Assembly: GCA_943788175.1 (NCBI GenBank) | Contig: CALSPG010000006.1 | Span: forward strand, 32,001-96,000 | DNA from: an uncultured bacterium | GTDB taxonomy: Bacteria; Fidelibacterota; Marinisomatia; Marinisomatales; UBA1611 | Direction: 5' to 3' | DNA length: 64,000 nt | Part shown: in pieces, positions 1-64,000 of the stretch | How the letters are laid out: every line of letters starts with the position of its first letter | How positions within the stretch are numbered: position 1 is the first letter of the stretch | Position numbers and translations under genes: made by a program | The notes under the pieces: generated by a model | What the model saw: the letters and a program-made list of their open reading frames with translations, nothing else | What the model was told of the DNA's origin: nothing | Database searches by the model: none

Positions 1-165
1 ATAAAAGAATCTGTAAAAGGTATTAAAAAAAATCATCATTTTGAAATACGTAAAGATTTGATTAATTCACTAAAACTAGAATTGAAGGAAAACGACAAGG
101 TTTTATTCAAAGGCTCAAGAGGAATGAAAATGGAAGAAATAATTGAAGGAGTTTTCGGAGAGTAA
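1..165 (+). CDS. murF: UDP-N-acetylmuramoyl-tripeptide--D-alanyl-D-alanine ligase, 3' end (partial)
   Basis: Frame 1 reads ...DKVLFKGSRGMKMEEIIEGVFGE* (TAA 163-165), the typical MurF C-terminal KGSRG motif; directly upstream of mraY; not in the ORF track. Confidence 0.85.
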   Translation: MKESVKGIKKNHHFEIRKDLINSLKLELKENDKVLFKGSRGMKMEEIIEGVFGE

Positions 166-228
166 TGTTAACGAGATACTTCTTACAATTTAAAGAGAAG
201 TATAAGCATTTTTAATTTATTTGAATAT

Positions 229-1269
229 TTGACCTTTAAAATTGCTTTATCTGCAATTACTGCTCTATTAATATCATTTATAATTGGTCCTATTGTTATT
301 AAAAAACTTAAAAAATATCAAATTGGTGAAGAGATAAGAACTAATGGACCAAAATCACATTTAGCAAAAAAGGGCACGCCAACCATGGGAGGAGTGATAA
401 TTATATTTGCTTCCCTCCTTCCAACCCTATTTTTTTCTGATTTAAATAATACAATGGTTATTATCGTTATACTATCAACATTATGGATGGGTGCAATTGG
501 GTTCATCGATGACTATTTAAAGATTATTATTAAAACTAAATCTGGTATGGTTGCTCGCTATAAACTCTTAGGACAAATCATTCTAGGTGGAATAATTGCT
601 TACATAATAATAAATAGTAGCGATTTTAGTGGTTTTAATACAAAAACAACGATCCCATTTTTTAAGAATTTTGAGTTTGACTTTGGCCTCTTTTATCCTA
701 TCGTGGTGATTCTAGTTATTACTGGGTCATCAAATTCAGTTAATCTTACAGATGGCTTAGATGGTTTAGCTATCGGTCTACTTGCGATCTGTTTTACTGT
801 TTTTACAGCTATTTCTTATATATCAGGTCGGATAGATTTTTCGGACTATCTTAACATATTATACCTGCCCAGTGCAGGTGAGTTAAGTATTTTCTCAAGC
901 GCAGTAGTTGGAGCCTGTCTGGGGTTTTTATGGTTTAATGCCTCCCCTGCCGAGATTTTTATGGGCGATACTGGATCCCTATCATTAGGAGCTGCTTTAG
1001 GTACCTTGTCTATCTTACTTAAAAAGGAGCTTCTACTTTTTATAATTGGCGGCGTGTTTGTGATGGAAACATTATCAGTAATAATCCAAGTGTCTTATTT
1101 CAGATATACTAAATATAAACATGGAAAAGGTGAACGTTTTTTTAAAATGGCACCCATTCATCATCATTTTGAATTATCCGGTATTCATGAAAGTAAAATT
1201 GTAATAAGGTTCTGGATTATTGGAATTCTGCTTGCTCTATTATCATTAGCTACATTTAAGGTTAGGTAA
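229..1269 (+). CDS. mraY: Phospho-N-acetylmuramoyl-pentapeptide transferase; likely true start is ATG 165 with an apparent +1 frameshift near 204
   Basis: KKGTPTMGG, NLTDGLDGL, FMGDTGS and MAPIHHHFE motifs; dcw context. Confidence 0.97.
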   Translation: MTFKIALSAITALLISFIIGPIVIKKLKKYQIGEEIRTNGPKSHLAKKGTPTMGGVIIIFASLLPTLFFSDLNNTMVIIVILSTLWMGAIGFIDDYLKIIIKTKSGMVARYKLLGQIILGGIIAYIIINSSDFSGFNTKTTIPFFKNFEFDFGLFYPIVVILVITGSSNSVNLTDGLDGLAIGLLAICFTVFTAISYISGRIDFSDYLNILYLPSAGELSIFSSAVVGACLGFLWFNASPAEIFMGDTGSLSLGAALGTLSILLKKELLLFIIGGVFVMETLSVIIQVSYFRYTKYKHGKGERFFKMAPIHHHFELSGIHESKIVIRFWIIGILLALLSLATFKVR

Positions 1270-1271
1270 GA

Positions 1272-2621
1272 ATGTCTTTTAATATAGCCAATAAAAAAAT
1301 TACAATAATAGGTTTACAAAAAAGTGGCGTCGCTGCAGCACAATTAGCATCCATGAATGGTGCAAATGTGTTTGTTAGTGATCTTATTGAAAATGAGATC
1401 ACCAAAAAGAATTACATAAAATTAACTGATAATAATATCAAATGCGAAATTGGAAAACATACTGATCGAATATTTGAATCTGAATTGTGGGTTGTTTCAC
1501 CAGGGGTTCCTAAAAATATAAAAATTATTAAAAAAGCACAATCTTTAGGCATTAAGATTATAGGAGAAATTGAATTTGCAAATATGTTTACCAATTTGCC
1601 TATAATTGCGGTTACTGGTTCAAATGGAAAGTCAACTACTGTTAGCATTATATATGATATGTTAAAAAATAGCAAATATGAACCAATCTTAGCTGGAAAT
1701 ATAGGAATTCCGTTTTCCAGTGCAGTAAAAGAATTAAATCAAAAATTAATCAAAGGAAACATTTTCATCCTTGAAGTTTCTAGTTTTCAATTAGAGTTTA
1801 TTGATCAGTTTCATCCTTACATTAGTCTTTTTTTAAATATATCTCCAGATCATTTGGATCGACATAAAAATATGGCAGAGTATGTTCGTGCAAAACTAAG
1901 TATGGTGAAAAATATGACTAATGATGATTTTATTATTTTTAATAAAGAAGATGAATCTTTAAACACTTATTTTAAAAATTTTAGTGTTAAGACAATAGCC
2001 TACGGCTTAAAAAGCGACAATAAATTTTTTAGCATCAGAAATTCAACACTGTATGATAGCAATAATGAACCTTTTTTGGAACTCAGAAAAATTCGTCTGA
2101 AAGGTCAACATAATTTATCTAATCTTATTGCCTCAGCTACAATAGCAAAAATATTGAATATTGATGGAGATTCAATTAAGAATACCATGAAAAATTTTGA
2201 AGGTATTAAGCATAGGCTCGAATTTATTCGAAAATTTAGTGACGTCATTTACATAAATGATTCAAAAGCAACAAACCTGTCTTCTGTTATTGCTGCACTA
2301 AATAGTTTTGAAAGTCCTATAATTCTCCTATTGGGAGGTAAAAATAAAGATTCAAATTTCCGGCAACTTCTTCCACATACTAGACGTCATGTAAAGCATA
2401 TAGTATCATTTGGAGAAGCCGGGGGGGAGATTGCTGCCGCATTAGGGGATGCGGTAAGACTCAAAAAAACAAGTAGTCTTAGTCAAGCGGTGGCGTCTGC
2501 CCATAAAGTAGCCAGCCCTGGTGATGTTGTTTTAATGTCACCGGGCTGTGCTAGTTTCGATCAGTTCAAGAGTTTTGAACAGCGTGGAACCAAGTTTAAA
2601 GAGCTAGTAAATAGGCTATAA
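1272..2621 (+). CDS. murD: UDP-N-acetylmuramoyl-L-alanine--D-glutamate ligase
   Basis: VSPGVP, TGSNGKST, EVSSFQL, NDSKATN and SPGCASFDQF motifs. Confidence 0.96.
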   Translation: MSFNIANKKITIIGLQKSGVAAAQLASMNGANVFVSDLIENEITKKNYIKLTDNNIKCEIGKHTDRIFESELWVVSPGVPKNIKIIKKAQSLGIKIIGEIEFANMFTNLPIIAVTGSNGKSTTVSIIYDMLKNSKYEPILAGNIGIPFSSAVKELNQKLIKGNIFILEVSSFQLEFIDQFHPYISLFLNISPDHLDRHKNMAEYVRAKLSMVKNMTNDDFIIFNKEDESLNTYFKNFSVKTIAYGLKSDNKFFSIRNSTLYDSNNEPFLELRKIRLKGQHNLSNLIASATIAKILNIDGDSIKNTMKNFEGIKHRLEFIRKFSDVIYINDSKATNLSSVIAALNSFESPIILLLGGKNKDSNFRQLLPHTRRHVKHIVSFGEAGGEIAAALGDAVRLKKTSSLSQAVASAHKVASPGDVVLMSPGCASFDQFKSFEQRGTKFKELVNRL

Positions 2622-2629
2622 TTAATTAA

Positions 2630-3781
2630 ATGAGACTTAATATATCAATTCAACAATATGATAGGCCTTTGCTTTTCGTTTGCCTTTTTTTATGCGCATT
2701 CGGAACAATTATGCTCTACAGTGCAAGTTGGAATGAATCATTTGTTCGTTCAGGTGGTTCTACAGATTCATTGTTCCTAAGAGGTCATCTAATACGAATG
2801 GTCTTAGGTTTTTGTTGCATGCTTGCTTTTTTATTAATCGATTATCGTAGTTTAAAATTAATAGCTCCATATTTATTAATATTCTCGATTCTACTACTAA
2901 TGTGTACCAAAGGCTATCATCTAATACTAGGTAATACAAGACCTGCTAGGTGGTTAAGTATTGGTTCGTTCTCTGTTCAGACATCTGACATAGCTAGATT
3001 GTCACTAATTATTTTTTTAGCATATTATTTAGATCAACTAAAGTTACAAATTAAAAATTTTAAATCAGGATTCTTGCCTTGTATTTCTGTTATTGCATTA
3101 ATGATGACATTAATTGTTATTCAACCTGATTTTAGCACAGCGCTAATAATCGGTTCAATTGGTGTAATTATTTTATTTATCGCTGGTGCAAAGATAAAAC
3201 ACATTGTTTTTTCAACTTTACTAGGATTTGTAATGAGTATTCCCATTGTTTACTTTAAACCTTATAGGTTAGCTAGAATTCTCTCCTTTTTTGATAAAAC
3301 TGATATAAAGGAAAGTGGATACCAAGCTCATCAAGCATTGCTTAGTTTAGGTAATGGGGGTTTATTTGGCGTAGGCTTAGGTAATAGTGTCGAAAAAAAC
3401 CACCTCCTCCCTACGCCACACACAGATTTTATTTTTTCAATAATTGGAGAAGAATTAGGCTTATTTAGAGGGACACTGCCACTTTTAATAGCATTTTTAT
3501 ATATTTTTTACAGAGGAATAAAAATATCCCAAAAATGCACTGACCCATTTGGAATTTTATTGGCAACTGGATTTAGTATAAATATAGTTCTATATGCTTT
3601 TGTAAATGCTTCAGTTGCAACCGGTCTTTTTCCTGTTACAGGATTACCAATGCCAATGATTAGTTATGGTGGATCTGGATTATTAATAAATATGGCAATG
3701 ATTGGAATATTATTAAACATAAGCCAAGCGAAAAGAAGTATAAGTGGTGGCCTAAATTGGAGAAATTTCAATTTTGGATAA
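2630..3781 (+). CDS. ftsW: Cell division SEDS protein FtsW
   Basis: Multi-pass membrane protein with QPDFST, HTDFIFSIIGEELG and ISYGGS motifs; between murD and murG. Confidence 0.95.
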   Translation: MRLNISIQQYDRPLLFVCLFLCAFGTIMLYSASWNESFVRSGGSTDSLFLRGHLIRMVLGFCCMLAFLLIDYRSLKLIAPYLLIFSILLLMCTKGYHLILGNTRPARWLSIGSFSVQTSDIARLSLIIFLAYYLDQLKLQIKNFKSGFLPCISVIALMMTLIVIQPDFSTALIIGSIGVIILFIAGAKIKHIVFSTLLGFVMSIPIVYFKPYRLARILSFFDKTDIKESGYQAHQALLSLGNGGLFGVGLGNSVEKNHLLPTPHTDFIFSIIGEELGLFRGTLPLLIAFLYIFYRGIKISQKCTDPFGILLATGFSINIVLYAFVNASVATGLFPVTGLPMPMISYGGSGLLINMAMIGILLNISQAKRSISGGLNWRNFNFG

Positions 3782-4880
3782 AATTAGAATAATTATAGCT
3801 GGTGGAGGTACCGGGGGTCACTTATTCCCCGCAATTGCAATTGGAGAAGAAATAAAAGAACGTATACCTGATGCTGAGATACATTTTATAGGTTCAACAT
3901 TTGGTTTAGAATCAAAAGTATTTCCGGTAAAAGATTTAATACACACATTACTACCTATAAGAGGATTGCAGAGGAGTATAAATATTCGAAATATTTTAAA
4001 AAATCTATCTCTCCCTTTTAGAATAATTAGATCTTTTATAAAAGTGCGTTCCATTTACAAAGATTTCAACCCAGGATTGGTAATTGGAACTGGTGGATAT
4101 GCTAGCGCAGTGCCTTTATTTGTTGCCGTAACAAAAAATCCAAAAATTCCAATTATTTTGCAAGAACAAAACTCTTCCCCAGGATTAACAACTAGATGGT
4201 TTGCCAAGAAAGCAAGCTTAATTTGTTCTGCTTTTAATGTTTTAAAGGATGTTTCTGAAAATGGAGTCATTTTAACAGGCAATCCAATTAGAAGTACTAT
4301 TTTAAATGGTAAAAAAAAATTAGCAATTAAAGATTTTAATCTTTCAGAAAATAAAAAAACTATTTTCATTTTTGGTGGAAGTCAAGGGTCAAGATTCTTG
4401 AATAATTCTCTTTTGAAAATTTTACGAAAAATCAACTTTAAAAATATTCAAATAATATGGCAAACAGGTGATAAAGATTTTCGGAAGTATAAATCTTTTA
4501 TAGACAATAACTTGAAAATAGTTCCATTTATTAATGATATGGCAAGTGCTTACGCGATTTCTGACTTGGTCATTTGCCGAAGTGGTGCACTTACATTATC
4601 TGAACTAACAGCATGTGGAAAACCGAGTATTTTGATTCCTTTTGCAGCCGCAGCTGGAAACCATCAACTTAAAAATGCAACGACCTTAAAAAAGAATAAG
4701 GCTGCAGTTATAATAGAAGAGAAAGATTTGAGCACTCAAATATTATTGTCAAATATTAATAATCTTATAAACAATGATGTAGCGTTAAAAAAAATGTCAG
4801 AAGCTTCTAAAAAGCTAGGAAATCCTAATGCTACTAAAGTAATAGTAGATAGTCTAGTTGAAAGAAATTATTTTGTTTAA
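3774..4880 (+). CDS. murG: Lipid II N-acetylglucosaminyltransferase
   Basis: GGGTGGHLFP, GTGGY, EQN, GGSQG and RSGALTLSE motifs; TTG start. Confidence 0.97.
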   Translation: MDKIRIIIAGGGTGGHLFPAIAIGEEIKERIPDAEIHFIGSTFGLESKVFPVKDLIHTLLPIRGLQRSINIRNILKNLSLPFRIIRSFIKVRSIYKDFNPGLVIGTGGYASAVPLFVAVTKNPKIPIILQEQNSSPGLTTRWFAKKASLICSAFNVLKDVSENGVILTGNPIRSTILNGKKKLAIKDFNLSENKKTIFIFGGSQGSRFLNNSLLKILRKINFKNIQIIWQTGDKDFRKYKSFIDNNLKIVPFINDMASAYAISDLVICRSGALTLSELTACGKPSILIPFAAAAGNHQLKNATTLKKNKAAVIIEEKDLSTQILLSNINNLINNDVALKKMSEASKKLGNPNATKVIVDSLVERNYFV

Positions 4881-6267
4881 AAAAGCAAAACGAATCCACT
4901 TTGTTGGAATTGGTGGAATTGGTATGAGTGGCATAGCAGAATTATTGCTGAACCTGAAATTTGATATTACAGGTTCTGATATAAATCAATCACAAAATGT
5001 AAAAAGGCTTGAATCGAAAGGAATTAAAGTATCAATAAACCACAGTGCTGATAATGTTAAAAATGTTGATGTTGTAGTTTATTCAAGCGCTGTAAAACAC
5101 AATAATCCTGAATTGATTGCTGCACATGAAAAGAATATTCCGGTAATTAGAAGAGCTGAAATGCTCGCACAATTAATTAGTTTAAAACAAACAAGTATTG
5201 CAGTAGGTGGAACACACGGGAAAACAACAACCAGTTCAATGATTGGAATGGTACTTGAAGAATCTGGATATGATCCTACATTAGTAGTTGGGGGTCTAGT
5301 AAGCAATCTTAATAGTAATGTGAAACTAGGATTTGGTGATATAATTGTTGTTGAAGCGGATGAATATGACCGTAGCTTTCTAGCTTTAAACCCTACTATC
5401 GCTGTTGTGACAAATTTAGAATTAGAGCATACAGATTGTTACTCTGATTTAGAAGATTTAGAAAAAGCTTTTTTACAATATTGTAATTCAGTTCCTTTTT
5501 ATGGAGAAGTTATTTTATGTGCTGATTCACCATCATTAATGAAAATTGCAAAAAATATCAAAAAACCTATGGTAACCTATGGCACTTCAACCGCTGCAGA
5601 CTTTAGAGCAGTTAACATTAAGTACAAAGCTGGAAAAAGCTTTTACAATTTAGTACACAACGAAATAGACTTTGGACAGGTCATAATTAATGCACCCGGG
5701 AATCACAATGTGTTAAACTCATTGTCAGCAATTGCTCTAGGGATAGAATTAAATATTCCATTTGACAAACTAAAAAGTGGTATAAATAATTATAGCGGTG
5801 TCAGGAGACGGTTCGATATAAAAGAAAATAATAGCGACATCATGGTAGTAGATGACTATGCGCATCATCCCACAGAGGTATACGCAACCATTACTGCTGC
5901 AAAAACAGGTTGGAAGAAAAAAATTGTTTCAGTTTTTCAACCTCATTTATTTACAAGAACTAGAGATTTTTACAAGGAGTTTGCAGAGTCTTTATTTCAA
6001 TCAGATTACATAATAATTACTGAGATATACCCTGCGAGGGAGGAGCCAATTAACGAAATAAGCTCCCAACTAATTGTTAATGAGCTAAAGCGGTTAGGTC
6101 ATCAAAACATAAATTATATTGATAACCTAACTGAATTGAATGGTATACTAGATAACCTGGGACTAGATAATCATATGGTAATAACGATGGGCGCCGGAGA
6201 TATCTGGAGATTTAATGATAAATACAACAATCATCTTATCAAAAAAAACCAAGCGTCTAAGCTATGA
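4873..6267 (+). CDS. murC: UDP-N-acetylmuramate--L-alanine ligase (start TTG 4873 or 4858)
   Basis: HFVGIGGIGMSG, GTHGKTTT, EADEYD and DDYAHHPTE motifs. Confidence 0.97.
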   Translation: MFKKAKRIHFVGIGGIGMSGIAELLLNLKFDITGSDINQSQNVKRLESKGIKVSINHSADNVKNVDVVVYSSAVKHNNPELIAAHEKNIPVIRRAEMLAQLISLKQTSIAVGGTHGKTTTSSMIGMVLEESGYDPTLVVGGLVSNLNSNVKLGFGDIIVVEADEYDRSFLALNPTIAVVTNLELEHTDCYSDLEDLEKAFLQYCNSVPFYGEVILCADSPSLMKIAKNIKKPMVTYGTSTAADFRAVNIKYKAGKSFYNLVHNEIDFGQVIINAPGNHNVLNSLSAIALGIELNIPFDKLKSGINNYSGVRRRFDIKENNSDIMVVDDYAHHPTEVYATITAAKTGWKKKIVSVFQPHLFTRTRDFYKEFAESLFQSDYIIITEIYPAREEPINEISSQLIVNELKRLGHQNINYIDNLTELNGILDNLGLDNHMVITMGAGDIWRFNDKYNNHLIKKNQASKL

Positions 6268-7187
6268 ATTTAAATAAATTAAAATCTCGGTTTGATTGCG
6301 ACATATTAATCAATGAAAGAATGTCAAATCACACATCTTATGGCATAGGCGGGTCAGTTTTAGCCTACATAAGGCCAAATAATAAAAATGACCTTATAAA
6401 AATAATAAAAATGATGAATGAGAAAAATCATAAGACGTATTATTTAGGTTCTGGTTCTAATTTGCTAGTAAACGATAAAAATATAAATGCTTTTGTCATT
6501 ACCACTGCCAGAGCAATAAAAGACCTAAAAATCACAAATAACATAATACATGCTGATTCAGGAGTAATGCTTGGAAAACTTGTAAAAGAATCTATGAAAC
6601 ATAAGTTGACAGGCCTAGAAAGCCTTGCTGGCGTACCAGGAACTCTTGGAGGAGCTTTAAAAATGAACGCAGGTGCATGGGGCTCCGAAATTTCAAATTA
6701 TTTAACCTCAGTTGAAATTGTTGATATCAATGGAAGTGTTAAAACACTTAAACCAATAGATTTAAATTTTGGATACAGAAGCTCATCTTTCAGCTCTGAA
6801 TATTTTATTCTTTCAGCACAATTCAAATTAAAATCATCAAGTAAAGAAAATATAAAAATTAAAAAAGCAAAAGCTAGTGACGGGCGCAAAAAGACACAGC
6901 CACTTAAATACAGATCGGCTGGGAGCGTTTTTAAAAATCCTCGCTCAAATTTAGCAGCAGGTTTCCTTATAGAAAAATCAGGTTTAAAAGGAACTAAATA
7001 TGGTGATGCAGAGATATCAACTCATCATGCAAATTTTTTTATAAATCATGGGAATGCTAAAGCTAGTGACGTTGCATTTCTAATTAGACTAAGTAGAAAA
7101 ACAGTCTATGAAAAATATGGAATAATGCTAGATCTCGAATTAAGAACAATTGGTTTTAATAATAATAACTTATTTCCAAATGCCTAA
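6264..7187 (+). CDS. murB: UDP-N-acetylenolpyruvoylglucosamine reductase
   Basis: GSGSNLL, PGTLGGALKMNAGA, SAGSVFKNP and HANF motifs. Confidence 0.96.
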   Translation: MNLNKLKSRFDCDILINERMSNHTSYGIGGSVLAYIRPNNKNDLIKIIKMMNEKNHKTYYLGSGSNLLVNDKNINAFVITTARAIKDLKITNNIIHADSGVMLGKLVKESMKHKLTGLESLAGVPGTLGGALKMNAGAWGSEISNYLTSVEIVDINGSVKTLKPIDLNFGYRSSSFSSEYFILSAQFKLKSSSKENIKIKKAKASDGRKKTQPLKYRSAGSVFKNPRSNLAAGFLIEKSGLKGTKYGDAEISTHHANFFINHGNAKASDVAFLIRLSRKTVYEKYGIMLDLELRTIGFNNNNLFPNA

Positions 7188-7944
7188 AAAAAATACAAAC
7201 AAAAACTATTTTATAATTTTGTCAAAATTTATACTAATTAGTTCTCTGATGGCTTTTATTATATGGATGTCAATATCATGGGGGAACTCTAAAAAACCAT
7301 TCTATGAATCATCAGTTATTGTAAATGGTGCTAGTGCCATTAACGACACTACCTACCTTTCCTATGTAAATCAAATGACAGGACAAAAAGTGAATGATTT
7401 ATCTAAGAAGAGACTTATAAATGCGCTTGTAACTCACCCATTTGTCCATGTGGCAAGAGTAAGTAACCGTTATCCAAGCAAACTAATTATAGATATAAAG
7501 GAACGAAAGCCCTTCGCTCTTCTAAATAAAGACCCAATGGTAATTCTAGATCAAAACTGTTATGTGCTTCCAGATATCAATAATCTGGAAAAATATGATA
7601 TTCCTGTATTATCGAAGTTTAATAAGGATAATAAACTTTATCCACATGGCGAGAAGTCATTATCTATTAAAGTTCAAAATACTATATCATGGCTGAGCTC
7701 TCTACATGATAAATATCCAAATTTTTATTATGATATTTCTGAAATTTTATTAGAAAATGGAGATGAAATAGTTATTATTCTTAATGAAAACCCAACAAAA
7801 ATATTTTTAGGTAATTCCAATACATTAAAGAAGATTGCAATTTTAAAAAAATTTGAAGAAACAATTCTTAATACAAAAAAAATCACTGATTATGCATACC
7901 TTGACATAAGGTACAACAATCAATTAATAGCAAAAGAATTTTAA
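7180..7944 (+). CDS. ftsQ: Cell division protein FtsQ/DivIB
   Basis: N-terminal TM, POTRA-like segment (HPFV...RYPSKLIIDIKERKP) and C-terminal YLDIRY; between murB and ftsA; ATG 7180 preferred over TTG 7150. Confidence 0.85.
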   Translation: MPKKNTNKNYFIILSKFILISSLMAFIIWMSISWGNSKKPFYESSVIVNGASAINDTTYLSYVNQMTGQKVNDLSKKRLINALVTHPFVHVARVSNRYPSKLIIDIKERKPFALLNKDPMVILDQNCYVLPDINNLEKYDIPVLSKFNKDNKLYPHGEKSLSIKVQNTISWLSSLHDKYPNFYYDISEILLENGDEIVIILNENPTKIFLGNSNTLKKIAILKKFEETILNTKKITDYAYLDIRYNNQLIAKEF

Positions 7945-7951
7945 CAAAAAG

Positions 7952-9205
7952 ATGAATAATAGTGTAGATAATGAAATAGTTGCAGGTTTAGACATTGGAT
8001 CAGAAAACATATTTTGTTCTATTGGCTCAATTGATAAAGATAATTCAAGCATCAAACTGCTTGGGTTGGGGATTGCCCCCGTTCTCGATAGCTTTAAAAA
8101 AGGATCAATTACGAACCGTAATTCCCTAATTGAGCAACTTGAGATAGCAGTAAATGAAGCAGAGGTAATGGCGGGGAAAAAAATCAATAGTGCATATATG
8201 GCTATAACTGGTGATCACATAAGATGCATGAACACTCAAGGTGCAATTGCCTTAAACAGAAACAAAACAAATGGTTCAAATGATAACAAACCAATATCAG
8301 TATATGATATTCAAAGAGTACTAGAACTCACTCAGGGCATTGCCCTTCCGCCAGATAGGGATATCTTACATACTATTCCTCAAGAGTTTATAGTTGACAC
8401 ATTAGAAAAGATAGATAATCCGATTGGCTTAACTGGGAAAAGATTAGAAGGGCATGTTCACCTTGTAACCGCTTCTACAACAGCAATGAAGAACTTAATA
8501 GAATCAGCCGAAGAATTAGGTATAAACATCAACGGTCTAGTTTTCAAACCTCTAGCATCTGCAATGCCAGCACTAACAAAAGATGAGATAAAACTTGGCG
8601 TTTCTATTATCGATATAGGATCTACTACAACGAGTATTGCAGTTTACAATGAAGGATCAATTCGACATTCAGCGGTAATCCCAATTGGTTCATCAAGTAT
8701 AACAAATGACATAGCCGTTATGCTAAGAATAAGCATCGAAAAAGCGGAAGAAATAAAAATTAAGTATGCATCTGCAAAATCGTCCCTGAGTTCAGAAAAA
8801 CTTGAATTTGAAGTACCTTTAAATGAAGAGAGTCAAATGATATCTGAAAATGAATTATCTCAGTATGTTGAAGCAAGAATGGAAGAAATTTTTCAGTTGG
8901 CACATAATGAAATTAAAAGAGCGGGTATAGATAGCAACCTAACATACGGAGTAGTGTTAACCGGTGGAGGTGCTCAATTAAGAAATATTATTCCATTAGC
9001 AAATGAACTATTAAATATGCCAGTAAGGCTAGGCAAGCCAGAAAACTATTTAAGCGGCAATAAAGATTTTGCAGATGACCCTGTTCATTCAACTGCTCTG
9101 GGACTATTATTATGGCCTTTATTATCAAACGAACAAAAGACATTACAACATAATACAATCCCCTGGTGGGATAGCATTAAACAATTTTTTAAAGAATTAT
9201 TTTAA
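7952..9205 (+). CDS. ftsA: Cell division protein FtsA
   Basis: GLDIGS, HTIPQEFIVD, IDIGSTTT and VVLTGGGA motifs. Confidence 0.97.
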   Translation: MNNSVDNEIVAGLDIGSENIFCSIGSIDKDNSSIKLLGLGIAPVLDSFKKGSITNRNSLIEQLEIAVNEAEVMAGKKINSAYMAITGDHIRCMNTQGAIALNRNKTNGSNDNKPISVYDIQRVLELTQGIALPPDRDILHTIPQEFIVDTLEKIDNPIGLTGKRLEGHVHLVTASTTAMKNLIESAEELGININGLVFKPLASAMPALTKDEIKLGVSIIDIGSTTTSIAVYNEGSIRHSAVIPIGSSSITNDIAVMLRISIEKAEEIKIKYASAKSSLSSEKLEFEVPLNEESQMISENELSQYVEARMEEIFQLAHNEIKRAGIDSNLTYGVVLTGGGAQLRNIIPLANELLNMPVRLGKPENYLSGNKDFADDPVHSTALGLLLWPLLSNEQKTLQHNTIPWWDSIKQFFKELF

Positions 9206-9229
9206 TCCACAAACCAAAGGAGAATAAAC

Positions 9230-10417
9230 ATGTTATTCGAATTCGATAGTTTATCAGAACAAAAAGCAAACTTAAAAGTAGTTGGTGTTGGAGGCGCAGG
9301 AGGAAATGCCGTCAATCGTATGATTACTTCTGGAATGGCGGGAGTAGATTTTATTGCGATTAATACAGATGCTCAAGACTTAGAAAACAACCCAGCAGAA
9401 CACAAAATACAAATTGGTAAAAACTTAACAAAAGGATTGGGTGCCGGAGCGAATTCTAATGTTGGTAGAAATGCTGCTGAAGCCGATAGCGAGGTTATTC
9501 ATAGTTTACTAGAAGGAGCCGACATGGCTTTTATCACAGGTGGAATGGGCGGAGGAACTGGTACAGGTGCAGCACCTATGATTGCTCAAATATCAAGAGA
9601 ACTTGGTATTTTAACAGTTGGCATTGTAACATTACCATTTAAGTTCGAGGGCCCAAAAAGACACGCTAGAGCATTAGAAGGTATTGCAGAAATGAAGAAA
9701 TCATGTGATACGCTGATTGCTATACCAAATCAAAAGTTATTATCTGTAGTTGATAAGTCAACCACTCTTCCTGAGGCCTTTGAAATGGCGGATGGTATAC
9801 TCCATCAAGCAGCAAAAGGAATATCGGATCTAATAAATGTTCACGGTATGATAAATTTAGATTTTGCGGATGTTGAAACAGTTATGAAAAACATGGGTGA
9901 AGCAATTATGGGTACAGGTACTGCGCATGGAGAGGAAAGAGCAGCATTAGCAGCTCAACAAGCAATATCTAGTCCCCTACTAGACAATGCATCTATAGCT
10001 GGAGCACAAGGAGTACTTGTAAATATTACAGGCGGTGAAAATATCACATTGCATGAGATCGATGAAGCAACTAGTATCATTCTTGAGGAAGCAGGCGAAT
10101 CTGCAAATATAATTGTAGGGGCAGTCATAGATAAAAATATGACAGAGGATATTCAAGTAACTGTTATTTCAACTGGATTTGATACTATGGAGAAAAATAC
10201 CATTTCGCCAGAAAAAATAGAAAAAGCGACACCAACTAGTGAATTACAGAATATGATTAATAAACCACTTCATGCTGAAAAGGCTCAAGAGCAACAAACA
10301 GAATCAAAATCAAATAAAGAAGGTAAACTATTTTTTGATGGTACTAACGAAACGCCTTCAATTTACGAGAAGAGGTTAGATGTACCAGCATTTCTTAGGA
10401 AAAGTCAGGATAGATAG
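9230..10417 (+). CDS. ftsZ: Cell division protein FtsZ
   Basis: GGGTGTG tubulin signature, NLDFADV, C-terminal [19 protein letters not shown] upstream. Confidence 0.99.
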
Positions 10418-10473
10418 ATTACTGAATAAATAAAATAAAAAAACTAAATGTGTAAAATCATTGATAAAAATAT

Positions 10474-10710
10474 TTAAATAGTTTTTCCTTGAGCTTTAAG
10501 CTCATTGATAACTTTTCTAATACCTTTTTTATCAATGATACGCATACCTTTTGTGGAAACACGAAGGGTTACAAAGCGATTTTCATCGGGTAGCCAGAAA
10601 CGTTTCTTTTGTAAGTTAACGTTGAATCTTCTACGAGATTTATTGTTAGCATGACTAACATTATTGCCAAACATTGGTTTTTTACCTGTGACGTCACATA
10701 CCCTACTCAT
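10474..10710 (-). CDS. rpmB: 50S ribosomal protein L28
   Basis: [29 protein letters not shown]; single-Cys, zinc-free type. Confidence 0.97.
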
Positions 10711-10766
10711 TATATCTCTCTCATTTCTTGTTAAAAATAATTTATTTTGTTAAATATTATTTAATA

Positions 10767-10774
10767 TAAATTTG
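10767..10774 (+). promoter_or_regulatory. Possible Bacteroidetes-type -7 promoter element (TAAATTTG) upstream of dusB
   Basis: Exact TAnnTTTG match, with TTTG at 10746-10749; the AT-rich background makes a chance match possible. Confidence 0.3.
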
Positions 10775-10808
10775 CCGTGGAAATTACATTTTCTTTTTTA
10801 ATTCACAA

Positions 10809-11789
10809 ATGAAAATCGGAAACATCAAAATCGACATACCTGTACTTCTAGCTCCTATGGCAGGTTATACTGATTACCCATTCAGAGTATTATGTAAAAG
10901 GAACGGCGCTGGATTAGTTTATTCTGAGTTTGTTTCTGCTGATGGAATAATACGCGAAAACATTCGAACGCTAGAAATGATTCATTTTAAAAAAGAAGAA
11001 AGGCCGGTAGGAATTCAGATATTTGGTAGCGACCCAAAAATCATGAATCAAGCTACTAAATATATTATTAATAATTTTAAACCAGATTTAATTGATATCA
11101 ATTATGGCTGTCCTGTTCCAAAAGTCACAAAAAAAGGGGGTGGGTCTGCAGCCTTAAAAGACTTGTGTCTGATGGATGATATAACAATTGCAGTAGTTGA
11201 AGCTGCCTGCAAAACTCCTGTTACAGTAAAAATGAGAGCGGGGTGGGATATGAATAGTATTATAATTAATGAAGCAGGACCTCGCTTAGAGCAACTAGGA
11301 ATTAAGGCGCTTACCCTACACCCGCGTACTACTGTACAAAAATACAATGGTAGTGCAAATTGGGATTTAATCAAAAATTTAAAACAAATAGTTTCAATAC
11401 CTGTAATTGGCAATGGAGATGTTAAAAATATAGATGACATAAAAAAAATGTTTGAATACACTGCTTGTGATGCGGTTATGATAGCACGAGCAGCTCAAGG
11501 TAATCCGTGGATTTTTGATAAGGCCAAAGAACTATTTAATAAAAACCATCAAAGCAAAAAAATATCCTTAAAAAATATATCATCAATGTGTAAAGAGCAT
11601 TTTAGGCTTCTGACAAACGAAAAAGGTAACTCTACAGGAATGAATCTTATGAGGAAGCACTTTTCAAATTATCTGAAAGGGTTTCCTAACGCTTCGATAT
11701 TTAGACAAAAACTAGTAACAGCAAATTCCTACGAAAACATGATTTTAGGATTAACCGAATTTGAAAAGTATGCAAATGAGGAATCATAA
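10809..11789 (+). CDS. dusB: tRNA-dihydrouridine synthase B
   Basis: LAPMAG, QIFGS, DINYGCP, PVTVKMRAG and GNGDV motifs. Confidence 0.93.
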   Translation: MKIGNIKIDIPVLLAPMAGYTDYPFRVLCKRNGAGLVYSEFVSADGIIRENIRTLEMIHFKKEERPVGIQIFGSDPKIMNQATKYIINNFKPDLIDINYGCPVPKVTKKGGGSAALKDLCLMDDITIAVVEAACKTPVTVKMRAGWDMNSIIINEAGPRLEQLGIKALTLHPRTTVQKYNGSANWDLIKNLKQIVSIPVIGNGDVKNIDDIKKMFEYTACDAVMIARAAQGNPWIFDKAKELFNKNHQSKKISLKNISSMCKEHFRLLTNEKGNSTGMNLMRKHFSNYLKGFPNASIFRQKLVTANSYENMILGLTEFEKYANEES

Positions 11790-11876
11790 TAAATTGATGA
11801 TTTTTTCTACAATGTTTTTATTAAACTTGCATCCAAGTATTTCACGATAAATTATAAAATTACGGAAAGTAAAATT

Positions 11877-13493
11877 ATGTCTATGAACAATATTATTAAT
11901 GAGCCGGTAAAAGAATATCTTCCCGACTCTGAAGAAAGAAAATCGCTTCTAGAAGAGTATAAAAAACAGTCTAATAAAAAAATTGAAATACCAATAATTA
12001 TCGGTGGTGAAAAAATTCTTACTGGAGACATAGGCCACTGTATTGCTCCTCATAATCATAAAAAAGTTTTAGCATCTTACCATAAGGCTGATAAAGAAAC
12101 TGTCGATAAAGCTATAAAGAACTCATTAGATGCTTGGAAAGCTTGGTCTAATACTAAACTTGAAGAAAGAACAACTATTTTTAGGAAAGCCGCTATTCTT
12201 CTAGCAGGGAAATGGCGTAACAAAATCAATGCAGCAACTATGTTAAATCAAAGCAAAAATGCACACCAAGCAGAAATAGATGCGGCATGTGAGCTAATTG
12301 ATTTCTTTAACTTAAATTCTGCTTTTGCAGAAAATATTAATTCGAAGCAAGATCTTATCTCCCCCAATGATACGAAAAACTATCTTGAATATAGACCTCT
12401 TGAAGGTTTTGTTTTCGCCATAGCACCATTTAATTTCACTTCTATAGCCGGTAATCTTCCATCCGCTCCTGCTTTGATGGGAAATGTTTCTTTGTGGAAA
12501 CCGGCTTCATCGGCAATTTTAGCATGCTACTATCTAATGGAAATGTTTAAAGAAGCAGGCCTACCAGATGGCGTAATTAATTTTTTACCTGGTGATGGCA
12601 ATGTTGTTGGTGGTCCAATTTTAGATCATCCTAAGCTTGCAGGTGTTCATTTCACTGGGTCTACTAGAACTTTTAATCACATCTGGAAAACAATTGGTTC
12701 AAAAATTGACAATTACAAGTCCTACCCTAGAATAGTCGGAGAAACCGGAGGCAAAGACTTTTGCCTGGCTCATAGCTCATGTGATGAAGAAGTACTTGTA
12801 ACAGCCATGGTTAGAGGAGCATTCGAATATCAAGGTCAAAAGTGTTCTGCTATGTCAAGGGCTTATATACCTTCGACAATTTGGCCGTCTGTTGAAAAAA
12901 AACTCATTGAACAACTAAGTACAATTAAAGTAGGTCCTCCTAACGACTTTACAAATTTCATGAATGCTGTAATTGATAAATCAGCATTCAAAAGTATTAC
13001 TCATTATATAGATTATGCGAAAAGTAATGGTGATGCAGAAATCATTTTTGGTGGAGAATACGATGACTCAATAGGGTATTTTATTGAACCAACAATAATT
13101 CTAACATCAGATCCTAAGTTTAAAACAATGACAGAAGAGATATTTGGACCAGTTCTGACAATATATGTATACAAACCTGAAAATTGGGAAGAAACCCTGC
13201 GGCTAGTTGATACGACCAGTGACTATGCTCTGACAGGATGCATAATCGCTTCTGAAAAAGAAGTTATAAAAGAAACTCAAAGTAAACTCAAACACTCTGC
13301 TGGAAACTTTTACATAAATGACAAGCCCACTGGCGCAGTTGTTGGACAACAGCCTTTTGGGGGGAGTAGAAGATCCGGAACGAATGACAAAGCTGGTTCG
13401 GAGCTCAATCTTATGAGATGGGTATCTGTTAGGACGATCAAAGAAAATCTTAATCCTCCAAAGGATTATAAATATTCTTTTTTAGAAAAATAA
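11877..13493 (+). CDS. pruA: L-glutamate gamma-semialdehyde (P5C) dehydrogenase
   Basis: AEIDAACE, PFNFTSI, GETGGKD, FEYQGQKCSA and GTNDKAGS motifs. Confidence 0.95.
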   Translation: MSMNNIINEPVKEYLPDSEERKSLLEEYKKQSNKKIEIPIIIGGEKILTGDIGHCIAPHNHKKVLASYHKADKETVDKAIKNSLDAWKAWSNTKLEERTTIFRKAAILLAGKWRNKINAATMLNQSKNAHQAEIDAACELIDFFNLNSAFAENINSKQDLISPNDTKNYLEYRPLEGFVFAIAPFNFTSIAGNLPSAPALMGNVSLWKPASSAILACYYLMEMFKEAGLPDGVINFLPGDGNVVGGPILDHPKLAGVHFTGSTRTFNHIWKTIGSKIDNYKSYPRIVGETGGKDFCLAHSSCDEEVLVTAMVRGAFEYQGQKCSAMSRAYIPSTIWPSVEKKLIEQLSTIKVGPPNDFTNFMNAVIDKSAFKSITHYIDYAKSNGDAEIIFGGEYDDSIGYFIEPTIILTSDPKFKTMTEEIFGPVLTIYVYKPENWEETLRLVDTTSDYALTGCIIASEKEVIKETQSKLKHSAGNFYINDKPTGAVVGQQPFGGSRRSGTNDKAGSELNLMRWVSVRTIKENLNPPKDYKYSFLEK

Positions 13494-13496
13494 CAA

Positions 13497-14441
13497 ATGC
13501 AGAATAAAACAATAATGATTGCTCTTGGAGGTAATAGTTTATCTCCTAAAGGAAGCGCAGGTAGCGTGACTGAACAATTTAGTTTAGCTCGTAAAACTAT
13601 GAATAATTTATCCGAGTTTATTGATTTGAATTATAATATTTGCATTACACATGGTAACGGACCGCAAGTTGGAGATGAATTACTTAGAATGGATTTGACT
13701 AGCGAGACAGTACCTCCTCTCCCCCTTGGTATTTGCGTAGCAAACACACAAGGTCAAATAGGTTATATGGTTCAACAAACGCTTCAAAATGAACTTAGGG
13801 AAAAATCAGTCGATCGAGAAGTTGTTACCTTGGTAACTCAAGTTATTGTCGATAAAAATGATCAAAGTATCAATAACCCGACAAAATTTATAGGACCACG
13901 ATATACAAAATCAGAAATTGAAAAATTCGCTACAAAACTCGGATGGTCAATTAAAGAGCAAGAACCTGGCTCATGGCGAAGAGTAGTTCCCTCTCCCATG
14001 CCTGAATTCATTATGCATGGAAAGTCAATTAAGGCCTTGGTTGATAGAGGTACAATCGTCATAGCATTTGGCGGAGGAGGAATACCAGTTTTTAATAACA
14101 AAGATAATAAAATTGAAGGACTTGATGCTGTTATTGATAAAGATTTCTCTGCAGCAAAAATGGGCAGAATAATACGAGCGCAAGAATTATGGATTATTAG
14201 TGATATTGATTATCTTTATCGTAATTTCGGCAAAGAGGATGCTTCCCCGATCAAACAAATTAATTCAAAGGAATTAAATACTCTTTACAAAAAAAATACT
14301 TTCCAAGAAGGAACTATAAAACCGAAAATTAAAGCAGCTCTTCATTTTTTAAAACATCATGGTGAGAAAGTAGTTATCACATCTATTGACAATATTAAAA
14401 AAGCACTTAAACAAAAATCAGGTACAATTATTAGGAATTAA
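13497..14441 (+). CDS. arcC: Carbamate kinase
   Basis: ALGGN, THGNGPQVG, NPTKFIG, RRVVPSP, GGGGIPV and AVIDKD motifs. Confidence 0.93.
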   Translation: MQNKTIMIALGGNSLSPKGSAGSVTEQFSLARKTMNNLSEFIDLNYNICITHGNGPQVGDELLRMDLTSETVPPLPLGICVANTQGQIGYMVQQTLQNELREKSVDREVVTLVTQVIVDKNDQSINNPTKFIGPRYTKSEIEKFATKLGWSIKEQEPGSWRRVVPSPMPEFIMHGKSIKALVDRGTIVIAFGGGGIPVFNNKDNKIEGLDAVIDKDFSAAKMGRIIRAQELWIISDIDYLYRNFGKEDASPIKQINSKELNTLYKKNTFQEGTIKPKIKAALHFLKHHGEKVVITSIDNIKKALKQKSGTIIRN

Positions 14442-14443
14442 TT

Positions 14444-15607
14444 ATGAAAATTCATGAATATCAAGGAAAACAACTTTTTAAAAAGCATCAAATAAATATC
14501 CCCATTGGCATTCCTGCAATGAGCATCGATGAAGCTTTGGAAGCTTATGATAAACTTGACTCAGATGTCGTGGCTATCAAAGCACAGATACATGCGGGTG
14601 GCAGAGGCAAAGGCGGTGGTGTAAAAATTGCAATGAATAAACTCGATGCTGAAAAACACATAAAAAATATCTTTGGTATGAACTTAATTACACATCAAAC
14701 TGGAGACGAGGGTAAAAAAGTAGAAAGGCTTTATTTGGAGAGCGGGGTCAATATTAAAGATGAATTTTATGCGGCTATTACTCTTGATAGAAATAAAGAA
14801 ATGGATGTTTTCATGGTATCCTCTGAAGGTGGAATAGAAATTGAAAAAGTTGCGGCCGAATCCCCAGAAAAAATAATTAAAATATGGATTAATCCTCTAG
14901 TGGGCATTAAGTCTTTTCAGATTAGAAAATTAGCTTTTGGGCTGGGGCTCAGCGGGAATGCTTTTAAAGAAGCTACTCAGATTTTTTATAAAATGTATGA
15001 ATGCTATCAAAAGAACGATGCTTCAATTTTAGAAATCAACCCCCTAGTTGTTACAGAAGATGATAAAATAATAGCTCTTGATTCGAAATTTAATTTTGAC
15101 AGCAATGCACTTTTTAGGCAAAAACAAATATTGGAAATGCGGGATTTAAGTGAAGAAGATGAAATGGAAATCGAAGCAAGTCAATATAACTTAAATTATA
15201 TCAAACTGGATGGCAACGTTGGATGTATGGTTAATGGGGCTGGACTAGCCATGGCGACGATGGATATAATAAAAATAGCTGGAGGAGAGCCAGCAAACTT
15301 TTTAGATGTTGGTGGAACAGCGAGCGCAGAAACAGTAAAAAATGGATTCAGAATTATCTTATCAGATAAAAATGTAAAATCTATTTTAATCAATATTTTT
15401 GGAGGAATAGTTCGTTGCGATAGAGTAGCTAAGGGAGTTGTGCAAGCTGTTGGTGAGCTAGGCTTAAGCGTCCCAGTAATTGTACGACTGAGTGGTACCA
15501 ATGCAGAGGAAGCTAAAGAAATTCTATCAAATTCTGATGTATCTGTCATTCCCGCAACTGGAATGAAAGATGCTGCAGAAAAAGCTGTCAAAGCCATAAA
15601 TAATTAA
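14444..15607 (+). CDS. sucC: Succinyl-CoA synthetase beta subunit
   Basis: MKIHEYQGK, GGRGKGGGV, NGAGLAMAT and NIFGGIVRCD motifs. Confidence 0.98.
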   Translation: MKIHEYQGKQLFKKHQINIPIGIPAMSIDEALEAYDKLDSDVVAIKAQIHAGGRGKGGGVKIAMNKLDAEKHIKNIFGMNLITHQTGDEGKKVERLYLESGVNIKDEFYAAITLDRNKEMDVFMVSSEGGIEIEKVAAESPEKIIKIWINPLVGIKSFQIRKLAFGLGLSGNAFKEATQIFYKMYECYQKNDASILEINPLVVTEDDKIIALDSKFNFDSNALFRQKQILEMRDLSEEDEMEIEASQYNLNYIKLDGNVGCMVNGAGLAMATMDIIKIAGGEPANFLDVGGTASAETVKNGFRIILSDKNVKSILINIFGGIVRCDRVAKGVVQAVGELGLSVPVIVRLSGTNAEEAKEILSNSDVSVIPATGMKDAAEKAVKAINN

Positions 15608-15616
15608 AGGATAAAT

Positions 15617-16492
15617 ATGTCAATACTCGTAAATAAAAACTCAAAAGTTATTGTTCAAGGCATTACTGGATCTGAAGGTGAATTTCATACTAAACAGATG
15701 TTAGAATATGGAACTAATATAGTTGGAGGTGTGACTCCTGGGAAGGGTGGTCAAAAAACGATTAATGAAGCTATAAATGTTTACAACTCTGTTGAGGAGT
15801 CCGTTAAAGAAACAGGTGCTAATACTTCAATTATTTTCGTACCTCCCCCCTTTGCTGCTGATGCTATTATTGAATCGAGCTATGCTGGCATCGGTCTAAT
15901 TGTTTGCATAACTGAAGGCGTGCCTATCCAAGATATGGTAAAAGTAAAGCAAGTTGTTGAAAAGAATGGCACTAGGCTTATTGGGCCAAATTGTCCAGGA
16001 ATTATAACAGTCGATGAATGCAAACTTGGTATTATGCCCGGTTTTATATGCCAAAAAGGTAATATTGGAGTAGTGTCAAAATCAGGAACATTAACCTACG
16101 AGGCGATTGATCAGCTTGTAAATTCAGGCCTTGGTCAAACAACAGCTATAGGAATTGGTGGTGACCCTATTATTGGTACTTCTATGAAAGACTGCTTGGA
16201 GTTATTCCAGGAAGATCCAGAAACAGAAGGAGTTGTTATTATTGGTGAGATTGGCGGGCAAATGGAGATTGAAGCTGCTCAGTGGGCAAAAGAGAATATG
16301 TCAAAACCTATTGCTGGATTTATTGCTGGCCAAACTGCTCCTCCTGGAAAACGAATGGGACATGCTGGGGCAATTGTTTCAGGCGGGAATGACACAGCAA
16401 AAGCGAAAATGGATTTTTTAGAAAAATGTGATATTGCCGTTTCCGAATCGGTCGCGGACATTGGCGCATTAATGAAATCTTTAATGAATTAA
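15617..16492 (+). CDS. sucD: Succinyl-CoA synthetase alpha subunit
   Basis: QGITG, GPNCPG, SGTLTYE and RMGHAGA motifs. Confidence 0.98.
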
Positions 16493-16514
16493 AACAATAA
16501 AATTAGGATAAAAA

Positions 16515-16940
16515 ATGAAAAATATAACCTTTGCAATGATAAAGCCAGATGCAGTTAGAAATCGCAATACTGGTAAAATTTATGACCGTATACTTACTTC
16601 TGGTTTTAGCATCATAAGCGCAAAATTACTACGAATGACAAAATCACAAGCAGAAGGATTTTATGATGTCCATTCAGAAAGGCCTTTCTTTGGAGAACTC
16701 ACAGAGTTTATGTCATCAGGACCCTGCATGGTTTTAGCACTACAAAAGGAAAATGCAGTAGAAGAATGGAGAAAAACCATTGGCGCAACAAACCCAGATG
16801 AAGCAGAAACTGGCAGTATTAGAAAGGATTTTGCCACAAGTATTGGAGAAAATGCAGTGCACGGATCAGATTCTGATGAAAATGCTAAAAAAGAGATTGG
16901 ATTTTTCTTCTCAGAGAGTGAACTTATAGCTAATGAATAA
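16515..16940 (+). CDS. ndk: Nucleoside diphosphate kinase
   Basis: IKPDAV and NAVHGSDS motifs. Confidence 0.98.
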   Translation: MKNITFAMIKPDAVRNRNTGKIYDRILTSGFSIISAKLLRMTKSQAEGFYDVHSERPFFGELTEFMSSGPCMVLALQKENAVEEWRKTIGATNPDEAETGSIRKDFATSIGENAVHGSDSDENAKKEIGFFFSESELIANE

Positions 16941-16952
16941 AAATTCACTTAA

Positions 16953-17906
16953 ATGAGAAGAATACTATATATATCACTTTTAATACTTTTAATATCTTGT
17001 GGTGGCAAAGGGGTTGAAGGCCAAGTCGGACAGATCATCTCAATTGCAGCGGAAGAAAACCTTGAAGAAACTAATGTGGATTATAATTGGATTATTATGG
17101 GTCAGCCTGATGGAAGTTTATTGAGCCCAAAAGACCTTAAATATAAAAACAGTGGCCAAGAAATGATCTTTATTCCTGATTACCCTGGTGATTATAACTT
17201 TGAAGTTTCTGTTACAAAATTTGGAGATGAACTGTCTAGTCAATCTTTTTTCTTTTCCATCTCTGATTTTGAGGACGATAACATTGAAGACACACAAGAT
17301 GAAACATCAAAAGAAGAAAAATGGCTTAAAGAAAGTTTAGATGACTTTGATAGACAACCTGAAAGCCAAGGCAAAAATGAAGATGATGAAGATGATGAAG
17401 ATGATGAAGATGATGAAGATGATGAAGATGATGAAGATGATGAAGATGATGAAGATGATGAAGATGATGAAGATGATGAAAATGATGAAAATGATGAAGA
17501 TGATGAAGATGATGAAGATGATGAAGATGATGAAAATGATGAAACCATTTCTAAAAAAAGAAATATTAAAAAGCCTTCAATAAAAGCAATTATTCCAAAA
17601 AACAAATCAAGAAATAAACCTAGAGTAATTAAAGGTGCAAATATAGCCGCAAAACGTGACCGTTTTACAATCCAAGTTATTTCAAAAAAACGATTAGTAG
17701 ATGCTCAACAGTTTGCTGATAAACTCATAAAATCTGGTTATGATGCTTACATTCAAAAAGCATATTTTAAAGAGACTGAAGAGGTCTGGTATAGAGTTAG
17801 AATAGGAAGTTATGACAATTACAACTCAGCTCAAGCTGTTGCCAATGTAGTGAGTAAAGATATTAAGCTTTCTGTTTGGGTAGATTTTGTAAGAATTGAT
17901 AATTAA
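16953..17906 (+). CDS. SPOR-domain lipoprotein with an acidic linker
   Basis: Lipobox LLISC; PKD/Ig-like N-terminal part (FIPDYPGDYNFEV); poly-DDE linker; C-terminal SPOR (FTIQV...WYRVRIGSY). Confidence 0.8.
   Translation: MRRILYISLLILLISCGGKGVEGQVGQIISIAAEENLEETNVDYNWIIMGQPDGSLLSPKDLKYKNSGQEMIFIPDYPGDYNFEVSVTKFGDELSSQSFFFSISDFEDDNIEDTQDETSKEEKWLKESLDDFDRQPESQGKNEDDEDDEDDEDDEDDEDDEDDEDDEDDEDDEDDENDENDEDDEDDEDDEDDENDETISKKRNIKKPSIKAIIPKNKSRNKPRVIKGANIAAKRDRFTIQVISKKRLVDAQQFADKLIKSGYDAYIQKAYFKETEEVWYRVRIGSYDNYNSAQAVANVVSKDIKLSVWVDFVRIDN
17382..17543 (+). repeat. Tandem 9-bp repeat (G/A)ATGATGAA x18 encoding (DDE)11(NDE)2(DDE)4(NDE)
   Basis: Read directly from the sequence; in frame within the SPOR gene. 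Confidence 0.97.
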
Positions 17907-17932
17907 TTTTATTATTGAAATTGTAAAATATT

Positions 17933-19177
17933 TTGTTTGAAAAAAAATTACATTTTAATTACAAGGATATATTTCTTTCTCCAAGGTTAGCATTAAGCCC
18001 AAAGAAAATTTGGGTTTTTATATTAGGTAACTTATATGGTTATATAGCTTACTGGGTTCTAACGTTTATAGCAATGATACTATCAGGAGTAGAAATTAAC
18101 GAAGCTCTGTACGATTATGGATTATACCCCTATTTATCAGGTACTGACTTTTCGCCAATATCTTGGTCGATTTATTACGCTGGAATAATATTTTGGGCTC
18201 TCTCTCTTTTAGCTTCAAGCACTGCTGTCTCTTCCATAACAATTAGACAACTTAGAGGAGATAATTTTTATTCAGCAAATGATGCTTTTGACCAAATATT
18301 AAAAAAATGGAAAACAATCTTATTTACACCCATAACATTGATATTGATTTTATTAGCACTGATTGTAATAGGTGGTTTTTTTGCAATTCTTGGTAGAATA
18401 TCATTTATTGGGCCGTTGTTAGTTGCTATCACTTATCCGTTGTTATTTTTGGGTTCAATATTTTTGGTTTTCTCATACCTAGTTTTCATCTCTTCATTTT
18501 CGTTGTATCCATCAGCAGTTGGCGCTTACGATGAAGATACAATTGGTTCTGTTTTTCATGCATATCAAACTACTTTTAACCAACCATGGAGAATATTAAC
18601 CTACAACATCCTATTATTACCACTGGTCATTTTATCAATGAAATTATTATCCTGGTTCTGTCAACTTGGTTTTAATGTTATGAATCTATTTTCTGAACAG
18701 GTTATGGGATCAAGCTATTCTAATATTATGAGCTATGCGTTATCAGTATTAAATTTAGATTTTATCTTAGCTAATGCTCCACTTTATGAAATAACATTTT
18801 TGACTGATTCATTGAGCCTTCAAAGCTTAGTATCAGTTTTTGTTAATATTTTAACCAGCTTATTTGCAGAAATTTTTAATATAATTTTATCTTGTCTACC
18901 TTTGTTAGAATATAGTACAGATGGAGGTTATATATCTTCAGTTGAGACAATCGCTGGTCTCATTCTTTCTATTTCTTTTATATTTTTATACCTATCAGTC
19001 CTCTCCTATGGTTTTTCCATTGTTTCCGTAGGTCAAACAATCATTTTTATAATTTTTAAAAAGTTAAATGATGATGAAAACTTAGTCTTAGATAATCCTC
19101 CTATTATTAATAAGAACTCAGACAGCATTGAACATTCAAGCGCAGAAATTCTTGACTCAATTAGCGAAGAAGAGTAG
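17933..19177 (+). CDS. Hypothetical multi-pass membrane protein
   Basis: 414-aa ORF with many hydrophobic segments; TTG start; no family recognised. Confidence 0.7.
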   Translation: MFEKKLHFNYKDIFLSPRLALSPKKIWVFILGNLYGYIAYWVLTFIAMILSGVEINEALYDYGLYPYLSGTDFSPISWSIYYAGIIFWALSLLASSTAVSSITIRQLRGDNFYSANDAFDQILKKWKTILFTPITLILILLALIVIGGFFAILGRISFIGPLLVAITYPLLFLGSIFLVFSYLVFISSFSLYPSAVGAYDEDTIGSVFHAYQTTFNQPWRILTYNILLLPLVILSMKLLSWFCQLGFNVMNLFSEQVMGSSYSNIMSYALSVLNLDFILANAPLYEITFLTDSLSLQSLVSVFVNILTSLFAEIFNIILSCLPLLEYSTDGGYISSVETIAGLILSISFIFLYLSVLSYGFSIVSVGQTIIFIIFKKLNDDENLVLDNPPIINKNSDSIEHSSAEILDSISEEE

Positions 19178-19237
19178 CATCGTTCTATTTGATTGCAACT
19201 TGTAATACTTATTCAAGATAGGTAATTTTAGAACTGT

Positions 19238-19687
19238 ATGATAGTTTTACGTTCGGATTTGTTAACCGGATTTAAAAACAAGCTTTTTGAAATAGAGTTA
19301 AAAACGACAGATAATAATTTAGTTTTTGAGAATAATAAGTTAGCATGTGAACTAAGTTCTACAACCTCAAAGTATGGGTTTAAAATTTCAGGATTCATTT
19401 TCAATAACATTGTTAATTGTTGTGATAGATGCCTCAAAGAATATGTTCTTAATGATAAGATTAAAATATCTTTTCTGATATCAAATCAAAAAAATGATAA
19501 TAATATTGGTAATTATGACGTCCTTTATTGGTCTAGTAAATCAGATAGAGTTAATTTAAAAAACACATTACTAGAAATATTATTTGTGGAAGTTCCATTC
19601 AAAAAATTATGCTCTAATAATTGTAAAGGTATTTGCCTAAATTGCGGTATAAACCTAAACAACGAACCTTGTTCATGCAAAAACTAA
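19238..19687 (+). CDS. YceD/DUF177 family protein
   Basis: CDRCL and KKLCSNNCKGICLNCGINLN..C motifs; immediately upstream of rpmF. Confidence 0.85.
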   Translation: MIVLRSDLLTGFKNKLFEIELKTTDNNLVFENNKLACELSSTTSKYGFKISGFIFNNIVNCCDRCLKEYVLNDKIKISFLISNQKNDNNIGNYDVLYWSSKSDRVNLKNTLLEILFVEVPFKKLCSNNCKGICLNCGINLNNEPCSCKN

Positions 19688-19716
19688 TTAAGTAAAATTA
19701 CTCTAGGAGAGAAATC

Positions 19717-19893
19717 ATGGCATTGCCTAAGCGAAGACAATCAAAGTCAAGAAGTAAAAAAAGAAGAACTCATTATAAATCAGGTCTAGTTTCTACTACT
19801 ACCTGTCCTCAATGCAATGCTACAAAAATGCAGCACAGAGCATGCCCAAGTTGCGGATATTACAGAGGTAGACCTGTAATTTCTTCTTCTTAA
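19717..19893 (+). CDS. rpmF: 50S ribosomal protein L32 (58 aa, not in the ORF track)
   Basis: MALPKRRQSKSRSKKRRTHY...CPQC...HRACPSCGYYRGR; AGGAG RBS upstream. Confidence 0.97.
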   Translation: MALPKRRQSKSRSKKRRTHYKSGLVSTTTCPQCNATKMQHRACPSCGYYRGRPVISSS

Positions 19894-19963
19894 GTATCAA
19901 TAAGTTCCCTATTGAATTTTAATAATATCACGAACCTAAATTTTCTAATATAGTCATATTATT

Positions 19964-20953
19964 TTGAAGGCGACCATCACATCTACGGCTCACTATGTAC
20001 CAGAAAAAGTTTTAACAAATTCTGAACTTGAAAAATTTGTTGAAACTTCTGATGAGTGGATACAAAGCCGTGTAGGCATTAAACAAAGACACGTAGTCAG
20101 CAAAGGAGAAGCCTCTTCTGATATGTCGACAGAAGTTGCCAAGTTACTTTTGCAAAAAAGAGGCATTAGCCCAAATGAAATCGATGTTATAATTATTGGA
20201 ACAGTTACACCTGATCATCCTACTCCATCTACTGCCGCGATTGTTCAAAATAATATCAAAGCTGAAAATGCATGGGCATTTGATTTAAGCGCTGCATGTA
20301 GCGGGTTTTTATTTTCGTTGGAAACGGGCGCTCGATTTATTGAATCAGGCAAATATAAATATATTATGGTTATAGGTGTGGATACTATGACATCAATATT
20401 AGACTTTAAAGATAGAGAGACTTGTATAATTTTCGGTGATGGTGCTGGTGGCGTCATTCTTGAAGCTTCTAAATCAGATGCAGGTATTTTAGGATCTATT
20501 CTTAAAACTGATGGCTCAGGCGCTGAGAGCCTTAATGTCTTAGCAGGTGGAAGTAGATTTCCAGCATCAATCGAAACCATTAATCAAAGACAACACTATA
20601 TAAAACAAGACGGTAAAAAAGTTTTTAAATTTGCTATAAGAAGGATGTCAGATGTTTCTACTAAGTTGCTTAAAGAAAATGGCTTAAGTGGCACAGATGT
20701 TGATTTATTCATACCCCACCAAGCAAATAAGCGAATTATAGAAGCAACTGGAGAACGTTGTGGTATTCCCAAAGATAAAGTAATGATTAATATAGATAAG
20801 TATGGTAATACAACTGCCGGGACAATACCAATTGCTCTAAATGAAGCAGTAGAAAAAAATCTAATTTCAGATGGAGACTATGTTTTATTGTCTGCATTTG
20901 GTTCTGGTTTTACTTGGGGTAGCATTTTAATAAAATGGAATTCTAAAAAATGA
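19964..20953 (+). CDS. fabH: 3-oxoacyl-ACP synthase III
   Basis: AACSGF, FGDGAG, PHQAN, YGNT and FGSGFTWG motifs. Confidence 0.96.
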   Translation: MKATITSTAHYVPEKVLTNSELEKFVETSDEWIQSRVGIKQRHVVSKGEASSDMSTEVAKLLLQKRGISPNEIDVIIIGTVTPDHPTPSTAAIVQNNIKAENAWAFDLSAACSGFLFSLETGARFIESGKYKYIMVIGVDTMTSILDFKDRETCIIFGDGAGGVILEASKSDAGILGSILKTDGSGAESLNVLAGGSRFPASIETINQRQHYIKQDGKKVFKFAIRRMSDVSTKLLKENGLSGTDVDLFIPHQANKRIIEATGERCGIPKDKVMINIDKYGNTTAGTIPIALNEAVEKNLISDGDYVLLSAFGSGFTWGSILIKWNSKK

Positions 20954-21870
20954 AAAAAGGTTGGCTCTTCCCTGGCCAAGCATCTCAAAAAGTTGGGATG
21001 GGAAAAGATTTTTATGAAGAAACCGAGCTTGGAAAGAAATATTTTGATATAGCCAATGATACTTTAGGTATAGATATTCAAAATATTATTTTCAATGGTC
21101 CTGATGAAAAATTAAGAATAACAAAACATACCCAACCGGCAATTTTTATAGTCAGCACAATTATTAGTGAACTACTCATAAAAAAAGGTTTTAAACCAGA
21201 TGGTGTCGCTGGTCACAGCCTAGGAGAATATAGCGCACTTGTAGCTGCACAAGGAATTGATTTCAAAACAGGGCTCGAACTAGTCAAAATACGTTCAGAA
21301 AGCATGGCTAAGGCTGGTGAGGATAACCCCGGTACTATGGCAGCCATAATAGGCATGGATTTAGATAGTGTTACTAAATTAGCCGATGAAATAAGCACAG
21401 ATCAGATTGTTGTTGCAGCAAATCATAATACGGAAAATCAGATAGTTATTTCTGGTAATATAAAAGCAGTTCAAAGTTTTACAGATATCGCAAAAGAACA
21501 TGGTGCTAGAATGGCGATTCCCTTAAATGTTAGTGGAGCTTTTCATTCACCGCTCATGCAACCAGCTAGAGAAGAACTTGCCGATAAGCTAGATTCTATT
21601 CAAATTTCAGATATTAATATTCCACTTTTTTCAAATTTTAGTGCAAAGCCAACTATGAACGGATCAAATATAAAACAATCATTAATCAGTCAACTCGAGA
21701 ACCCAGTGCTTTGGTTAGAATCAATAAATAATATGGTTAATAGCGGGTTTTCTATTTTTACTGAAATCGGTCCTGGAAAAGTTCTCAAAGGATTAAATAA
21801 AAAAATAAATAAAAATTTAGAGACCAAGAATATTGAGACGTATGAGGAGTTTATATCATATGAGGTTTGA
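20950..21870 (+). CDS. fabD: Malonyl CoA-ACP transacylase
   Basis: FPGQ, GHSLGEY and VSGAFHS motifs. Confidence 0.96.
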   Translation: MKKGWLFPGQASQKVGMGKDFYEETELGKKYFDIANDTLGIDIQNIIFNGPDEKLRITKHTQPAIFIVSTIISELLIKKGFKPDGVAGHSLGEYSALVAAQGIDFKTGLELVKIRSESMAKAGEDNPGTMAAIIGMDLDSVTKLADEISTDQIVVAANHNTENQIVISGNIKAVQSFTDIAKEHGARMAIPLNVSGAFHSPLMQPAREELADKLDSIQISDINIPLFSNFSAKPTMNGSNIKQSLISQLENPVLWLESINNMVNSGFSIFTEIGPGKVLKGLNKKINKNLETKNIETYEEFISYEV

Positions 21871-22609
21871 TCTAAGCCATAAAACAGCAATAGTAACTGG
21901 AGCATCTCAAGGCATTGGAAAAACTATTGCAATTGAAATGGCAAAATCTGGAGCAATTGTATTTTGCTTAGCTCGGAATAAAGAGGCGCTTGATGCCACA
22001 ATCAAAAAAATAACAGAAAATGGTGGTAAAGCCGCTGCATTCTCGTGTGATATATCTAACAATGATGACTTTAAAACTATTATTCTAAATATTGTAAAAG
22101 AATATGGTTCAATAGATATCCTCGTTAATAATGCAGGTATTACCAAAGACAACCTTCTAATGCGCATGTCAGACGATCAATGGGATGATGTTTTAAACAT
22201 TAATTTAAAAGGATCCTTTACATGCACTCGATCAGTTATCAAACATATGATGAAGAAAAAATTTGGAAGGATTATTAATATAACTTCAATTGTTGGTATA
22301 ACTGGGAATGCTGGACAGGCAAATTATGCAGCATCAAAATCTGGTTTAATTGGCCTGACTAAATCAATAGCAAAAGAAGTTGCATCTAGAGGAATAACAG
22401 CTAATTGTGTAGCGCCAGGATGGATTGAGACCTCCATGACAGATCAGTTAAGCACTGAAGTAAAGAATAAGTTTTTATCACAGATTCCAACTGGTAAAAT
22501 TGGGCAATCTAAAGATATAGCAAATACAGTAATTTTTTTAGCTTCTGATGAAGCCAGTTATATCACTGGCCAAACCATTACTGTAGATGGCGGAAGAATA
22601 ATTAACTAA
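21860..22609 (+). CDS. fabG: 3-oxoacyl-ACP reductase
   Basis: [14 protein letters not shown] and NYAASK motifs; ATG 21860 preferred start. Confidence 0.96.
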
Positions 22610-22625
22610 CAAAAGGAGAAACCTA

Positions 22626-22856
22626 ATGTCAACATTTGATAAAGTAAAAGAAGTTGTAATTGATAAACTTGGCGTTGATGAAGCAGCAATAACTGAAAAA
22701 GCACATTTTGTAAATGACCTTGGAGCTGATTCACTTGATACTGTAGAATTAATCATGGAATTTGAAGAAGAGTTTGGAATTGAAATCCCAGATGAAGATG
22801 CAGAAAACATTACTACAGTTAATAGCGCTGTTAAGTACATTGACGAGAACAAATAA
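22626..22856 (+). CDS. acpP: Acyl carrier protein
   Basis: [12 protein letters not shown] motif; AAGGAG RBS. Confidence 0.98.
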
Positions 22857-22871
22857 CATTATAGGTTAAAA

Positions 22872-24110
22872 ATGCAAAAGAAAGTAGTTGTTACAGGTTT
22901 AGGTGCTTTAGCTCCCAATGGAAACTCTGTAGACCATTTTTGGTCTGCAATTGAATCTGGTACTAGCGGTATCGCTCCTATCACCTATTTTGATGCATCA
23001 AATCATAGGGTATCAATAGCAGGTGAATTAAAGGAGTTTAATCCTGAGCAAACTTTAGATGCCAAAGAAATACGCAAATTAGATCCATTTTCTACCTTTG
23101 CATTAATAGCATCTGATGAAGCAATTAAATCTTCAAGTATAAATCTTGAAACAATAGATCTTGACCGTGCCGGTGTAATAATTGGTAGTGGCATCGGAGG
23201 AATACAAACATTAGAGCGTGAACATGATATCATTAAAAGCAAGGGAGCGAGGAGAGTTTCTCCGCAATTTGTTGCGAAAATGATTCCAAATATTGCGGGT
23301 GGCCATGTTTCAATGAGGTTTGGTTTCCGTGGTCCTAGTCAAACAGTCATTTCAGCATGCGCTTCATCAAATGATGCAATAGGCATTGCATTAAGATTAA
23401 TTAGATATGGTGATGCAGACATTATGCTCACAGGTGGAACAGAAGCGAGTATTACTCCACTTACCATTGCAGGATTTGCTAATATGAGGGCGCTTTCGCA
23501 AAACTGTGAAGTCCCTACCGCAGCCAGTAGACCTTTTGATGCAAATAGAGACGGATTTGTATTAAGCGAAGGCGCAGGTATGTTAGTGATTGAATCGGAA
23601 GAACATGCTCTAAATAGATGTGCTCCTATATTAGCTGAAATAGCGGGTTATGGATCTTCAGATGATGCATTCCATATTACACAACCAGCTCCAGAGGGTC
23701 TTGGCGCTTTTAAAGCAATGAATAGAGCACTAGAAGACTCAAATATATCATCTACTGATATTGATTATATAAATGCGCATGGAACATCAACTCCGTTTAA
23801 TGATAAAAATGAATCAAAAGCCATTGGAAACTTATTTAAAGATAGTCTTTCAAAATTAAAAGTTAGTTCTACAAAATCTATGACTGGCCACCTACTAGGA
23901 GCAGCCGGTGGACTCGAGGCGGTTGCCACAGTTAAATCAATAATGAATGAAAGAATAGCTCCGACCATAAATTATAACAACCCAGACCCTGAATGTACTT
24001 TAGATTATACCCCAAATAAATCAGTTGCACATAAAATCAATGCAGCTTTATCAAATACATTTGGATTTGGCGGTCATAATGCTGTGCTTTGTTTCAGGAA
24101 ATATAATTGA
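22872..24110 (+). CDS. fabF: 3-oxoacyl-ACP synthase II
   Basis: ACASS, NAHGTST, TGHLLGAAG and FGFGGHN motifs. Confidence 0.97.
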   Translation: MQKKVVVTGLGALAPNGNSVDHFWSAIESGTSGIAPITYFDASNHRVSIAGELKEFNPEQTLDAKEIRKLDPFSTFALIASDEAIKSSSINLETIDLDRAGVIIGSGIGGIQTLEREHDIIKSKGARRVSPQFVAKMIPNIAGGHVSMRFGFRGPSQTVISACASSNDAIGIALRLIRYGDADIMLTGGTEASITPLTIAGFANMRALSQNCEVPTAASRPFDANRDGFVLSEGAGMLVIESEEHALNRCAPILAEIAGYGSSDDAFHITQPAPEGLGAFKAMNRALEDSNISSTDIDYINAHGTSTPFNDKNESKAIGNLFKDSLSKLKVSSTKSMTGHLLGAAGGLEAVATVKSIMNERIAPTINYNNPDPECTLDYTPNKSVAHKINAALSNTFGFGGHNAVLCFRKYN

Positions 24111-24820
24111 GTTTATTATATAGATTAAAAAACATACTAAAATCAGATGACCACCTATCTCCTGTTGAAAAAAAAATAAATTACCTCTTCCACAATCGTG
24201 AATACTTAGTTCAAGCATTTACGCATAAAAGCATTACTTCTTCTCCAAGAAAGAACTATGAAAGATTAGAATTTTTAGGTGATACAGTAATTGACATTAT
24301 AATTAGCCGAGAATTAATGAGAGAATTCCCTGACGGTGATGAAGGACTTCTTACCCAAAAAAGAGCTTCACTGGTACGAAAATCCTTTTTAGCACAAATA
24401 AGTAAAATGCTTGATCTCATTGACCACATCGTTATTGAATCGAGTGTTGATATGAAAATTGAAAAAATAGCAGAAAAACAACAAGCAAACCTTTTTGAAG
24501 CTATAGTTGGTGCAATATATTTAGATGGCGGAATATCGCCCTGCAGGAATTTAATTTTAGAAACTATTTGGGCTCATAGAACCGAGGCATGGAAGTCTAC
24601 CAATTACAAGGGGAAACTAATAGAATATTGCCACATGAAAGACATTGGTAGCCCATCTTTTAATGTTAAAGACATTTCAGGACCAGATCACTCAAAAACA
24701 TTTGAAATTGAGGTGAAAATTGGTGGCCAAGGCTTTCCCACGGGCATGGGACTTGATAAAAAATCTGCAGAGCAAGTAGCTGCAAAAATTGCATTAGAGC
24801 AACTTGATGCTCCTTTTTAA
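24107..24820 (+). CDS. rnc: Ribonuclease III
   Basis: NYERLEFLGD signature plus C-terminal dsRBD (GPDH...KKSAEQ). Confidence 0.96.
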   Translation: MSLLYRLKNILKSDDHLSPVEKKINYLFHNREYLVQAFTHKSITSSPRKNYERLEFLGDTVIDIIISRELMREFPDGDEGLLTQKRASLVRKSFLAQISKMLDLIDHIVIESSVDMKIEKIAEKQQANLFEAIVGAIYLDGGISPCRNLILETIWAHRTEAWKSTNYKGKLIEYCHMKDIGSPSFNVKDISGPDHSKTFEIEVKIGGQGFPTGMGLDKKSAEQVAAKIALEQLDAPF

Positions 24821-25362
24821 GATGATTCTAAATCTTTTATTTTATCTCTAATTCTTGCGGCTTTTTCGTACTCTTCTTCGTCAACTGCTTTTTTTAATTT
24901 AATTTCTAAATCTTCAACTGAATATTTTGGAAGTATATTTTGTTTGTCTGAAACTACTTCATCCTCGCCAACACCCGCCTCTTTAATAACTTCTGCAGTA
25001 ACATAAATTTGCGCATTTAGCCTTAGCGCAATAGAAATAGCATCGCTTGGTCTAGCATCTATTGTTTTTGTACCAAAATTATCACCACTTATTTTTAAAC
25101 TAGCATAAAAAACACCATCATTCAACTTTGAAATATTCACCGCCAATAATTTCCCATCAACTTTTGTAATTAAATCACAAATCAAATCATGAGTTAATGG
25201 CCTTGGTGTGTCTACTACTTCTATCGCCAAAGCTATAGATTGAGCCTCAAAGGAACCTACCAATATTGGTAAAAATAGTTGACTATGTTCATCCTTAAGA
25301 AGTACTGCGTAGCTCCTACTTGAAGGATGGTATGATATTTTTTCTACTTTTACTGGTATCAT
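24817..25362 (-). CDS. Bifunctional nuclease (DUF151) with UVR domain
   Basis: LPILVGSFEA, PRPLTHDL, DARPSDA and C-terminal EEYEKAARIRD. Confidence 0.9.
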   Translation of the reverse strand: MIPVKVEKISYHPSSRSYAVLLKDEHSQLFLPILVGSFEAQSIALAIEVVDTPRPLTHDLICDLITKVDGKLLAVNISKLNDGVFYASLKISGDNFGTKTIDARPSDAISIALRLNAQIYVTAEVIKEAGVGEDEVVSDKQNILPKYSVEDLEIKLKKAVDEEEYEKAARIRDKIKDLESS

Positions 25363-26396
25363 TATATTTTTGATAACTTGTCTTTCAAGACTTGTATGTT
25401 TTTAACAGGACTAGGGTCCGTATTATGTATAATTGCACACCAATAACTTAACCAATCCCCATAATGTATCAATAATAAGAATCGTTCTTTAAAATTGTCT
25501 CCCTCTACTTCAATTGTTTCTTGCTTAACTCTTAGCTCAGAAAGAATATTCGATATAATAGATTGCCTTGACTTGTTTCTTTCATTCATATCTTTATCCA
25601 TCAACCATAAAACAAAATAATTAGAAAAAAATTCGGCATTATTATGCCATCCTACAATTTCATTATGGTTCATTTCTGGATAAATATTATGGTATGCTAA
25701 GATTTTACTATTTTCACAAATCTGGCCTTTTAACCTTATGGCCACAGTATCGAGTCCATCAGAGTCCGCATATATAATAGGTAACTTTTTATATATCTTA
25801 TTAGCTAGTGCCCAAACAGGATTTTTATCTATATCCTCAGAGTATTCAATTCTTTTTGATTTTATTAATCTTGCAGCAGAATGAAGCCAGGGTTCAATAT
25901 CAGTATTAATAACACCAACTTTTTTCATGATAAATAATAAAGGTATGAAAGAAAATGCCAGCGCTGCTCGAGGTTGTAAACCAGGTGGTATCAAAACTTT
26001 ATCATAATCATATTTCCCACAAAGCATTTCTAGCTTCCCTCCAGTTGTGATGCCTATTACCTTGGCATTTATGGAGTTTGCTTTTTTTAAAATAGATAGA
26101 GTTTCTTCTGTATTTCCTGAATATGAGGAACATATAATTAAGGTTGAACTGTCTACCCATGAAGGAAGATTATATCCTCTATTAACAAAAAAAGGGATTT
26201 TAATATCTTCATTAATTAATGAGTTTACAACATCACCTCCTATGGCGGACCCTCCCATACCTGCAACGATGACTTTATTTACATTTTCGTAATCATTTTT
26301 AATTTTTACTTCTTCACTAATCTTTAATGCATCAATTATATTGTCAGGGAAATCCCAAATTGATTGAAACATATTGTCTTTATCTATTGTATTCAT
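25362..26396 (-). CDS. Bifunctional phosphoglucose/phosphomannose isomerase (SIS family)
   Basis: GMGGSAIGG, SYSGNTEET, QPRAA, ENSK and PEMNHNE motifs. Confidence 0.92.
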   Translation of the reverse strand: MNTIDKDNMFQSIWDFPDNIIDALKISEEVKIKNDYENVNKVIVAGMGGSAIGGDVVNSLINEDIKIPFFVNRGYNLPSWVDSSTLIICSSYSGNTEETLSILKKANSINAKVIGITTGGKLEMLCGKYDYDKVLIPPGLQPRAALAFSFIPLLFIMKKVGVINTDIEPWLHSAARLIKSKRIEYSEDIDKNPVWALANKIYKKLPIIYADSDGLDTVAIRLKGQICENSKILAYHNIYPEMNHNEIVGWHNNAEFFSNYFVLWLMDKDMNERNKSRQSIISNILSELRVKQETIEVEGDNFKERFLLLIHYGDWLSYWCAIIHNTDPSPVKNIQVLKDKLSKI

Positions 26397-27352
26397 TAAG
26401 AATGCCGTCCTTGAATAATTTTAAAAAACCTATAAACTTCACTATCTTGATTGAATCCAAGTTTTAGTAATGATTCGAAAGATGAATGAAAGTAAGTATT
26501 CGTAAGAGAATCTACCTCACTATTTATACCTTTAACTGTTAAAAAATTACGAATTTTTTCTAAATTATTACCATCAAATTCACTTACTAAATTGTTCCAT
26601 TCATCGCTATTTATCTTATTAGCAATCAATGCAATCGCTGTTTTTTTATTTGCACTAATATCACTACCTAAGCTTTTACCAATAACTTTTTCATCTCCAA
26701 AAATTTCAAAAATATCATCCTGCAATTGAAATGCAACTCCTAGACATTTACCGACATTATATAATTTTTCAACTTTCTCTGATGATTCACCTTGCATGAT
26801 AGCTGGTAGACATAAACAAGCCCCTAATAATGCACCTGTTTTTTTCTTTACCATATTAATGTATGCATCAAGCTCAATTTCTCCTTGACCTTCGAATTCT
26901 TTATCAAGCGCCTGGCCTTCACAAATTTCAAGCACCATTTCATTATACTTTTGTAAGAGTTTAGTTGACTGATGTTCCAAACTGATTAAAATTAATTGAC
27001 TTATAGTGAAAATACCGTCTCCAGCTAATATTGCTGATGAAACATCATATTTTTTATGCAAAGTTGGAACATTTCTTCTTGTATCATCAAAGTCCATAAT
27101 ATCATCATGAATTAGTGTAAAATTGTGTAGTAATTCAATACCTAAAGAAATCTTCATTAATTCATCAGGATCACTTTTAAAACTTCTTCCAGCTAAATGA
27201 ATTATTATAGGGCGATACCTTTTCCCTTTACTTTTAAGAGAATATTTTATGGGGTTGTAAAGGTATTTAGGCGATTCTGGTAAAGGAAAAGATTTAAGTG
27301 AATGATTAAATTCTTTGCGAATAAAATCAATAATTTGTGATAAATCACTCAT
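26396..27352 (-). CDS. Polyprenyl diphosphate synthase (FPP/GGPP type)
   Basis: GKRYRP, HNFTLIHDDIMD..RR, GQALD, KTGAL and FQLQDD motifs. Confidence 0.92.
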   Translation of the reverse strand: MSDLSQIIDFIRKEFNHSLKSFPLPESPKYLYNPIKYSLKSKGKRYRPIIIHLAGRSFKSDPDELMKISLGIELLHNFTLIHDDIMDFDDTRRNVPTLHKKYDVSSAILAGDGIFTISQLILISLEHQSTKLLQKYNEMVLEICEGQALDKEFEGQGEIELDAYINMVKKKTGALLGACLCLPAIMQGESSEKVEKLYNVGKCLGVAFQLQDDIFEIFGDEKVIGKSLGSDISANKKTAIALIANKINSDEWNNLVSEFDGNNLEKIRNFLTVKGINSEVDSLTNTYFHSSFESLLKLGFNQDSEVYRFFKIIQGRHS

Positions 27353-28720
27353 TTAATGTGAACTAGCTATAAGATTTCCAAATTCTTTTAACTTATCTAA
27401 TATAGTTTTTTGAATATGGTCCATATTCTCCGGAGTATCGCCTTCGAATCTGCAAACGATAACGGGTTGAGTATTCGAAGCTCGAACTAAACCCCATCCT
27501 CCATCAAACTTTACTCTTACACCATCTACCGTAATACATTCGTAATTTTCAATAAAATACTCTTCTGCTCTTTTAGCAATTTCAAATTTTTTCTCATCTG
27601 ATTCTACTTCTAAACGTATTTCAGGCGTTGAGAAATATTTCGGAATAGCAGCTTTTAATTCTGATAATTTTTTACCAGAATTAGATAATAATTGTATCAA
27701 TCGTCCTGCGACATAAATTGCATCATCATAGCCAAAGTAATCATCTGCAAAGAAAATATGGCCACTCATCTCACCACCTATCTTGCAATTACTTTCTGCC
27801 ATTTTATTCTTTATAAGCGAGTGTCCAGTATTCCACATTATTGGCTTCCCACCATACTTAAGGATCATGTCTTCTAGAGCTTTTGAACACTTCACATCAA
27901 AAATAACTTCATCTCCAGGTTCAATAATTTCTGATATCAGTATTGCGAGTAATTGATCAGCCCAGATAATATCACCAGTCTCGTCTACAACACCAAGCCT
28001 ATCAGCATCTCCATCAAAAGCAATTCCAACATCATATTTTCCAGATTTCATTTCCATTACTAAATCTTTTAAATTTTCTTCAACAGTCGGATCAGGATGA
28101 TGATTAGGAAATGTACCATCTGGTTCACAAAAAAGTTCTTTAAGCTCTATTCCAAGATCTTTAAATATTGCTGGAGCATTTATAGCTGCTGCTGCATTAC
28201 CACAATCCATAACAACTTTCATTTTCTTATCAATTTTTATCTTATTTTTAATCATCTTATTATATTCAGGAAGAAGTTTGTATCTGGTCTCAGAACCTTC
28301 CCCACTTTCAAAGTCTAAATTGATGATAAAGTTTTTTATTAATTGAATTTGATCACCATAAACTGGTTTTTTGTGTAACGAAAGCTTAAAACCATTGAAT
28401 TCAGGTGGATTATGACTGCCTGTTATTTGAACAGAGGCAGCTACATCTAGTTTAAAAAGACTGTAATAATTTACTGGTGTCGGAACAATGCCAATATTTA
28501 TCACATCTACCCCTGTTGAAAGAGTACCTTCTTTAAAATAATTGATTAAATCTGGAGTTGTTAATCTTATGTCACCACTTATTGCTATCTCTCTACCTCC
28601 TGAACGCTTAACAAGTGTCCCAAAAGCTTTACCTAATGCCAAAACCACTTCAGGTGGAAAATCTTCAATAACTTTTCCTCTAATATCATATTCTCTAAAT
28701 ATATATGGATTTACATTCAT
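27353..28720 (-). CDS. Phosphomannomutase/phosphoglucomutase (AlgC-like)
   Basis: FREYDIRG, TGSHNP, DGDADR, GEMSGH and RASNTQP motifs. Confidence 0.94.
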   Translation of the reverse strand: MNVNPYIFREYDIRGKVIEDFPPEVVLALGKAFGTLVKRSGGREIAISGDIRLTTPDLINYFKEGTLSTGVDVINIGIVPTPVNYYSLFKLDVAASVQITGSHNPPEFNGFKLSLHKKPVYGDQIQLIKNFIINLDFESGEGSETRYKLLPEYNKMIKNKIKIDKKMKVVMDCGNAAAAINAPAIFKDLGIELKELFCEPDGTFPNHHPDPTVEENLKDLVMEMKSGKYDVGIAFDGDADRLGVVDETGDIIWADQLLAILISEIIEPGDEVIFDVKCSKALEDMILKYGGKPIMWNTGHSLIKNKMAESNCKIGGEMSGHIFFADDYFGYDDAIYVAGRLIQLLSNSGKKLSELKAAIPKYFSTPEIRLEVESDEKKFEIAKRAEEYFIENYECITVDGVRVKFDGGWGLVRASNTQPVIVCRFEGDTPENMDHIQKTILDKLKEFGNLIASSH

Positions 28721-28803
28721 GACTTTTTGTTCCTTAAAATTATTTTATTACTTTTTAAAACAGGTTTGGCTATTTATGAATAATCTAGAAAAATTTTTAA
28801 AGA

Positions 28804-29877
28804 TTAAAATCTAGGAAGTTTTTTTAATAATCTCTTCCAATCAATATCATCTAATTTTTCTTTCATTTTTTTATACCCTATCCCATAATCAGGATCTGTG
28901 CTCTCATTCATCATTTTTAACCTATATTTACTTAGCTTAGATCCATAATGTTCATAAATCAAATCGGAGCCTAAATTACAAAAACCCTCCCTAATATCTG
29001 ATCTTAAATCTAATTTATTCTGAAAAAGATATACGTGAAGTAGCTCATGGGCTAAAACAGCTTTAAAAATCTCTTCATGCAAATTTGATAAAATATAAAT
29101 ATGATATTTTTGATCAATAATCCTACCTGCCATTGAACTTTCTTCATAGTTAGTATATCCTTGAATATTACCTAATCTATTTCCTGACATACGTATAAGT
29201 TCTTCCCTGCTATCTATTAATATTATTGGTAAATCTGTTGGCAGATTAACTATTCCAACTGTTTTAAGGATATCCAAAACATTGTTTAAAATTTTTCTTA
29301 ATTGAGACTTGTTTTTTATAACACTCGGTTTGCAAATGTTGCATACAAATCGATTACTATTTATTGAGTATCCTCCATTTGTTAATGGAGAACAAATGAG
29401 TCTACTGCAATTATCACAACTCGGCATTTTTTTATCATGATAGGCATGATAATAGTTGCCCCAGAAATCCTTAATATATTTATCTTCTACTGGCTGATGA
29501 CAAACGTCACATTTTGGTATAATGTATTCAATATAGCAACTTTCGTGATATTCCTTGCCCTCATGAATAGTGTAAATACCACTAATTATATCACTGCACT
29601 CTTCACACCTTTTTTGAATGAACTGCTGGTAACATGTTTTATGATAACTTTTACCTTTCGATGTATTGTAGGAACCATCTATTTTTTTTCCACATTGCTC
29701 ACAATAAATCTGAATGTATTTATCATAACAAGTATGATGATAATAACTTCCTTTATGAATTAGATACTGAGCACTTAAATCTTTATTACATGCTTTACAC
29801 GTTTTTTGATTACCAATTAATAGTGTACATGAAATAATAAATAAATATATACTGTATCTAAAAAAAAACTTATTCAT
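28804..29877 (-). CDS. DA1-like protein: LIM-type zinc-finger repeats plus HExxH peptidase
   Basis: Repeated C-x2-C...H-x2-C units, CDVC...FW...CDNC...CNIC, AHELLH, EGFCN and DPDYG motifs; N-terminal hydrophobic signal. Confidence 0.8.
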   Translation of the reverse strand: MNKFFFRYSIYLFIISCTLLIGNQKTCKACNKDLSAQYLIHKGSYYHHTCYDKYIQIYCEQCGKKIDGSYNTSKGKSYHKTCYQQFIQKRCEECSDIISGIYTIHEGKEYHESCYIEYIIPKCDVCHQPVEDKYIKDFWGNYYHAYHDKKMPSCDNCSRLICSPLTNGGYSINSNRFVCNICKPSVIKNKSQLRKILNNVLDILKTVGIVNLPTDLPIILIDSREELIRMSGNRLGNIQGYTNYEESSMAGRIIDQKYHIYILSNLHEEIFKAVLAHELLHVYLFQNKLDLRSDIREGFCNLGSDLIYEHYGSKLSKYRLKMMNESTDPDYGIGYKKMKEKLDDIDWKRLLKKLPRF

Positions 29878-29906
29878 CTATGATCGGAATACTCAAACTT
29901 AAGATA

Positions 29907-30266
29907 TTAAAAATTTCCTTTAAACTTATCCGTAGGGTATTTGATTCTATTTTTAATCATTTTTTTTGATACTGCTTCTGATATATCAATGTTGTTTTTA
30001 TTTGCAAAGGCAATGGCATATATAATTATATCCGCTAACTCATCAATAGCATCTTCCCTTGATTCCTTGTTGGACATTTTTTGTTCACATGACTTAGATG
30101 TGTCCCACTTAAAAATGTCCATTAATTCACTTGCTTCAATAGCAAGCGCCATTGATAAATTTTTTGCATTATGAAACTGAGACCATTCTCTTTCATCAAC
30201 AAATTTTTGAACAATATTTTTCAAACTGTTTATGGTATTATCTTTATCAATCATTAATATCTCCAA
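29907..30266 (-). CDS. MazG-like nucleotide pyrophosphohydrolase (dCTP pyrophosphatase-like)
   Basis: EREWSQFHNAKNL, EASEL, DELAD and KYP motifs. Confidence 0.9.
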   Translation of the reverse strand: MEILMIDKDNTINSLKNIVQKFVDEREWSQFHNAKNLSMALAIEASELMDIFKWDTSKSCEQKMSNKESREDAIDELADIIIYAIAFANKNNIDISEAVSKKMIKNRIKYPTDKFKGNF

Positions 30267-30280
30267 TATTCAATAAACTA

Positions 30281-32668
30281 TTATTTTTTCATCCAATAGT
30301 TTAATTTAATTACTAGAGCATTTGCTGAGCTATTTGTCCACTCTTTATCATTTTCTGAATAATACCTATTCTCATTTATACTGTAGACAACAAATATCGT
30401 ACTCCCTGGGTTGTACTCCCATCTAAGAACAAATGTCCCAATTTTATTTTCTACTTTAAAATTTGGATTATCATACATTGATAAATAATCAAATGGTTCT
30501 AGTTCCATAGTTTTTGGAAATAATAAGTTGTTATAATTATTGTATTTTATGTCCGCATAAAAAGGTTGATAGTATCCTTCAAATGTTAAGTCAGGAGAGA
30601 ATGTCCAGTTTAAACGGAGTTGAAGTTGTTCAGTGACTTGTTTTGAATTTGAATATATTCGAGAATATTCTCCATCATTTTCAAATATGTCAACATATTG
30701 CATGTATTTTGGAGATATTTGTTTCTTATAAACTGCTTGAATATTTAAAGGGTCAATCGGTTTATAAAGGAGACTAAAATCTGTAAAATATCCTTTACCT
30801 CTACGTTTTGCATCACCGACACCAGCATCAATAGAAAAAATTATTTTTTTTCTCCTATCTGATTTAAGCCAAAATCCATAAAAGGCTAATTTTTCAGTAG
30901 CATAAACCCAAGCTCTATCATCTCTGAAAATATCTTCATCGTCATAAGCTGATTTTTCAAATTCGAACCAAGTTCCAAATCTCCAATAATTTTTTAATAA
31001 CGTCCATGATTCTATCTCAATAATATCTTCAAGAGTTACATCATCTCCGTTCCATTCTTGTTTTAATTTTAGTTCTAATGATCCTCCTAAGATTGGGCCA
31101 AAAGGTTCTTGTTGTCTAATCTTAACCATCATCCCCATCCAAGCTAAATTATTTCTTTTCAAATAACCTATATCATTAATATCAAAGTTATCATCATATC
31201 GCCCATGCCAAAATCTAAGTTCCCACCATTTAGGGTTTTTATATCCAAGGTTAAATCTATATGCATTGCCTTCTTCACTTGTATTTGACTTTACTATTTG
31301 CCCGTTAGAAAACAATCTATTGTTCAGCAAACCAATTTTCCAATCAACCCCTGCCACATTAGATGAATTAATGTCTTTCCTAGTCACATCGGTAGCCATG
31401 AAACCAACTCTTGAAAATTTATTTATAATTGATTTTTCAATTCTACCCACTGAAAAATTGGTTTGAGGCTCTACTAAAAAACTTTCTTTTTTATTATTTG
31501 AAGTAATTAAATCTGCACTTTCTTCAGATGTAATAGCATTTATCATTCCATAATTCCATCCAGACGTCGTGGACCCAAGCAATTTGAGCGCACCTATAAT
31601 AGTAGTATTATCTGATAAGTTTTCTAGGTCTCCACTATCTGGTTCAAAATAATTTGGAGCAGATCCAATTCTTCTAGAATGAAACAACTTAAGTTTATGT
31701 TGAAAAAAGCTGGCACCTTCCGAAAAAAATGGCCTTTTTTCATCATAAAAAGTCTCAAAAGCACTAAGGTTTAAAACAGAAGGATCTGCTTCAACTTGAC
31801 CAAAATCAGGATTAATTGTTGCCTTAATTATAGAACTTGAGCTCAAACCATAACGTAAATCTACCCCGTAGTTAAAATTGCTTTTTTGCTCCATAAAACT
31901 TGACAAGCCGTAAGGTACGATTTCGAGCTTTTTTGGCTCAGGGATGTCTCTTAGCCCTTTCAAAACACCAAATGAAGAAACTATACCAACATGTGATTTT
32001 TGACGTCCAGGCCAAAGAACTTCTTCTTGAGTTTTATGAATATGCCTATTAAATGATATACCCCAAACCATATCTTTTTTATTTTCAAATTGAAAAACAA
32101 AAAATGGAATTCTTACCTCCGCAACCCAGCCACTATCGTTTTTTGAAACAGCAGCATCCCAAACAGCATTCCAACTTCGATCATAATCTTCTTGACCAGA
32201 AACGTTTACATCAATCTTTACTCCTGCTGCATTTATGCCAAACCATTTACCATTGTAGTCATCATTTCTTGAATCAATTGCAAATCCAACAAAATCAGAT
32301 GCATTATTAAAACCATCCATGTATGCGTCTCTTCTTGTAAGAGGTGCTCTAATTTTATCAGGCCGTGAATCAAAATTTTCAAAAGCTATATAAATTGCAT
32401 TATCATCATGTAAAATTCTAACTATTGTTTTTTCAGAAGGTACACCAAATTCAATTGGCTCAATTTGGTGGAAATCATCTAATGGTGTTGCATCAGCCCA
32501 AGATACATCATCAAGAATACCGTCAACAATCGGTGAATTCTCACATCTGGACGAATAGGCAATTTTATACCTTAATGAATCTGGGTTAATGTTTTTTCGA
32601 CTATTGCTGTTTCCGTAAGTAACGATACTTAAAAATAGCAGACTAAAGAAAAATTTAAGATGAATCAT
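30281..32668 (-). CDS. CBM9-like/DUF5916 domain outer-membrane protein
   Basis: Signal peptide; DGILDD.SW, W.AEVRIPF and NPDFGQVEAD..VLNLS.FE.F..EKRPFF motifs; barrel-like C-terminus. Confidence 0.8.
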   Translation of the reverse strand: MIHLKFFFSLLFLSIVTYGNSNSRKNINPDSLRYKIAYSSRCENSPIVDGILDDVSWADATPLDDFHQIEPIEFGVPSEKTIVRILHDDNAIYIAFENFDSRPDKIRAPLTRRDAYMDGFNNASDFVGFAIDSRNDDYNGKWFGINAAGVKIDVNVSGQEDYDRSWNAVWDAAVSKNDSGWVAEVRIPFFVFQFENKKDMVWGISFNRHIHKTQEEVLWPGRQKSHVGIVSSFGVLKGLRDIPEPKKLEIVPYGLSSFMEQKSNFNYGVDLRYGLSSSSIIKATINPDFGQVEADPSVLNLSAFETFYDEKRPFFSEGASFFQHKLKLFHSRRIGSAPNYFEPDSGDLENLSDNTTIIGALKLLGSTTSGWNYGMINAITSEESADLITSNNKKESFLVEPQTNFSVGRIEKSIINKFSRVGFMATDVTRKDINSSNVAGVDWKIGLLNNRLFSNGQIVKSNTSEEGNAYRFNLGYKNPKWWELRFWHGRYDDNFDINDIGYLKRNNLAWMGMMVKIRQQEPFGPILGGSLELKLKQEWNGDDVTLEDIIEIESWTLLKNYWRFGTWFEFEKSAYDDEDIFRDDRAWVYATEKLAFYGFWLKSDRRKKIIFSIDAGVGDAKRRGKGYFTDFSLLYKPIDPLNIQAVYKKQISPKYMQYVDIFENDGEYSRIYSNSKQVTEQLQLRLNWTFSPDLTFEGYYQPFYADIKYNNYNNLLFPKTMELEPFDYLSMYDNPNFKVENKIGTFVLRWEYNPGSTIFVVYSINENRYYSENDKEWTNSSANALVIKLNYWMKK

Positions 32669-32896
32669 AAAAAGTATTAATTAGTTTATTTGGTTGTGGA
32701 TTTTTAGTATCTATAATTTTTTTTGAATTTTGTGAAAATTCTATAAAATTAATACTTATTAAAAGAATTAATAAACAGCGTATAATTTAATCAAATATGA
32801 AATTAAAAATATGATACAAATTAACCTATTGATTATCTACTATATAAAAAATAACAGGCTTTTTCCCTTTCCATTTTCCCCATAGATAGCGTCGAA

Positions 32897-34126
32897 TTAT
32901 ATTAAAGCTTTAATACGGTCAATAGTTGGAGGATGGCTGTAAGACAAGAATACTTTGAATGGATGAGGAGTTAAATGAGATAAATTATTAGCGGCTAAAC
33001 CTACTAACATACTGATCAAGGCTTCTTTGTTTTTAGTTGTTTGCAAAGAATAGTTATCTGCTTCAAACTCATTTTTTCTTGAAATAGCATTAGAGATAAC
33101 TGAAGTAATCATCGTAACTGGGGCATACAACATTGAAAAAAATATAAGGCCAGCATGAACAGATAAATCATTTACACCGAAAACTCTAAATAGCGCATAA
33201 TCATTCATTATGAAGTTGAAAACAAAAAGCATAATACCAGTTTCGATGATGCCAATAATGGTCCCATGTATTATATGTTTTAATTTGTAATGCCCAACTT
33301 CATGCGCCACTACTGAAACAATTTCATCGTTCGTGTGATTTTCAACTAAAGTATCGAAAATTGCTATTCGACGTGATTTACCAAAGCCACTAAAATATGC
33401 ATTCGAATGCGCACTCCTCTTACTGCCATCCATAATATCTATACGAGCGATAGGAAAATCTACTTGGGTAGTATATTTTTCTATTGCTGTTCTAAGCTCA
33501 CCGTCTTCTAATGGTGTAAACTTATTAAACATTGGTGAAATGACATGAACGAATAAGGGTTGAACAGCAATCATAAAAAGCGTAAGTAATGACCATGCTA
33601 TCAACCATCCAAAATTTTCATATTCATGAAACAAATACAATATTGGAGTAATTATTATAGAACCCATTACAATGAAAATTGCATATCCCTTTATTTTGTC
33701 AGATATAAACAAGCCAACGGTGGTCTTATTAAAACCAAACTTTTCTTCAATGACAAATGTGCTGTAGAGAGAAAATGGTAGGCTAATGATATCTTGAAAA
33801 ATATAAATTATTGAAATAAATAAAAGGCCCTGCAAAATGAAATGATTTGTCTGCAAATTAACAAACTCATTAAGTACTCCAAAAATGCCTAGGTGTATCA
33901 CTAGAAAAATAAGAACAATACTAAACGTGCTTGAAACTAAGATGAATTTAGTTTTAGTCTTTAAATACTCCTGCGATTTGGCATATTTTTTTTTGTCATA
34001 TGCTTTTTTAAAATGATCTGGTATGTCTGGATTAATATTACCTAAATCTAAAAAAGAACTCACGCTAGAGATTACATACTCAAACACAATTGCTGATATA
34101 ATGATATAATAATAGATATTCTCCAA
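32897..34126 (-). CDS. M48 family (Ste24-like) zinc metallopeptidase
   Basis: DGSKRS.H.NAYF.G, AHEVGH, EFEAD and SHPP motifs; several TM segments. Confidence 0.93.
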   Translation of the reverse strand: MENIYYYIIISAIVFEYVISSVSSFLDLGNINPDIPDHFKKAYDKKKYAKSQEYLKTKTKFILVSSTFSIVLIFLVIHLGIFGVLNEFVNLQTNHFILQGLLFISIIYIFQDIISLPFSLYSTFVIEEKFGFNKTTVGLFISDKIKGYAIFIVMGSIIITPILYLFHEYENFGWLIAWSLLTLFMIAVQPLFVHVISPMFNKFTPLEDGELRTAIEKYTTQVDFPIARIDIMDGSKRSAHSNAYFSGFGKSRRIAIFDTLVENHTNDEIVSVVAHEVGHYKLKHIIHGTIIGIIETGIMLFVFNFIMNDYALFRVFGVNDLSVHAGLIFFSMLYAPVTMITSVISNAISRKNEFEADNYSLQTTKNKEALISMLVGLAANNLSHLTPHPFKVFLSYSHPPTIDRIKALI

Positions 34127-34146
34127 ACTAATAACCTTTTTATACG

Positions 34147-35049
34147 TTATTTATTAATAGCATTTCGCAGTGAGCCATTGGCCATTTTAATTAGATCGAG
34201 CGCTTTGACATAATCACATGAATTTGAAATCATTATAATTGCAACTTTTACAGATTTATTCGCTTCAAATAAAGCTTCTTTTGACTCATCATAATCAAGG
34301 CCTGTGACTTGTTGAATAATTCTAGTACCTCGATCTACTAGTTTATCATTCACCGCCATTAGATCTATCATAAGATTACCATAAACTTTCCCCATAGAAA
34401 TCATCGTAGCTGTTGATATCATATTTAGAATCATCTTCGTTGCAGTTCCACCCTTCATTCTGGTTGATCCTGCTATTATTTCAGGCCCGGTATCAACAGC
34501 AATAACTGTGTCCACCTCTGCTGATATAAAAGGAGTAGGGTTAGTAATCAAATAAGCTGTTTTAGCCCCCTTTTCTTTTGCATGTTCTAGAGCAGATATA
34601 ACATATCTTGCAGCACCACTACAACTTATGCCTATTAATGTATCCTTTGAATTTATGTCAAAATCTAATAAATCTGTTTTAGCTTGAGCTTTATCATCTT
34701 CAGCTCCTTCAATAGATTCTTGCAATGCTCTGTCACCACCTGCTATAACGCCTATGAACCAGTCTTTTGGAACAGAATAAGTTGGTGGACACTCTGAAGC
34801 ATCTAGTACACCTAGCCGTCCACTAGTCCCAGATCCCACATAAAAAACTCTTCCTCCGCTACTAAGGCTAGATTTTGCGTACAAAACAACTTCCTCTACA
34901 TCTGACAAAACTTTATTAACAGCAAAAGCAATATTTTGATCCTCTTTATTTATCGTCTCAAGTATCTTAGGAATTGTGAACTGGTCTATTTCTAATGAAT
35001 TTTTATTTTGCTGTTCTGTTTTTAATGTTTCTCGCTTAATCATAATCAT
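34147..35049 (-). CDS. murQ: N-acetylmuramic acid 6-phosphate etherase
   Basis: GTSGRLGVLDASECPPT, EGAED and GSTRMK motifs. Confidence 0.96.
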   Translation of the reverse strand: MIMIKRETLKTEQQNKNSLEIDQFTIPKILETINKEDQNIAFAVNKVLSDVEEVVLYAKSSLSSGGRVFYVGSGTSGRLGVLDASECPPTYSVPKDWFIGVIAGGDRALQESIEGAEDDKAQAKTDLLDFDINSKDTLIGISCSGAARYVISALEHAKEKGAKTAYLITNPTPFISAEVDTVIAVDTGPEIIAGSTRMKGGTATKMILNMISTATMISMGKVYGNLMIDLMAVNDKLVDRGTRIIQQVTGLDYDESKEALFEANKSVKVAIIMISNSCDYVKALDLIKMANGSLRNAINK

Positions 35050-35063
35050 ATAATTTACATCAT

Positions 35064-35954
35064 ATGCCCGCTTGGAAAAATATAACGCTTAACATACCTG
35101 AAGGTGACTTAAATCAAATTTCTGAAAAGATTTCAGAAATAAATAGAGTGCTTTCTATTACAATCTTAGACAGGACAGATGAGGTTGATTCTCGGTGGTT
35201 TGATGAAAATGAGACTATCCAAAACCTTGATGGACAAACCCATTTAATTAGATTACTGACATCTGCTTCTGTTGATTCCTATACGATTAATGAAGAGATC
35301 TGTAAAAAGCTTGATAGTGATGTAATTGAAGTATTGAATGAAGAGATTTTTGAAGATCGAGACTGGATTCAATATTCAAAAAGTCAATTTAGGGAAATTC
35401 AAATAACCAATAATTTGACAATATTACCTCCATGGGTTGTTGATAAAAATCAAAATGGAGTTTCAATTATTATAGAACCTGGTTCAGGGTTTGGAACAGG
35501 GTCACATCCAACGACACAACTTTGTTTAAAATGGATTGAAAAGAATATTAAACCGGATTATCAACTACTCGATTATGGATGTGGCTCAGGGATATTATCA
35601 ATAGCCGCAGCAAAACTAGGGTGTTCAAAAATTGATGGCATTGACAATGATCACCAAGCACTAGCGAATGCAGAAAGAAACAAATCACTTAACGCATCCA
35701 ACGTTAATTTTTTCCATTCTGATACTTATATTCAAAAAAAAGAATATGATTTTACTGTTGCAAATATCTTATTAAATGCGATTATACAATTAAAGGAAAA
35801 GCTAATATCAAGTTTAAAACCAGGGGGTACGTTAATTCTAAGTGGAATTCTCGAAGATCAAGCATCCTCAATCATTGATACCTTTAGAAACGAAATGATA
35901 ATAAGTATAATTGATCAAAATGAAGGATGGCTGCTAATGAAAGGTCAAAAATAG
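35064..35954 (+). CDS. prmA: Ribosomal protein L11 methyltransferase
   Basis: FGTGSHPTT, LDYGCGSGIL, ANIL and LSGIL motifs. Confidence 0.93.
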   Translation: MPAWKNITLNIPEGDLNQISEKISEINRVLSITILDRTDEVDSRWFDENETIQNLDGQTHLIRLLTSASVDSYTINEEICKKLDSDVIEVLNEEIFEDRDWIQYSKSQFREIQITNNLTILPPWVVDKNQNGVSIIIEPGSGFGTGSHPTTQLCLKWIEKNIKPDYQLLDYGCGSGILSIAAAKLGCSKIDGIDNDHQALANAERNKSLNASNVNFFHSDTYIQKKEYDFTVANILLNAIIQLKEKLISSLKPGGTLILSGILEDQASSIIDTFRNEMIISIIDQNEGWLLMKGQK

Positions 35955-36017
35955 ATATAAATAGTTTCAGTTTCATATTTGCATCTTCTTTAAAAAAATA
36001 GCCTAGGTGATATAACT

Positions 36018-36908
36018 TTAGAGACCATGCTCTTGCCTATACTTATTATAAAAATCGTCTAAAGCTTTTGGATATAAGTTTCCTTTCCATACATACTTTA
36101 ATGAGTCTCTAATATGAGATTGTCTTATTTTTAAATATGGTTTTTGGATTTGAATAAAAAACTGTTTGCCAATCCGTAACATTTGCTCATCATTTAACTT
36201 ATGACCCATTACTTTTTGCATCAATCCAGAATGATTTTCTTGTAAATGTGAAACAAGCATGCTTTCAAGTCTTGATTCCAGGCCCGGAACCCAACTTGCT
36301 TTTAATGCTGTCTTAATGATAGATGAAAGTCTTGGATTGTTTTTTCCTTCCAAAGCTATTCGAGTCGAAATCATATTTTCAAAATCTATATCTGCTATAA
36401 ATAAATCGGAGGAGATACCCATACCATTATAATTAAAAGAAGAAGCAATAGATTCTCTAATCATATCCCATATCTCATTTGCCGATAATGTACCTTCTCC
36501 AAATTGAATTAAAATTTTACTATTCATAGAAGCTGATAAAACTATTTCTTCTCTGCCTACTGGTGTCACACAATCTATTGTTACGATTGATGGCGTATAT
36601 AGAATAGAATTATTTTTAATAGCATAATTCATTTGGGTTTTAAGAAATCTTCCAATTGAGCCGAGACTGGTGATAATTACTTCCTCATAATTATTTCGTC
36701 TGCTATTAACTCTTATAGTTAGTACAGAATTATTATTGTTTGTGGCAATCTGTGTAAAAGTAGGCTCACACTCTATTCTAAAATGATTTAATTCGTTATG
36801 TATCTTATTTATAAAATTTTGAGAAACAGATTTTAAACGATTATTATTTGCTTTTATTGAAGGGATAATAAATAAAAAACAAAAGATTATTAAATAAAAC
36901 TTCTTCAT
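36018..36908 (-). CDS. Hypothetical secreted protein
   Basis: 296-aa ORF with signal-peptide-like N-terminus; no family recognised. Confidence 0.65.
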   Translation of the reverse strand: MKKFYLIIFCFLFIIPSIKANNNRLKSVSQNFINKIHNELNHFRIECEPTFTQIATNNNNSVLTIRVNSRRNNYEEVIITSLGSIGRFLKTQMNYAIKNNSILYTPSIVTIDCVTPVGREEIVLSASMNSKILIQFGEGTLSANEIWDMIRESIASSFNYNGMGISSDLFIADIDFENMISTRIALEGKNNPRLSSIIKTALKASWVPGLESRLESMLVSHLQENHSGLMQKVMGHKLNDEQMLRIGKQFFIQIQKPYLKIRQSHIRDSLKYVWKGNLYPKALDDFYNKYRQEHGL

Positions 36909-37070
36909 GTTTGATGAAAATAATTAAAAAATCTACTATGAACGTCGTAAGAGTTAAATCTTTTTATAGTTATCTTATAAAAACTATTTCTTACGAAAAT
37001 AAAATTCTTAAACTACTAAAAACATAGTAAAAGAACAAAAATCCGAGGAAAATAACGAGTTTTTGTGTAG

Positions 37071-37144
37071 TACGCCTGAGAGGACTCGAACCCCTAACCT
37101 TCTGGTCCGTAGCCAGACACTCTATCCAATTGAGCTACAGGCGC
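37071..37144 (-). tRNA. tRNA-Arg (anticodon ACG)
   Basis: GCGCCTGTAGCTCAATTGGATAGAG...TCTGG-CTACGGA-CCAGA...GGTTCGAGTCC...CAGGCGTA cloverleaf; CCA not encoded. Confidence 0.97.
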
Positions 37145-37277
37145 ATATCTTTATAGAGTTATTAAGTAATTTAATAAACTAAATTTACAAATAATATTAT
37201 CTGTATTGCGTTAAAAATAAATTGTGATCTGTTAATATTTTCAAAATTAATTTTAAACTAAAATTTTAATAATATTT

Positions 37278-38117
37278 ATGATTAAAAAAGTTTACCTATT
37301 TTCCTTTGCGATGTTTTTTTCTTGCGATGTTGGTGATTACCAGGATTGTAATAGCGTAATAAATGGAGGAGCTTACTTTGATGAATGCGGTAATTGTGTT
37401 GGTGGAAGGACAGGATTGACAGAGTGTACTACCGATTGCAATGGAACTCTTGGGGGAACTTCTTTTTTAAACCCTTGTAATATTTGCGTTGAGGGTAACA
37501 CGGGTATAAGTTTAGACTCTTGCACGAGCTTAAGCTATAATGGTGAAACATATAGAACAATTATTATTGGAAATCAAGTTTGGTTAGGTGAAGATCTTAG
37601 AACTAAAAATTTTAATGATAACTTACCTATTCCAGATTTTGATATATCAGAAGCTGATTCGATAGGCACAAAATTAGTGATTCCTAATTCAGCAATACAA
37701 ACTGACCAAGTATTTTACAGTCCACTTGCTGCATTAAACAACATGATAGCTCCAGATGGATGGAGAGTCCCAACAAAATCAGATCTAGAAAACTTATTAG
37801 AGCAACTGGGTGGAAATTCTATAGCTAGCGGTAAATTAAAAGAAACTGGATATAAAAGTTGGAACTTTCCCAACCAATTTGCTACTAATGAATCAGGCTT
37901 TTCTGCAAAAGGAACTGGCTACAGTAGTTCACTAGGAACTTTGAAAAATGTTGGAGAACGGTATTCATTTTGGAGCATAAATACTTTTGATGAAGGTGAT
38001 ACAACAAATACACTATATTGGACTCTTAGGCTTAGCTTTAACAGCAATTATGCTATTCTTGCACCTGATAGTGCAAATATAGGTCACCCCATCAGGCTAA
38101 TAAAAAATAATAAATGA
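37278..38117 (+). CDS. FISUMP (Fibrobacter succinogenes major paralogous domain) lipoprotein with Cys-rich repeats
   Basis: Lipobox FFSC; two DCN...GG...CxxCV.G.TG repeats; YRTIIIGNQVW, PDGWRVPT, ATNESGFSA and IRLIK motifs. Confidence 0.8.
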   Translation: MIKKVYLFSFAMFFSCDVGDYQDCNSVINGGAYFDECGNCVGGRTGLTECTTDCNGTLGGTSFLNPCNICVEGNTGISLDSCTSLSYNGETYRTIIIGNQVWLGEDLRTKNFNDNLPIPDFDISEADSIGTKLVIPNSAIQTDQVFYSPLAALNNMIAPDGWRVPTKSDLENLLEQLGGNSIASGKLKETGYKSWNFPNQFATNESGFSAKGTGYSSSLGTLKNVGERYSFWSINTFDEGDTTNTLYWTLRLSFNSNYAILAPDSANIGHPIRLIKNNK

Positions 38118-39022
38118 GTCCTGCAAAATCTTCCATAATAGCATCTATGCTATCAATCTTTATTTCATGTAATAGTGGAATAAACAATGATGAAAACGAA
38201 ATAATAAGTGAAAATTCTTATTTAAGTATATCGAATACTAATAATCAAAGCGAGGTTTCAGGGTTAGAGAACATTTATATAAATGTTAAAAACTTTACAA
38301 ATATATGGAAAATCTATTTAGTAATAACGAATAATCAATCTATTGCATTTGAAGATAGAATTTTATTAGATACTACAAGCTCATCTGATAGTATAATTTA
38401 TAAGACTATTTGGGATACTAATTTATTTCCAAATGGTAATTATGATCTTTTTGCAGAAATAATTGACAGCACTAATCAGAGAATAATCTCGACAAAAAGT
38501 TTTACCATAATAAACTATAATACCTTAAAAATTATTAATAATCATGAGGTTTCAATTAATTATCTAATTAACTCGAATAGTGGGATGCTTTTTTCAAATT
38601 CTATAACGCACCTTCAGATAGAAAAAATATTTGATGAGACCAATCTAAAATGTGATATTCAAGAACTTCCTTGTGGAACAACATTCTCATATAATTTCTT
38701 CGTTAAACCTGAAAGTATCGATCAACCAATAATAATTGAACCGGATAGCAACTCATTTTTCCTCAGAATACAAAATAAATTATTAGTAGAAAACTCTATA
38801 AATTCTGTTTTAATTCAGGCAAATGAAAATATAGAAGAGTGCAACAATTTATCTATTCAAAATGATAATCAAGTTTATTCATTAGGCTACTTTAATTTAG
38901 ATAATGATTTGTACCAGCAAGGGAAAGTAGAAATATTAACTAGATATGGTAATAATACAGACACTACGAAGTTGACATTTTTTAATAAATCAATATTAAT
39001 TGATACATTAATTATTAATTAG
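38114..39022 (+). CDS. Hypothetical lipoprotein (Ig-like N-terminal segment)
   Basis: FISC lipobox-like; WDTNLFPNGNYDL Ig-type motif; 4-bp overlap with the upstream gene. Confidence 0.65.
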   Translation: MSPAKSSIIASMLSIFISCNSGINNDENEIISENSYLSISNTNNQSEVSGLENIYINVKNFTNIWKIYLVITNNQSIAFEDRILLDTTSSSDSIIYKTIWDTNLFPNGNYDLFAEIIDSTNQRIISTKSFTIINYNTLKIINNHEVSINYLINSNSGMLFSNSITHLQIEKIFDETNLKCDIQELPCGTTFSYNFFVKPESIDQPIIIEPDSNSFFLRIQNKLLVENSINSVLIQANENIEECNNLSIQNDNQVYSLGYFNLDNDLYQQGKVEILTRYGNNTDTTKLTFFNKSILIDTLIIN

Positions 39023-39051
39023 CGACGAAAAACTGTTTTTAAAGCTTATTG

Positions 39052-40536
39052 CTACTTCAGCAATAATGCTTTTTTGGTATCAATAATTGAAGGAGTCTCT
39101 ATTTTTATAAAATACATTCCTGATGGAAATTTAGAAGCATTCCAGTTAATATTATGGAACCCAGCTGCAGTGTAAACATTATTAACCAGAATAGAAATCT
39201 GCTCACCCAACATATTATATACCACAACTGATAAGTTTGTTTCTGTTGGCAGAGAATAAGATATTGTTAATGTAGGATTAAATGGGTTTGGATAAAGACT
39301 TTTAATATTTGGAGTGTTTGGCAGAGATAATAATTCTCGTTCAGAAAATTCTTTTTCTACATTTGCTTTAATATGAAATCCTTTTTTTGATGCTATTACA
39401 ACATCATGAACATTTAAAATATGCTGACTAGGAATATTTAAATCAATTTTTTTAACTAAACTAGTTCCAGATAAATCATAGGCATAAAAATTATAATTAT
39501 TATTTTTAGAACTGTAAGTCATCGACCATCCATCTGGAAGAATTAATTGATCTAAATATCGATCAATCTTAGTAAAAGAGGATAAACTAAACTGGAATCC
39601 TCCAATTTCTGAAGTTGATTCAATGCTTATATAATTATTTTCGTTTTCTTGAGAAAAAAACAGGGTTCCTTCGTCTTCTTCATTGTTTAGAAAAGAAGGC
39701 ATATTATCAAACAACACCATATTAACTAGATTAACAACATCAATAATATTAACATTATTATCACCATTTATGTTTCCAGCCTGCTCTCTACATTCTGAAA
39801 TGGGTAATAACTCTGAATCATTTAGTTGAAAATGATCAAGTAATGCAACGACATCAAAAAAATTGATAATAGGCAAATTATTTTCGTCTAGGTCACCATT
39901 TACGTTTCCCGTGCTAAAGACATTAACATTATCGCAAATATCACAAGCATCCCCACTACCATCTTCATCTATGTCAGCTTGTAGGGGGTTAAAATTCTCG
40001 GGACAATTATCTTCATCAGTATCGATACCATCCTCATCAAGATCAGATGGCAAATCTTCTAACGCTTGATTAATTGTAGCTATTATTGCAGCTTGATTAT
40101 ATCCGGTATCTGAGTAGAGAACTTCACCATCGCCACCTATAACAACATTATGGGGTATGTATCCAACACCAAAAAGACCATAAATATTATTTACGTCATC
40201 AACAATAGGATGAGAAAGACCAAAAGTTGTTCCCCAACCGGTACAACTGTATGGCTGGTTCCAATCTTGACCAAACCCTACTAAGACTAATGAATCATTT
40301 GTATATTGTTGAAATACTGCTTCTGCCTGCGGAGCCTCCGTAGTACAAGATGGTCACCAAGAGGTAAAAAGATTAATCCATACAACCCTATCTCTACCAT
40401 TTTCCTCGTAAGACCACGTACCGTCACCATTATGACAGATATCTCCGGAAAAATCGTTCACATAATCGCCTACTGTATATGTCTGACCAAAAGCACTGAC
40501 GAAAAACAGTGAGTATATAATGAGAATAATTTTCAT
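39052..40536 (-). CDS. Putative secreted selenoprotein, 494 aa: signal peptide, thioredoxin-fold UxxC redoxin, TSP3 repeat, dockerin-like, Por/T9SS-type C-terminal tail; TGA at 40354-40356 read as Sec61
   Basis: Frame stays open across the TGA: VVWINLFTSW-U-PSCTTEAPQAE...GVGYIPHNVVIGGDGEVLY...LEDLPSDLDEDG...; joins ORFs 40354-40536 and 39052-40053 in frame; ends YPNPFNP...SGMYFIKI...KKALLLK. Confidence 0.82.
40326..40353 (-). promoter_or_regulatory. Candidate bacterial SECIS element
   Basis: mRNA after UGA: CCAUCUUGUACUA-CGGA-GGC-UCCG-CAGG; GC-rich hairpin whose G-starting loop lies 17 nt after the UGA; possible lower stem CUUG/CAGG. Confidence 0.55.
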
Positions 40537-40648
40537 AAATAAACTTAGCCTTATTTAGTAATAAAAGTTAAATATTAAATAAGATAATATGTTTATAGCT
40601 CAATGCCATAAAAAATTAAAATTTTAATTTTTTGAATATGGTTTCAAT

Positions 40649-42634
40649 TTAAAATATGGCACTGTAGGAAAGTTTTAGCCCATCGTTAAATGGTTGTAAT
40701 ATTCTACAAATTCCGTTACTACAAACCAAGCCACCTTGAATAGACCCATAAAGAAATGAAATCCGCTGAGTTGATGAAAGATTATATGAAAATTCTAAAG
40801 ACACCCATTTATTCTTAGTAAATGGTGGTGGATTATTATCATTTCTCTGTCCTTTGAAATATTTTACGTCTCCATATATAAACGCTTCAAGAGGATTATA
40901 CTTTGGGTCAATAGTAATAATTTCTTGAACATTTGTCCAATCATAGTTTAGAGTAAGTGCCCACTTTGAAGCTTTACCAATTGATAATGAAAACATCCTA
41001 TTAATTTGAAAAGGTGTTTCGTTTGGGTAATTACTAGTAGTCTCATTGCTGGAGAGATTAGGATTAGTCTCATCATTTAATATCCATGTAGAATCGGCAT
41101 AATTATAGAACCCACCAGCATTTCCTTTTTTTACATTATTTTTATATCTTTCTTGATATGCAAGACCAAGTCCTATTGAATAGCCATTATTTAATGAGAG
41201 TGTAAAATCAATGGGAATTGTAAATGATTTTGATTTTTGATAAAGCATAGTCTCTATCTGATTTGTTGTGGTGTCCATGCTAACTATTTGAGAGTCTAAA
41301 TAGAACCAATCTTCTCCGTACCATATCGAATCAGTATACGTCCAATTTTCTGAAATAGTGTTAGAGAGACCTTTGAAAAACCTATTTACTTTAGTGACTT
41401 CCTCATTTGTTCCGATTGCTGTTTTGAACTGCAGTCTATTATTTAAAAGATAACCATTTAGTTCAGCATAAAACTCTAAGTAGGGTAATGCACTAAAATT
41501 AGTTGTCGGCAGGAGACCAGATATGTTTTTTCTATTCCATTCAATCGGACTTATAGATTCCCAAGTATCGTTTCTACTTAAATGAGAAAATTGTGTCACA
41601 ACTTGAAAACCATTCGACAAACCACCAGATAGCTCGACTTGATAACCGCGCTCATCATTTGCGTTAGTTTGATGAGCAGCTCTACCCAAAAAACTATGAT
41701 TTTGTTCGCGATATAGAATTGGCATAACCTGATAATCAATTCTATTACCATAATTATTTATAATATAATCAGTATCAACAGGGTTAAGTCTATCAAAACT
41801 ATACCGTTTGTATTCAAAGAACAAAGACCAGTTCCCTACATAATAATTTGAATTAAAATAAGCAGCTGAACCTCTTTTTAATGGCGTAAGTGATTCTATC
41901 TCTTGCCCTGAAAAATTAGTTTGGAAGGTTCTACTTTTTGATTGTTTGTCCATATATTCTATAAAAATATCCATATTAGACCCAAACCAAGATATATATG
42001 CCCCATGCAATCTATGATTAATATCCACAGTATCCATCACGCCAAGAGGTTTCAATTGATGAAGTTCATTTGACTGTAAAAAAGACAACCCATAACTAAA
42101 AGGGTAAGCCTCAAAATTAATGTTCGTGGCATCAATATTGTGGGTAAACTCAAACTCTGGGTGCCTCAGGTCAGCACCGAGTTGAGCATTCACAGTCTCT
42201 CCGCTCATTTGAGTCACACTAATATTGTCAGATTGATAATTAATCAGATAGCCTCTAGAACTATTGTCAAAATCAATACCCTGATCATCTAATTGGGCAA
42301 GTACTAAACCCCTTCCCCATACCTCATAAATATCACCATATTTTATTGACCATGGACCAGAACTATATTCAATTCGGTACTTTCTTAAATCTTTAATCGA
42401 AAATCCTAATTCTGGAGGATCTGAATATTCATATTGCAACCATGCCGAGAAATTGTTTTTAAAAAAATTAAGATCCATACGGTTTTCCATATAGGTAAAG
42501 TCATCATAGCTATCACCGAAATTCATGACAATACCCGCATTATAATTCCAAAAATCTAAATCAAAAACTGAGAAGGCGTCTTGTTCAGATTGAATAAGAA
42601 AAGGGAAAACAGCTAATAAAAATTTTTTGTACAT
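40649..42634 (-). CDS. DUF6029-like outer-membrane protein
   Basis: Signal peptide; GDIYEVWGRGLVL motif; C-terminal GGLVCSNGICR...GLKLSYSAIF with terminal Phe; adjacent to TlpA. Confidence 0.7.
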   Translation of the reverse strand: MYKKFLLAVFPFLIQSEQDAFSVFDLDFWNYNAGIVMNFGDSYDDFTYMENRMDLNFFKNNFSAWLQYEYSDPPELGFSIKDLRKYRIEYSSGPWSIKYGDIYEVWGRGLVLAQLDDQGIDFDNSSRGYLINYQSDNISVTQMSGETVNAQLGADLRHPEFEFTHNIDATNINFEAYPFSYGLSFLQSNELHQLKPLGVMDTVDINHRLHGAYISWFGSNMDIFIEYMDKQSKSRTFQTNFSGQEIESLTPLKRGSAAYFNSNYYVGNWSLFFEYKRYSFDRLNPVDTDYIINNYGNRIDYQVMPILYREQNHSFLGRAAHQTNANDERGYQVELSGGLSNGFQVVTQFSHLSRNDTWESISPIEWNRKNISGLLPTTNFSALPYLEFYAELNGYLLNNRLQFKTAIGTNEEVTKVNRFFKGLSNTISENWTYTDSIWYGEDWFYLDSQIVSMDTTTNQIETMLYQKSKSFTIPIDFTLSLNNGYSIGLGLAYQERYKNNVKKGNAGGFYNYADSTWILNDETNPNLSSNETTSNYPNETPFQINRMFSLSIGKASKWALTLNYDWTNVQEIITIDPKYNPLEAFIYGDVKYFKGQRNDNNPPPFTKNKWVSLEFSYNLSSTQRISFLYGSIQGGLVCSNGICRILQPFNDGLKLSYSAIF

Positions 42635-42673
42635 TGTTGTATAATGATAAAAATAAAAATTTTGTTAAAATAA

Positions 42674-43189
42674 TTAATCCTTTTTTAAGGATAATAGAAG
42701 ACTTTCAATCTGTTCTTTAATTTCTAATTCTTCTCCAGGCATATACCCTTGATGTCGCCACTTTACTGTTGCATCTTTATTAACAAGAATCAGATTTGGC
42801 ATTATTTGGCCATTTAGCTTTTTTGAGATTTGCTGATTAGGGTCTATGCTTACTAAAAAATCGTAACCCTTACTATTTATATACGCTTTGACTTTACCTA
42901 AGCTCCTTGGTGTGTCTTGGTTTATCATTACTACTGTTAAACCCTGGTTTTTGTAATCATTATGATATTTGTTTAGATGCTTCATTACTTGCTTGCAAGG
43001 TTTACACCAAGTCGCCCAAAAATCAAGCAAAACAGGACCAGTCTTTAAAAGCTTATACAATGTAGTTTTTTTCCCATTTAATAATTTTAGATCAATGTTT
43101 GGGATTTTACCAAGCGATACATTATCTTGGCTATAAATAGATATCATATTGAAAGATAAAATAAGAATTATTAATTTTATTTTCTTCAT
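42674..43189 (-). CDS. TlpA/ResA-like thiol-disulfide oxidoreductase
   Basis: Signal peptide; LLDFWATWCKPC active site; MPNLILV cis-Pro region. Confidence 0.92.
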   Translation of the reverse strand: MKKIKLIILILSFNMISIYSQDNVSLGKIPNIDLKLLNGKKTTLYKLLKTGPVLLDFWATWCKPCKQVMKHLNKYHNDYKNQGLTVVMINQDTPRSLGKVKAYINSKGYDFLVSIDPNQQISKKLNGQIMPNLILVNKDATVKWRHQGYMPGEELEIKEQIESLLLSLKKD

Positions 43190-43192
43190 ATG

Positions 43193-44503
43193 CTAAAGCA
43201 CAGGCTCCAAAAAATTTTTTAATTCATTTTCATTTATAAACTTCAAACTTACATTGCTTAGATTTTCAACATCGGACATCGGAAGAATAAATTCATATTT
43301 TGCATGAATATTTACTGTCTCCATAGCAACCTGTAAGGACCATCCCCCGACTGTAAATTGAATCATTGGTGTAAACTGGTTTTCTGGAAGGTATAATACT
43401 TTTTCGCTCTTTTTAGAGTGCCATTGCTCTTCAGGAGTATCAGCAACTATTACAATTGGAGTACCTTCTTTATTGAAAAATCTAATTACAGGAACGGTAC
43501 GATGACTGCCTGAAATGATACGATTTGTTAGCTCATCAGAAAGGTTAAATGATTCTTTGCTAAAATAAAAAATTGTAAGACTTCCATTCTGTTCAATTCC
43601 TGTATATGGAAGAGTGTTTAACATTTCCTTAATTATTTCATCTTTAAGAGAATATGTAACATGAAATTGAACAGTGATATAACTGTCATCATCTTTATGA
43701 TAGATAAAGCTGGGTTTTTTCATTTCAACATCATAAGGGTTATCTATCAATTTATTTAAAACATCTTTAAGCAATTCAGTGTTTGGTTTTAAATCAGGAT
43801 CTTCTTCTACTAACTGATTTGCAGAAAAATCCATTGTCCACTCACCACCGTTATCAAAAAGGGTTACATCATTCTTAGATGTTAAGTTTTGATTTTCTTT
43901 TAAACCTAAAAGAACATCCATAGACTCTTCAAGTTTTTTAAATTCCTGGCTCAAGTTTTTTGTTACCATTTCAGACTTAACTGTTACTGGATCACGAGTC
44001 ATAGCAGGTTTAGGATCAATAAATTTTGGTAACACTACCCCTACACTATGTTTCTTATTTGGAAGATATGAAATTATCATCGAGCGTATATTATCACTAA
44101 CCTCATTTTTCATTTTACTTATATCACTATATTCAGCAGAGATATCCTTTGACTCTATTTGATCCCAAGTTGCTAAGTCAATTAATTGGACGGATACATT
44201 AATTTTTTCTAACTGCCTTGAATATTTTCCTAGAAGTAGAAGGTTTCTTGAGGAAATAGGTTGTTTAAGCATAAGTGATCTATCGTTCATAATGACTTCA
44301 AGATCTTGCTTGTTTTGAATCAATAAACCTGGTTCATTTTTAAATTTATTACTAACCATATCAGATAACCCTGATGCAATCCATTCAATAGTCGGATCAT
44401 CTTTTAGATTATCAAAAGGTATTACATAAAAATACACTATAGGCTGCCTAGCAGCAAGCGTAGCTAAAAAAAGTAATAATGTTAGAGTTTTCCGCATCCT
44501 CAT
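43193..44503 (-). CDS. Hypothetical exported protein with TolB-N/FlgO-like N-terminal domain
   Basis: Signal peptide; VIPFDNL...EWIASGLSDMV...LLGKY...VQLID pattern; 3 bp upstream of tlpA. Confidence 0.6.
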   Translation of the reverse strand: MRMRKTLTLLLFLATLAARQPIVYFYVIPFDNLKDDPTIEWIASGLSDMVSNKFKNEPGLLIQNKQDLEVIMNDRSLMLKQPISSRNLLLLGKYSRQLEKINVSVQLIDLATWDQIESKDISAEYSDISKMKNEVSDNIRSMIISYLPNKKHSVGVVLPKFIDPKPAMTRDPVTVKSEMVTKNLSQEFKKLEESMDVLLGLKENQNLTSKNDVTLFDNGGEWTMDFSANQLVEEDPDLKPNTELLKDVLNKLIDNPYDVEMKKPSFIYHKDDDSYITVQFHVTYSLKDEIIKEMLNTLPYTGIEQNGSLTIFYFSKESFNLSDELTNRIISGSHRTVPVIRFFNKEGTPIVIVADTPEEQWHSKKSEKVLYLPENQFTPMIQFTVGGWSLQVAMETVNIHAKYEFILPMSDVENLSNVSLKFINENELKNFLEPVL

Positions 44504-44564
44504 TTATTTGTTTGTTCTCTCAATATAGTATTGTTTATACAAGAGTATCAATGTATATATTCAT

Positions 44565-46235
44565 TTAACGATTTATCTTTGCCCAGGAATCACGAAGCGA
44601 AACGGCACGATTGAAAATTAAATTTTCTTTTTTTGAATCTTTACTGTCTAAAACAAAATACCCAGTTCTTTCAAACTGATAAATGCAATTACTATCAGCA
44701 GAAGCTAAGGAAATTTCAAGTTTTGCATTTTTAATAGTTTTTAGACTTTCAACATTTAAATTTTTTACAAAGTCGCCTCCGGCTTCTGGGTTTTCATCAT
44801 TGAATAATCTATCATATAGTCGAATATCTGCCTCAATAAATTCACTTGCGCTAACCCAATGTAAGGTTCCTCTAACTTTTCTGCCATCCTCAGACATTCC
44901 ACCTTTTGTTTCCGGGTCATACGTACAATGTAATTCTACAACATTTCCATCGCTATCTTTTACCACATCATTACAAGTAATATAGTATGCAAATTTCAAC
45001 CTCACTTCCCTACCAAAACTGAGTCTAAAAAACTTTTTAGGAGGTTCTTCCATAAAATCATTTCTATCAATAAATATTTCTTTTGAAAATGCGATTTTTC
45101 GTTTACCTGCGCTTTCGTCTTCAGGATTATTTTTTGCATCTATATATTCAAGTTTATCATCAGGGTAATTCGTGATAATAATTTTTATAGGATCTAATAC
45201 TCCCATTACTCGCGGTGCTTTCTTATTAAGGTCCTCCCGAAGAGCATTTTCTAATTTAGCAACGTCGACAATTGCATCTCTTTTTGTTACTCCAATTTTA
45301 TCAGAAAAGTTTCTGATTGATTCTGGTGTATATCCTCTTCTTCTTAAACCCGAAACTGTAGGCATTCTAGGATCACTCCAGCCATCTACATGCCCCTCAT
45401 CAACAAGCCTCTTTAATTTACGTTTACTCATTATTGTAAAATTTAAGTTCAACCTCGCAAATTCAATTTGTTGAGGATGATAAACACTTAAACGATCTAA
45501 ATACCAATCATAAAGAGGACGATGATCTTCGAATTCTAAAGTGCAAACAGAATGCGTTATCTTCTCAATTGAATCCTCTAATCCATGTGCCCAGTCATAC
45601 ATAGGATATATACTCCAATTATTACCAGTCCTATGATGACTAGAATGCAGTATACGGTACATAATTGGGTCTCTCATATTCAAGTTTGAATGACGCATAT
45701 CTATCTTCGCACGAAGTGTTTTTTCACCATCTGCGAATTCACCTGCTTTCATTTTTAGGAATAATTCTATATTTTCTTTAATAGATCTCTCCCGGAAAGG
45801 ACTTTCTGAACCGGGCTTAGTTAAAGTGCCTCTCAGGTTTCTAACCTCTTCGAAGCTAAGGTCACATACAAATGCATTGCCCTGTTCAATTAGAATCAAT
45901 GCATAATTATACATTTTTTCAAAATAGTCTGAAGCAAACAACGGTTCTTTTTCCCATTGAAAACCTAGCCATTTGACATCTTCGATGATTGAATTTACAT
46001 ATTCAGAATCTTCTTTTAATGGGTTTGTATCATCGAATCGAAGGTTGCATTTACCCTGATATTTTGTTGCAAGACCAAAGTTCAGACAAATTGATTTAGC
46101 ATGCCCTATATGCAAATAGCCATTGGGTTCAGGAGGAAACCTGGTATGCACCCTATTTCCCCATTTACCAGAAGCATTGTCATCATCAATAATTTTTGTA
46201 ATAAAATTCTCTTGAATAAGTTTATCTTGGGTCAT
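44565..46235 (-). CDS. glnS: Glutamine--tRNA ligase
   Basis: [35 protein letters not shown] and FERTGYF motifs. Confidence 0.98.
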
Positions 46236-47635
46236 AATTGTTTAAACTCCAAAATATTTTCTAATCTTTTGCTGCATACTTCTTTTCCTAAAATTTCCAT
46301 AAAGTCTGGCATTGAAGGGCCAACCAGTTCACCTGCAAGTGCCAGCCTTAAAGGTTGCATCAGCCTCCCCATGCCAATCGATAACTCTTCAACGCATTGA
46401 CGAATTAAGTCATCAATTGTTTTAACATTCCATTCATCAAGTTTTTTTAATTTTGAAAGAAATTGATCTAAGATACCACTGGTATCCTCCTTCCAACATT
46501 TTTTTAATGCATTTTCATCAAAACCTGTTGGGTCTTTAAAAAAATAAGAATGGTCTTTGACGTCTGATAATGTTTTTAATCTATCTTTTATTAATTCAAT
46601 AACCTTAACTAAAAAGTCATTGTTGCGATTATAAGAAGACCAAGATGAATCAAAATCATTTATTAGCTCTAAAAGCTCTGAAGACTTTTTGGCCAGAATT
46701 TTCTGAGAACTTACCCAATCAAGTTTTGTCATATCAAATACTGCAGATTTTTTATTTACGTTTTGAATTGAAAAATTATTTATCAAATAGTTAATATCAA
46801 AAATTTCATCATTGTTACCAGGATTCCATCCTAATAGAGCTAGATAATTAATTAATGATTCAGGTAAATAGCCCATATTTTTAAATGTTTGAGTTCCTAC
46901 TGCACCATGCCGTTTGCTTAAACGTTTACCATCAGAACCAAGAATCATTGGCAAATGTCCAAATAACGGTAAATCCCATCCTAGTGCATTATAAATTAAT
47001 ATTTGTTTGGGTGTGTTCGAGATATGATCCTCACCTCTAATTACATGACTAATATTCATATCATTGTCGTCTACGACTACCGTTAAATTATATGTTGGAC
47101 TCCCATCTGACCTGGCTATAATAAAATCATCTAATTCAGATATCTTAGTTGTAATAGTTCCATATACCTCATCTTTGAAGCTAACTACACCGTCTTCTGG
47201 AACACGAAGTCTAAGAGTAAATGGTACATTATCTTTGAGCTTCTTATCAATATCCTCCTTTTTTCTATCTCTCCAAATGCCAGGGTAAAGAAATATTTTA
47301 TCATTATCTCTTAATGCTTGCAGCTCGTCATTAGTAGCAAAGCACCTATATACTTTACCACTTTTTAGGAGGGATTCGATAACCTCATTGTATCTTTTTC
47401 CTCTCGATGATTGAGCAATTGGCTCTTCATCATAGTCTAATCCAAGCCATTTTAATGATTCTAATATTTGTGCAGTATATTCTGCTTTGGATCTTTCCTT
47501 ATCGGTGTCTTCAATTCGGACTAAAAATTTGCCGTCATGTCGTTTAGCAAATAAATAGTTAAAAAGAGCGGTGCGAACTCCACCAATGTGAAGCTTTCCG
47601 GTCGGACTTGGCGCAAACCTAACGACAGGGTTCAT
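46232..47635 (-). CDS. gltX: Glutamate--tRNA ligase
   Basis: [24 protein letters not shown] and LSKRHGA motifs. Confidence 0.98.
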
Positions 47636-47695
47636 AGGATTTAAAAATTATAACTTAAAAAAAAATAGGACATAGCACACAATAAATAAAGATTG

Positions 47696-47784
47696 TGGAG
47701 GGGGAGGGATTCGAACCCCCGGAGGGTATAAACCCTCGCTGGTTTTCAAGACCAGTGCATTCAGCCAGGCTCTGCCACCCCTCC
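47696..47784 (-). tRNA. tRNA-Ser (anticodon TGA)
   Basis: GGAGGGGTGGCAGAGCCTGGCTGAATGCA-CTGGT-CTTGAAA-ACCAG, long variable arm, GGTTCGAATCC; 7-bp acceptor stem. Confidence 0.97.
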
Positions 47785-47927
47785 TAATCAAATATTTCAG
47801 TTTTATTATAGATAAACTTAATTATTTATTCTTATCAGTACTTATTAATTAATAAAATTTTTACCAGCTCAAATTTGATATAATATTAATTAAATCATTT
47901 TAAAAACTACCAAAATAGGATGAAGAT

Positions 47928-48068
47928 TTATTTTTCTCCATAAAGCCCCTTAAAACCAGACTCCAAAAAAATATCAAACCAGCCAGTGTAATACATATAG
48001 ATATACAGGCTAAGTCCGAATAAAAATAAACTACTTAATAAGATGATAATAAACTTTTTCCCACTCAT
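47928..48068 (-). CDS. Possible small membrane protein (46 aa)
   Basis: MSGKKFIIILLSSLFLFGLSLYIYMYYTGWFDIFLESGFKGLYGEK*; single TM; fills an otherwise empty gap. Confidence 0.35.
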   Translation of the reverse strand: MSGKKFIIILLSSLFLFGLSLYIYMYYTGWFDIFLESGFKGLYGEK

Positions 48069-48145
48069 TTTATAAACTCAGCATCAATAAAAGAAATAGT
48101 TAATAATTAAAAGCAATAGAAATTTAACGTATTGAAAAGGCGATG

Positions 48146-50173
48146 TTATTTAAGGCCATCTCTTTTCAAAAGAGGTTCAGTTAGTGGCTCTCTACCTCTA
48201 AATGCTTTAAATAAAATCATGGGATGATCTTGATTACCCTTAGATAATATATTTTCCCGAAAAGATTCTGCCGTTTCACGATTAAAAATCCCTTCTTCTT
48301 TAAACTTCTCAAATGCATCTGCTTCGAGCACTTCAGCCCATTTATATGAATAATATCCAGCAGAGTACCCTCCTGCAAAGATATGACCAAAACTACAAGA
48401 TGTAGATGCTCCTTTAATTGGGCTGAGCAAAGAAGTTTTACTTATTGCTTTATTTTCAAAATCCTCAACATCATCAACATCATTATCCTGACCGTACCAA
48501 GCCATATCAAGGTATCCTAAAGACAATTGTCTTAAGTAAGCGGTTGCGGATAAGAAGTTTTTAGAACTTTTAATTTTCTCAATTAGATGGTCTGGAATTA
48601 ATTCACCGGTCTCATAATGGTGCGCAAAAATCTGTAGTGTTTCTTTTTCGGCAACCCAGTTTTCCATTATTTGAGATGGGAGTTCAACAAAATCCCAAAA
48701 AACAGATGTGCCACTAATTGAAGAATAATCAGAATTTGAAAGAAGACCATGCAAACAATGGCCAAATTCATGAAATATAGTTTCGACTTCCCTGAATGTG
48801 AGTAATGACGGTTTTGATGCTGTTGGTTTTGTAAGATTACATGTAAATGTTACATGTGGCCTTTCTATTTTTCCATTATGCATCCCTTGAGACCTTAGTT
48901 CATTCATCCATGCTCCAGAACGCTTTGTTTCTCTAGGAAACAAGTCTTCATAAAGTATGCCAACATGCTCTTTTTTCTCTGAAATTACTTCATAGACATT
49001 TACATCCTCATGGTATGTTTGAACATTATCCAGAAGTTTAAAATCTAAGCCATACAATTTTTTAGCCACTTCAAAAACACCATTTATCACATTTTCAGAT
49101 TTAAAATACGGCCTTAGAACATCATCATCGAAATCGTATAGTTTCTGTTTTAATTTTTCACTGTAATAAGCAAAATCCCATTTTTGAAGATTTTTTATTC
49201 CATCAAGTTCAAAAGCAATTTTTTTGACTTCCTCAAGTTCTGTTTTGGCTAATTCAAAACAAGACTCATACAAATCATTTAAAAAGTTCATGATATTATC
49301 TTGGTTTTCAGCCATACGTTTTTCCAAGATATAATCAGCAAAATTATCAAAACCCAACAAACGAGCTCTTTTATGTTTTAACTTGACAATTTTTTTAATT
49401 ATCAAAGTATTATCAAAATCATCCCCATTACACTTCCTGCTAAACGCGGACATAATTTCTTTTCTTAATTTTCTATTATCAGAAAAAGTTATAAAGGGTT
49501 GAAAGCTTGGCATCTGGAGGGTTATCAACCACTCATTTGGTTTTCCTTTATTAGTAGCTTCAGTCTTTGCAGCGTTTATAGCTATTTCAGGAAGCCCACC
49601 CAAATCCTCTTCTTTGAGCCATAACTCATATGAATTTGTCGCATTTAGATTATTATTTTGAAACTGAGGTGCTAAAGTAGATAATTCAGCATCTAGTTTT
49701 CGAAGTTTTTCCTTTTCATCTTTTCCTAGAGTTGCACCGTTTCTAATAAACTCTTTATACCATACTTCTGTAAGCTTTTTATCTTGCTTTTTTATACTTG
49801 GACTCATTTGATCGAAAACAGACTTCACCCTCTTAAAGAGTTCTCCATCGAGCATGATATCATTATTGTATTTTGCTAAGATTGGGCTTATTTGACTGGC
49901 TAGAGCTTGAAAGTCCTTATCTGATTCTGATCCAAAAAGATGAAAATATACTGTGCTTACTTTATTCAATTTTTCTGATGACATTTCTAAAGCTAATATT
50001 GTGTTCGAAAAATCTGCAGGATTAGGGTTTTCCGTTATTTTCTCAATATTCTGCACTGCTTCCTCAAGACTAAATTGTATAGCAGACATGAAGTCACTTG
50101 TTTTAATATCTTCAAAGGGAACGGTATCAAAAGGTTGTTCATTTTCTTTTAAGAGAGGGTTGTCGGCAATCAT
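48146..50173 (-). CDS. M3 family metallopeptidase (peptidyl-dipeptidase Dcp/oligopeptidase A)
   Basis: KRSGAWM, FHEFGHCLH, DFVELPSQ.MENW and GYSAGYYSYKWAEVL motifs. Confidence 0.95.
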   Translation of the reverse strand: MIADNPLLKENEQPFDTVPFEDIKTSDFMSAIQFSLEEAVQNIEKITENPNPADFSNTILALEMSSEKLNKVSTVYFHLFGSESDKDFQALASQISPILAKYNNDIMLDGELFKRVKSVFDQMSPSIKKQDKKLTEVWYKEFIRNGATLGKDEKEKLRKLDAELSTLAPQFQNNNLNATNSYELWLKEEDLGGLPEIAINAAKTEATNKGKPNEWLITLQMPSFQPFITFSDNRKLRKEIMSAFSRKCNGDDFDNTLIIKKIVKLKHKRARLLGFDNFADYILEKRMAENQDNIMNFLNDLYESCFELAKTELEEVKKIAFELDGIKNLQKWDFAYYSEKLKQKLYDFDDDVLRPYFKSENVINGVFEVAKKLYGLDFKLLDNVQTYHEDVNVYEVISEKKEHVGILYEDLFPRETKRSGAWMNELRSQGMHNGKIERPHVTFTCNLTKPTASKPSLLTFREVETIFHEFGHCLHGLLSNSDYSSISGTSVFWDFVELPSQIMENWVAEKETLQIFAHHYETGELIPDHLIEKIKSSKNFLSATAYLRQLSLGYLDMAWYGQDNDVDDVEDFENKAISKTSLLSPIKGASTSCSFGHIFAGGYSAGYYSYKWAEVLEADAFEKFKEEGIFNRETAESFRENILSKGNQDHPMILFKAFRGREPLTEPLLKRDGLK

Positions 50174-50218
50174 TTTTTTCCTTTTTTTTAAATAATTATT
50201 ATAATTCTATGTATTAAG

Positions 50219-50306
50219 TGGAGAGACAGGGATTCGAACCCTGGTTACGCTATAAACGTAAACACGCTTTCCAAGCGTGCGCCTTAAGCCACTCGGCCAC
50301 CTCTCC
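50219..50306 (-). tRNA. tRNA-Ser (anticodon GGA)
   Basis: GGAGAGGTGGCCGAGTGGCTTAAGGCG-CACGC-TTGGAAA-GCGTG, long variable arm, GGTTCGAATCCC. Confidence 0.97.
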
Positions 50307-50335
50307 AAAAAATTACTAGTAAAATTTAATATAAT

Positions 50336-50362
50336 AAAAAAACCCCAACTAAATGCTGGGGT
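50336..50362 (-). terminator. Rho-independent terminator after the DUF4295 gene
   Basis: Minus strand ACCCCAGC-ATTTA-GTTGGGGT (8-bp stem) followed by a T run. Confidence 0.75.
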
Positions 50363-50394
50363 CTTTAATCTTACTGCAAAGTTAATTTAATAGC

Positions 50395-50712
50395 TTATTC
50401 TTCTTCACCCTTAGCATCAGGGACCGTTGCGACGTCACTTTCATTATTGCTATCAGCGACATCCTCTTTCTTGTCATCCTCATTAGATACAAAACCAGAA
50501 AGATCAATATCTACAAGATTGCTCGCTTCATCCATACGCTTCAGAGCAGCATTTAAGTCTTCGCCTTCACGAACTTTAATCATTTGCTCATTAAATCTCC
50601 AGAAACCTGTTTTTTCAGATTTAACACTTTTTACATACTTAACCATTGTAGCATCAGCATCTCCGCCTCTACCACTTGCCTTATCAGCAAAACTCTTTTG
50701 TTTTTTAGCCAT
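50395..50712 (-). CDS. DUF4295 family protein (bL38-like) with acidic C-terminal extension
   Basis: MAKKQ...VKYVKSVKSEKTGFWRFNE resembles the Bacteroidetes DUF4295 pattern MAKK...IKMVKSPKTGAY.F.E. Confidence 0.7.
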   Translation of the reverse strand: MAKKQKSFADKASGRGGDADATMVKYVKSVKSEKTGFWRFNEQMIKVREGEDLNAALKRMDEASNLVDIDLSGFVSNEDDKKEDVADSNNESDVATVPDAKGEEE

Positions 50713-50742
50713 TTTATTATTATCCTAAAATTTTTACGCTGA

Positions 50743-50750
50743 CAAATTTA
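50743..50750 (-). promoter_or_regulatory. Possible Bacteroidetes-type promoter (TAAATTTG, with TTG 20 nt upstream)
   Basis: Exact TAnnTTTG about 30 nt upstream of the DUF4295 start; TTG at 50771-50773 on the minus strand. Confidence 0.35.
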
Positions 50751-50783
50751 ATTCTTAAATGTAGGAAGTCCAATGGGTTAGAA

Positions 50784-51839
50784 TTATTTAGATGCATTAT
50801 TATTTCGCTCTTTTTGCTGCCTCTTTTCCAATTTTGCGGAAGCTAACTGTCTCATATCAACAACGCTATCATGTTCATCAACAATCTCAACTCCTAATAA
50901 TGTCTCGATTGCATCTTCCAAAGATATTAATCCAGTCGTCGTGCCAAACTCATCTTCAACAATAAAAATTTGCTGTCTCCTTTTTACAAATTGATCTAAA
51001 ATTGTTGATACCGAATCGGAGTCTTTAACCGTATGAACTGGCTCCATTAGTGAATTCATCGTGACGTCAAACTTATCTTCAGCTTGCTTATTAACTAAAT
51101 CATATCGATGAACAAATCCAATTACTTGATCTAAGGAATTTTTAAAGATAGGAATTCTGGAAAAAACCAATGGCGAATATTTATTAACCACTTGGCCGAC
51201 TGTATCCTCATTAGATAAACTAAATATAACTGATCTCGGGGTCATTACTTCCTCAGCCAAAATATTATCCAATTTCATTAAATTTTCAATTATATCCCCT
51301 TCCTGACTATCAATAGCACCCTCATCTTCACTGAGCTCTGCCATAGCGATCAGTTCTGCTCTCGATGCCTTAGAATTATCTTGACTATCTCTACTTAAAA
51401 TTTTTGATATTTTTTCGCCAATAAAAACCATTGGAAATACTAAAAATATTAAAATACTTATCATGTAGGCCGTAAAGCCAACAAGTGACTTTGTATAATT
51501 TGCACCTAGCGTTTTTGGAATAATTTCTGAAAAAAATAATATTGATAGCGTTAATATAATTGAGGAAATAGCTACCCAACTACTACCAAAAACTGAATAA
51601 GTTTGCGCTCCAACACCAGCAGCACCAACTGTGTTTGCGATAGTATTAATCGTAAGGATTGCGGAAAGTGGCCTATTAATATTTTCTTTAAGGGAAAACA
51701 TTAAATTACCTCTCTTGCTACCTCCTTTTACTAAGACAGCAATATGAGCATGAGAAACGCTTAAAAGAACAGATTCTAGTAAAGAGCAAAGAAACGAGAC
51801 CACAAGGGCTATGAAAAAATAGACTAACAGAGCTGTCAT
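50784..51839 (-). CDS. CNNM/CorC-HlyC family membrane protein with CBS domains
   Basis: SFLCSLLES, ILTINTIANTVGA, SEIIPKTLG, VMTPR and LEDAIETLLG.EIVDE motifs. Confidence 0.92.
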   Translation of the reverse strand: MTALLVYFFIALVVSFLCSLLESVLLSVSHAHIAVLVKGGSKRGNLMFSLKENINRPLSAILTINTIANTVGAAGVGAQTYSVFGSSWVAISSIILTLSILFFSEIIPKTLGANYTKSLVGFTAYMISILIFLVFPMVFIGEKISKILSRDSQDNSKASRAELIAMAELSEDEGAIDSQEGDIIENLMKLDNILAEEVMTPRSVIFSLSNEDTVGQVVNKYSPLVFSRIPIFKNSLDQVIGFVHRYDLVNKQAEDKFDVTMNSLMEPVHTVKDSDSVSTILDQFVKRRQQIFIVEDEFGTTTGLISLEDAIETLLGVEIVDEHDSVVDMRQLASAKLEKRQQKERNNNASK

Positions 51840-51883
51840 ATGTATATGAATTTAGTCTTGTTTTTCAAACAAACAAATCGAGT

Positions 51884-53524
51884 TCATTGAATCTTTAAAA
51901 CTTTACCTTCAAATGGATAATCAGTTTTGATATTTAATAAATTTAAAATGGTTGGTGCAATGTCTACAGTTTCTGCTTGAACTTTAATTTCAGTTTTAGG
52001 TCTACCCTCTTTGACAAAAAGAAGAGGAACATGCGAATCATAATCATAAGGACTTCCATGGCTAGTACCGTATGGATTTCTATAAAGGTAACCAGGCTCA
52101 AGGATGACAAACACGTCAGCGCTTTGCTCAACATGAAGCATATTTTTCAACCTTAGACTAACGTTATCTGTTTTTTTTGAGCTTATAATTTCTGTTTTAG
52201 AAAGGACAGCTTTCACACCGTCAACCATCTCTAAGTACTTTTTGATAATATTTTCTAAATCCGAAGCCTCTATCTTCTTCTTTTTTAATTTATCATGAAA
52301 AAGATAATAATTCGTAAAATCCTTATAAAATAAATTTTCACCATAATATTCAGATATTTCATCCTCAATCCAGTCATATGCTTCTCGCAAATTATCACGG
52401 TTAATGCGACCACCAGATAAATTTAATTGAGGCAAGAACTCAGGTAGGGGTAAACCTCCATGATCAGAAGTCAAAACAAACTCAACATGTTCTAACCCAA
52501 TTGTATTATCAATATGAGTGATTAATTTATTTAATTGAATATCTAATCTGATTAAATAATCCATTGTTTCTTGTGAAAAAGGACCATAATTATGAATGAC
52601 ATAATCCATTGCTGAAAAACCAATAAAGAATAGGTCTGGATTATCATCAGTACCAAGATTTTCTTCATCAAGAATTAATTTAGACAGGTCCACAAGTTTA
52701 TCATCAAACCAAGGTGTGCCTAAGATTTCGGCACCAGGTTTTTTATCATGATCGAAAGATATAGGAAAAACAGGCTTGTAATTATTTGTTTTAATTTTTG
52801 TTTTGGTAATTGAATCATGGTCCATATGGTAAGAATCTACCTCGCCAGTAAAATTATCTAATCGTGAATGCTTTAAGTATATACTATCCGGTAAAATTTT
52901 TGTCCATAATGAGTCTCTATAGGTTTCAAACCTAAGATCATTATTGAAGTCATTTATATATTTTGGTAATGTGTCAACATAATAATCAGATGTTATAAAT
53001 CTATCGATATTGTTATAGTAAAGAACCAAATCAGGGTTTTTACCTCCCATCATTATAGCAGATCTATCTTTTCCAGCAATGGAAATGACTTTTGATTTTG
53101 GATTATTGCTCTTGAGAATATCACCTATCATTTTATTATTATACCTAGCAAATGAACGGGCAAGGCCATCGCCTCCAATTGTTTTTGCTTTAACGTCCTC
53201 CACGCAATTAACAACCTTCCCCAAGGCCCTATCATAATAACTGTTGCCAAGGACTCCAGCAGGCCCGGGATGATTGCCACTTGCAATTGCAAAATGACCA
53301 GGTCCCGTTGCTGTATATCCATGCTGATGAAAAGTATTCTGGAAAGAGATACTATTTTCAACTAGCCATTTAAATCCACCGCTGTACAAGTTTTTAAACC
53401 TTGAAAGATGATCTGGCCTCATCTGATCTGAAACCAAAAAGACGACTAACTTTGTTTTAGGTTTTGATGAGCATGAAATCGAAAAAAAACAAAAAACGAA
53501 CAGGCTAAATAATTTTAATCTCAA
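51884..53524 (-). CDS. Alkaline phosphatase family protein (PafA-like, Thr nucleophile), lipoprotein
   Basis: SDQMR, TATGPGH, KDRSAI, TSDHGG and HGSPYDYD.HVP motifs. Confidence 0.9.
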   Translation of the reverse strand: MRLKLFSLFVFCFFSISCSSKPKTKLVVFLVSDQMRPDHLSRFKNLYSGGFKWLVENSISFQNTFHQHGYTATGPGHFAIASGNHPGPAGVLGNSYYDRALGKVVNCVEDVKAKTIGGDGLARSFARYNNKMIGDILKSNNPKSKVISIAGKDRSAIMMGGKNPDLVLYYNNIDRFITSDYYVDTLPKYINDFNNDLRFETYRDSLWTKILPDSIYLKHSRLDNFTGEVDSYHMDHDSITKTKIKTNNYKPVFPISFDHDKKPGAEILGTPWFDDKLVDLSKLILDEENLGTDDNPDLFFIGFSAMDYVIHNYGPFSQETMDYLIRLDIQLNKLITHIDNTIGLEHVEFVLTSDHGGLPLPEFLPQLNLSGGRINRDNLREAYDWIEDEISEYYGENLFYKDFTNYYLFHDKLKKKKIEASDLENIIKKYLEMVDGVKAVLSKTEIISSKKTDNVSLRLKNMLHVEQSADVFVILEPGYLYRNPYGTSHGSPYDYDSHVPLLFVKEGRPKTEIKVQAETVDIAPTILNLLNIKTDYPFEGKVLKIQ

Positions 53525-54729
53525 TTAACCACCTTCAAGAATTTCCTCTTTCCAACTTTTAAAACAAAAGAATCACCCATTGACACTTTATATTGAATGT
53601 CTTTTATAGCTTCGCCATCAATCTTCACCGCAGATTGCTTTATCATTCTTCGAGCTTCACTTTTACTTTTCAACAATCCCGAATCTGCTATTATATTTAC
53701 CAGAAAGTCCTCTTCTTTTAGATTGTACTCTTCAATTTCATCTGGCATTCCTTTTGCTACTGTCACTTGGTTAAAGTGGTTTTCAGCCTCCAATGCTATT
53801 TTTTCATCGTAATATAATGAAACAATCCTTCTGGCTAAGTCTCTTTTTAGCTCCATTGGATTAACATCGCTATTTTTAATTTTTAGCTTAACCTCTTCAA
53901 GAAATTGATTGTCAGCATCAGCTGCTAATGTGAACCACGATAGCATAACATTGTCTGGAATTGAAAGTGTTTTACCATACATATCATTAGCAGAATCTGA
54001 TATACCGATATCATTCCCATACGACTTTGACATCTTCTCAATACCGTCTGTGCCTTCTAATATAGGCATTGTTAGTATACATTGTGGTTTTTGGCCTACA
54101 TCTTTTTGCAGGTTTCTGCCCATGAGTAGATTGAACTTTTGATCTGTGCCACCTATTTCAATATCAGAAACTAATTCGACAGAGTCCTGTGCTTGAGCAA
54201 GTGGGTATAGGAATTCATGAAGAGAAATAGGAACTTCCGAATTATACCTTTTATTAAAGTCATCTCTTTCTAACATCCTCGCAACAGTTGTGGAGCTAGA
54301 AAGTTTAATTACATCAGAAAAACTCATTTTCCCTAACCATTCAGAATTATAACAGACTTTCAATTTATCCATATCCAGAATAGCTTTTGCTTGGTTTAAA
54401 TAAGTCTTCGCATTTTCCTTAGCCTCTTCCAATGTCAATTGAGGCCTAGTTCTATTTCTTCCAGTTGGATCACCTATCATGGCAGTGAAATCACCAATGA
54501 CTAAAACAGCTCGATGACCAAGATCTTGAAAGTGTCTCAATTTTCTTAACACCACACTGTGCCCTATATGAAGGTCTGCCCTGCTCGGGTCACAGCCTAG
54601 TTTAACTACCAAAGGAACTCCATTTTTAACAGAACTTTCGATTTTGCTTCGCAATTCATTTTCTGGAATGATTTCCGCTGCACCTTTACTAATTATTTTG
54701 TATTGTTCATCTACAGATAAAACATTCAT
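53521..54729 (-). CDS. tyrS: Tyrosine--tRNA ligase
   Basis: [12 protein letters not shown] and KMSKS motifs; C-terminal S4 domain. Confidence 0.98.
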
Positions 54730-55181
54730 CTATTTCTCTTCATTTCTCTTTGCATCACTTTTTCAACATCTCGTCTTTTTTTTGTTTCACGCTTATCAAA
54801 TAACTTTTTACCTTTAGCCAATCCAATTTCTACTTTTAACCATCCTCTTTTATTAAAATAAATCTTTAACGGAACAGCGGTAAGACCTTTTTCAGCTAAT
54901 TTTTGATTAATCTTTAAAATTTCATTTTTATGAAGCAATAAACGTCTTTTCCTGGTCAGCTCATGACCTGTAAATCCAGTATGACTATATGCGCTAATAT
55001 GCATTCCCCTAAGCCAGGCTTGTCCTTTTTTAATTAATACATAACTTTCCCTTAAACTAGCCTTACCTTCTCTTAGACTTTTAACTTCGCTACCTAATAG
55101 CTCAATTCCGGCCTCAAAGGTCTCAAGTATTTGGAATTCATGGTATGCTTTTCTATTATTCGAAACCGTGATTTTTTCCAT
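54726..55181 (-). CDS. smpB: SsrA-binding protein
   Basis: [27 protein letters not shown] and [11 protein letters not shown] motifs. Confidence 0.98.
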
Positions 55182-55338
55182 AACAAAAGGCCTGCTAAAT
55201 TACGCTCCCTGGAATAATTCGTCCAAATGTATTCATTGAGGCAAAGCTGATAAAATTTTTAATGCATATCTCCATATTAAGTCATATTTAGATAAACGTA
55301 AATTACACAGCCATTTTTAAAAAAAATCAATATAAATA

Positions 55339-56448
55339 ATGAATATATTAATAGTTGAACCATACTATACTGGGTCTCATAAACAATGGGCTGAAGGGTA
55401 TAAAAAACATAGTAACCACAAAATTAAAATAATTTCAATGAAAGGACAGTTTTGGAAATGGCGAATGCATGGTGGCGCAGTAACCCTAGCTAAATCTTAT
55501 GTCGAATTGAACTGGAAACCAGATGTGATATTTTGTTCTGACATGTTAGACCTTTCCACTTTTCTATCTTTAACTAGAAAAGAGACAAAGAATATTCCCG
55601 TAGCAATTTATTTTCATGAAAACCAAATATCATATCCTTGGTCACCAAACGATCGAGATGTGAGAAACAAAAGAGATAATCATTATGGCTTTATAAATTT
55701 TACTTCTGCACTTTCTGCAGATAAAGTATTTTTTAATTCAAGTTTTCATATGAATACTTTTCTTGATGATCTATCACCATTTTTAAGGCATTTCCCTGAT
55801 TATAATGAATTAGATACAATCAAGGTCATTAAAGAAAAATCAAAAGTGTTACCCCTTGGACTTGAACTATCAAAATTTAATAATCTAACTATTCAAAAAG
55901 ATCAAGATCCGGTTATACTATGGAATCATCGTTGGGAGTATGACAAAAATCCTGAATTTTTCTTCAACACTTTAAGTAAATTAAAAAAGAATGGGTTGTT
56001 TTTTAAATTAATCATAATAGGTGAATCATTTGGAAAAATTCCAGAGGTATTTGAAAAAGCTAAAATTGAATTTGAGGAAAATATTTTAGAATGGGGATAT
56101 TTGAAAACATTTAGTCAATATGCTTATTCACTACATAGGGCTGATATTATTCCGGTTACTTCGAATCAAGAGTTTTTCGGGGTTAGTGTAATGGAAGCAA
56201 TTTATTGTGGCGTATGGCCTATTTTACCTGAAAGACTCAGTTATAAAGAACTATTTTCAGATGCAAATTATAAAAATAATTTTTATTCTGATGATTCACT
56301 TTTTTATGAAAAAATTAAACTTTCAATTTTAAATATTAAAGATATCAGAAAAAAATCAATGAAAAATATTCCTAAAAAATATGATTGGAAAAATATTACA
56401 AAAAAGTACGATGAGACCCTTGAAGATTTAGCTAAAAATATTCAGTAA
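55339..56448 (+). CDS. DUF3524/GT4 glycosyltransferase, GTDC1 (QTMAN)-like
   Basis: EPYYTGSH, WKWRM, YFHENQ.SYP, FNS.F, WNHRWEYDKNP and EFFGVSVMEA motifs. Confidence 0.85.
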   Translation: MNILIVEPYYTGSHKQWAEGYKKHSNHKIKIISMKGQFWKWRMHGGAVTLAKSYVELNWKPDVIFCSDMLDLSTFLSLTRKETKNIPVAIYFHENQISYPWSPNDRDVRNKRDNHYGFINFTSALSADKVFFNSSFHMNTFLDDLSPFLRHFPDYNELDTIKVIKEKSKVLPLGLELSKFNNLTIQKDQDPVILWNHRWEYDKNPEFFFNTLSKLKKNGLFFKLIIIGESFGKIPEVFEKAKIEFEENILEWGYLKTFSQYAYSLHRADIIPVTSNQEFFGVSVMEAIYCGVWPILPERLSYKELFSDANYKNNFYSDDSLFYEKIKLSILNIKDIRKKSMKNIPKKYDWKNITKKYDETLEDLAKNIQ

Positions 56449-56470
56449 AAAATCTATATATACATCAACT

Positions 56471-57928
56471 TTATTTTTCTAACATATCTAGAACTAATCT
56501 AATACCAACACCAGTAGCACTGCCTTTAGGGTCAACACTTGAAGGTTTTGCGCCCCATGCTGTACCAGCAATATCAAAATGAACCCATGGTATATCTTTT
56601 CCAACAAATTCTTTTAAAAATGCTCCGGCAGCTATTGAACCAGCCTGTCCAGCAGAACCCATATTTTTGACATCAGCAATATCACTCTTTATTTGTTTAC
56701 AGTATTCTGGCCATAAAGGTAACTCCCATACTTTTTCACCTGTAGATTTCGAAGATTCTTTGACTTTTCGCATTAATTTATCATCGGTGCCCATTACCCC
56801 AGTTGCAACGTGGCCTAGTGTTACCACTACGGCTCCTGTTAGGGTGGCAAAATCAATAATAAATTCTGGGTCATAGTGTTTAGATGCATATGAGAGACCA
56901 TCTGCAAGAATCAATCTTCCTTCTGCATCTGTATTTAAAACTTCAATGGTCTTACCATTGTAAGCTGTAAGGATATCACCAGGCTTGAAAGCTTTAGCAC
57001 CAACGAGGTTTTCTGTGGAGGGAATAATCCCGACGACATTTATTTTCGGTTTTAAAATAGATAACGCATGAAGTACGCCCAGCACTACAATTGAGCCACA
57101 CATATCATATTTCATTTCATCCATCTTCGAAGCGGGCTTGATTGAAATTCCTCCTGAATCAAAGGTTAAACCTTTTCCAACAAGGACTTTTGGTTTTTCA
57201 TCACCTCCATTATTGTATTCAACAACAATAAATTTTGGTGGTTCATCTGTTCCTTGAGCAACTCCTGCTAGACCGCCCATACCCATTTCAGTAAACTCTT
57301 CTCTATCAATAACTTTTAATGTCATTTCATCTATTTTTGAAATTTCTTCAGCTGCATTCGCAAGATAAGTTGGTGTAGAAATATTTCCCGGATGATTTCC
57401 TAAATCTCTCGCGAAGCAGATTGCATTACCAATTGCAACACCTTTGTTTAATTCTTGATCATTACAACCATTAATGGAAACCTCTTCGACTACGAAAGAA
57501 TCAATAGAATTTGTTTTGTATTCAAGAAATTGATAACTACCCAAGACTGCACCTTCACCCATTGCCTGGCAGCTATCTAACTCGGAACAAAAGCAATCGA
57601 CTGTAACAGTTTTTGCTTTTTTTGTAATTGCCGCTCTAATTGCTGAACCAGTTGCAAGTCTTACAACTTCTGAAGTGACTTTTTCTTTATCGCCCAAACC
57701 TATCAATGCAAACCTTCTATTATTATAATAAAAAAAGTTAACCTCACCTGTTTTCCCTTTTACATCCCCAACATCAACACCACTTTTAATAATATTTTTT
57801 AAATCCTGATTAATGTCACTTCCTCCTGGAGTAAATGAGCTATCTTTGTAAACTCCAATACATATTAAATCGCTTTTAATTTCCATCAACGGAGTATTTA
57901 CTGTTTTTACGTTATGAATGTGAGACAT
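56471..57928 (-). CDS. pepA: Leucyl aminopeptidase (M17)
   Basis: VGKGLTFDSGG, MKYDMCG, NTDAEGRL, ATLTGA and HFDIAGT motifs. Confidence 0.96.
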   Translation of the reverse strand: MSHIHNVKTVNTPLMEIKSDLICIGVYKDSSFTPGGSDINQDLKNIIKSGVDVGDVKGKTGEVNFFYYNNRRFALIGLGDKEKVTSEVVRLATGSAIRAAITKKAKTVTVDCFCSELDSCQAMGEGAVLGSYQFLEYKTNSIDSFVVEEVSINGCNDQELNKGVAIGNAICFARDLGNHPGNISTPTYLANAAEEISKIDEMTLKVIDREEFTEMGMGGLAGVAQGTDEPPKFIVVEYNNGGDEKPKVLVGKGLTFDSGGISIKPASKMDEMKYDMCGSIVVLGVLHALSILKPKINVVGIIPSTENLVGAKAFKPGDILTAYNGKTIEVLNTDAEGRLILADGLSYASKHYDPEFIIDFATLTGAVVVTLGHVATGVMGTDDKLMRKVKESSKSTGEKVWELPLWPEYCKQIKSDIADVKNMGSAGQAGSIAAGAFLKEFVGKDIPWVHFDIAGTAWGAKPSSVDPKGSATGVGIRLVLDMLEK

Positions 57929-58062
57929 TTGGTTTCCTTTTTATTCTTTTAATGACAATTTTAATATCAAAATTACTATTTGTAATTTCCCTATACAAAC
58001 ATACAGTATGCACAAAAAATATAATTCGTCGAATTTGTTGTAATGTTACTGATATATAAATA

Positions 58063-61000
58063 ATGTCGATAATAAAAATAAAAAAAGAAGAAGTCTATCC
58101 AATCATCCTTTTGATGATGATGTTCTTTTGCATTGTCGGTTCAAGTATTACCGGCGCTAGTGCAAGAGACACATTCTTTTTGACACAATTTGACAGATCC
58201 TTACTGCCTCTGATGTTTGCATTAGTTGCAGGATTAATGGTAGTGGTAATCTCTATTTATAACAAGATGACATCCAATCTTGATTTGGTAAAGACAATAA
58301 TCTTTTCTTCAGTCTTCTTTTGTATAACCCTTTTTATTATACGATTTAATTTAAATGGTTTTGTCATTCCGCTATTTTATGCTTGGACCGATGTAATCAT
58401 ATCTATTACAATTTTTCAATTCTGGTTGCTTGCTAGCGAAATATTTAACGCTCGCCAAGCCAAACGTCTTTTTAGTGTTATCGGAATTGGAGGCTCAATC
58501 GCGGGAATTAGTGCCGGATACATAATGAGACCTTTTGTATTACGGTTTGGCGCTGAAAATCTATTAATACCTACTATTATATTTATTGCTTTAATAGGCA
58601 TTTTTGCAGCTTATCTAAACCCATTTAGGGCAAAAAAAGACAATAGCTTTAAAAAGGATACAAAGAATGAAACCTCTAAAAATATTTTTGATCCTTATCT
58701 AAAATCAATTTTAGTGATGGTATGTTCCGCAGCTATTTGCTCGAGGATAATAGAGTATCAATTTAAAATTACAGCTGCTACCACTTATTCATCTACAGCT
58801 GAGCTTGCATCTTTTTTTGGCGAATACTATATGTATTTAAATGGAACAACACTAATAATGCAACTTTTCCTTACAGGTTTCATTTTACAAAGGTTCGGGA
58901 TTCTAGGAGGATTAATTATTATGCCTCTCGGACTAATAGTTGGCTCGATGTCTTTTCTAGCTTTGGCTAACCTATCAAGTATTTTTATTGCTCGCCTTTT
59001 TGATCAGGCCTTTAAATTTTCTATTCAAAGCGCATCGAATGAAATGTTATGGACCACCATACCAAAAAATAAGGCTCGCCGAGCGAAACCAATTATTGAT
59101 TCATCAATAAAATCTGTTGCAGAAGGCATAATAGGTTTAATTATTTATGCAATTATAGCAAATAGATTTTTAGAAGATACACAAATATATCTACTTAGTT
59201 TTCCTGTAATAATTGTAATAATATTATGGCTATTAAATAATCTAAGGATTAAAAAAAATTATATTTCATCAATTGAGCAGGCAATAAATCGTCGCCATCT
59301 CAATTTGAAAAATATTCAATTTGATGTAACAGATAGTCATATTATTGACACGATTGATAAAACTTTAATATCTGGTGATATTAATAAACAGTCATTCGCA
59401 TTAGATCTAATAAAAAACATGAAAATCGAAATATGGCGTGATACTTTAAATAAATTATTATCTTTAAAAAATAAAGATATACAGAAACAAATAATGCTAC
59501 TTGCTTTGGAAAAAGGCAATTTTCTTGATAATAATATTCTGATAAAATTGTCTAAACAAGATGACGAGATTGGCGCATTAGCAATTACATTACTTCCTGA
59601 TATATTCATTAAAAATAATATGAACTTATTTTTAGAAAATATTAATTCTACTGATGCACACATTTCTGCAGCTTCATCAGTAGTTATCTTAAAGCAAAAT
59701 TCAGAAGAATCGAAAGCTAGAAAAAAGCTAAATGAATTTCTTGATGTAAAAGATGAAAGAACAACAGCCTTAGCATTAAATTATTTAAAAAACTCAAGTG
59801 AACTACTTCCTAAAAACATACTAAATGATTTATTACATCATTCATCATTAGAGATAAGTAAATCAGCACTAAATGTAGCCGGTAAGCGCCTTGACAACTT
59901 TTATCTACCAGCAATCATATCAAATTTAGAAAATATAAAATGCACCCATAAGACAAGAAAAATACTAAAACTATATGATTATAAAATTGTTGTTAGATAT
60001 CTTGAAAAACAATTGAGCACAAATGGAAATAATACAAATTTAAAAAAAGGCATCATACGTTGTTTAGCTGGTTATAATGACGACCGTGTAATTAGAATAA
60101 TTAAACACCATTTAATTGTAGATGATATCGATATGTCAATTATTTGCTCAGAATCATTATTAAAGATTGCAAAACACAGGTCAAAAACATTTTCTTTTGA
60201 GGATTATTTTTTTGATACTATTAAAATTTTTGCTCATCAATATTTTAAGCTTCATTGCTTTCAAATTTTATTACCAAATAATGAAAACACATTTTTTATC
60301 AAAGATCAGATAAATTATGAAATGAGGAGGTACCTCTACATAATTTTAAAGGTCGTTACCCTTGAAATTCCAAATTCTCCAATAGACTCACATATTAAAA
60401 ATATTATTGAGAATAATGATAAGGATCTACCATATGTTCTTGAATTTTTTGAAACTTCATTTAATAAAAAAACATTAAATCTATTGATGCCAATAATTGA
60501 CCCAGAACATGATTATAAAGACGAAAAAATTCAAAATCAATTAAACAATGGTTCTTTTGATAGTTGGATAAAAAGCTGGTCAGAATCTGATAATAACTGG
60601 AAATCAGCAATAAGTATAGATTATGGTATAAAATATGATAAAAAACTGATTAATAGCATTGATTGGTCAAAAGTTATTTCCAGCCCCATTCTTTCGCAGG
60701 TTTTAGAATACTGTGATGATAAAGAGATATCAATTCCATTAGAAAAGTTTCAAAACAAGACGGAGAAAACTATGTTTACAATTCTAGAAAAAACAATTTT
60801 ACTAAAAACTGTTGATCTTTTTCAAGATATACCAGGAGAATTGTTATCCCAAGTTTCACAAATTTCTAAAGCAAAAAATTATGATAATGGTGAAACAATT
60901 TTTAAAGATGGAGATATTGGCGATTCTATGTTTATAGTGCTTGATGGTAAAATATCGATAACTAAGGGCGATAAAGAAATAGCCTTACTAGAAAAAGGTG

Positions 61001-61203
61001 ATTCTCTTGGAGAAATGGCGCTATTAGACAACGAAAATAGATCTGCGAATGCAATAGCGAAGGCGGACTCAGTACTACTTAAAATCAATCAAGATGTTTT
61101 CTATGAGTTGATGGAGAGCAACGCTGATATAATGAAACAAATTATAAAATTATTGACTGGTAGAATTAGAACAGCAAATGCTAAACTTGAGATGAACCTT
61201 TAA
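58063..61203 (+). CDS. NTT/TLC nucleotide-transporter-like MFS domain fused to HEAT-like repeats and a cNMP-binding domain
   Basis: [26 protein letters not shown] and R.KPIID motifs; helical middle region; C-terminal IFKDGD.GD.MF...GEMALL...RSA. Confidence 0.85.
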
Positions 61204-63130
61204 TAAGACTTTCAACGACACTAGGGTCAGCTAAAGTTGAAATATCTCCCATACTATTTACATCATCCTCAGCAATTTTTCTCAAAATCCTTCTCATAAT
61301 TTTTCCTGAGCGTGTTTTTGGAAGAGCAGGTGCAAACTGCATTTTATCAGGTTTTGCATGTGGTCCTATTTCTTTAACAACGGAGCTTATTATAGATTCA
61401 AGAATGACTTCAGATGAATCTACACCGGTCATTAGTGTTACAAATGCATAAATACCTTGTCCTTTAATATCATGAGGAAATCCAACTACTGCTGCTTCCG
61501 CAACACCATTTGCTTTGCCTATGGCACCTTCAACCTCAGCTGTTCCAATACGATGTCCAGAAATATTTAATACATCATCAACCCTTCCAGTAATCCAGTA
61601 ATAGCCATCTTTATCTCTTTTTGCTCCATCTCCAGTAAAATAATAGCCTCTAAACTGCGAAAAATAAGTATCAAAGAATCGTTTATGATCCCCATAAATC
61701 GTTCTCATTTGCCCTGGCCAAGAAGTATTTAATGCTAGCAAACCTTGCGTATTATTTCCTTCAATTTCCTCACCGTCATCAGATAGTAATACAGGGTTTA
61801 TGCCAAAAAAAGGTAATGTAGCAGAACCTGGCTTTGTCGGAGTTGCAGCCGGCAAAGGTGAAATCAATATACCACCTGTTTCTGTCTGCCACCAGGTATC
61901 AACAATCGGACAGTTTTCTTTTCCAATAATTTTATTATACCATTTCCATTCCGGCTCTTTGATTGGCTCTCCGACAGTGCCCAAGATTCTTAGACTACTT
62001 AAGTTTTTAGATTCAACCCAAGTATTACCCTCCTTCATTAAAGCTCTTAAAGCAGTAGGAGCAGTATAAAACTGATTAACTTTATGTTTATCTACAACAT
62101 CCCAAAACCTTCCAAAATCTGGATAATTTGGTACACCTTCAAACATAATGGTTGTTGCTCCGTTTGACATTGGACCATAGACTATATAGGAGTGCCCAGT
62201 AATCCATCCTATATCTGCTGTGCACCAATAAACATCATTTTTCTTATAATCAAAAATTATTTCATGAGTATAAGATGCGTATACTAAATAACCTCCTGAG
62301 GTATGTAAAACACCTTTAGGTTTTCCAGTTGATCCAGACGTATACAAGATAAAAAGAGGATCTTCTGAATCCATTTCTAAGGGTTCACAATCTTCACTGG
62401 CAATTATAGTTTCTTCGTGCCACCAGACATCGCGACCATCAACCATTTCAATGTTTATACCCGTCCTTTTTACTACTACGACAGAATCTATCGAGGGTGT
62501 ATTAGTTAAGGCTTTATCAGCATTTTCTTTCATAGGAATGTTGTTTTTTACACCCCGAACCCCAGTGTCTTGCGTAATAAGAATTTTACAAGATGAATCA
62601 TTAATCCTATCGCGCAAAGAATCCGCACTGAAAGCACCAAAAACTACTGAATGAACTGCGCCGATTCTACAACAAGCTAGCATTGCTATCGATAGCTCAG
62701 GAATCATTTGCATATATAGACAAACACGATCTCCTTTTTTTACCCCTAAAGATTTTAAAACATTTGCGAATTTTTTTACCTCTATTAGAAGCTCTGCATA
62801 TGTGTATTTTTTATCTTCTGAAGGATCGTTTCCTTCCCATATTATTGCAGTTTTATCACCATTTCCTGATTCAATATGGCGATCAAGGCAATTATAACTG
62901 ACATTAAGTTTTCCATTTAAATACCAACTAATTTTGGCTTCTTTATAATCAACATCACTTACTTTGTCCCACTTTTTGTACCAATCAATCCTATCAGCAA
63001 CCGATGCCCAAAATTGATTGGGGTCTTTAATTGATTCTTCATATATCTTATTATACTTTTCGATTGAATTGACGTGCGCATTTTTGAGCCATTTTAAAAG
63101 AGGAAAATATGTGCTTTTATCTTTTACCAT
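61181..63130 (-). CDS. acs: Acetyl-CoA synthetase
   Basis: [21 protein letters not shown] and [11 protein letters not shown] motifs. Confidence 0.98.
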
Positions 63131-63144
63131 TTTTGTACCTACCT

Positions 63145-63549
63145 TTATTTAAGCATTTGCTTATGAGCGCATTTTGTATATAAACCATCCACTTGTTGCT
63201 TTACAGCAACCATAGTGAATTCAGCGACACATGCTAATCTTCTATCATCATGCCGACCTTCAGCATATGCTCGAACATGTACTTTTATAGATGTTTTTCC
63301 TAGTTTTGTTACCACTGCTTCAAAATTGACCCATTCACCAACATATACGGGTTCTTTAAACTCTGTGGCATCTATCGCTCTGGTTACGGCTGAGTCTGCG
63401 GGAGATTGTTTTAAAATCCTATGCGCTGCTTTACTAACTGCAATATCCATCCAAGATATCATTTGACCCCCAAACAATGTCCCAACAACATTTGCATCTT
63501 GAGGCATAACTAATTGAGAATAGCGAACTATATCTGATTTATGATTCAT
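63145..63549 (-). CDS. Acyl-CoA thioesterase (hotdog fold, YciA-like)
   Basis: MPQDAN..GTLFGG...WMD, F.EPV.VGE and GKTSI motifs. Confidence 0.9.
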
Positions 63550-63669
63550 ACTTTTATCCTAATAAAATTTCATTTATTTACAATTAAAAAAAGTTTCCAA
63601 AGACGAGATTCTCATAAAACAAAACTTAATAGTTAAATAAAATTTTATGCAATGATAATCAATCATCTC

Positions 63670-63999
63670 TTAAGCTGTAAAATTTTTAGCAATCCTTTCA
63701 CCTTCATCGAAATCAACCCTAATCAGTATTAAACCTCCACCAATAAATAATATAACTAATGCAAATAAACCCATACGAGCATTTCCAGTGATTAGAGTTA
63801 CTGTACCCAATAAAACTGGTCCAACAACAGCAGAAAATTTTCCAAGCATATTATAAAACCCGAAAAATTCACCCTCTTTACCTTTTGGAACTAATCTTGC
63901 AAAGAGACTTCTACTAATTGCCTGTATTCCTCCTTGGAATAGCCCAATAATACCAGCGAGAATATAAAAATGTAGTTTCGAGTTCATGAAATACGCCGA
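63670..63999 (-). CDS. MFS transporter (UMF1/Atg22-like), 3' end (partial)
   Basis: QGGIQAISRSLFARLVP...EFFGFY...GKFSAVVGP; frame stays open to the window edge. Confidence 0.85.
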   Translation of the reverse strand, partial: SAYFMNSKLHFYILAGIIGLFQGGIQAISRSLFARLVPKGKEGEFFGFYNMLGKFSAVVGPVLLGTVTLITGNARMGLFALVILFIGGGLILIRVDFDEGERIAKNFTA

Positions 64000-64000
64000 A

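Follow-up and report, generated by a model that had tools for sequence, protein, structure and literature searches.

Two short open reading frames of a marine Marinimicrobia (SAR406) bacterium almost certainly form one gene for a secreted multidomain selenoprotein

The 64,000-nucleotide window analyzed here (the whole stretch of DNA under study, to which all positions refer) comes from a bacterium with an AT-rich genome (~32% G+C). On its minus strand, standard ORF finding yields a 60-aa ORF (40354-40536, -), which ends in ...VVWINLFTSW at a TGA codon, and a 333-aa ORF (39052-40053, -), the TTG start of which is only apparent. We re-read this DNA and found, as the earlier note on it had described, that the frame of the 60-aa ORF stays open past the TGA for 100 codons (PSCTTEAPQAE...GDGEVLY...) and joins the 333-aa ORF. 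Translation with TGA as U gives one product of 494 residues from a single gene (39052..40536, -; 494 codons plus a TAG stop), which aligns end to end with 12 orthologues and in which the single in-frame TGA, U61 at 40354..40356 (-) in the motif W-U-P-S-C, is the sole non-standard codon. Because the hidden 100 codons show a dN/dS of 0.027-0.103 (codons 62-161, in six of six pairs of close orthologues) and because the Redoxin/AhpC-TSA domain (residues 22-148) spans the TGA with its core in the hidden part, the split ORFs read as one gene and not as a chance arrangement, which upholds the earlier proposal of one 494-aa protein with a selenocysteine (Sec)-containing redoxin. We note that there is no start codon between the TGA and the core of the thioredoxin fold. 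A search of the source genome revealed no family member besides the 39052-40536 copy, its other redoxin matches being ordinary Cys proteins or a TPGU Prx-like frame. A promoter and terminator scan performed no better than on shuffled sequences (29 promoter-like sites versus 31.9 expected).

The gene is the last of a conserved cassette with the order p436, TlpA, DUF6029, selenoprotein. The first gene (43193..44503, -) encodes a 436-aa exported protein, here called p436, which has no Pfam or NCBIfam match and for which the ESM Atlas returned weak CsgG/LpoB/TolB_N leads (0.80-0.83). It is followed by a gene for a 171-aa TlpA/ResA-like Cys redoxin (42674..43189, -; Redoxin E 1e-21; ResA subfamily 87 bits), in which the FWATWCKPC (active site WCKPC) that the earlier note had ascribed to a neighboring TlpA is indeed seen. 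The immediate upstream neighbor of the selenoprotein gene encodes a DUF6029 protein of 661 aa, a presumed outer-membrane barrel (40649..42634, -; PF19494 E 2.1e-28; ending ...SYSAIF), for which the ESM Atlas returned its own clusters only. Its only two Cys residues, Cys-638 and Cys-643, form a pair that 93% of 44 aligned sequences retain. Among 99 related loci, a DUF6029 homologue was found in 65, adjoining the selenoprotein gene where coordinates were inspected, a TlpA-like gene in 41, and p436 in 17, the latter two counts being limited by flank length. Further, paralogous TlpA-DUF6029 cassettes in Marinimicrobia hold Omp28-type U-P-Y-C selenoproteins with the same cohesin and T9SS body. The recurrence of this body and of the TlpA-DUF6029 cassette with other UxxC selenoproteins thus looks like a lineage-wide functional module and not a one-off fusion.

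The predicted protein begins with a signal peptide assigned by inspection (residues 1-17, MKIILIIYSLFFVSAFG before Q; 40486..40536, -), and a hydrophobic N terminus is present in 13 of 13 orthologues. The ResA/TlpA-like thioredoxin-fold redoxin (residues 22-148; 40093..40473, -) is matched by Pfam AhpC-TSA (31.3 bits; cut-off 26) and Redoxin (28.9 bits; cut-off 26.6), and the domain was matched in all 13 orthologues. Its active site is W60-U61-P-S-C64 and its cis-Pro motif G-Y-I-P128-H-N. The closest solved relative, ResA (4nmu_A, E 4.4e-8), aligns its WCKPC on WUPSC and its GPLPTS on GYIPHN, in agreement with the earlier placement of the TGA at the first, nucleophilic Cys of a W-C-x-x-C motif. 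TSP3-type Ca-binding repeats follow (residues 164-205, DLDEDG...DNC...DIDEDGSGDACDIC; 39922..40047, -); here TSP_3 (PF02412) scores 15.9 bits, below its cut-off of 25, and 13 of 13 orthologues match it at E<=1 (best 3e-6), with Cys-178, Cys-198, and Cys-201 of this stretch invariant in all 13. The next module (residues 206-281; 39694..39921, -) is a dockerin-like duplicated Ca-loop/helix unit, assigned from model helices (226-237, 245-254, and 264-276 in the AF2 model) together with Pfam and PDB profile matches: Dockerin_1 (PF00404) reaches 12.7 bits in the 494-aa protein, below its cut-off of 22.9, and is matched at E<=1 by 19 of 28 relatives (best 3.9e-4), and the best PDB sequence matches to a profile of the module are dockerins over both repeats (E 0.017-1). 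Residues 286-398 (39343..39681, -) are modeled as a cohesin-fold β-sandwich, a region in which Pfam gave no cohesin match. In the AF2 model of residues 200-410, built with a deeper alignment (pLDDT 85.2, pTM 0.82), cohesin modules make up most of the best Foldseek PDB matches, the top one being 2xdh (E 1.6e-7, with a modest TMt of ~0.51). The cohesin structure 2w1n was also the top Foldseek match for the whole-protein model, which is itself mediocre (pLDDT 69.4, falling below 50 at residues 58-65 and 88-114, the surroundings of the active site). The protein ends in a T9SS type A C-terminal sorting domain (residues 414-494; 39055..39297, -), which scores 45 bits with PF18962 (cut-off 27) and 43.3 bits with TIGR04183 (cut-off 23) and lies above threshold in 13 of 13 orthologues. 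Short forms without the sorting tail, ending at the dockerin, exist in related genomes. Together, the above strongly supports a protein composed of a signal peptide, a Sec-redoxin, TSP3 repeats, a dockerin-like module, a cohesin-fold module, and a T9SS tail. The Redoxin and Por_Secre_tail domains of the earlier note thus stand above Pfam cut-offs, its TSP3 repeat is sub-threshold here and recurs in 13 of 13 orthologues, and its dockerin-like pair is weak and consistent, but the cohesin-fold domain between dockerin and tail had been missed.

The assignment of the TGA codon at 40354..40356 to Sec rests on comparative evidence. A full-length match was found in 13 of the 41 genomes searched, with exactly one TGA each, and in all 13 of these orthologues (37-94% identity) the TGA lies in the same W-U-x-x-C column; Trp-60, U61, Cys-64, and Pro-128 are invariant in the alignment. 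A long stretch on either side of U61 is free of Lys and Arg. We also examined 40 family frames from 34 loci and located the active-site motif in 38 of them: 32 carry Sec, 6 carry Cys (one of which is a TlpA-type neighbor), and 2 could not be placed. A further 53 frames, from 79 named public loci that overlap partly in genomes with the 34-locus set, comprised 47 Sec frames (their named assemblies being Marinimicrobia and CSSED10-310), 2 Cys forms of the family, 3 TlpA neighbors, and 1 fragment. Cys stands in the U61 column in loci L048, L054, L045 (two), L056, L100, and L101, with L056 (Cys) being closely related to L057 (Sec). DNA contigs from two studies span all 1599 nt, with two and four differences that leave the TGA unaffected, and metatranscriptome contigs from two studies also span the TGA with the codon unchanged, although RNA libraries can contain DNA. 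In RNA runs X15 and X17, some bins were without cover, which counts neither for nor against the codon. Two checks proposed with the earlier note, namely Sec/Cys pairing with conservation on both sides of residue 61 and confirmation of the TGA in sequence data, thus came out in its favor, with a TGA column in 13 of 13 orthologues beside a minority of Cys forms and with the codon retained in independent DNA and RNA-library contigs. Alternatively, the TGA could stem from a sequencing error or from a nonsense mutation of recent date, so that the gene is broken or truly two ORFs. This view would account for the 60-aa and 333-aa ORFs and for public gene calls, which mostly start past the TGA (102 of the 120 homologues listed lack the active-site motif, and examples among them start just past it). 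Its probability is negligible, however: every full-length orthologue, at identities as low as 37%, has the same TGA, as do 47 other frames and contigs of independent studies, and the codons past it show a dN/dS of 0.03-0.10, with no start codon ahead of the thioredoxin core.

The source genome contains the full machinery for Sec, as the earlier proposal called for: tRNA-Sec (57.3 bits, anticodon tca), SelA (467 bits), SelB (316 bits), and SelD (396 bits) all exceed curated cut-offs. The selA and selB genes adjoin each other and are free of internal stops, and selD has one in-frame TGA of its own. TGA terminates 192 of the 1101 ORFs of at least 250 codons, and 424 of the 625 long frames delimited by TAA or TAG are without TGA. 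Genome-wide recoding of TGA is excluded because TGA ends these 192 long ORFs and because selA and selB lack internal stops. The TGA might still be read through as Trp, Gly, or Cys, by an alternative code or by near-cognate suppression, and two observations lean that way: 18 of the 120 public homologues listed have W at the site (FTSWWPSC), and the genome is AT-rich, as is often the case in code-4 organisms. Set against the use of TGA as a terminator, the complete Sec machinery, homologues that pair Cys and not Trp with the site, and the hairpin described below, such readthrough is very improbable.

Downstream of the TGA, comparative pairing and covariation point to a SECIS-like hairpin, UUGU.CU.CGGA-[GGC]-UCCG.AG.GCAG (40323..40348, -), with its apical GGC loop (40334-40336) 17 nt 3' of the UGA. 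The codons GAG GCU CCG have nearly all their synonymous sites fixed in the Sec forms (columns 21-29, at least 90% of 32 sequences), whereas the Cys form L048 has the same residues, E-A-P, spelled GAA GCC CCA and lacks the hairpin. The stem shows compensatory changes (C-G to U-A or G-C). Pairing was present in 83.2% of cells versus 33.0-45.5% in slid controls, cells changed on both sides numbered 33 versus 3-17, and the covariation score was 0.286 versus 0.044-0.131, with the observed value reached by 0 of 500 shuffles. The hairpin was detectable only by comparison across sequences: a single-sequence fold of the 71 nt past the UGA was not better than shuffles (z +1.4; 188 of 200 shuffles equally good). 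RNAalifold on the 32 sequences recovered the 4-bp apical stem only; the lower stem was added manually and then put through the pairing and covariation test, and 7-14 of the 32 sequences are unpaired at some of its positions. A search of Rfam returned no SECIS family, only chance-level matches. In the Sec form L057 the common hairpin is missing, and another one lies farther 3'. As described in PMC1088965, the bacterial SECIS is a stem-loop that directly follows the UGA and has a G in its small apical loop, a description that the GGC hairpin fits. We further note that a 3-nt loop at +21..+23 is common to selD, the Prx-like gene, and the 494-aa gene of the source genome, so that the hairpin here has the geometry of that in selD. 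A G-containing loop of this kind marks Sec codons in this genome and could aid the re-annotation of Sec genes across the phylum. Overall, we conclude from these comparisons that the two small ORFs are almost certainly one gene, which would encode a 494-residue secreted selenoprotein of a marine Marinimicrobia (SAR406) bacterium with its TGA read as Sec. The case is strong that UGA61 is a conserved sense codon, placed in a ResA/TlpA-like fold where the N-terminal attacking Cys of CxxC would stand.

SAR406/Marinimicrobia abound in the ocean, and hardly any of them have been cultured. In the public records that we saw, the gene is either truncated to a "T9SS type A sorting domain-containing protein" or has its TGA read as Trp, and the catalytic domain, and hence the implied selenium demand, is invisible in standard annotation.

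With respect to where the protein would act, the search for T9SS machinery covered SprA, PorU, and PorV. The translocon SprA (586.9 bits) and the sortase PorU (583.6 bits) are present above cut-off in the source genome, and a PorV-like match reaches 131 bits against a 250-bit cut-off. A DsbD_TM match (71.8 bits) was also found. Given its sorting signals, the protein is probably displayed on the bacterial surface. We also predicted a complex between the cohesin-fold and dockerin-like modules, which gave an ipSAE of 0.44 versus 0.00 for the best control, with runs concurring in at least 96% of contacts and a partner pLDDT of at least 52. In the benchmark for this procedure, 58 of 80 solved complexes and 2 of 110 mismatches pass, and passes at or below 0.60 comprise 7 of the 80 and both mismatches. 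The prediction thus hints that the cohesin-fold module may touch the dockerin-like module; because solved cohesin-dockerin complexes exist, the pass may reflect likeness only.

These results suggest the following mechanism. SelB with Sec-tRNA would recognize the hairpin as a SECIS and insert Sec. The protein would then pass the inner membrane via the Sec translocon and the outer membrane via the T9SS, and PorU would fix it to the cell surface. There, the U61 selenolate may attack disulfides (or peroxides or other electrophiles) of external substrates, with Cys-64 resolving the adduct to a selenenylsulfide. The Ca-loaded dockerin-like module would sit on a cohesin-fold module of the same or a neighboring protein, and the same docking could also hold the shorter dockerin-terminated forms of related genomes. 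The periplasmic, co-inherited TlpA, fed by DsbD, would most likely keep the U-x-x-C pair reduced or return it to that state. The catalytic cycle is the weakest step, because no evident source of electrons for a surface redoxin exists beyond the outer membrane.

Alternatively, the redoxin may work inside the envelope with TlpA and the DUF6029 barrel. There it might form or isomerize disulfides, either that of the conserved DUF6029 Cys pair or those in other T9SS cargo, the T9SS tail serving for final disposal or anchoring only. The conserved TlpA-DUF6029-selenoprotein cassette, including its paralogous Omp28-type versions, the single and well-kept Cys pair of DUF6029, and the short forms without a sorting tail are all compatible with such a role. 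Against it stand the above-threshold sorting domain of all 13 long orthologues and the presence of SprA and PorU, and a shared neighborhood is by itself weak evidence of binding; we regard a role confined to the envelope as quite unlikely. It is established from selenoenzyme chemistry that peroxides and soft metals are rapid reaction partners of selenols. The protein could be a genuine selenoprotein that acts as a sacrificial or recycled surface antioxidant or a metal(loid)-binding shield and not as a disulfide reductase, its selenol-thiol pair scavenging peroxide or chelating soft metals and its Ca/dockerin/cohesin body being a mere spacer from the cell. The AhpC-TSA match of the redoxin domain and the absence of an evident external reductant would fit this. 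Against it, the nearest relatives among solved structures, ResA, StoA, and TlpA, reduce disulfides, the active site has the UxxC form of thioredoxins and not the TxxU of Prx (PMC1088965), and the co-inherited TlpA suggests a thiol-exchange relay. We consider a shield of this kind unlikely. Overall, we consider it very likely that the locus encodes a selenoprotein with a Sec-decoded UGA61 and a T9SS-displayed multidomain body that would act broadly as outlined above. A bolder and rather doubtful extension is a cellulosome-like surface "redoxosome," in which ResA-like and Omp28-like UxxC selenoenzymes with a common TSP3-dockerin plug would occupy T9SS-anchored cohesin-fold sockets, each with its own TlpA and Cys-pair DUF6029 barrel relaying DsbD reducing power across the envelope. 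If true, it would amount to a thiol-redox machine outside the cell that uses selenium to attack marine organic matter rich in disulfides.

Compared with known systems, the protein shares with ResA, TlpA, and StoA (PDB 4nmu, 1st9, and 3erw) the fold family, export, the cis-Pro loop, and a W-C-x-x-C-x-x-E-x-P pattern that lies on W-U-P-S-C-T-T-E-A-P. ResA and TlpA are tethered to the membrane, consist of one periplasmic domain, and depend on CcdA or DsbD for their reduction; unlike them, the present protein has Sec for the attacking Cys and is a predicted five-module T9SS cargo. Like T9SS type A cargo, examples of which are gingipains and a Flavobacterium chitinase, it combines a signal peptide with a C-terminal PF18962/TIGR04183 domain in a genome with SprA and PorU. 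Our literature search found no selenoprotein described as T9SS cargo and none in which a Sec redox center is joined to a T9SS sorting tail and a cohesin/dockerin-type body. The cohesin-fold sandwich and the duplicated Ca-loop/helix module resemble those of cellulosomal and non-cellulosomal cohesin-dockerin systems (PDB 2xdh, 2w1n, 2jh2, and 2y3n), but here both would belong to the same chain as a redox selenoenzyme and the T9SS anchor of a Gram-negative bacterium, with sub-threshold similarity and a weakly predicted contact. Among curated families, NCBIfam NF041054 ("ResA-like WAxxUGC motif-containing protein") indicates that NCBI curators recognize a ResA-like selenoprotein; the present protein, at 16.1 bits against a cut-off of 300 and with W-U-P-S-C instead of WAxxUGC, is not a member. 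NF045500 ("Omp28-related selenoprotein") shares the TSP3 and dockerin-like module, with profile positions 257-376 of 377 matching residues 148-275 at 105.6 bits. This falls below the 200-bit cut-off for membership, and the N-terminal catalytic domain is Omp28-like there and a ResA-like redoxin here.

The nearest precedent is the UxxC redoxin "Prx-like 3/Unknown_3" selenoprotein fusion reported in 2008 from ocean metagenomes (GOS) (PMC2398784). As described there, it too is a marine redoxin with weak similarity to pfam08534/pfam00578 and a thioredoxin-type UxxC, and its next domain has three conserved Cys residues including a CxxC, which by this text description match Cys-178 and Cys-198-x-x-Cys-201 here; the passage on the fusion does not name taxon, sorting tail, cohesin domain, or gene context. 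The 494-aa fusion has therefore, by this description, probably been catalogued already. Together with the Ca module of NF045500, this precedent tempers the earlier note's view of the architecture as unusual, at least as far as the published account of the fusion reaches. We conclude that the enzyme class is known, UxxC "Prx-like" selenoproteins having been catalogued, and that the surface-display body and the gene cassette are little described. Unlike the account in PMC2398784, which makes Unknown_3 a possible redox domain, we read the corresponding stretch here as Ca-binding repeats of the TSP3 type that pass into a dockerin-like module, which is the probable explanation of the "Unknown_3" domain described there.

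The selenoprotein frame lies on the minus strand, starts with an ATG at window position 40536 and reads MKIILIIYSLFFVSAFGQTY...VVWINLFTSW up to the TGA at 40354-40356, past which it is stop-free via PSCTTEAPQAE... as far as the TAG at 39052-39054 (minus strand). ORF finding under the standard code splits this frame, as the earlier note had described, into two ORFs of 60 and 333 amino acids. The TTG start of the latter is apparent only; translated with TGA as U, it is one frame of 494 residues with a single non-standard codon (U61), and a Redoxin/AhpC-TSA domain above the Pfam gathering cut-offs (residues 22-148) spans the TGA. The note's reading of a hidden selenoprotein proved right, on the basis of Sec machinery, TGA conservation, dN/dS, a hairpin and independent contigs, and we consider it almost certain from these sequence comparisons that the TGA is a Sec codon. 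That the whole product is a 494-residue secreted Sec redoxin, probably surface-displayed, with a surface body and a gene cassette, is very likely.

The homologue search proposed in the note revealed both Sec/Cys pairing at residue 61 and conservation on both sides of the TGA. When 41 same-order genomes were searched in all six frames, 13 gave full-length matches (37-100% identity), each with exactly one TGA, which on alignment fell in one W-U-x-x-C column in 13/13 (variants WUPSC, WUGPC, and WUSPC); conservation after the TGA (PYSC, FG, LFGxGYIPHNVV) was no weaker than before it. With 20 more regions fetched, 40 family frames were inspected, of which 32 have TGA at the U61 column, 6 have Cys (one being a TlpA-type neighbour), and 2 have a motif that was not placed. 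Among 79 public loci from named assemblies, 53 frames match the redoxin profile and 47 of these carry the TGA, the others being two family Cys forms (loci L100 and L101), three TlpA neighbours, and one fragment lacking the site; because the 40-frame and 53-frame sets share some genomes and relatives are non-independent, these are plain counts without statistics. Over the 100 codons from the TGA to the apparent TTG start, dN/dS was 0.027-0.103 in 6/6 close pairs, matching the low level of the flanks. Independent sequence data likewise showed no change at 40354-40356: contigs of two DNA studies cover all 1599 nt compared with 2 and 4 differences, the closest to the TGA being 40360 A>G, which is synonymous (Ser), and the TGA is unchanged in crossing contigs of two metatranscriptome studies, which show its presence and are not proof of transcription, as RNA libraries may contain DNA. 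Further, other organisms in these public runs contribute short contigs whose match, at ~90% identity, is confined to 65 nt of the window (40321-40386); this stretch covers WINLFTSW-UGA and the hairpin and shows strong nucleotide-level conservation across paralogues. We also note, in two related genomes (G010:C1:258854-271916 and G011:C37:83191-116359), tandem arrays of at least five paralogous redoxin-TSP3-dockerin genes with Sec and Cys forms mixed, a pattern suggesting that the family expanded locally and switched repeatedly between Sec and Cys.

The source organism is a Marinimicrobia/SAR406 bacterium. Its genome (2.27 Mb, 12 contigs, ~92% complete) was searched for selA, selB, selC, and selD, and all are present: tRNA-Sec (57.3 bits, above cut-off; called tRNA-SeC, anticodon tca, by ARAGORN), selA (467 bits) adjoining selB (316 bits), and selD (396 bits), which has one in-frame TGA of its own. 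TGA is otherwise an ordinary stop, terminating 192 of the 1101 ORFs of at least 250 codons; 424/625 long TAA/TAG-delimited frames contain no TGA. Outside the window, the TGA within the selD gene (gene at G000:C7:396580-397506, minus strand) has the context HGAG-U-ACK followed by a hairpin, GGUCC-UGC-GGACU, spaced as in the selenoprotein. A 172-codon frame (G000:C5:278820-279335, plus strand) likewise contains a TGA, flanked as FPYADTPG-U-VKEACGF, and then a hairpin with a 3-nt GUU loop at +21..+23. Its TPGU matches TxxU, the motif of Sec-containing peroxiredoxins listed in the GOS ocean survey (PMC2398784) and Sargasso Sea (PMC1088965) papers, and this frame is probably another mis-called selenoprotein.

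The selenoprotein's single downstream sequence folds no better than shuffles, and Rfam gave no match. Comparison across sequences was decisive for the hairpin. The codons GAG GCU CCG (E-A-P) are nearly invariant in Sec forms, synonymous sites included (columns 21-29, at least 90% of 32 sequences), and form the hairpin CGGA-[GGC]-UCCG. Stem substitutions are two-sided, with C-G replaced by U-A in four sequences (GUGGAGGCUCCAC) and by G-C in one, and G-C by U-A on both sides in locus L050. Covariation, here through substitutions that change the amino acid, extends to a lower stem (CUGU/ACAG plus AAU/AUU, or CU/AG). Cys form L048 keeps the E-A-P residues with codons GAA GCC CCA and has no hairpin, and Sec form L057 has a different hairpin further downstream. 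When the 11-pair helix was tested in 32 sequences against slid controls and 500 shuffles, 83.2% of cells were paired (controls, 33.0-45.5%), 33 were changed on both sides (3-17), and the covariation score was 0.286 (0.044-0.131); 0/500 shuffles reached the observed helix score. RNAalifold on its own recovers the apical 4-bp stem only. The selD and TPGU Prx-like frames have GC-rich stems of 4-6 bp with 3-nt loops (UGC and GUU), and in both, as with the GGC loop of the selenoprotein, the loop lies at +21..+23 counted from the U of UGA; the Sargasso Sea study (PMC1088965) describes bacterial SECIS as having a small apical loop with a G. Together, the alignments support decoding of UGA61 as Sec via a putative SECIS hairpin.

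Among solved structures, ResA, StoA, and TlpA, which are extracytoplasmic reductants, come closest to the redoxin domain. In 4nmu_A (E 4.4e-8), WCKPC...E.P aligns with WUPSC..EAP, as does the cis-Pro loop, placing U61 in the position of the attacking Cys and supporting a predicted U-x-x-C centre of ResA type. Residues 164-205 are thrombospondin type 3-like calcium repeats with C178, C198, and C201 invariant; the TSP3 repeat that the note had claimed matches in 13/13 orthologues and is below threshold in the selenoprotein itself. Residues 200-410, modelled confidently from a 28-sequence alignment (pLDDT 85.2, pTM 0.82), comprise three helices (226-237, 245-254, and 264-276) packed against a beta-sandwich (288-397). 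Cohesins make up most of the sandwich's top PDB matches, including 2xdh (E 1.6e-7), 2w1n, 2jh2, and cohesins of types I and II taken from dockerin complexes. The helical part, which the note had read as dockerin-like, is so on weak but consistent sequence evidence: Dockerin_1 matches 19/28 relatives at E<=1 (best 3.9e-4), the selenoprotein scoring 12.7 bits, under the 22.9 cut-off, and the top PDB sequence matches of the helical profile are dockerins across both repeats (E 0.017). Complex prediction with the two modules as separate chains scored 0.44 versus 0.00 for the best control; the pass mark of this test was reached by 58/80 solved complexes and 2/110 mismatches, although passes this low are often wrong; runs share at least 96% of contacts, partner pLDDT is at least 52, and the model could remember known cohesin-dockerin complexes. 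The prediction gives weak support to contact between the modules. The sorting tail was borne out: as a T9SS type A sorting domain, residues 414-489 exceed both curated cut-offs. Plug (dockerin-like), socket (cohesin-fold), and anchor (T9SS) all lie in one chain, and predicted export signals at both ends are supported. SprA and PorU are above cut-off in the genome, and a PorV-like protein is below it; the C-terminal (sorting-domain) region of the PorU profile has matches in at least ~50 frames. The SprA match (G000:C7:328244-334275, plus strand, outside the window) is in several pieces, one of which (328662-329009) has an in-frame TGA; possible causes are a frameshift, an assembly fault, or a further recoding site.

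The selenoprotein gene is the last of a co-directional minus-strand set, downstream of GlnRS/GluRS-type genes, that comprises a 436-residue exported protein matching no family (43193-44503), a Cys redoxin of TlpA/ResA type with WCKPC (42674-43189), and a DUF6029 protein ending ...SYSAIF (40649-42634). Among 99 related loci, 65 have a DUF6029 homologue, 41 TlpA, and 17 the 436-residue protein, the latter two counts being bounded by flank length; wherever match coordinates were inspected, DUF6029 immediately adjoins the selenoprotein gene. The only two cysteines of the DUF6029 protein, C638 and C643 (GG..C..G.C, just ahead of the C terminus), are retained in 93% of 44 aligned sequences and could form a redox-relevant or structural disulfide. 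A DsbD-type membrane protein is encoded elsewhere in the genome. The TlpA-DUF6029 pair also precedes other-headed selenoproteins that have the same TSP3, dockerin, cohesin, and T9SS body. In related Marinimicrobia, we observed at least three further signal-peptide-bearing UxxC classes with this body, each behind a DUF6029 paralogue: EDFTGL-U-PYCPSASFA (L031, L032, L033, and L035), which fits the NCBIfam "Omp28-related selenoprotein"; MWTRTT-U-SVCPYARGA (L025 and L036); and LFTSTT-U-GPCASAEPV (L038). TlpA is also present in L033/L035-type loci. Related genomes have short forms ending after the dockerin (~270-330 aa) and mid forms with dockerin and tail, cohesin being absent (362-396 aa); a search of the window genome for other members found the long form only. 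Two convergent downstream genes are conserved only within the genus; one (37278-38117, plus strand) encodes a lipoprotein-like protein that has a Fib_succ_major domain and a Cys-rich N terminus, the other (38114-39022, plus strand) a 302-residue protein with no family match.

We propose that PorU would attach the selenoprotein to the cell surface, where the selenolate would attack external disulfides or peroxides, the adduct being resolved by C64; the cassette TlpA may reduce the selenenylsulfide, at least during periplasmic transit, and the dockerin-like module may bind, calcium-dependently and either in cis or in trans, to a cohesin-fold module. Alternatively, the protein might act inside the envelope together with DUF6029, or have an antioxidant or metal-binding role.

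Compared with known families, the selenoprotein shares a module with NF045500 (Omp28-related selenoprotein) but is under its cut-off; it also does not reach the cut-off of NF041054 (WAxxUGC). Among the matches listed from a large protein collection, 18/120 homologues read codon 61 as W (FTSWWPSC) and 102/120 lack the active-site motif, the examples shown beginning just past the TGA; NCBI labels such post-TGA fragments "T9SS type A sorting domain-containing protein". Our literature search found no paper tying a selenoprotein to T9SS, dockerin/cohesin modules, or Marinimicrobia in this sense. UxxC "Prx-like" selenoproteins have been on record since 2005, with 22 Sargasso Sea sequences in PMC1088965, and "Prx-like thiol:disulfide oxidoreductase" appears in the list of PMC5029168. 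The GOS study (PMC2398784) describes Prx-like 3 as UxxC, weakly similar to pfam08534, and marine-enriched (68 sequences, 20 samples). The Cys pattern described there for Prx-like 3/Unknown_3 matches C178 and C198xxC201, a comparison by description, and so the family was probably met in 2008 as read-length fragments whose calcium repeats were taken for a possible redox domain. The architecture that the note called unusual is only partly so: the enzyme class is already known and its first fusion partner, the TSP3 stretch, was probably met before, but the full cohesin/dockerin/T9SS body appears new, as do the SECIS geometry, the assignment to this phylum, and the conserved cassette of TlpA and DUF6029 common to several selenoprotein classes.
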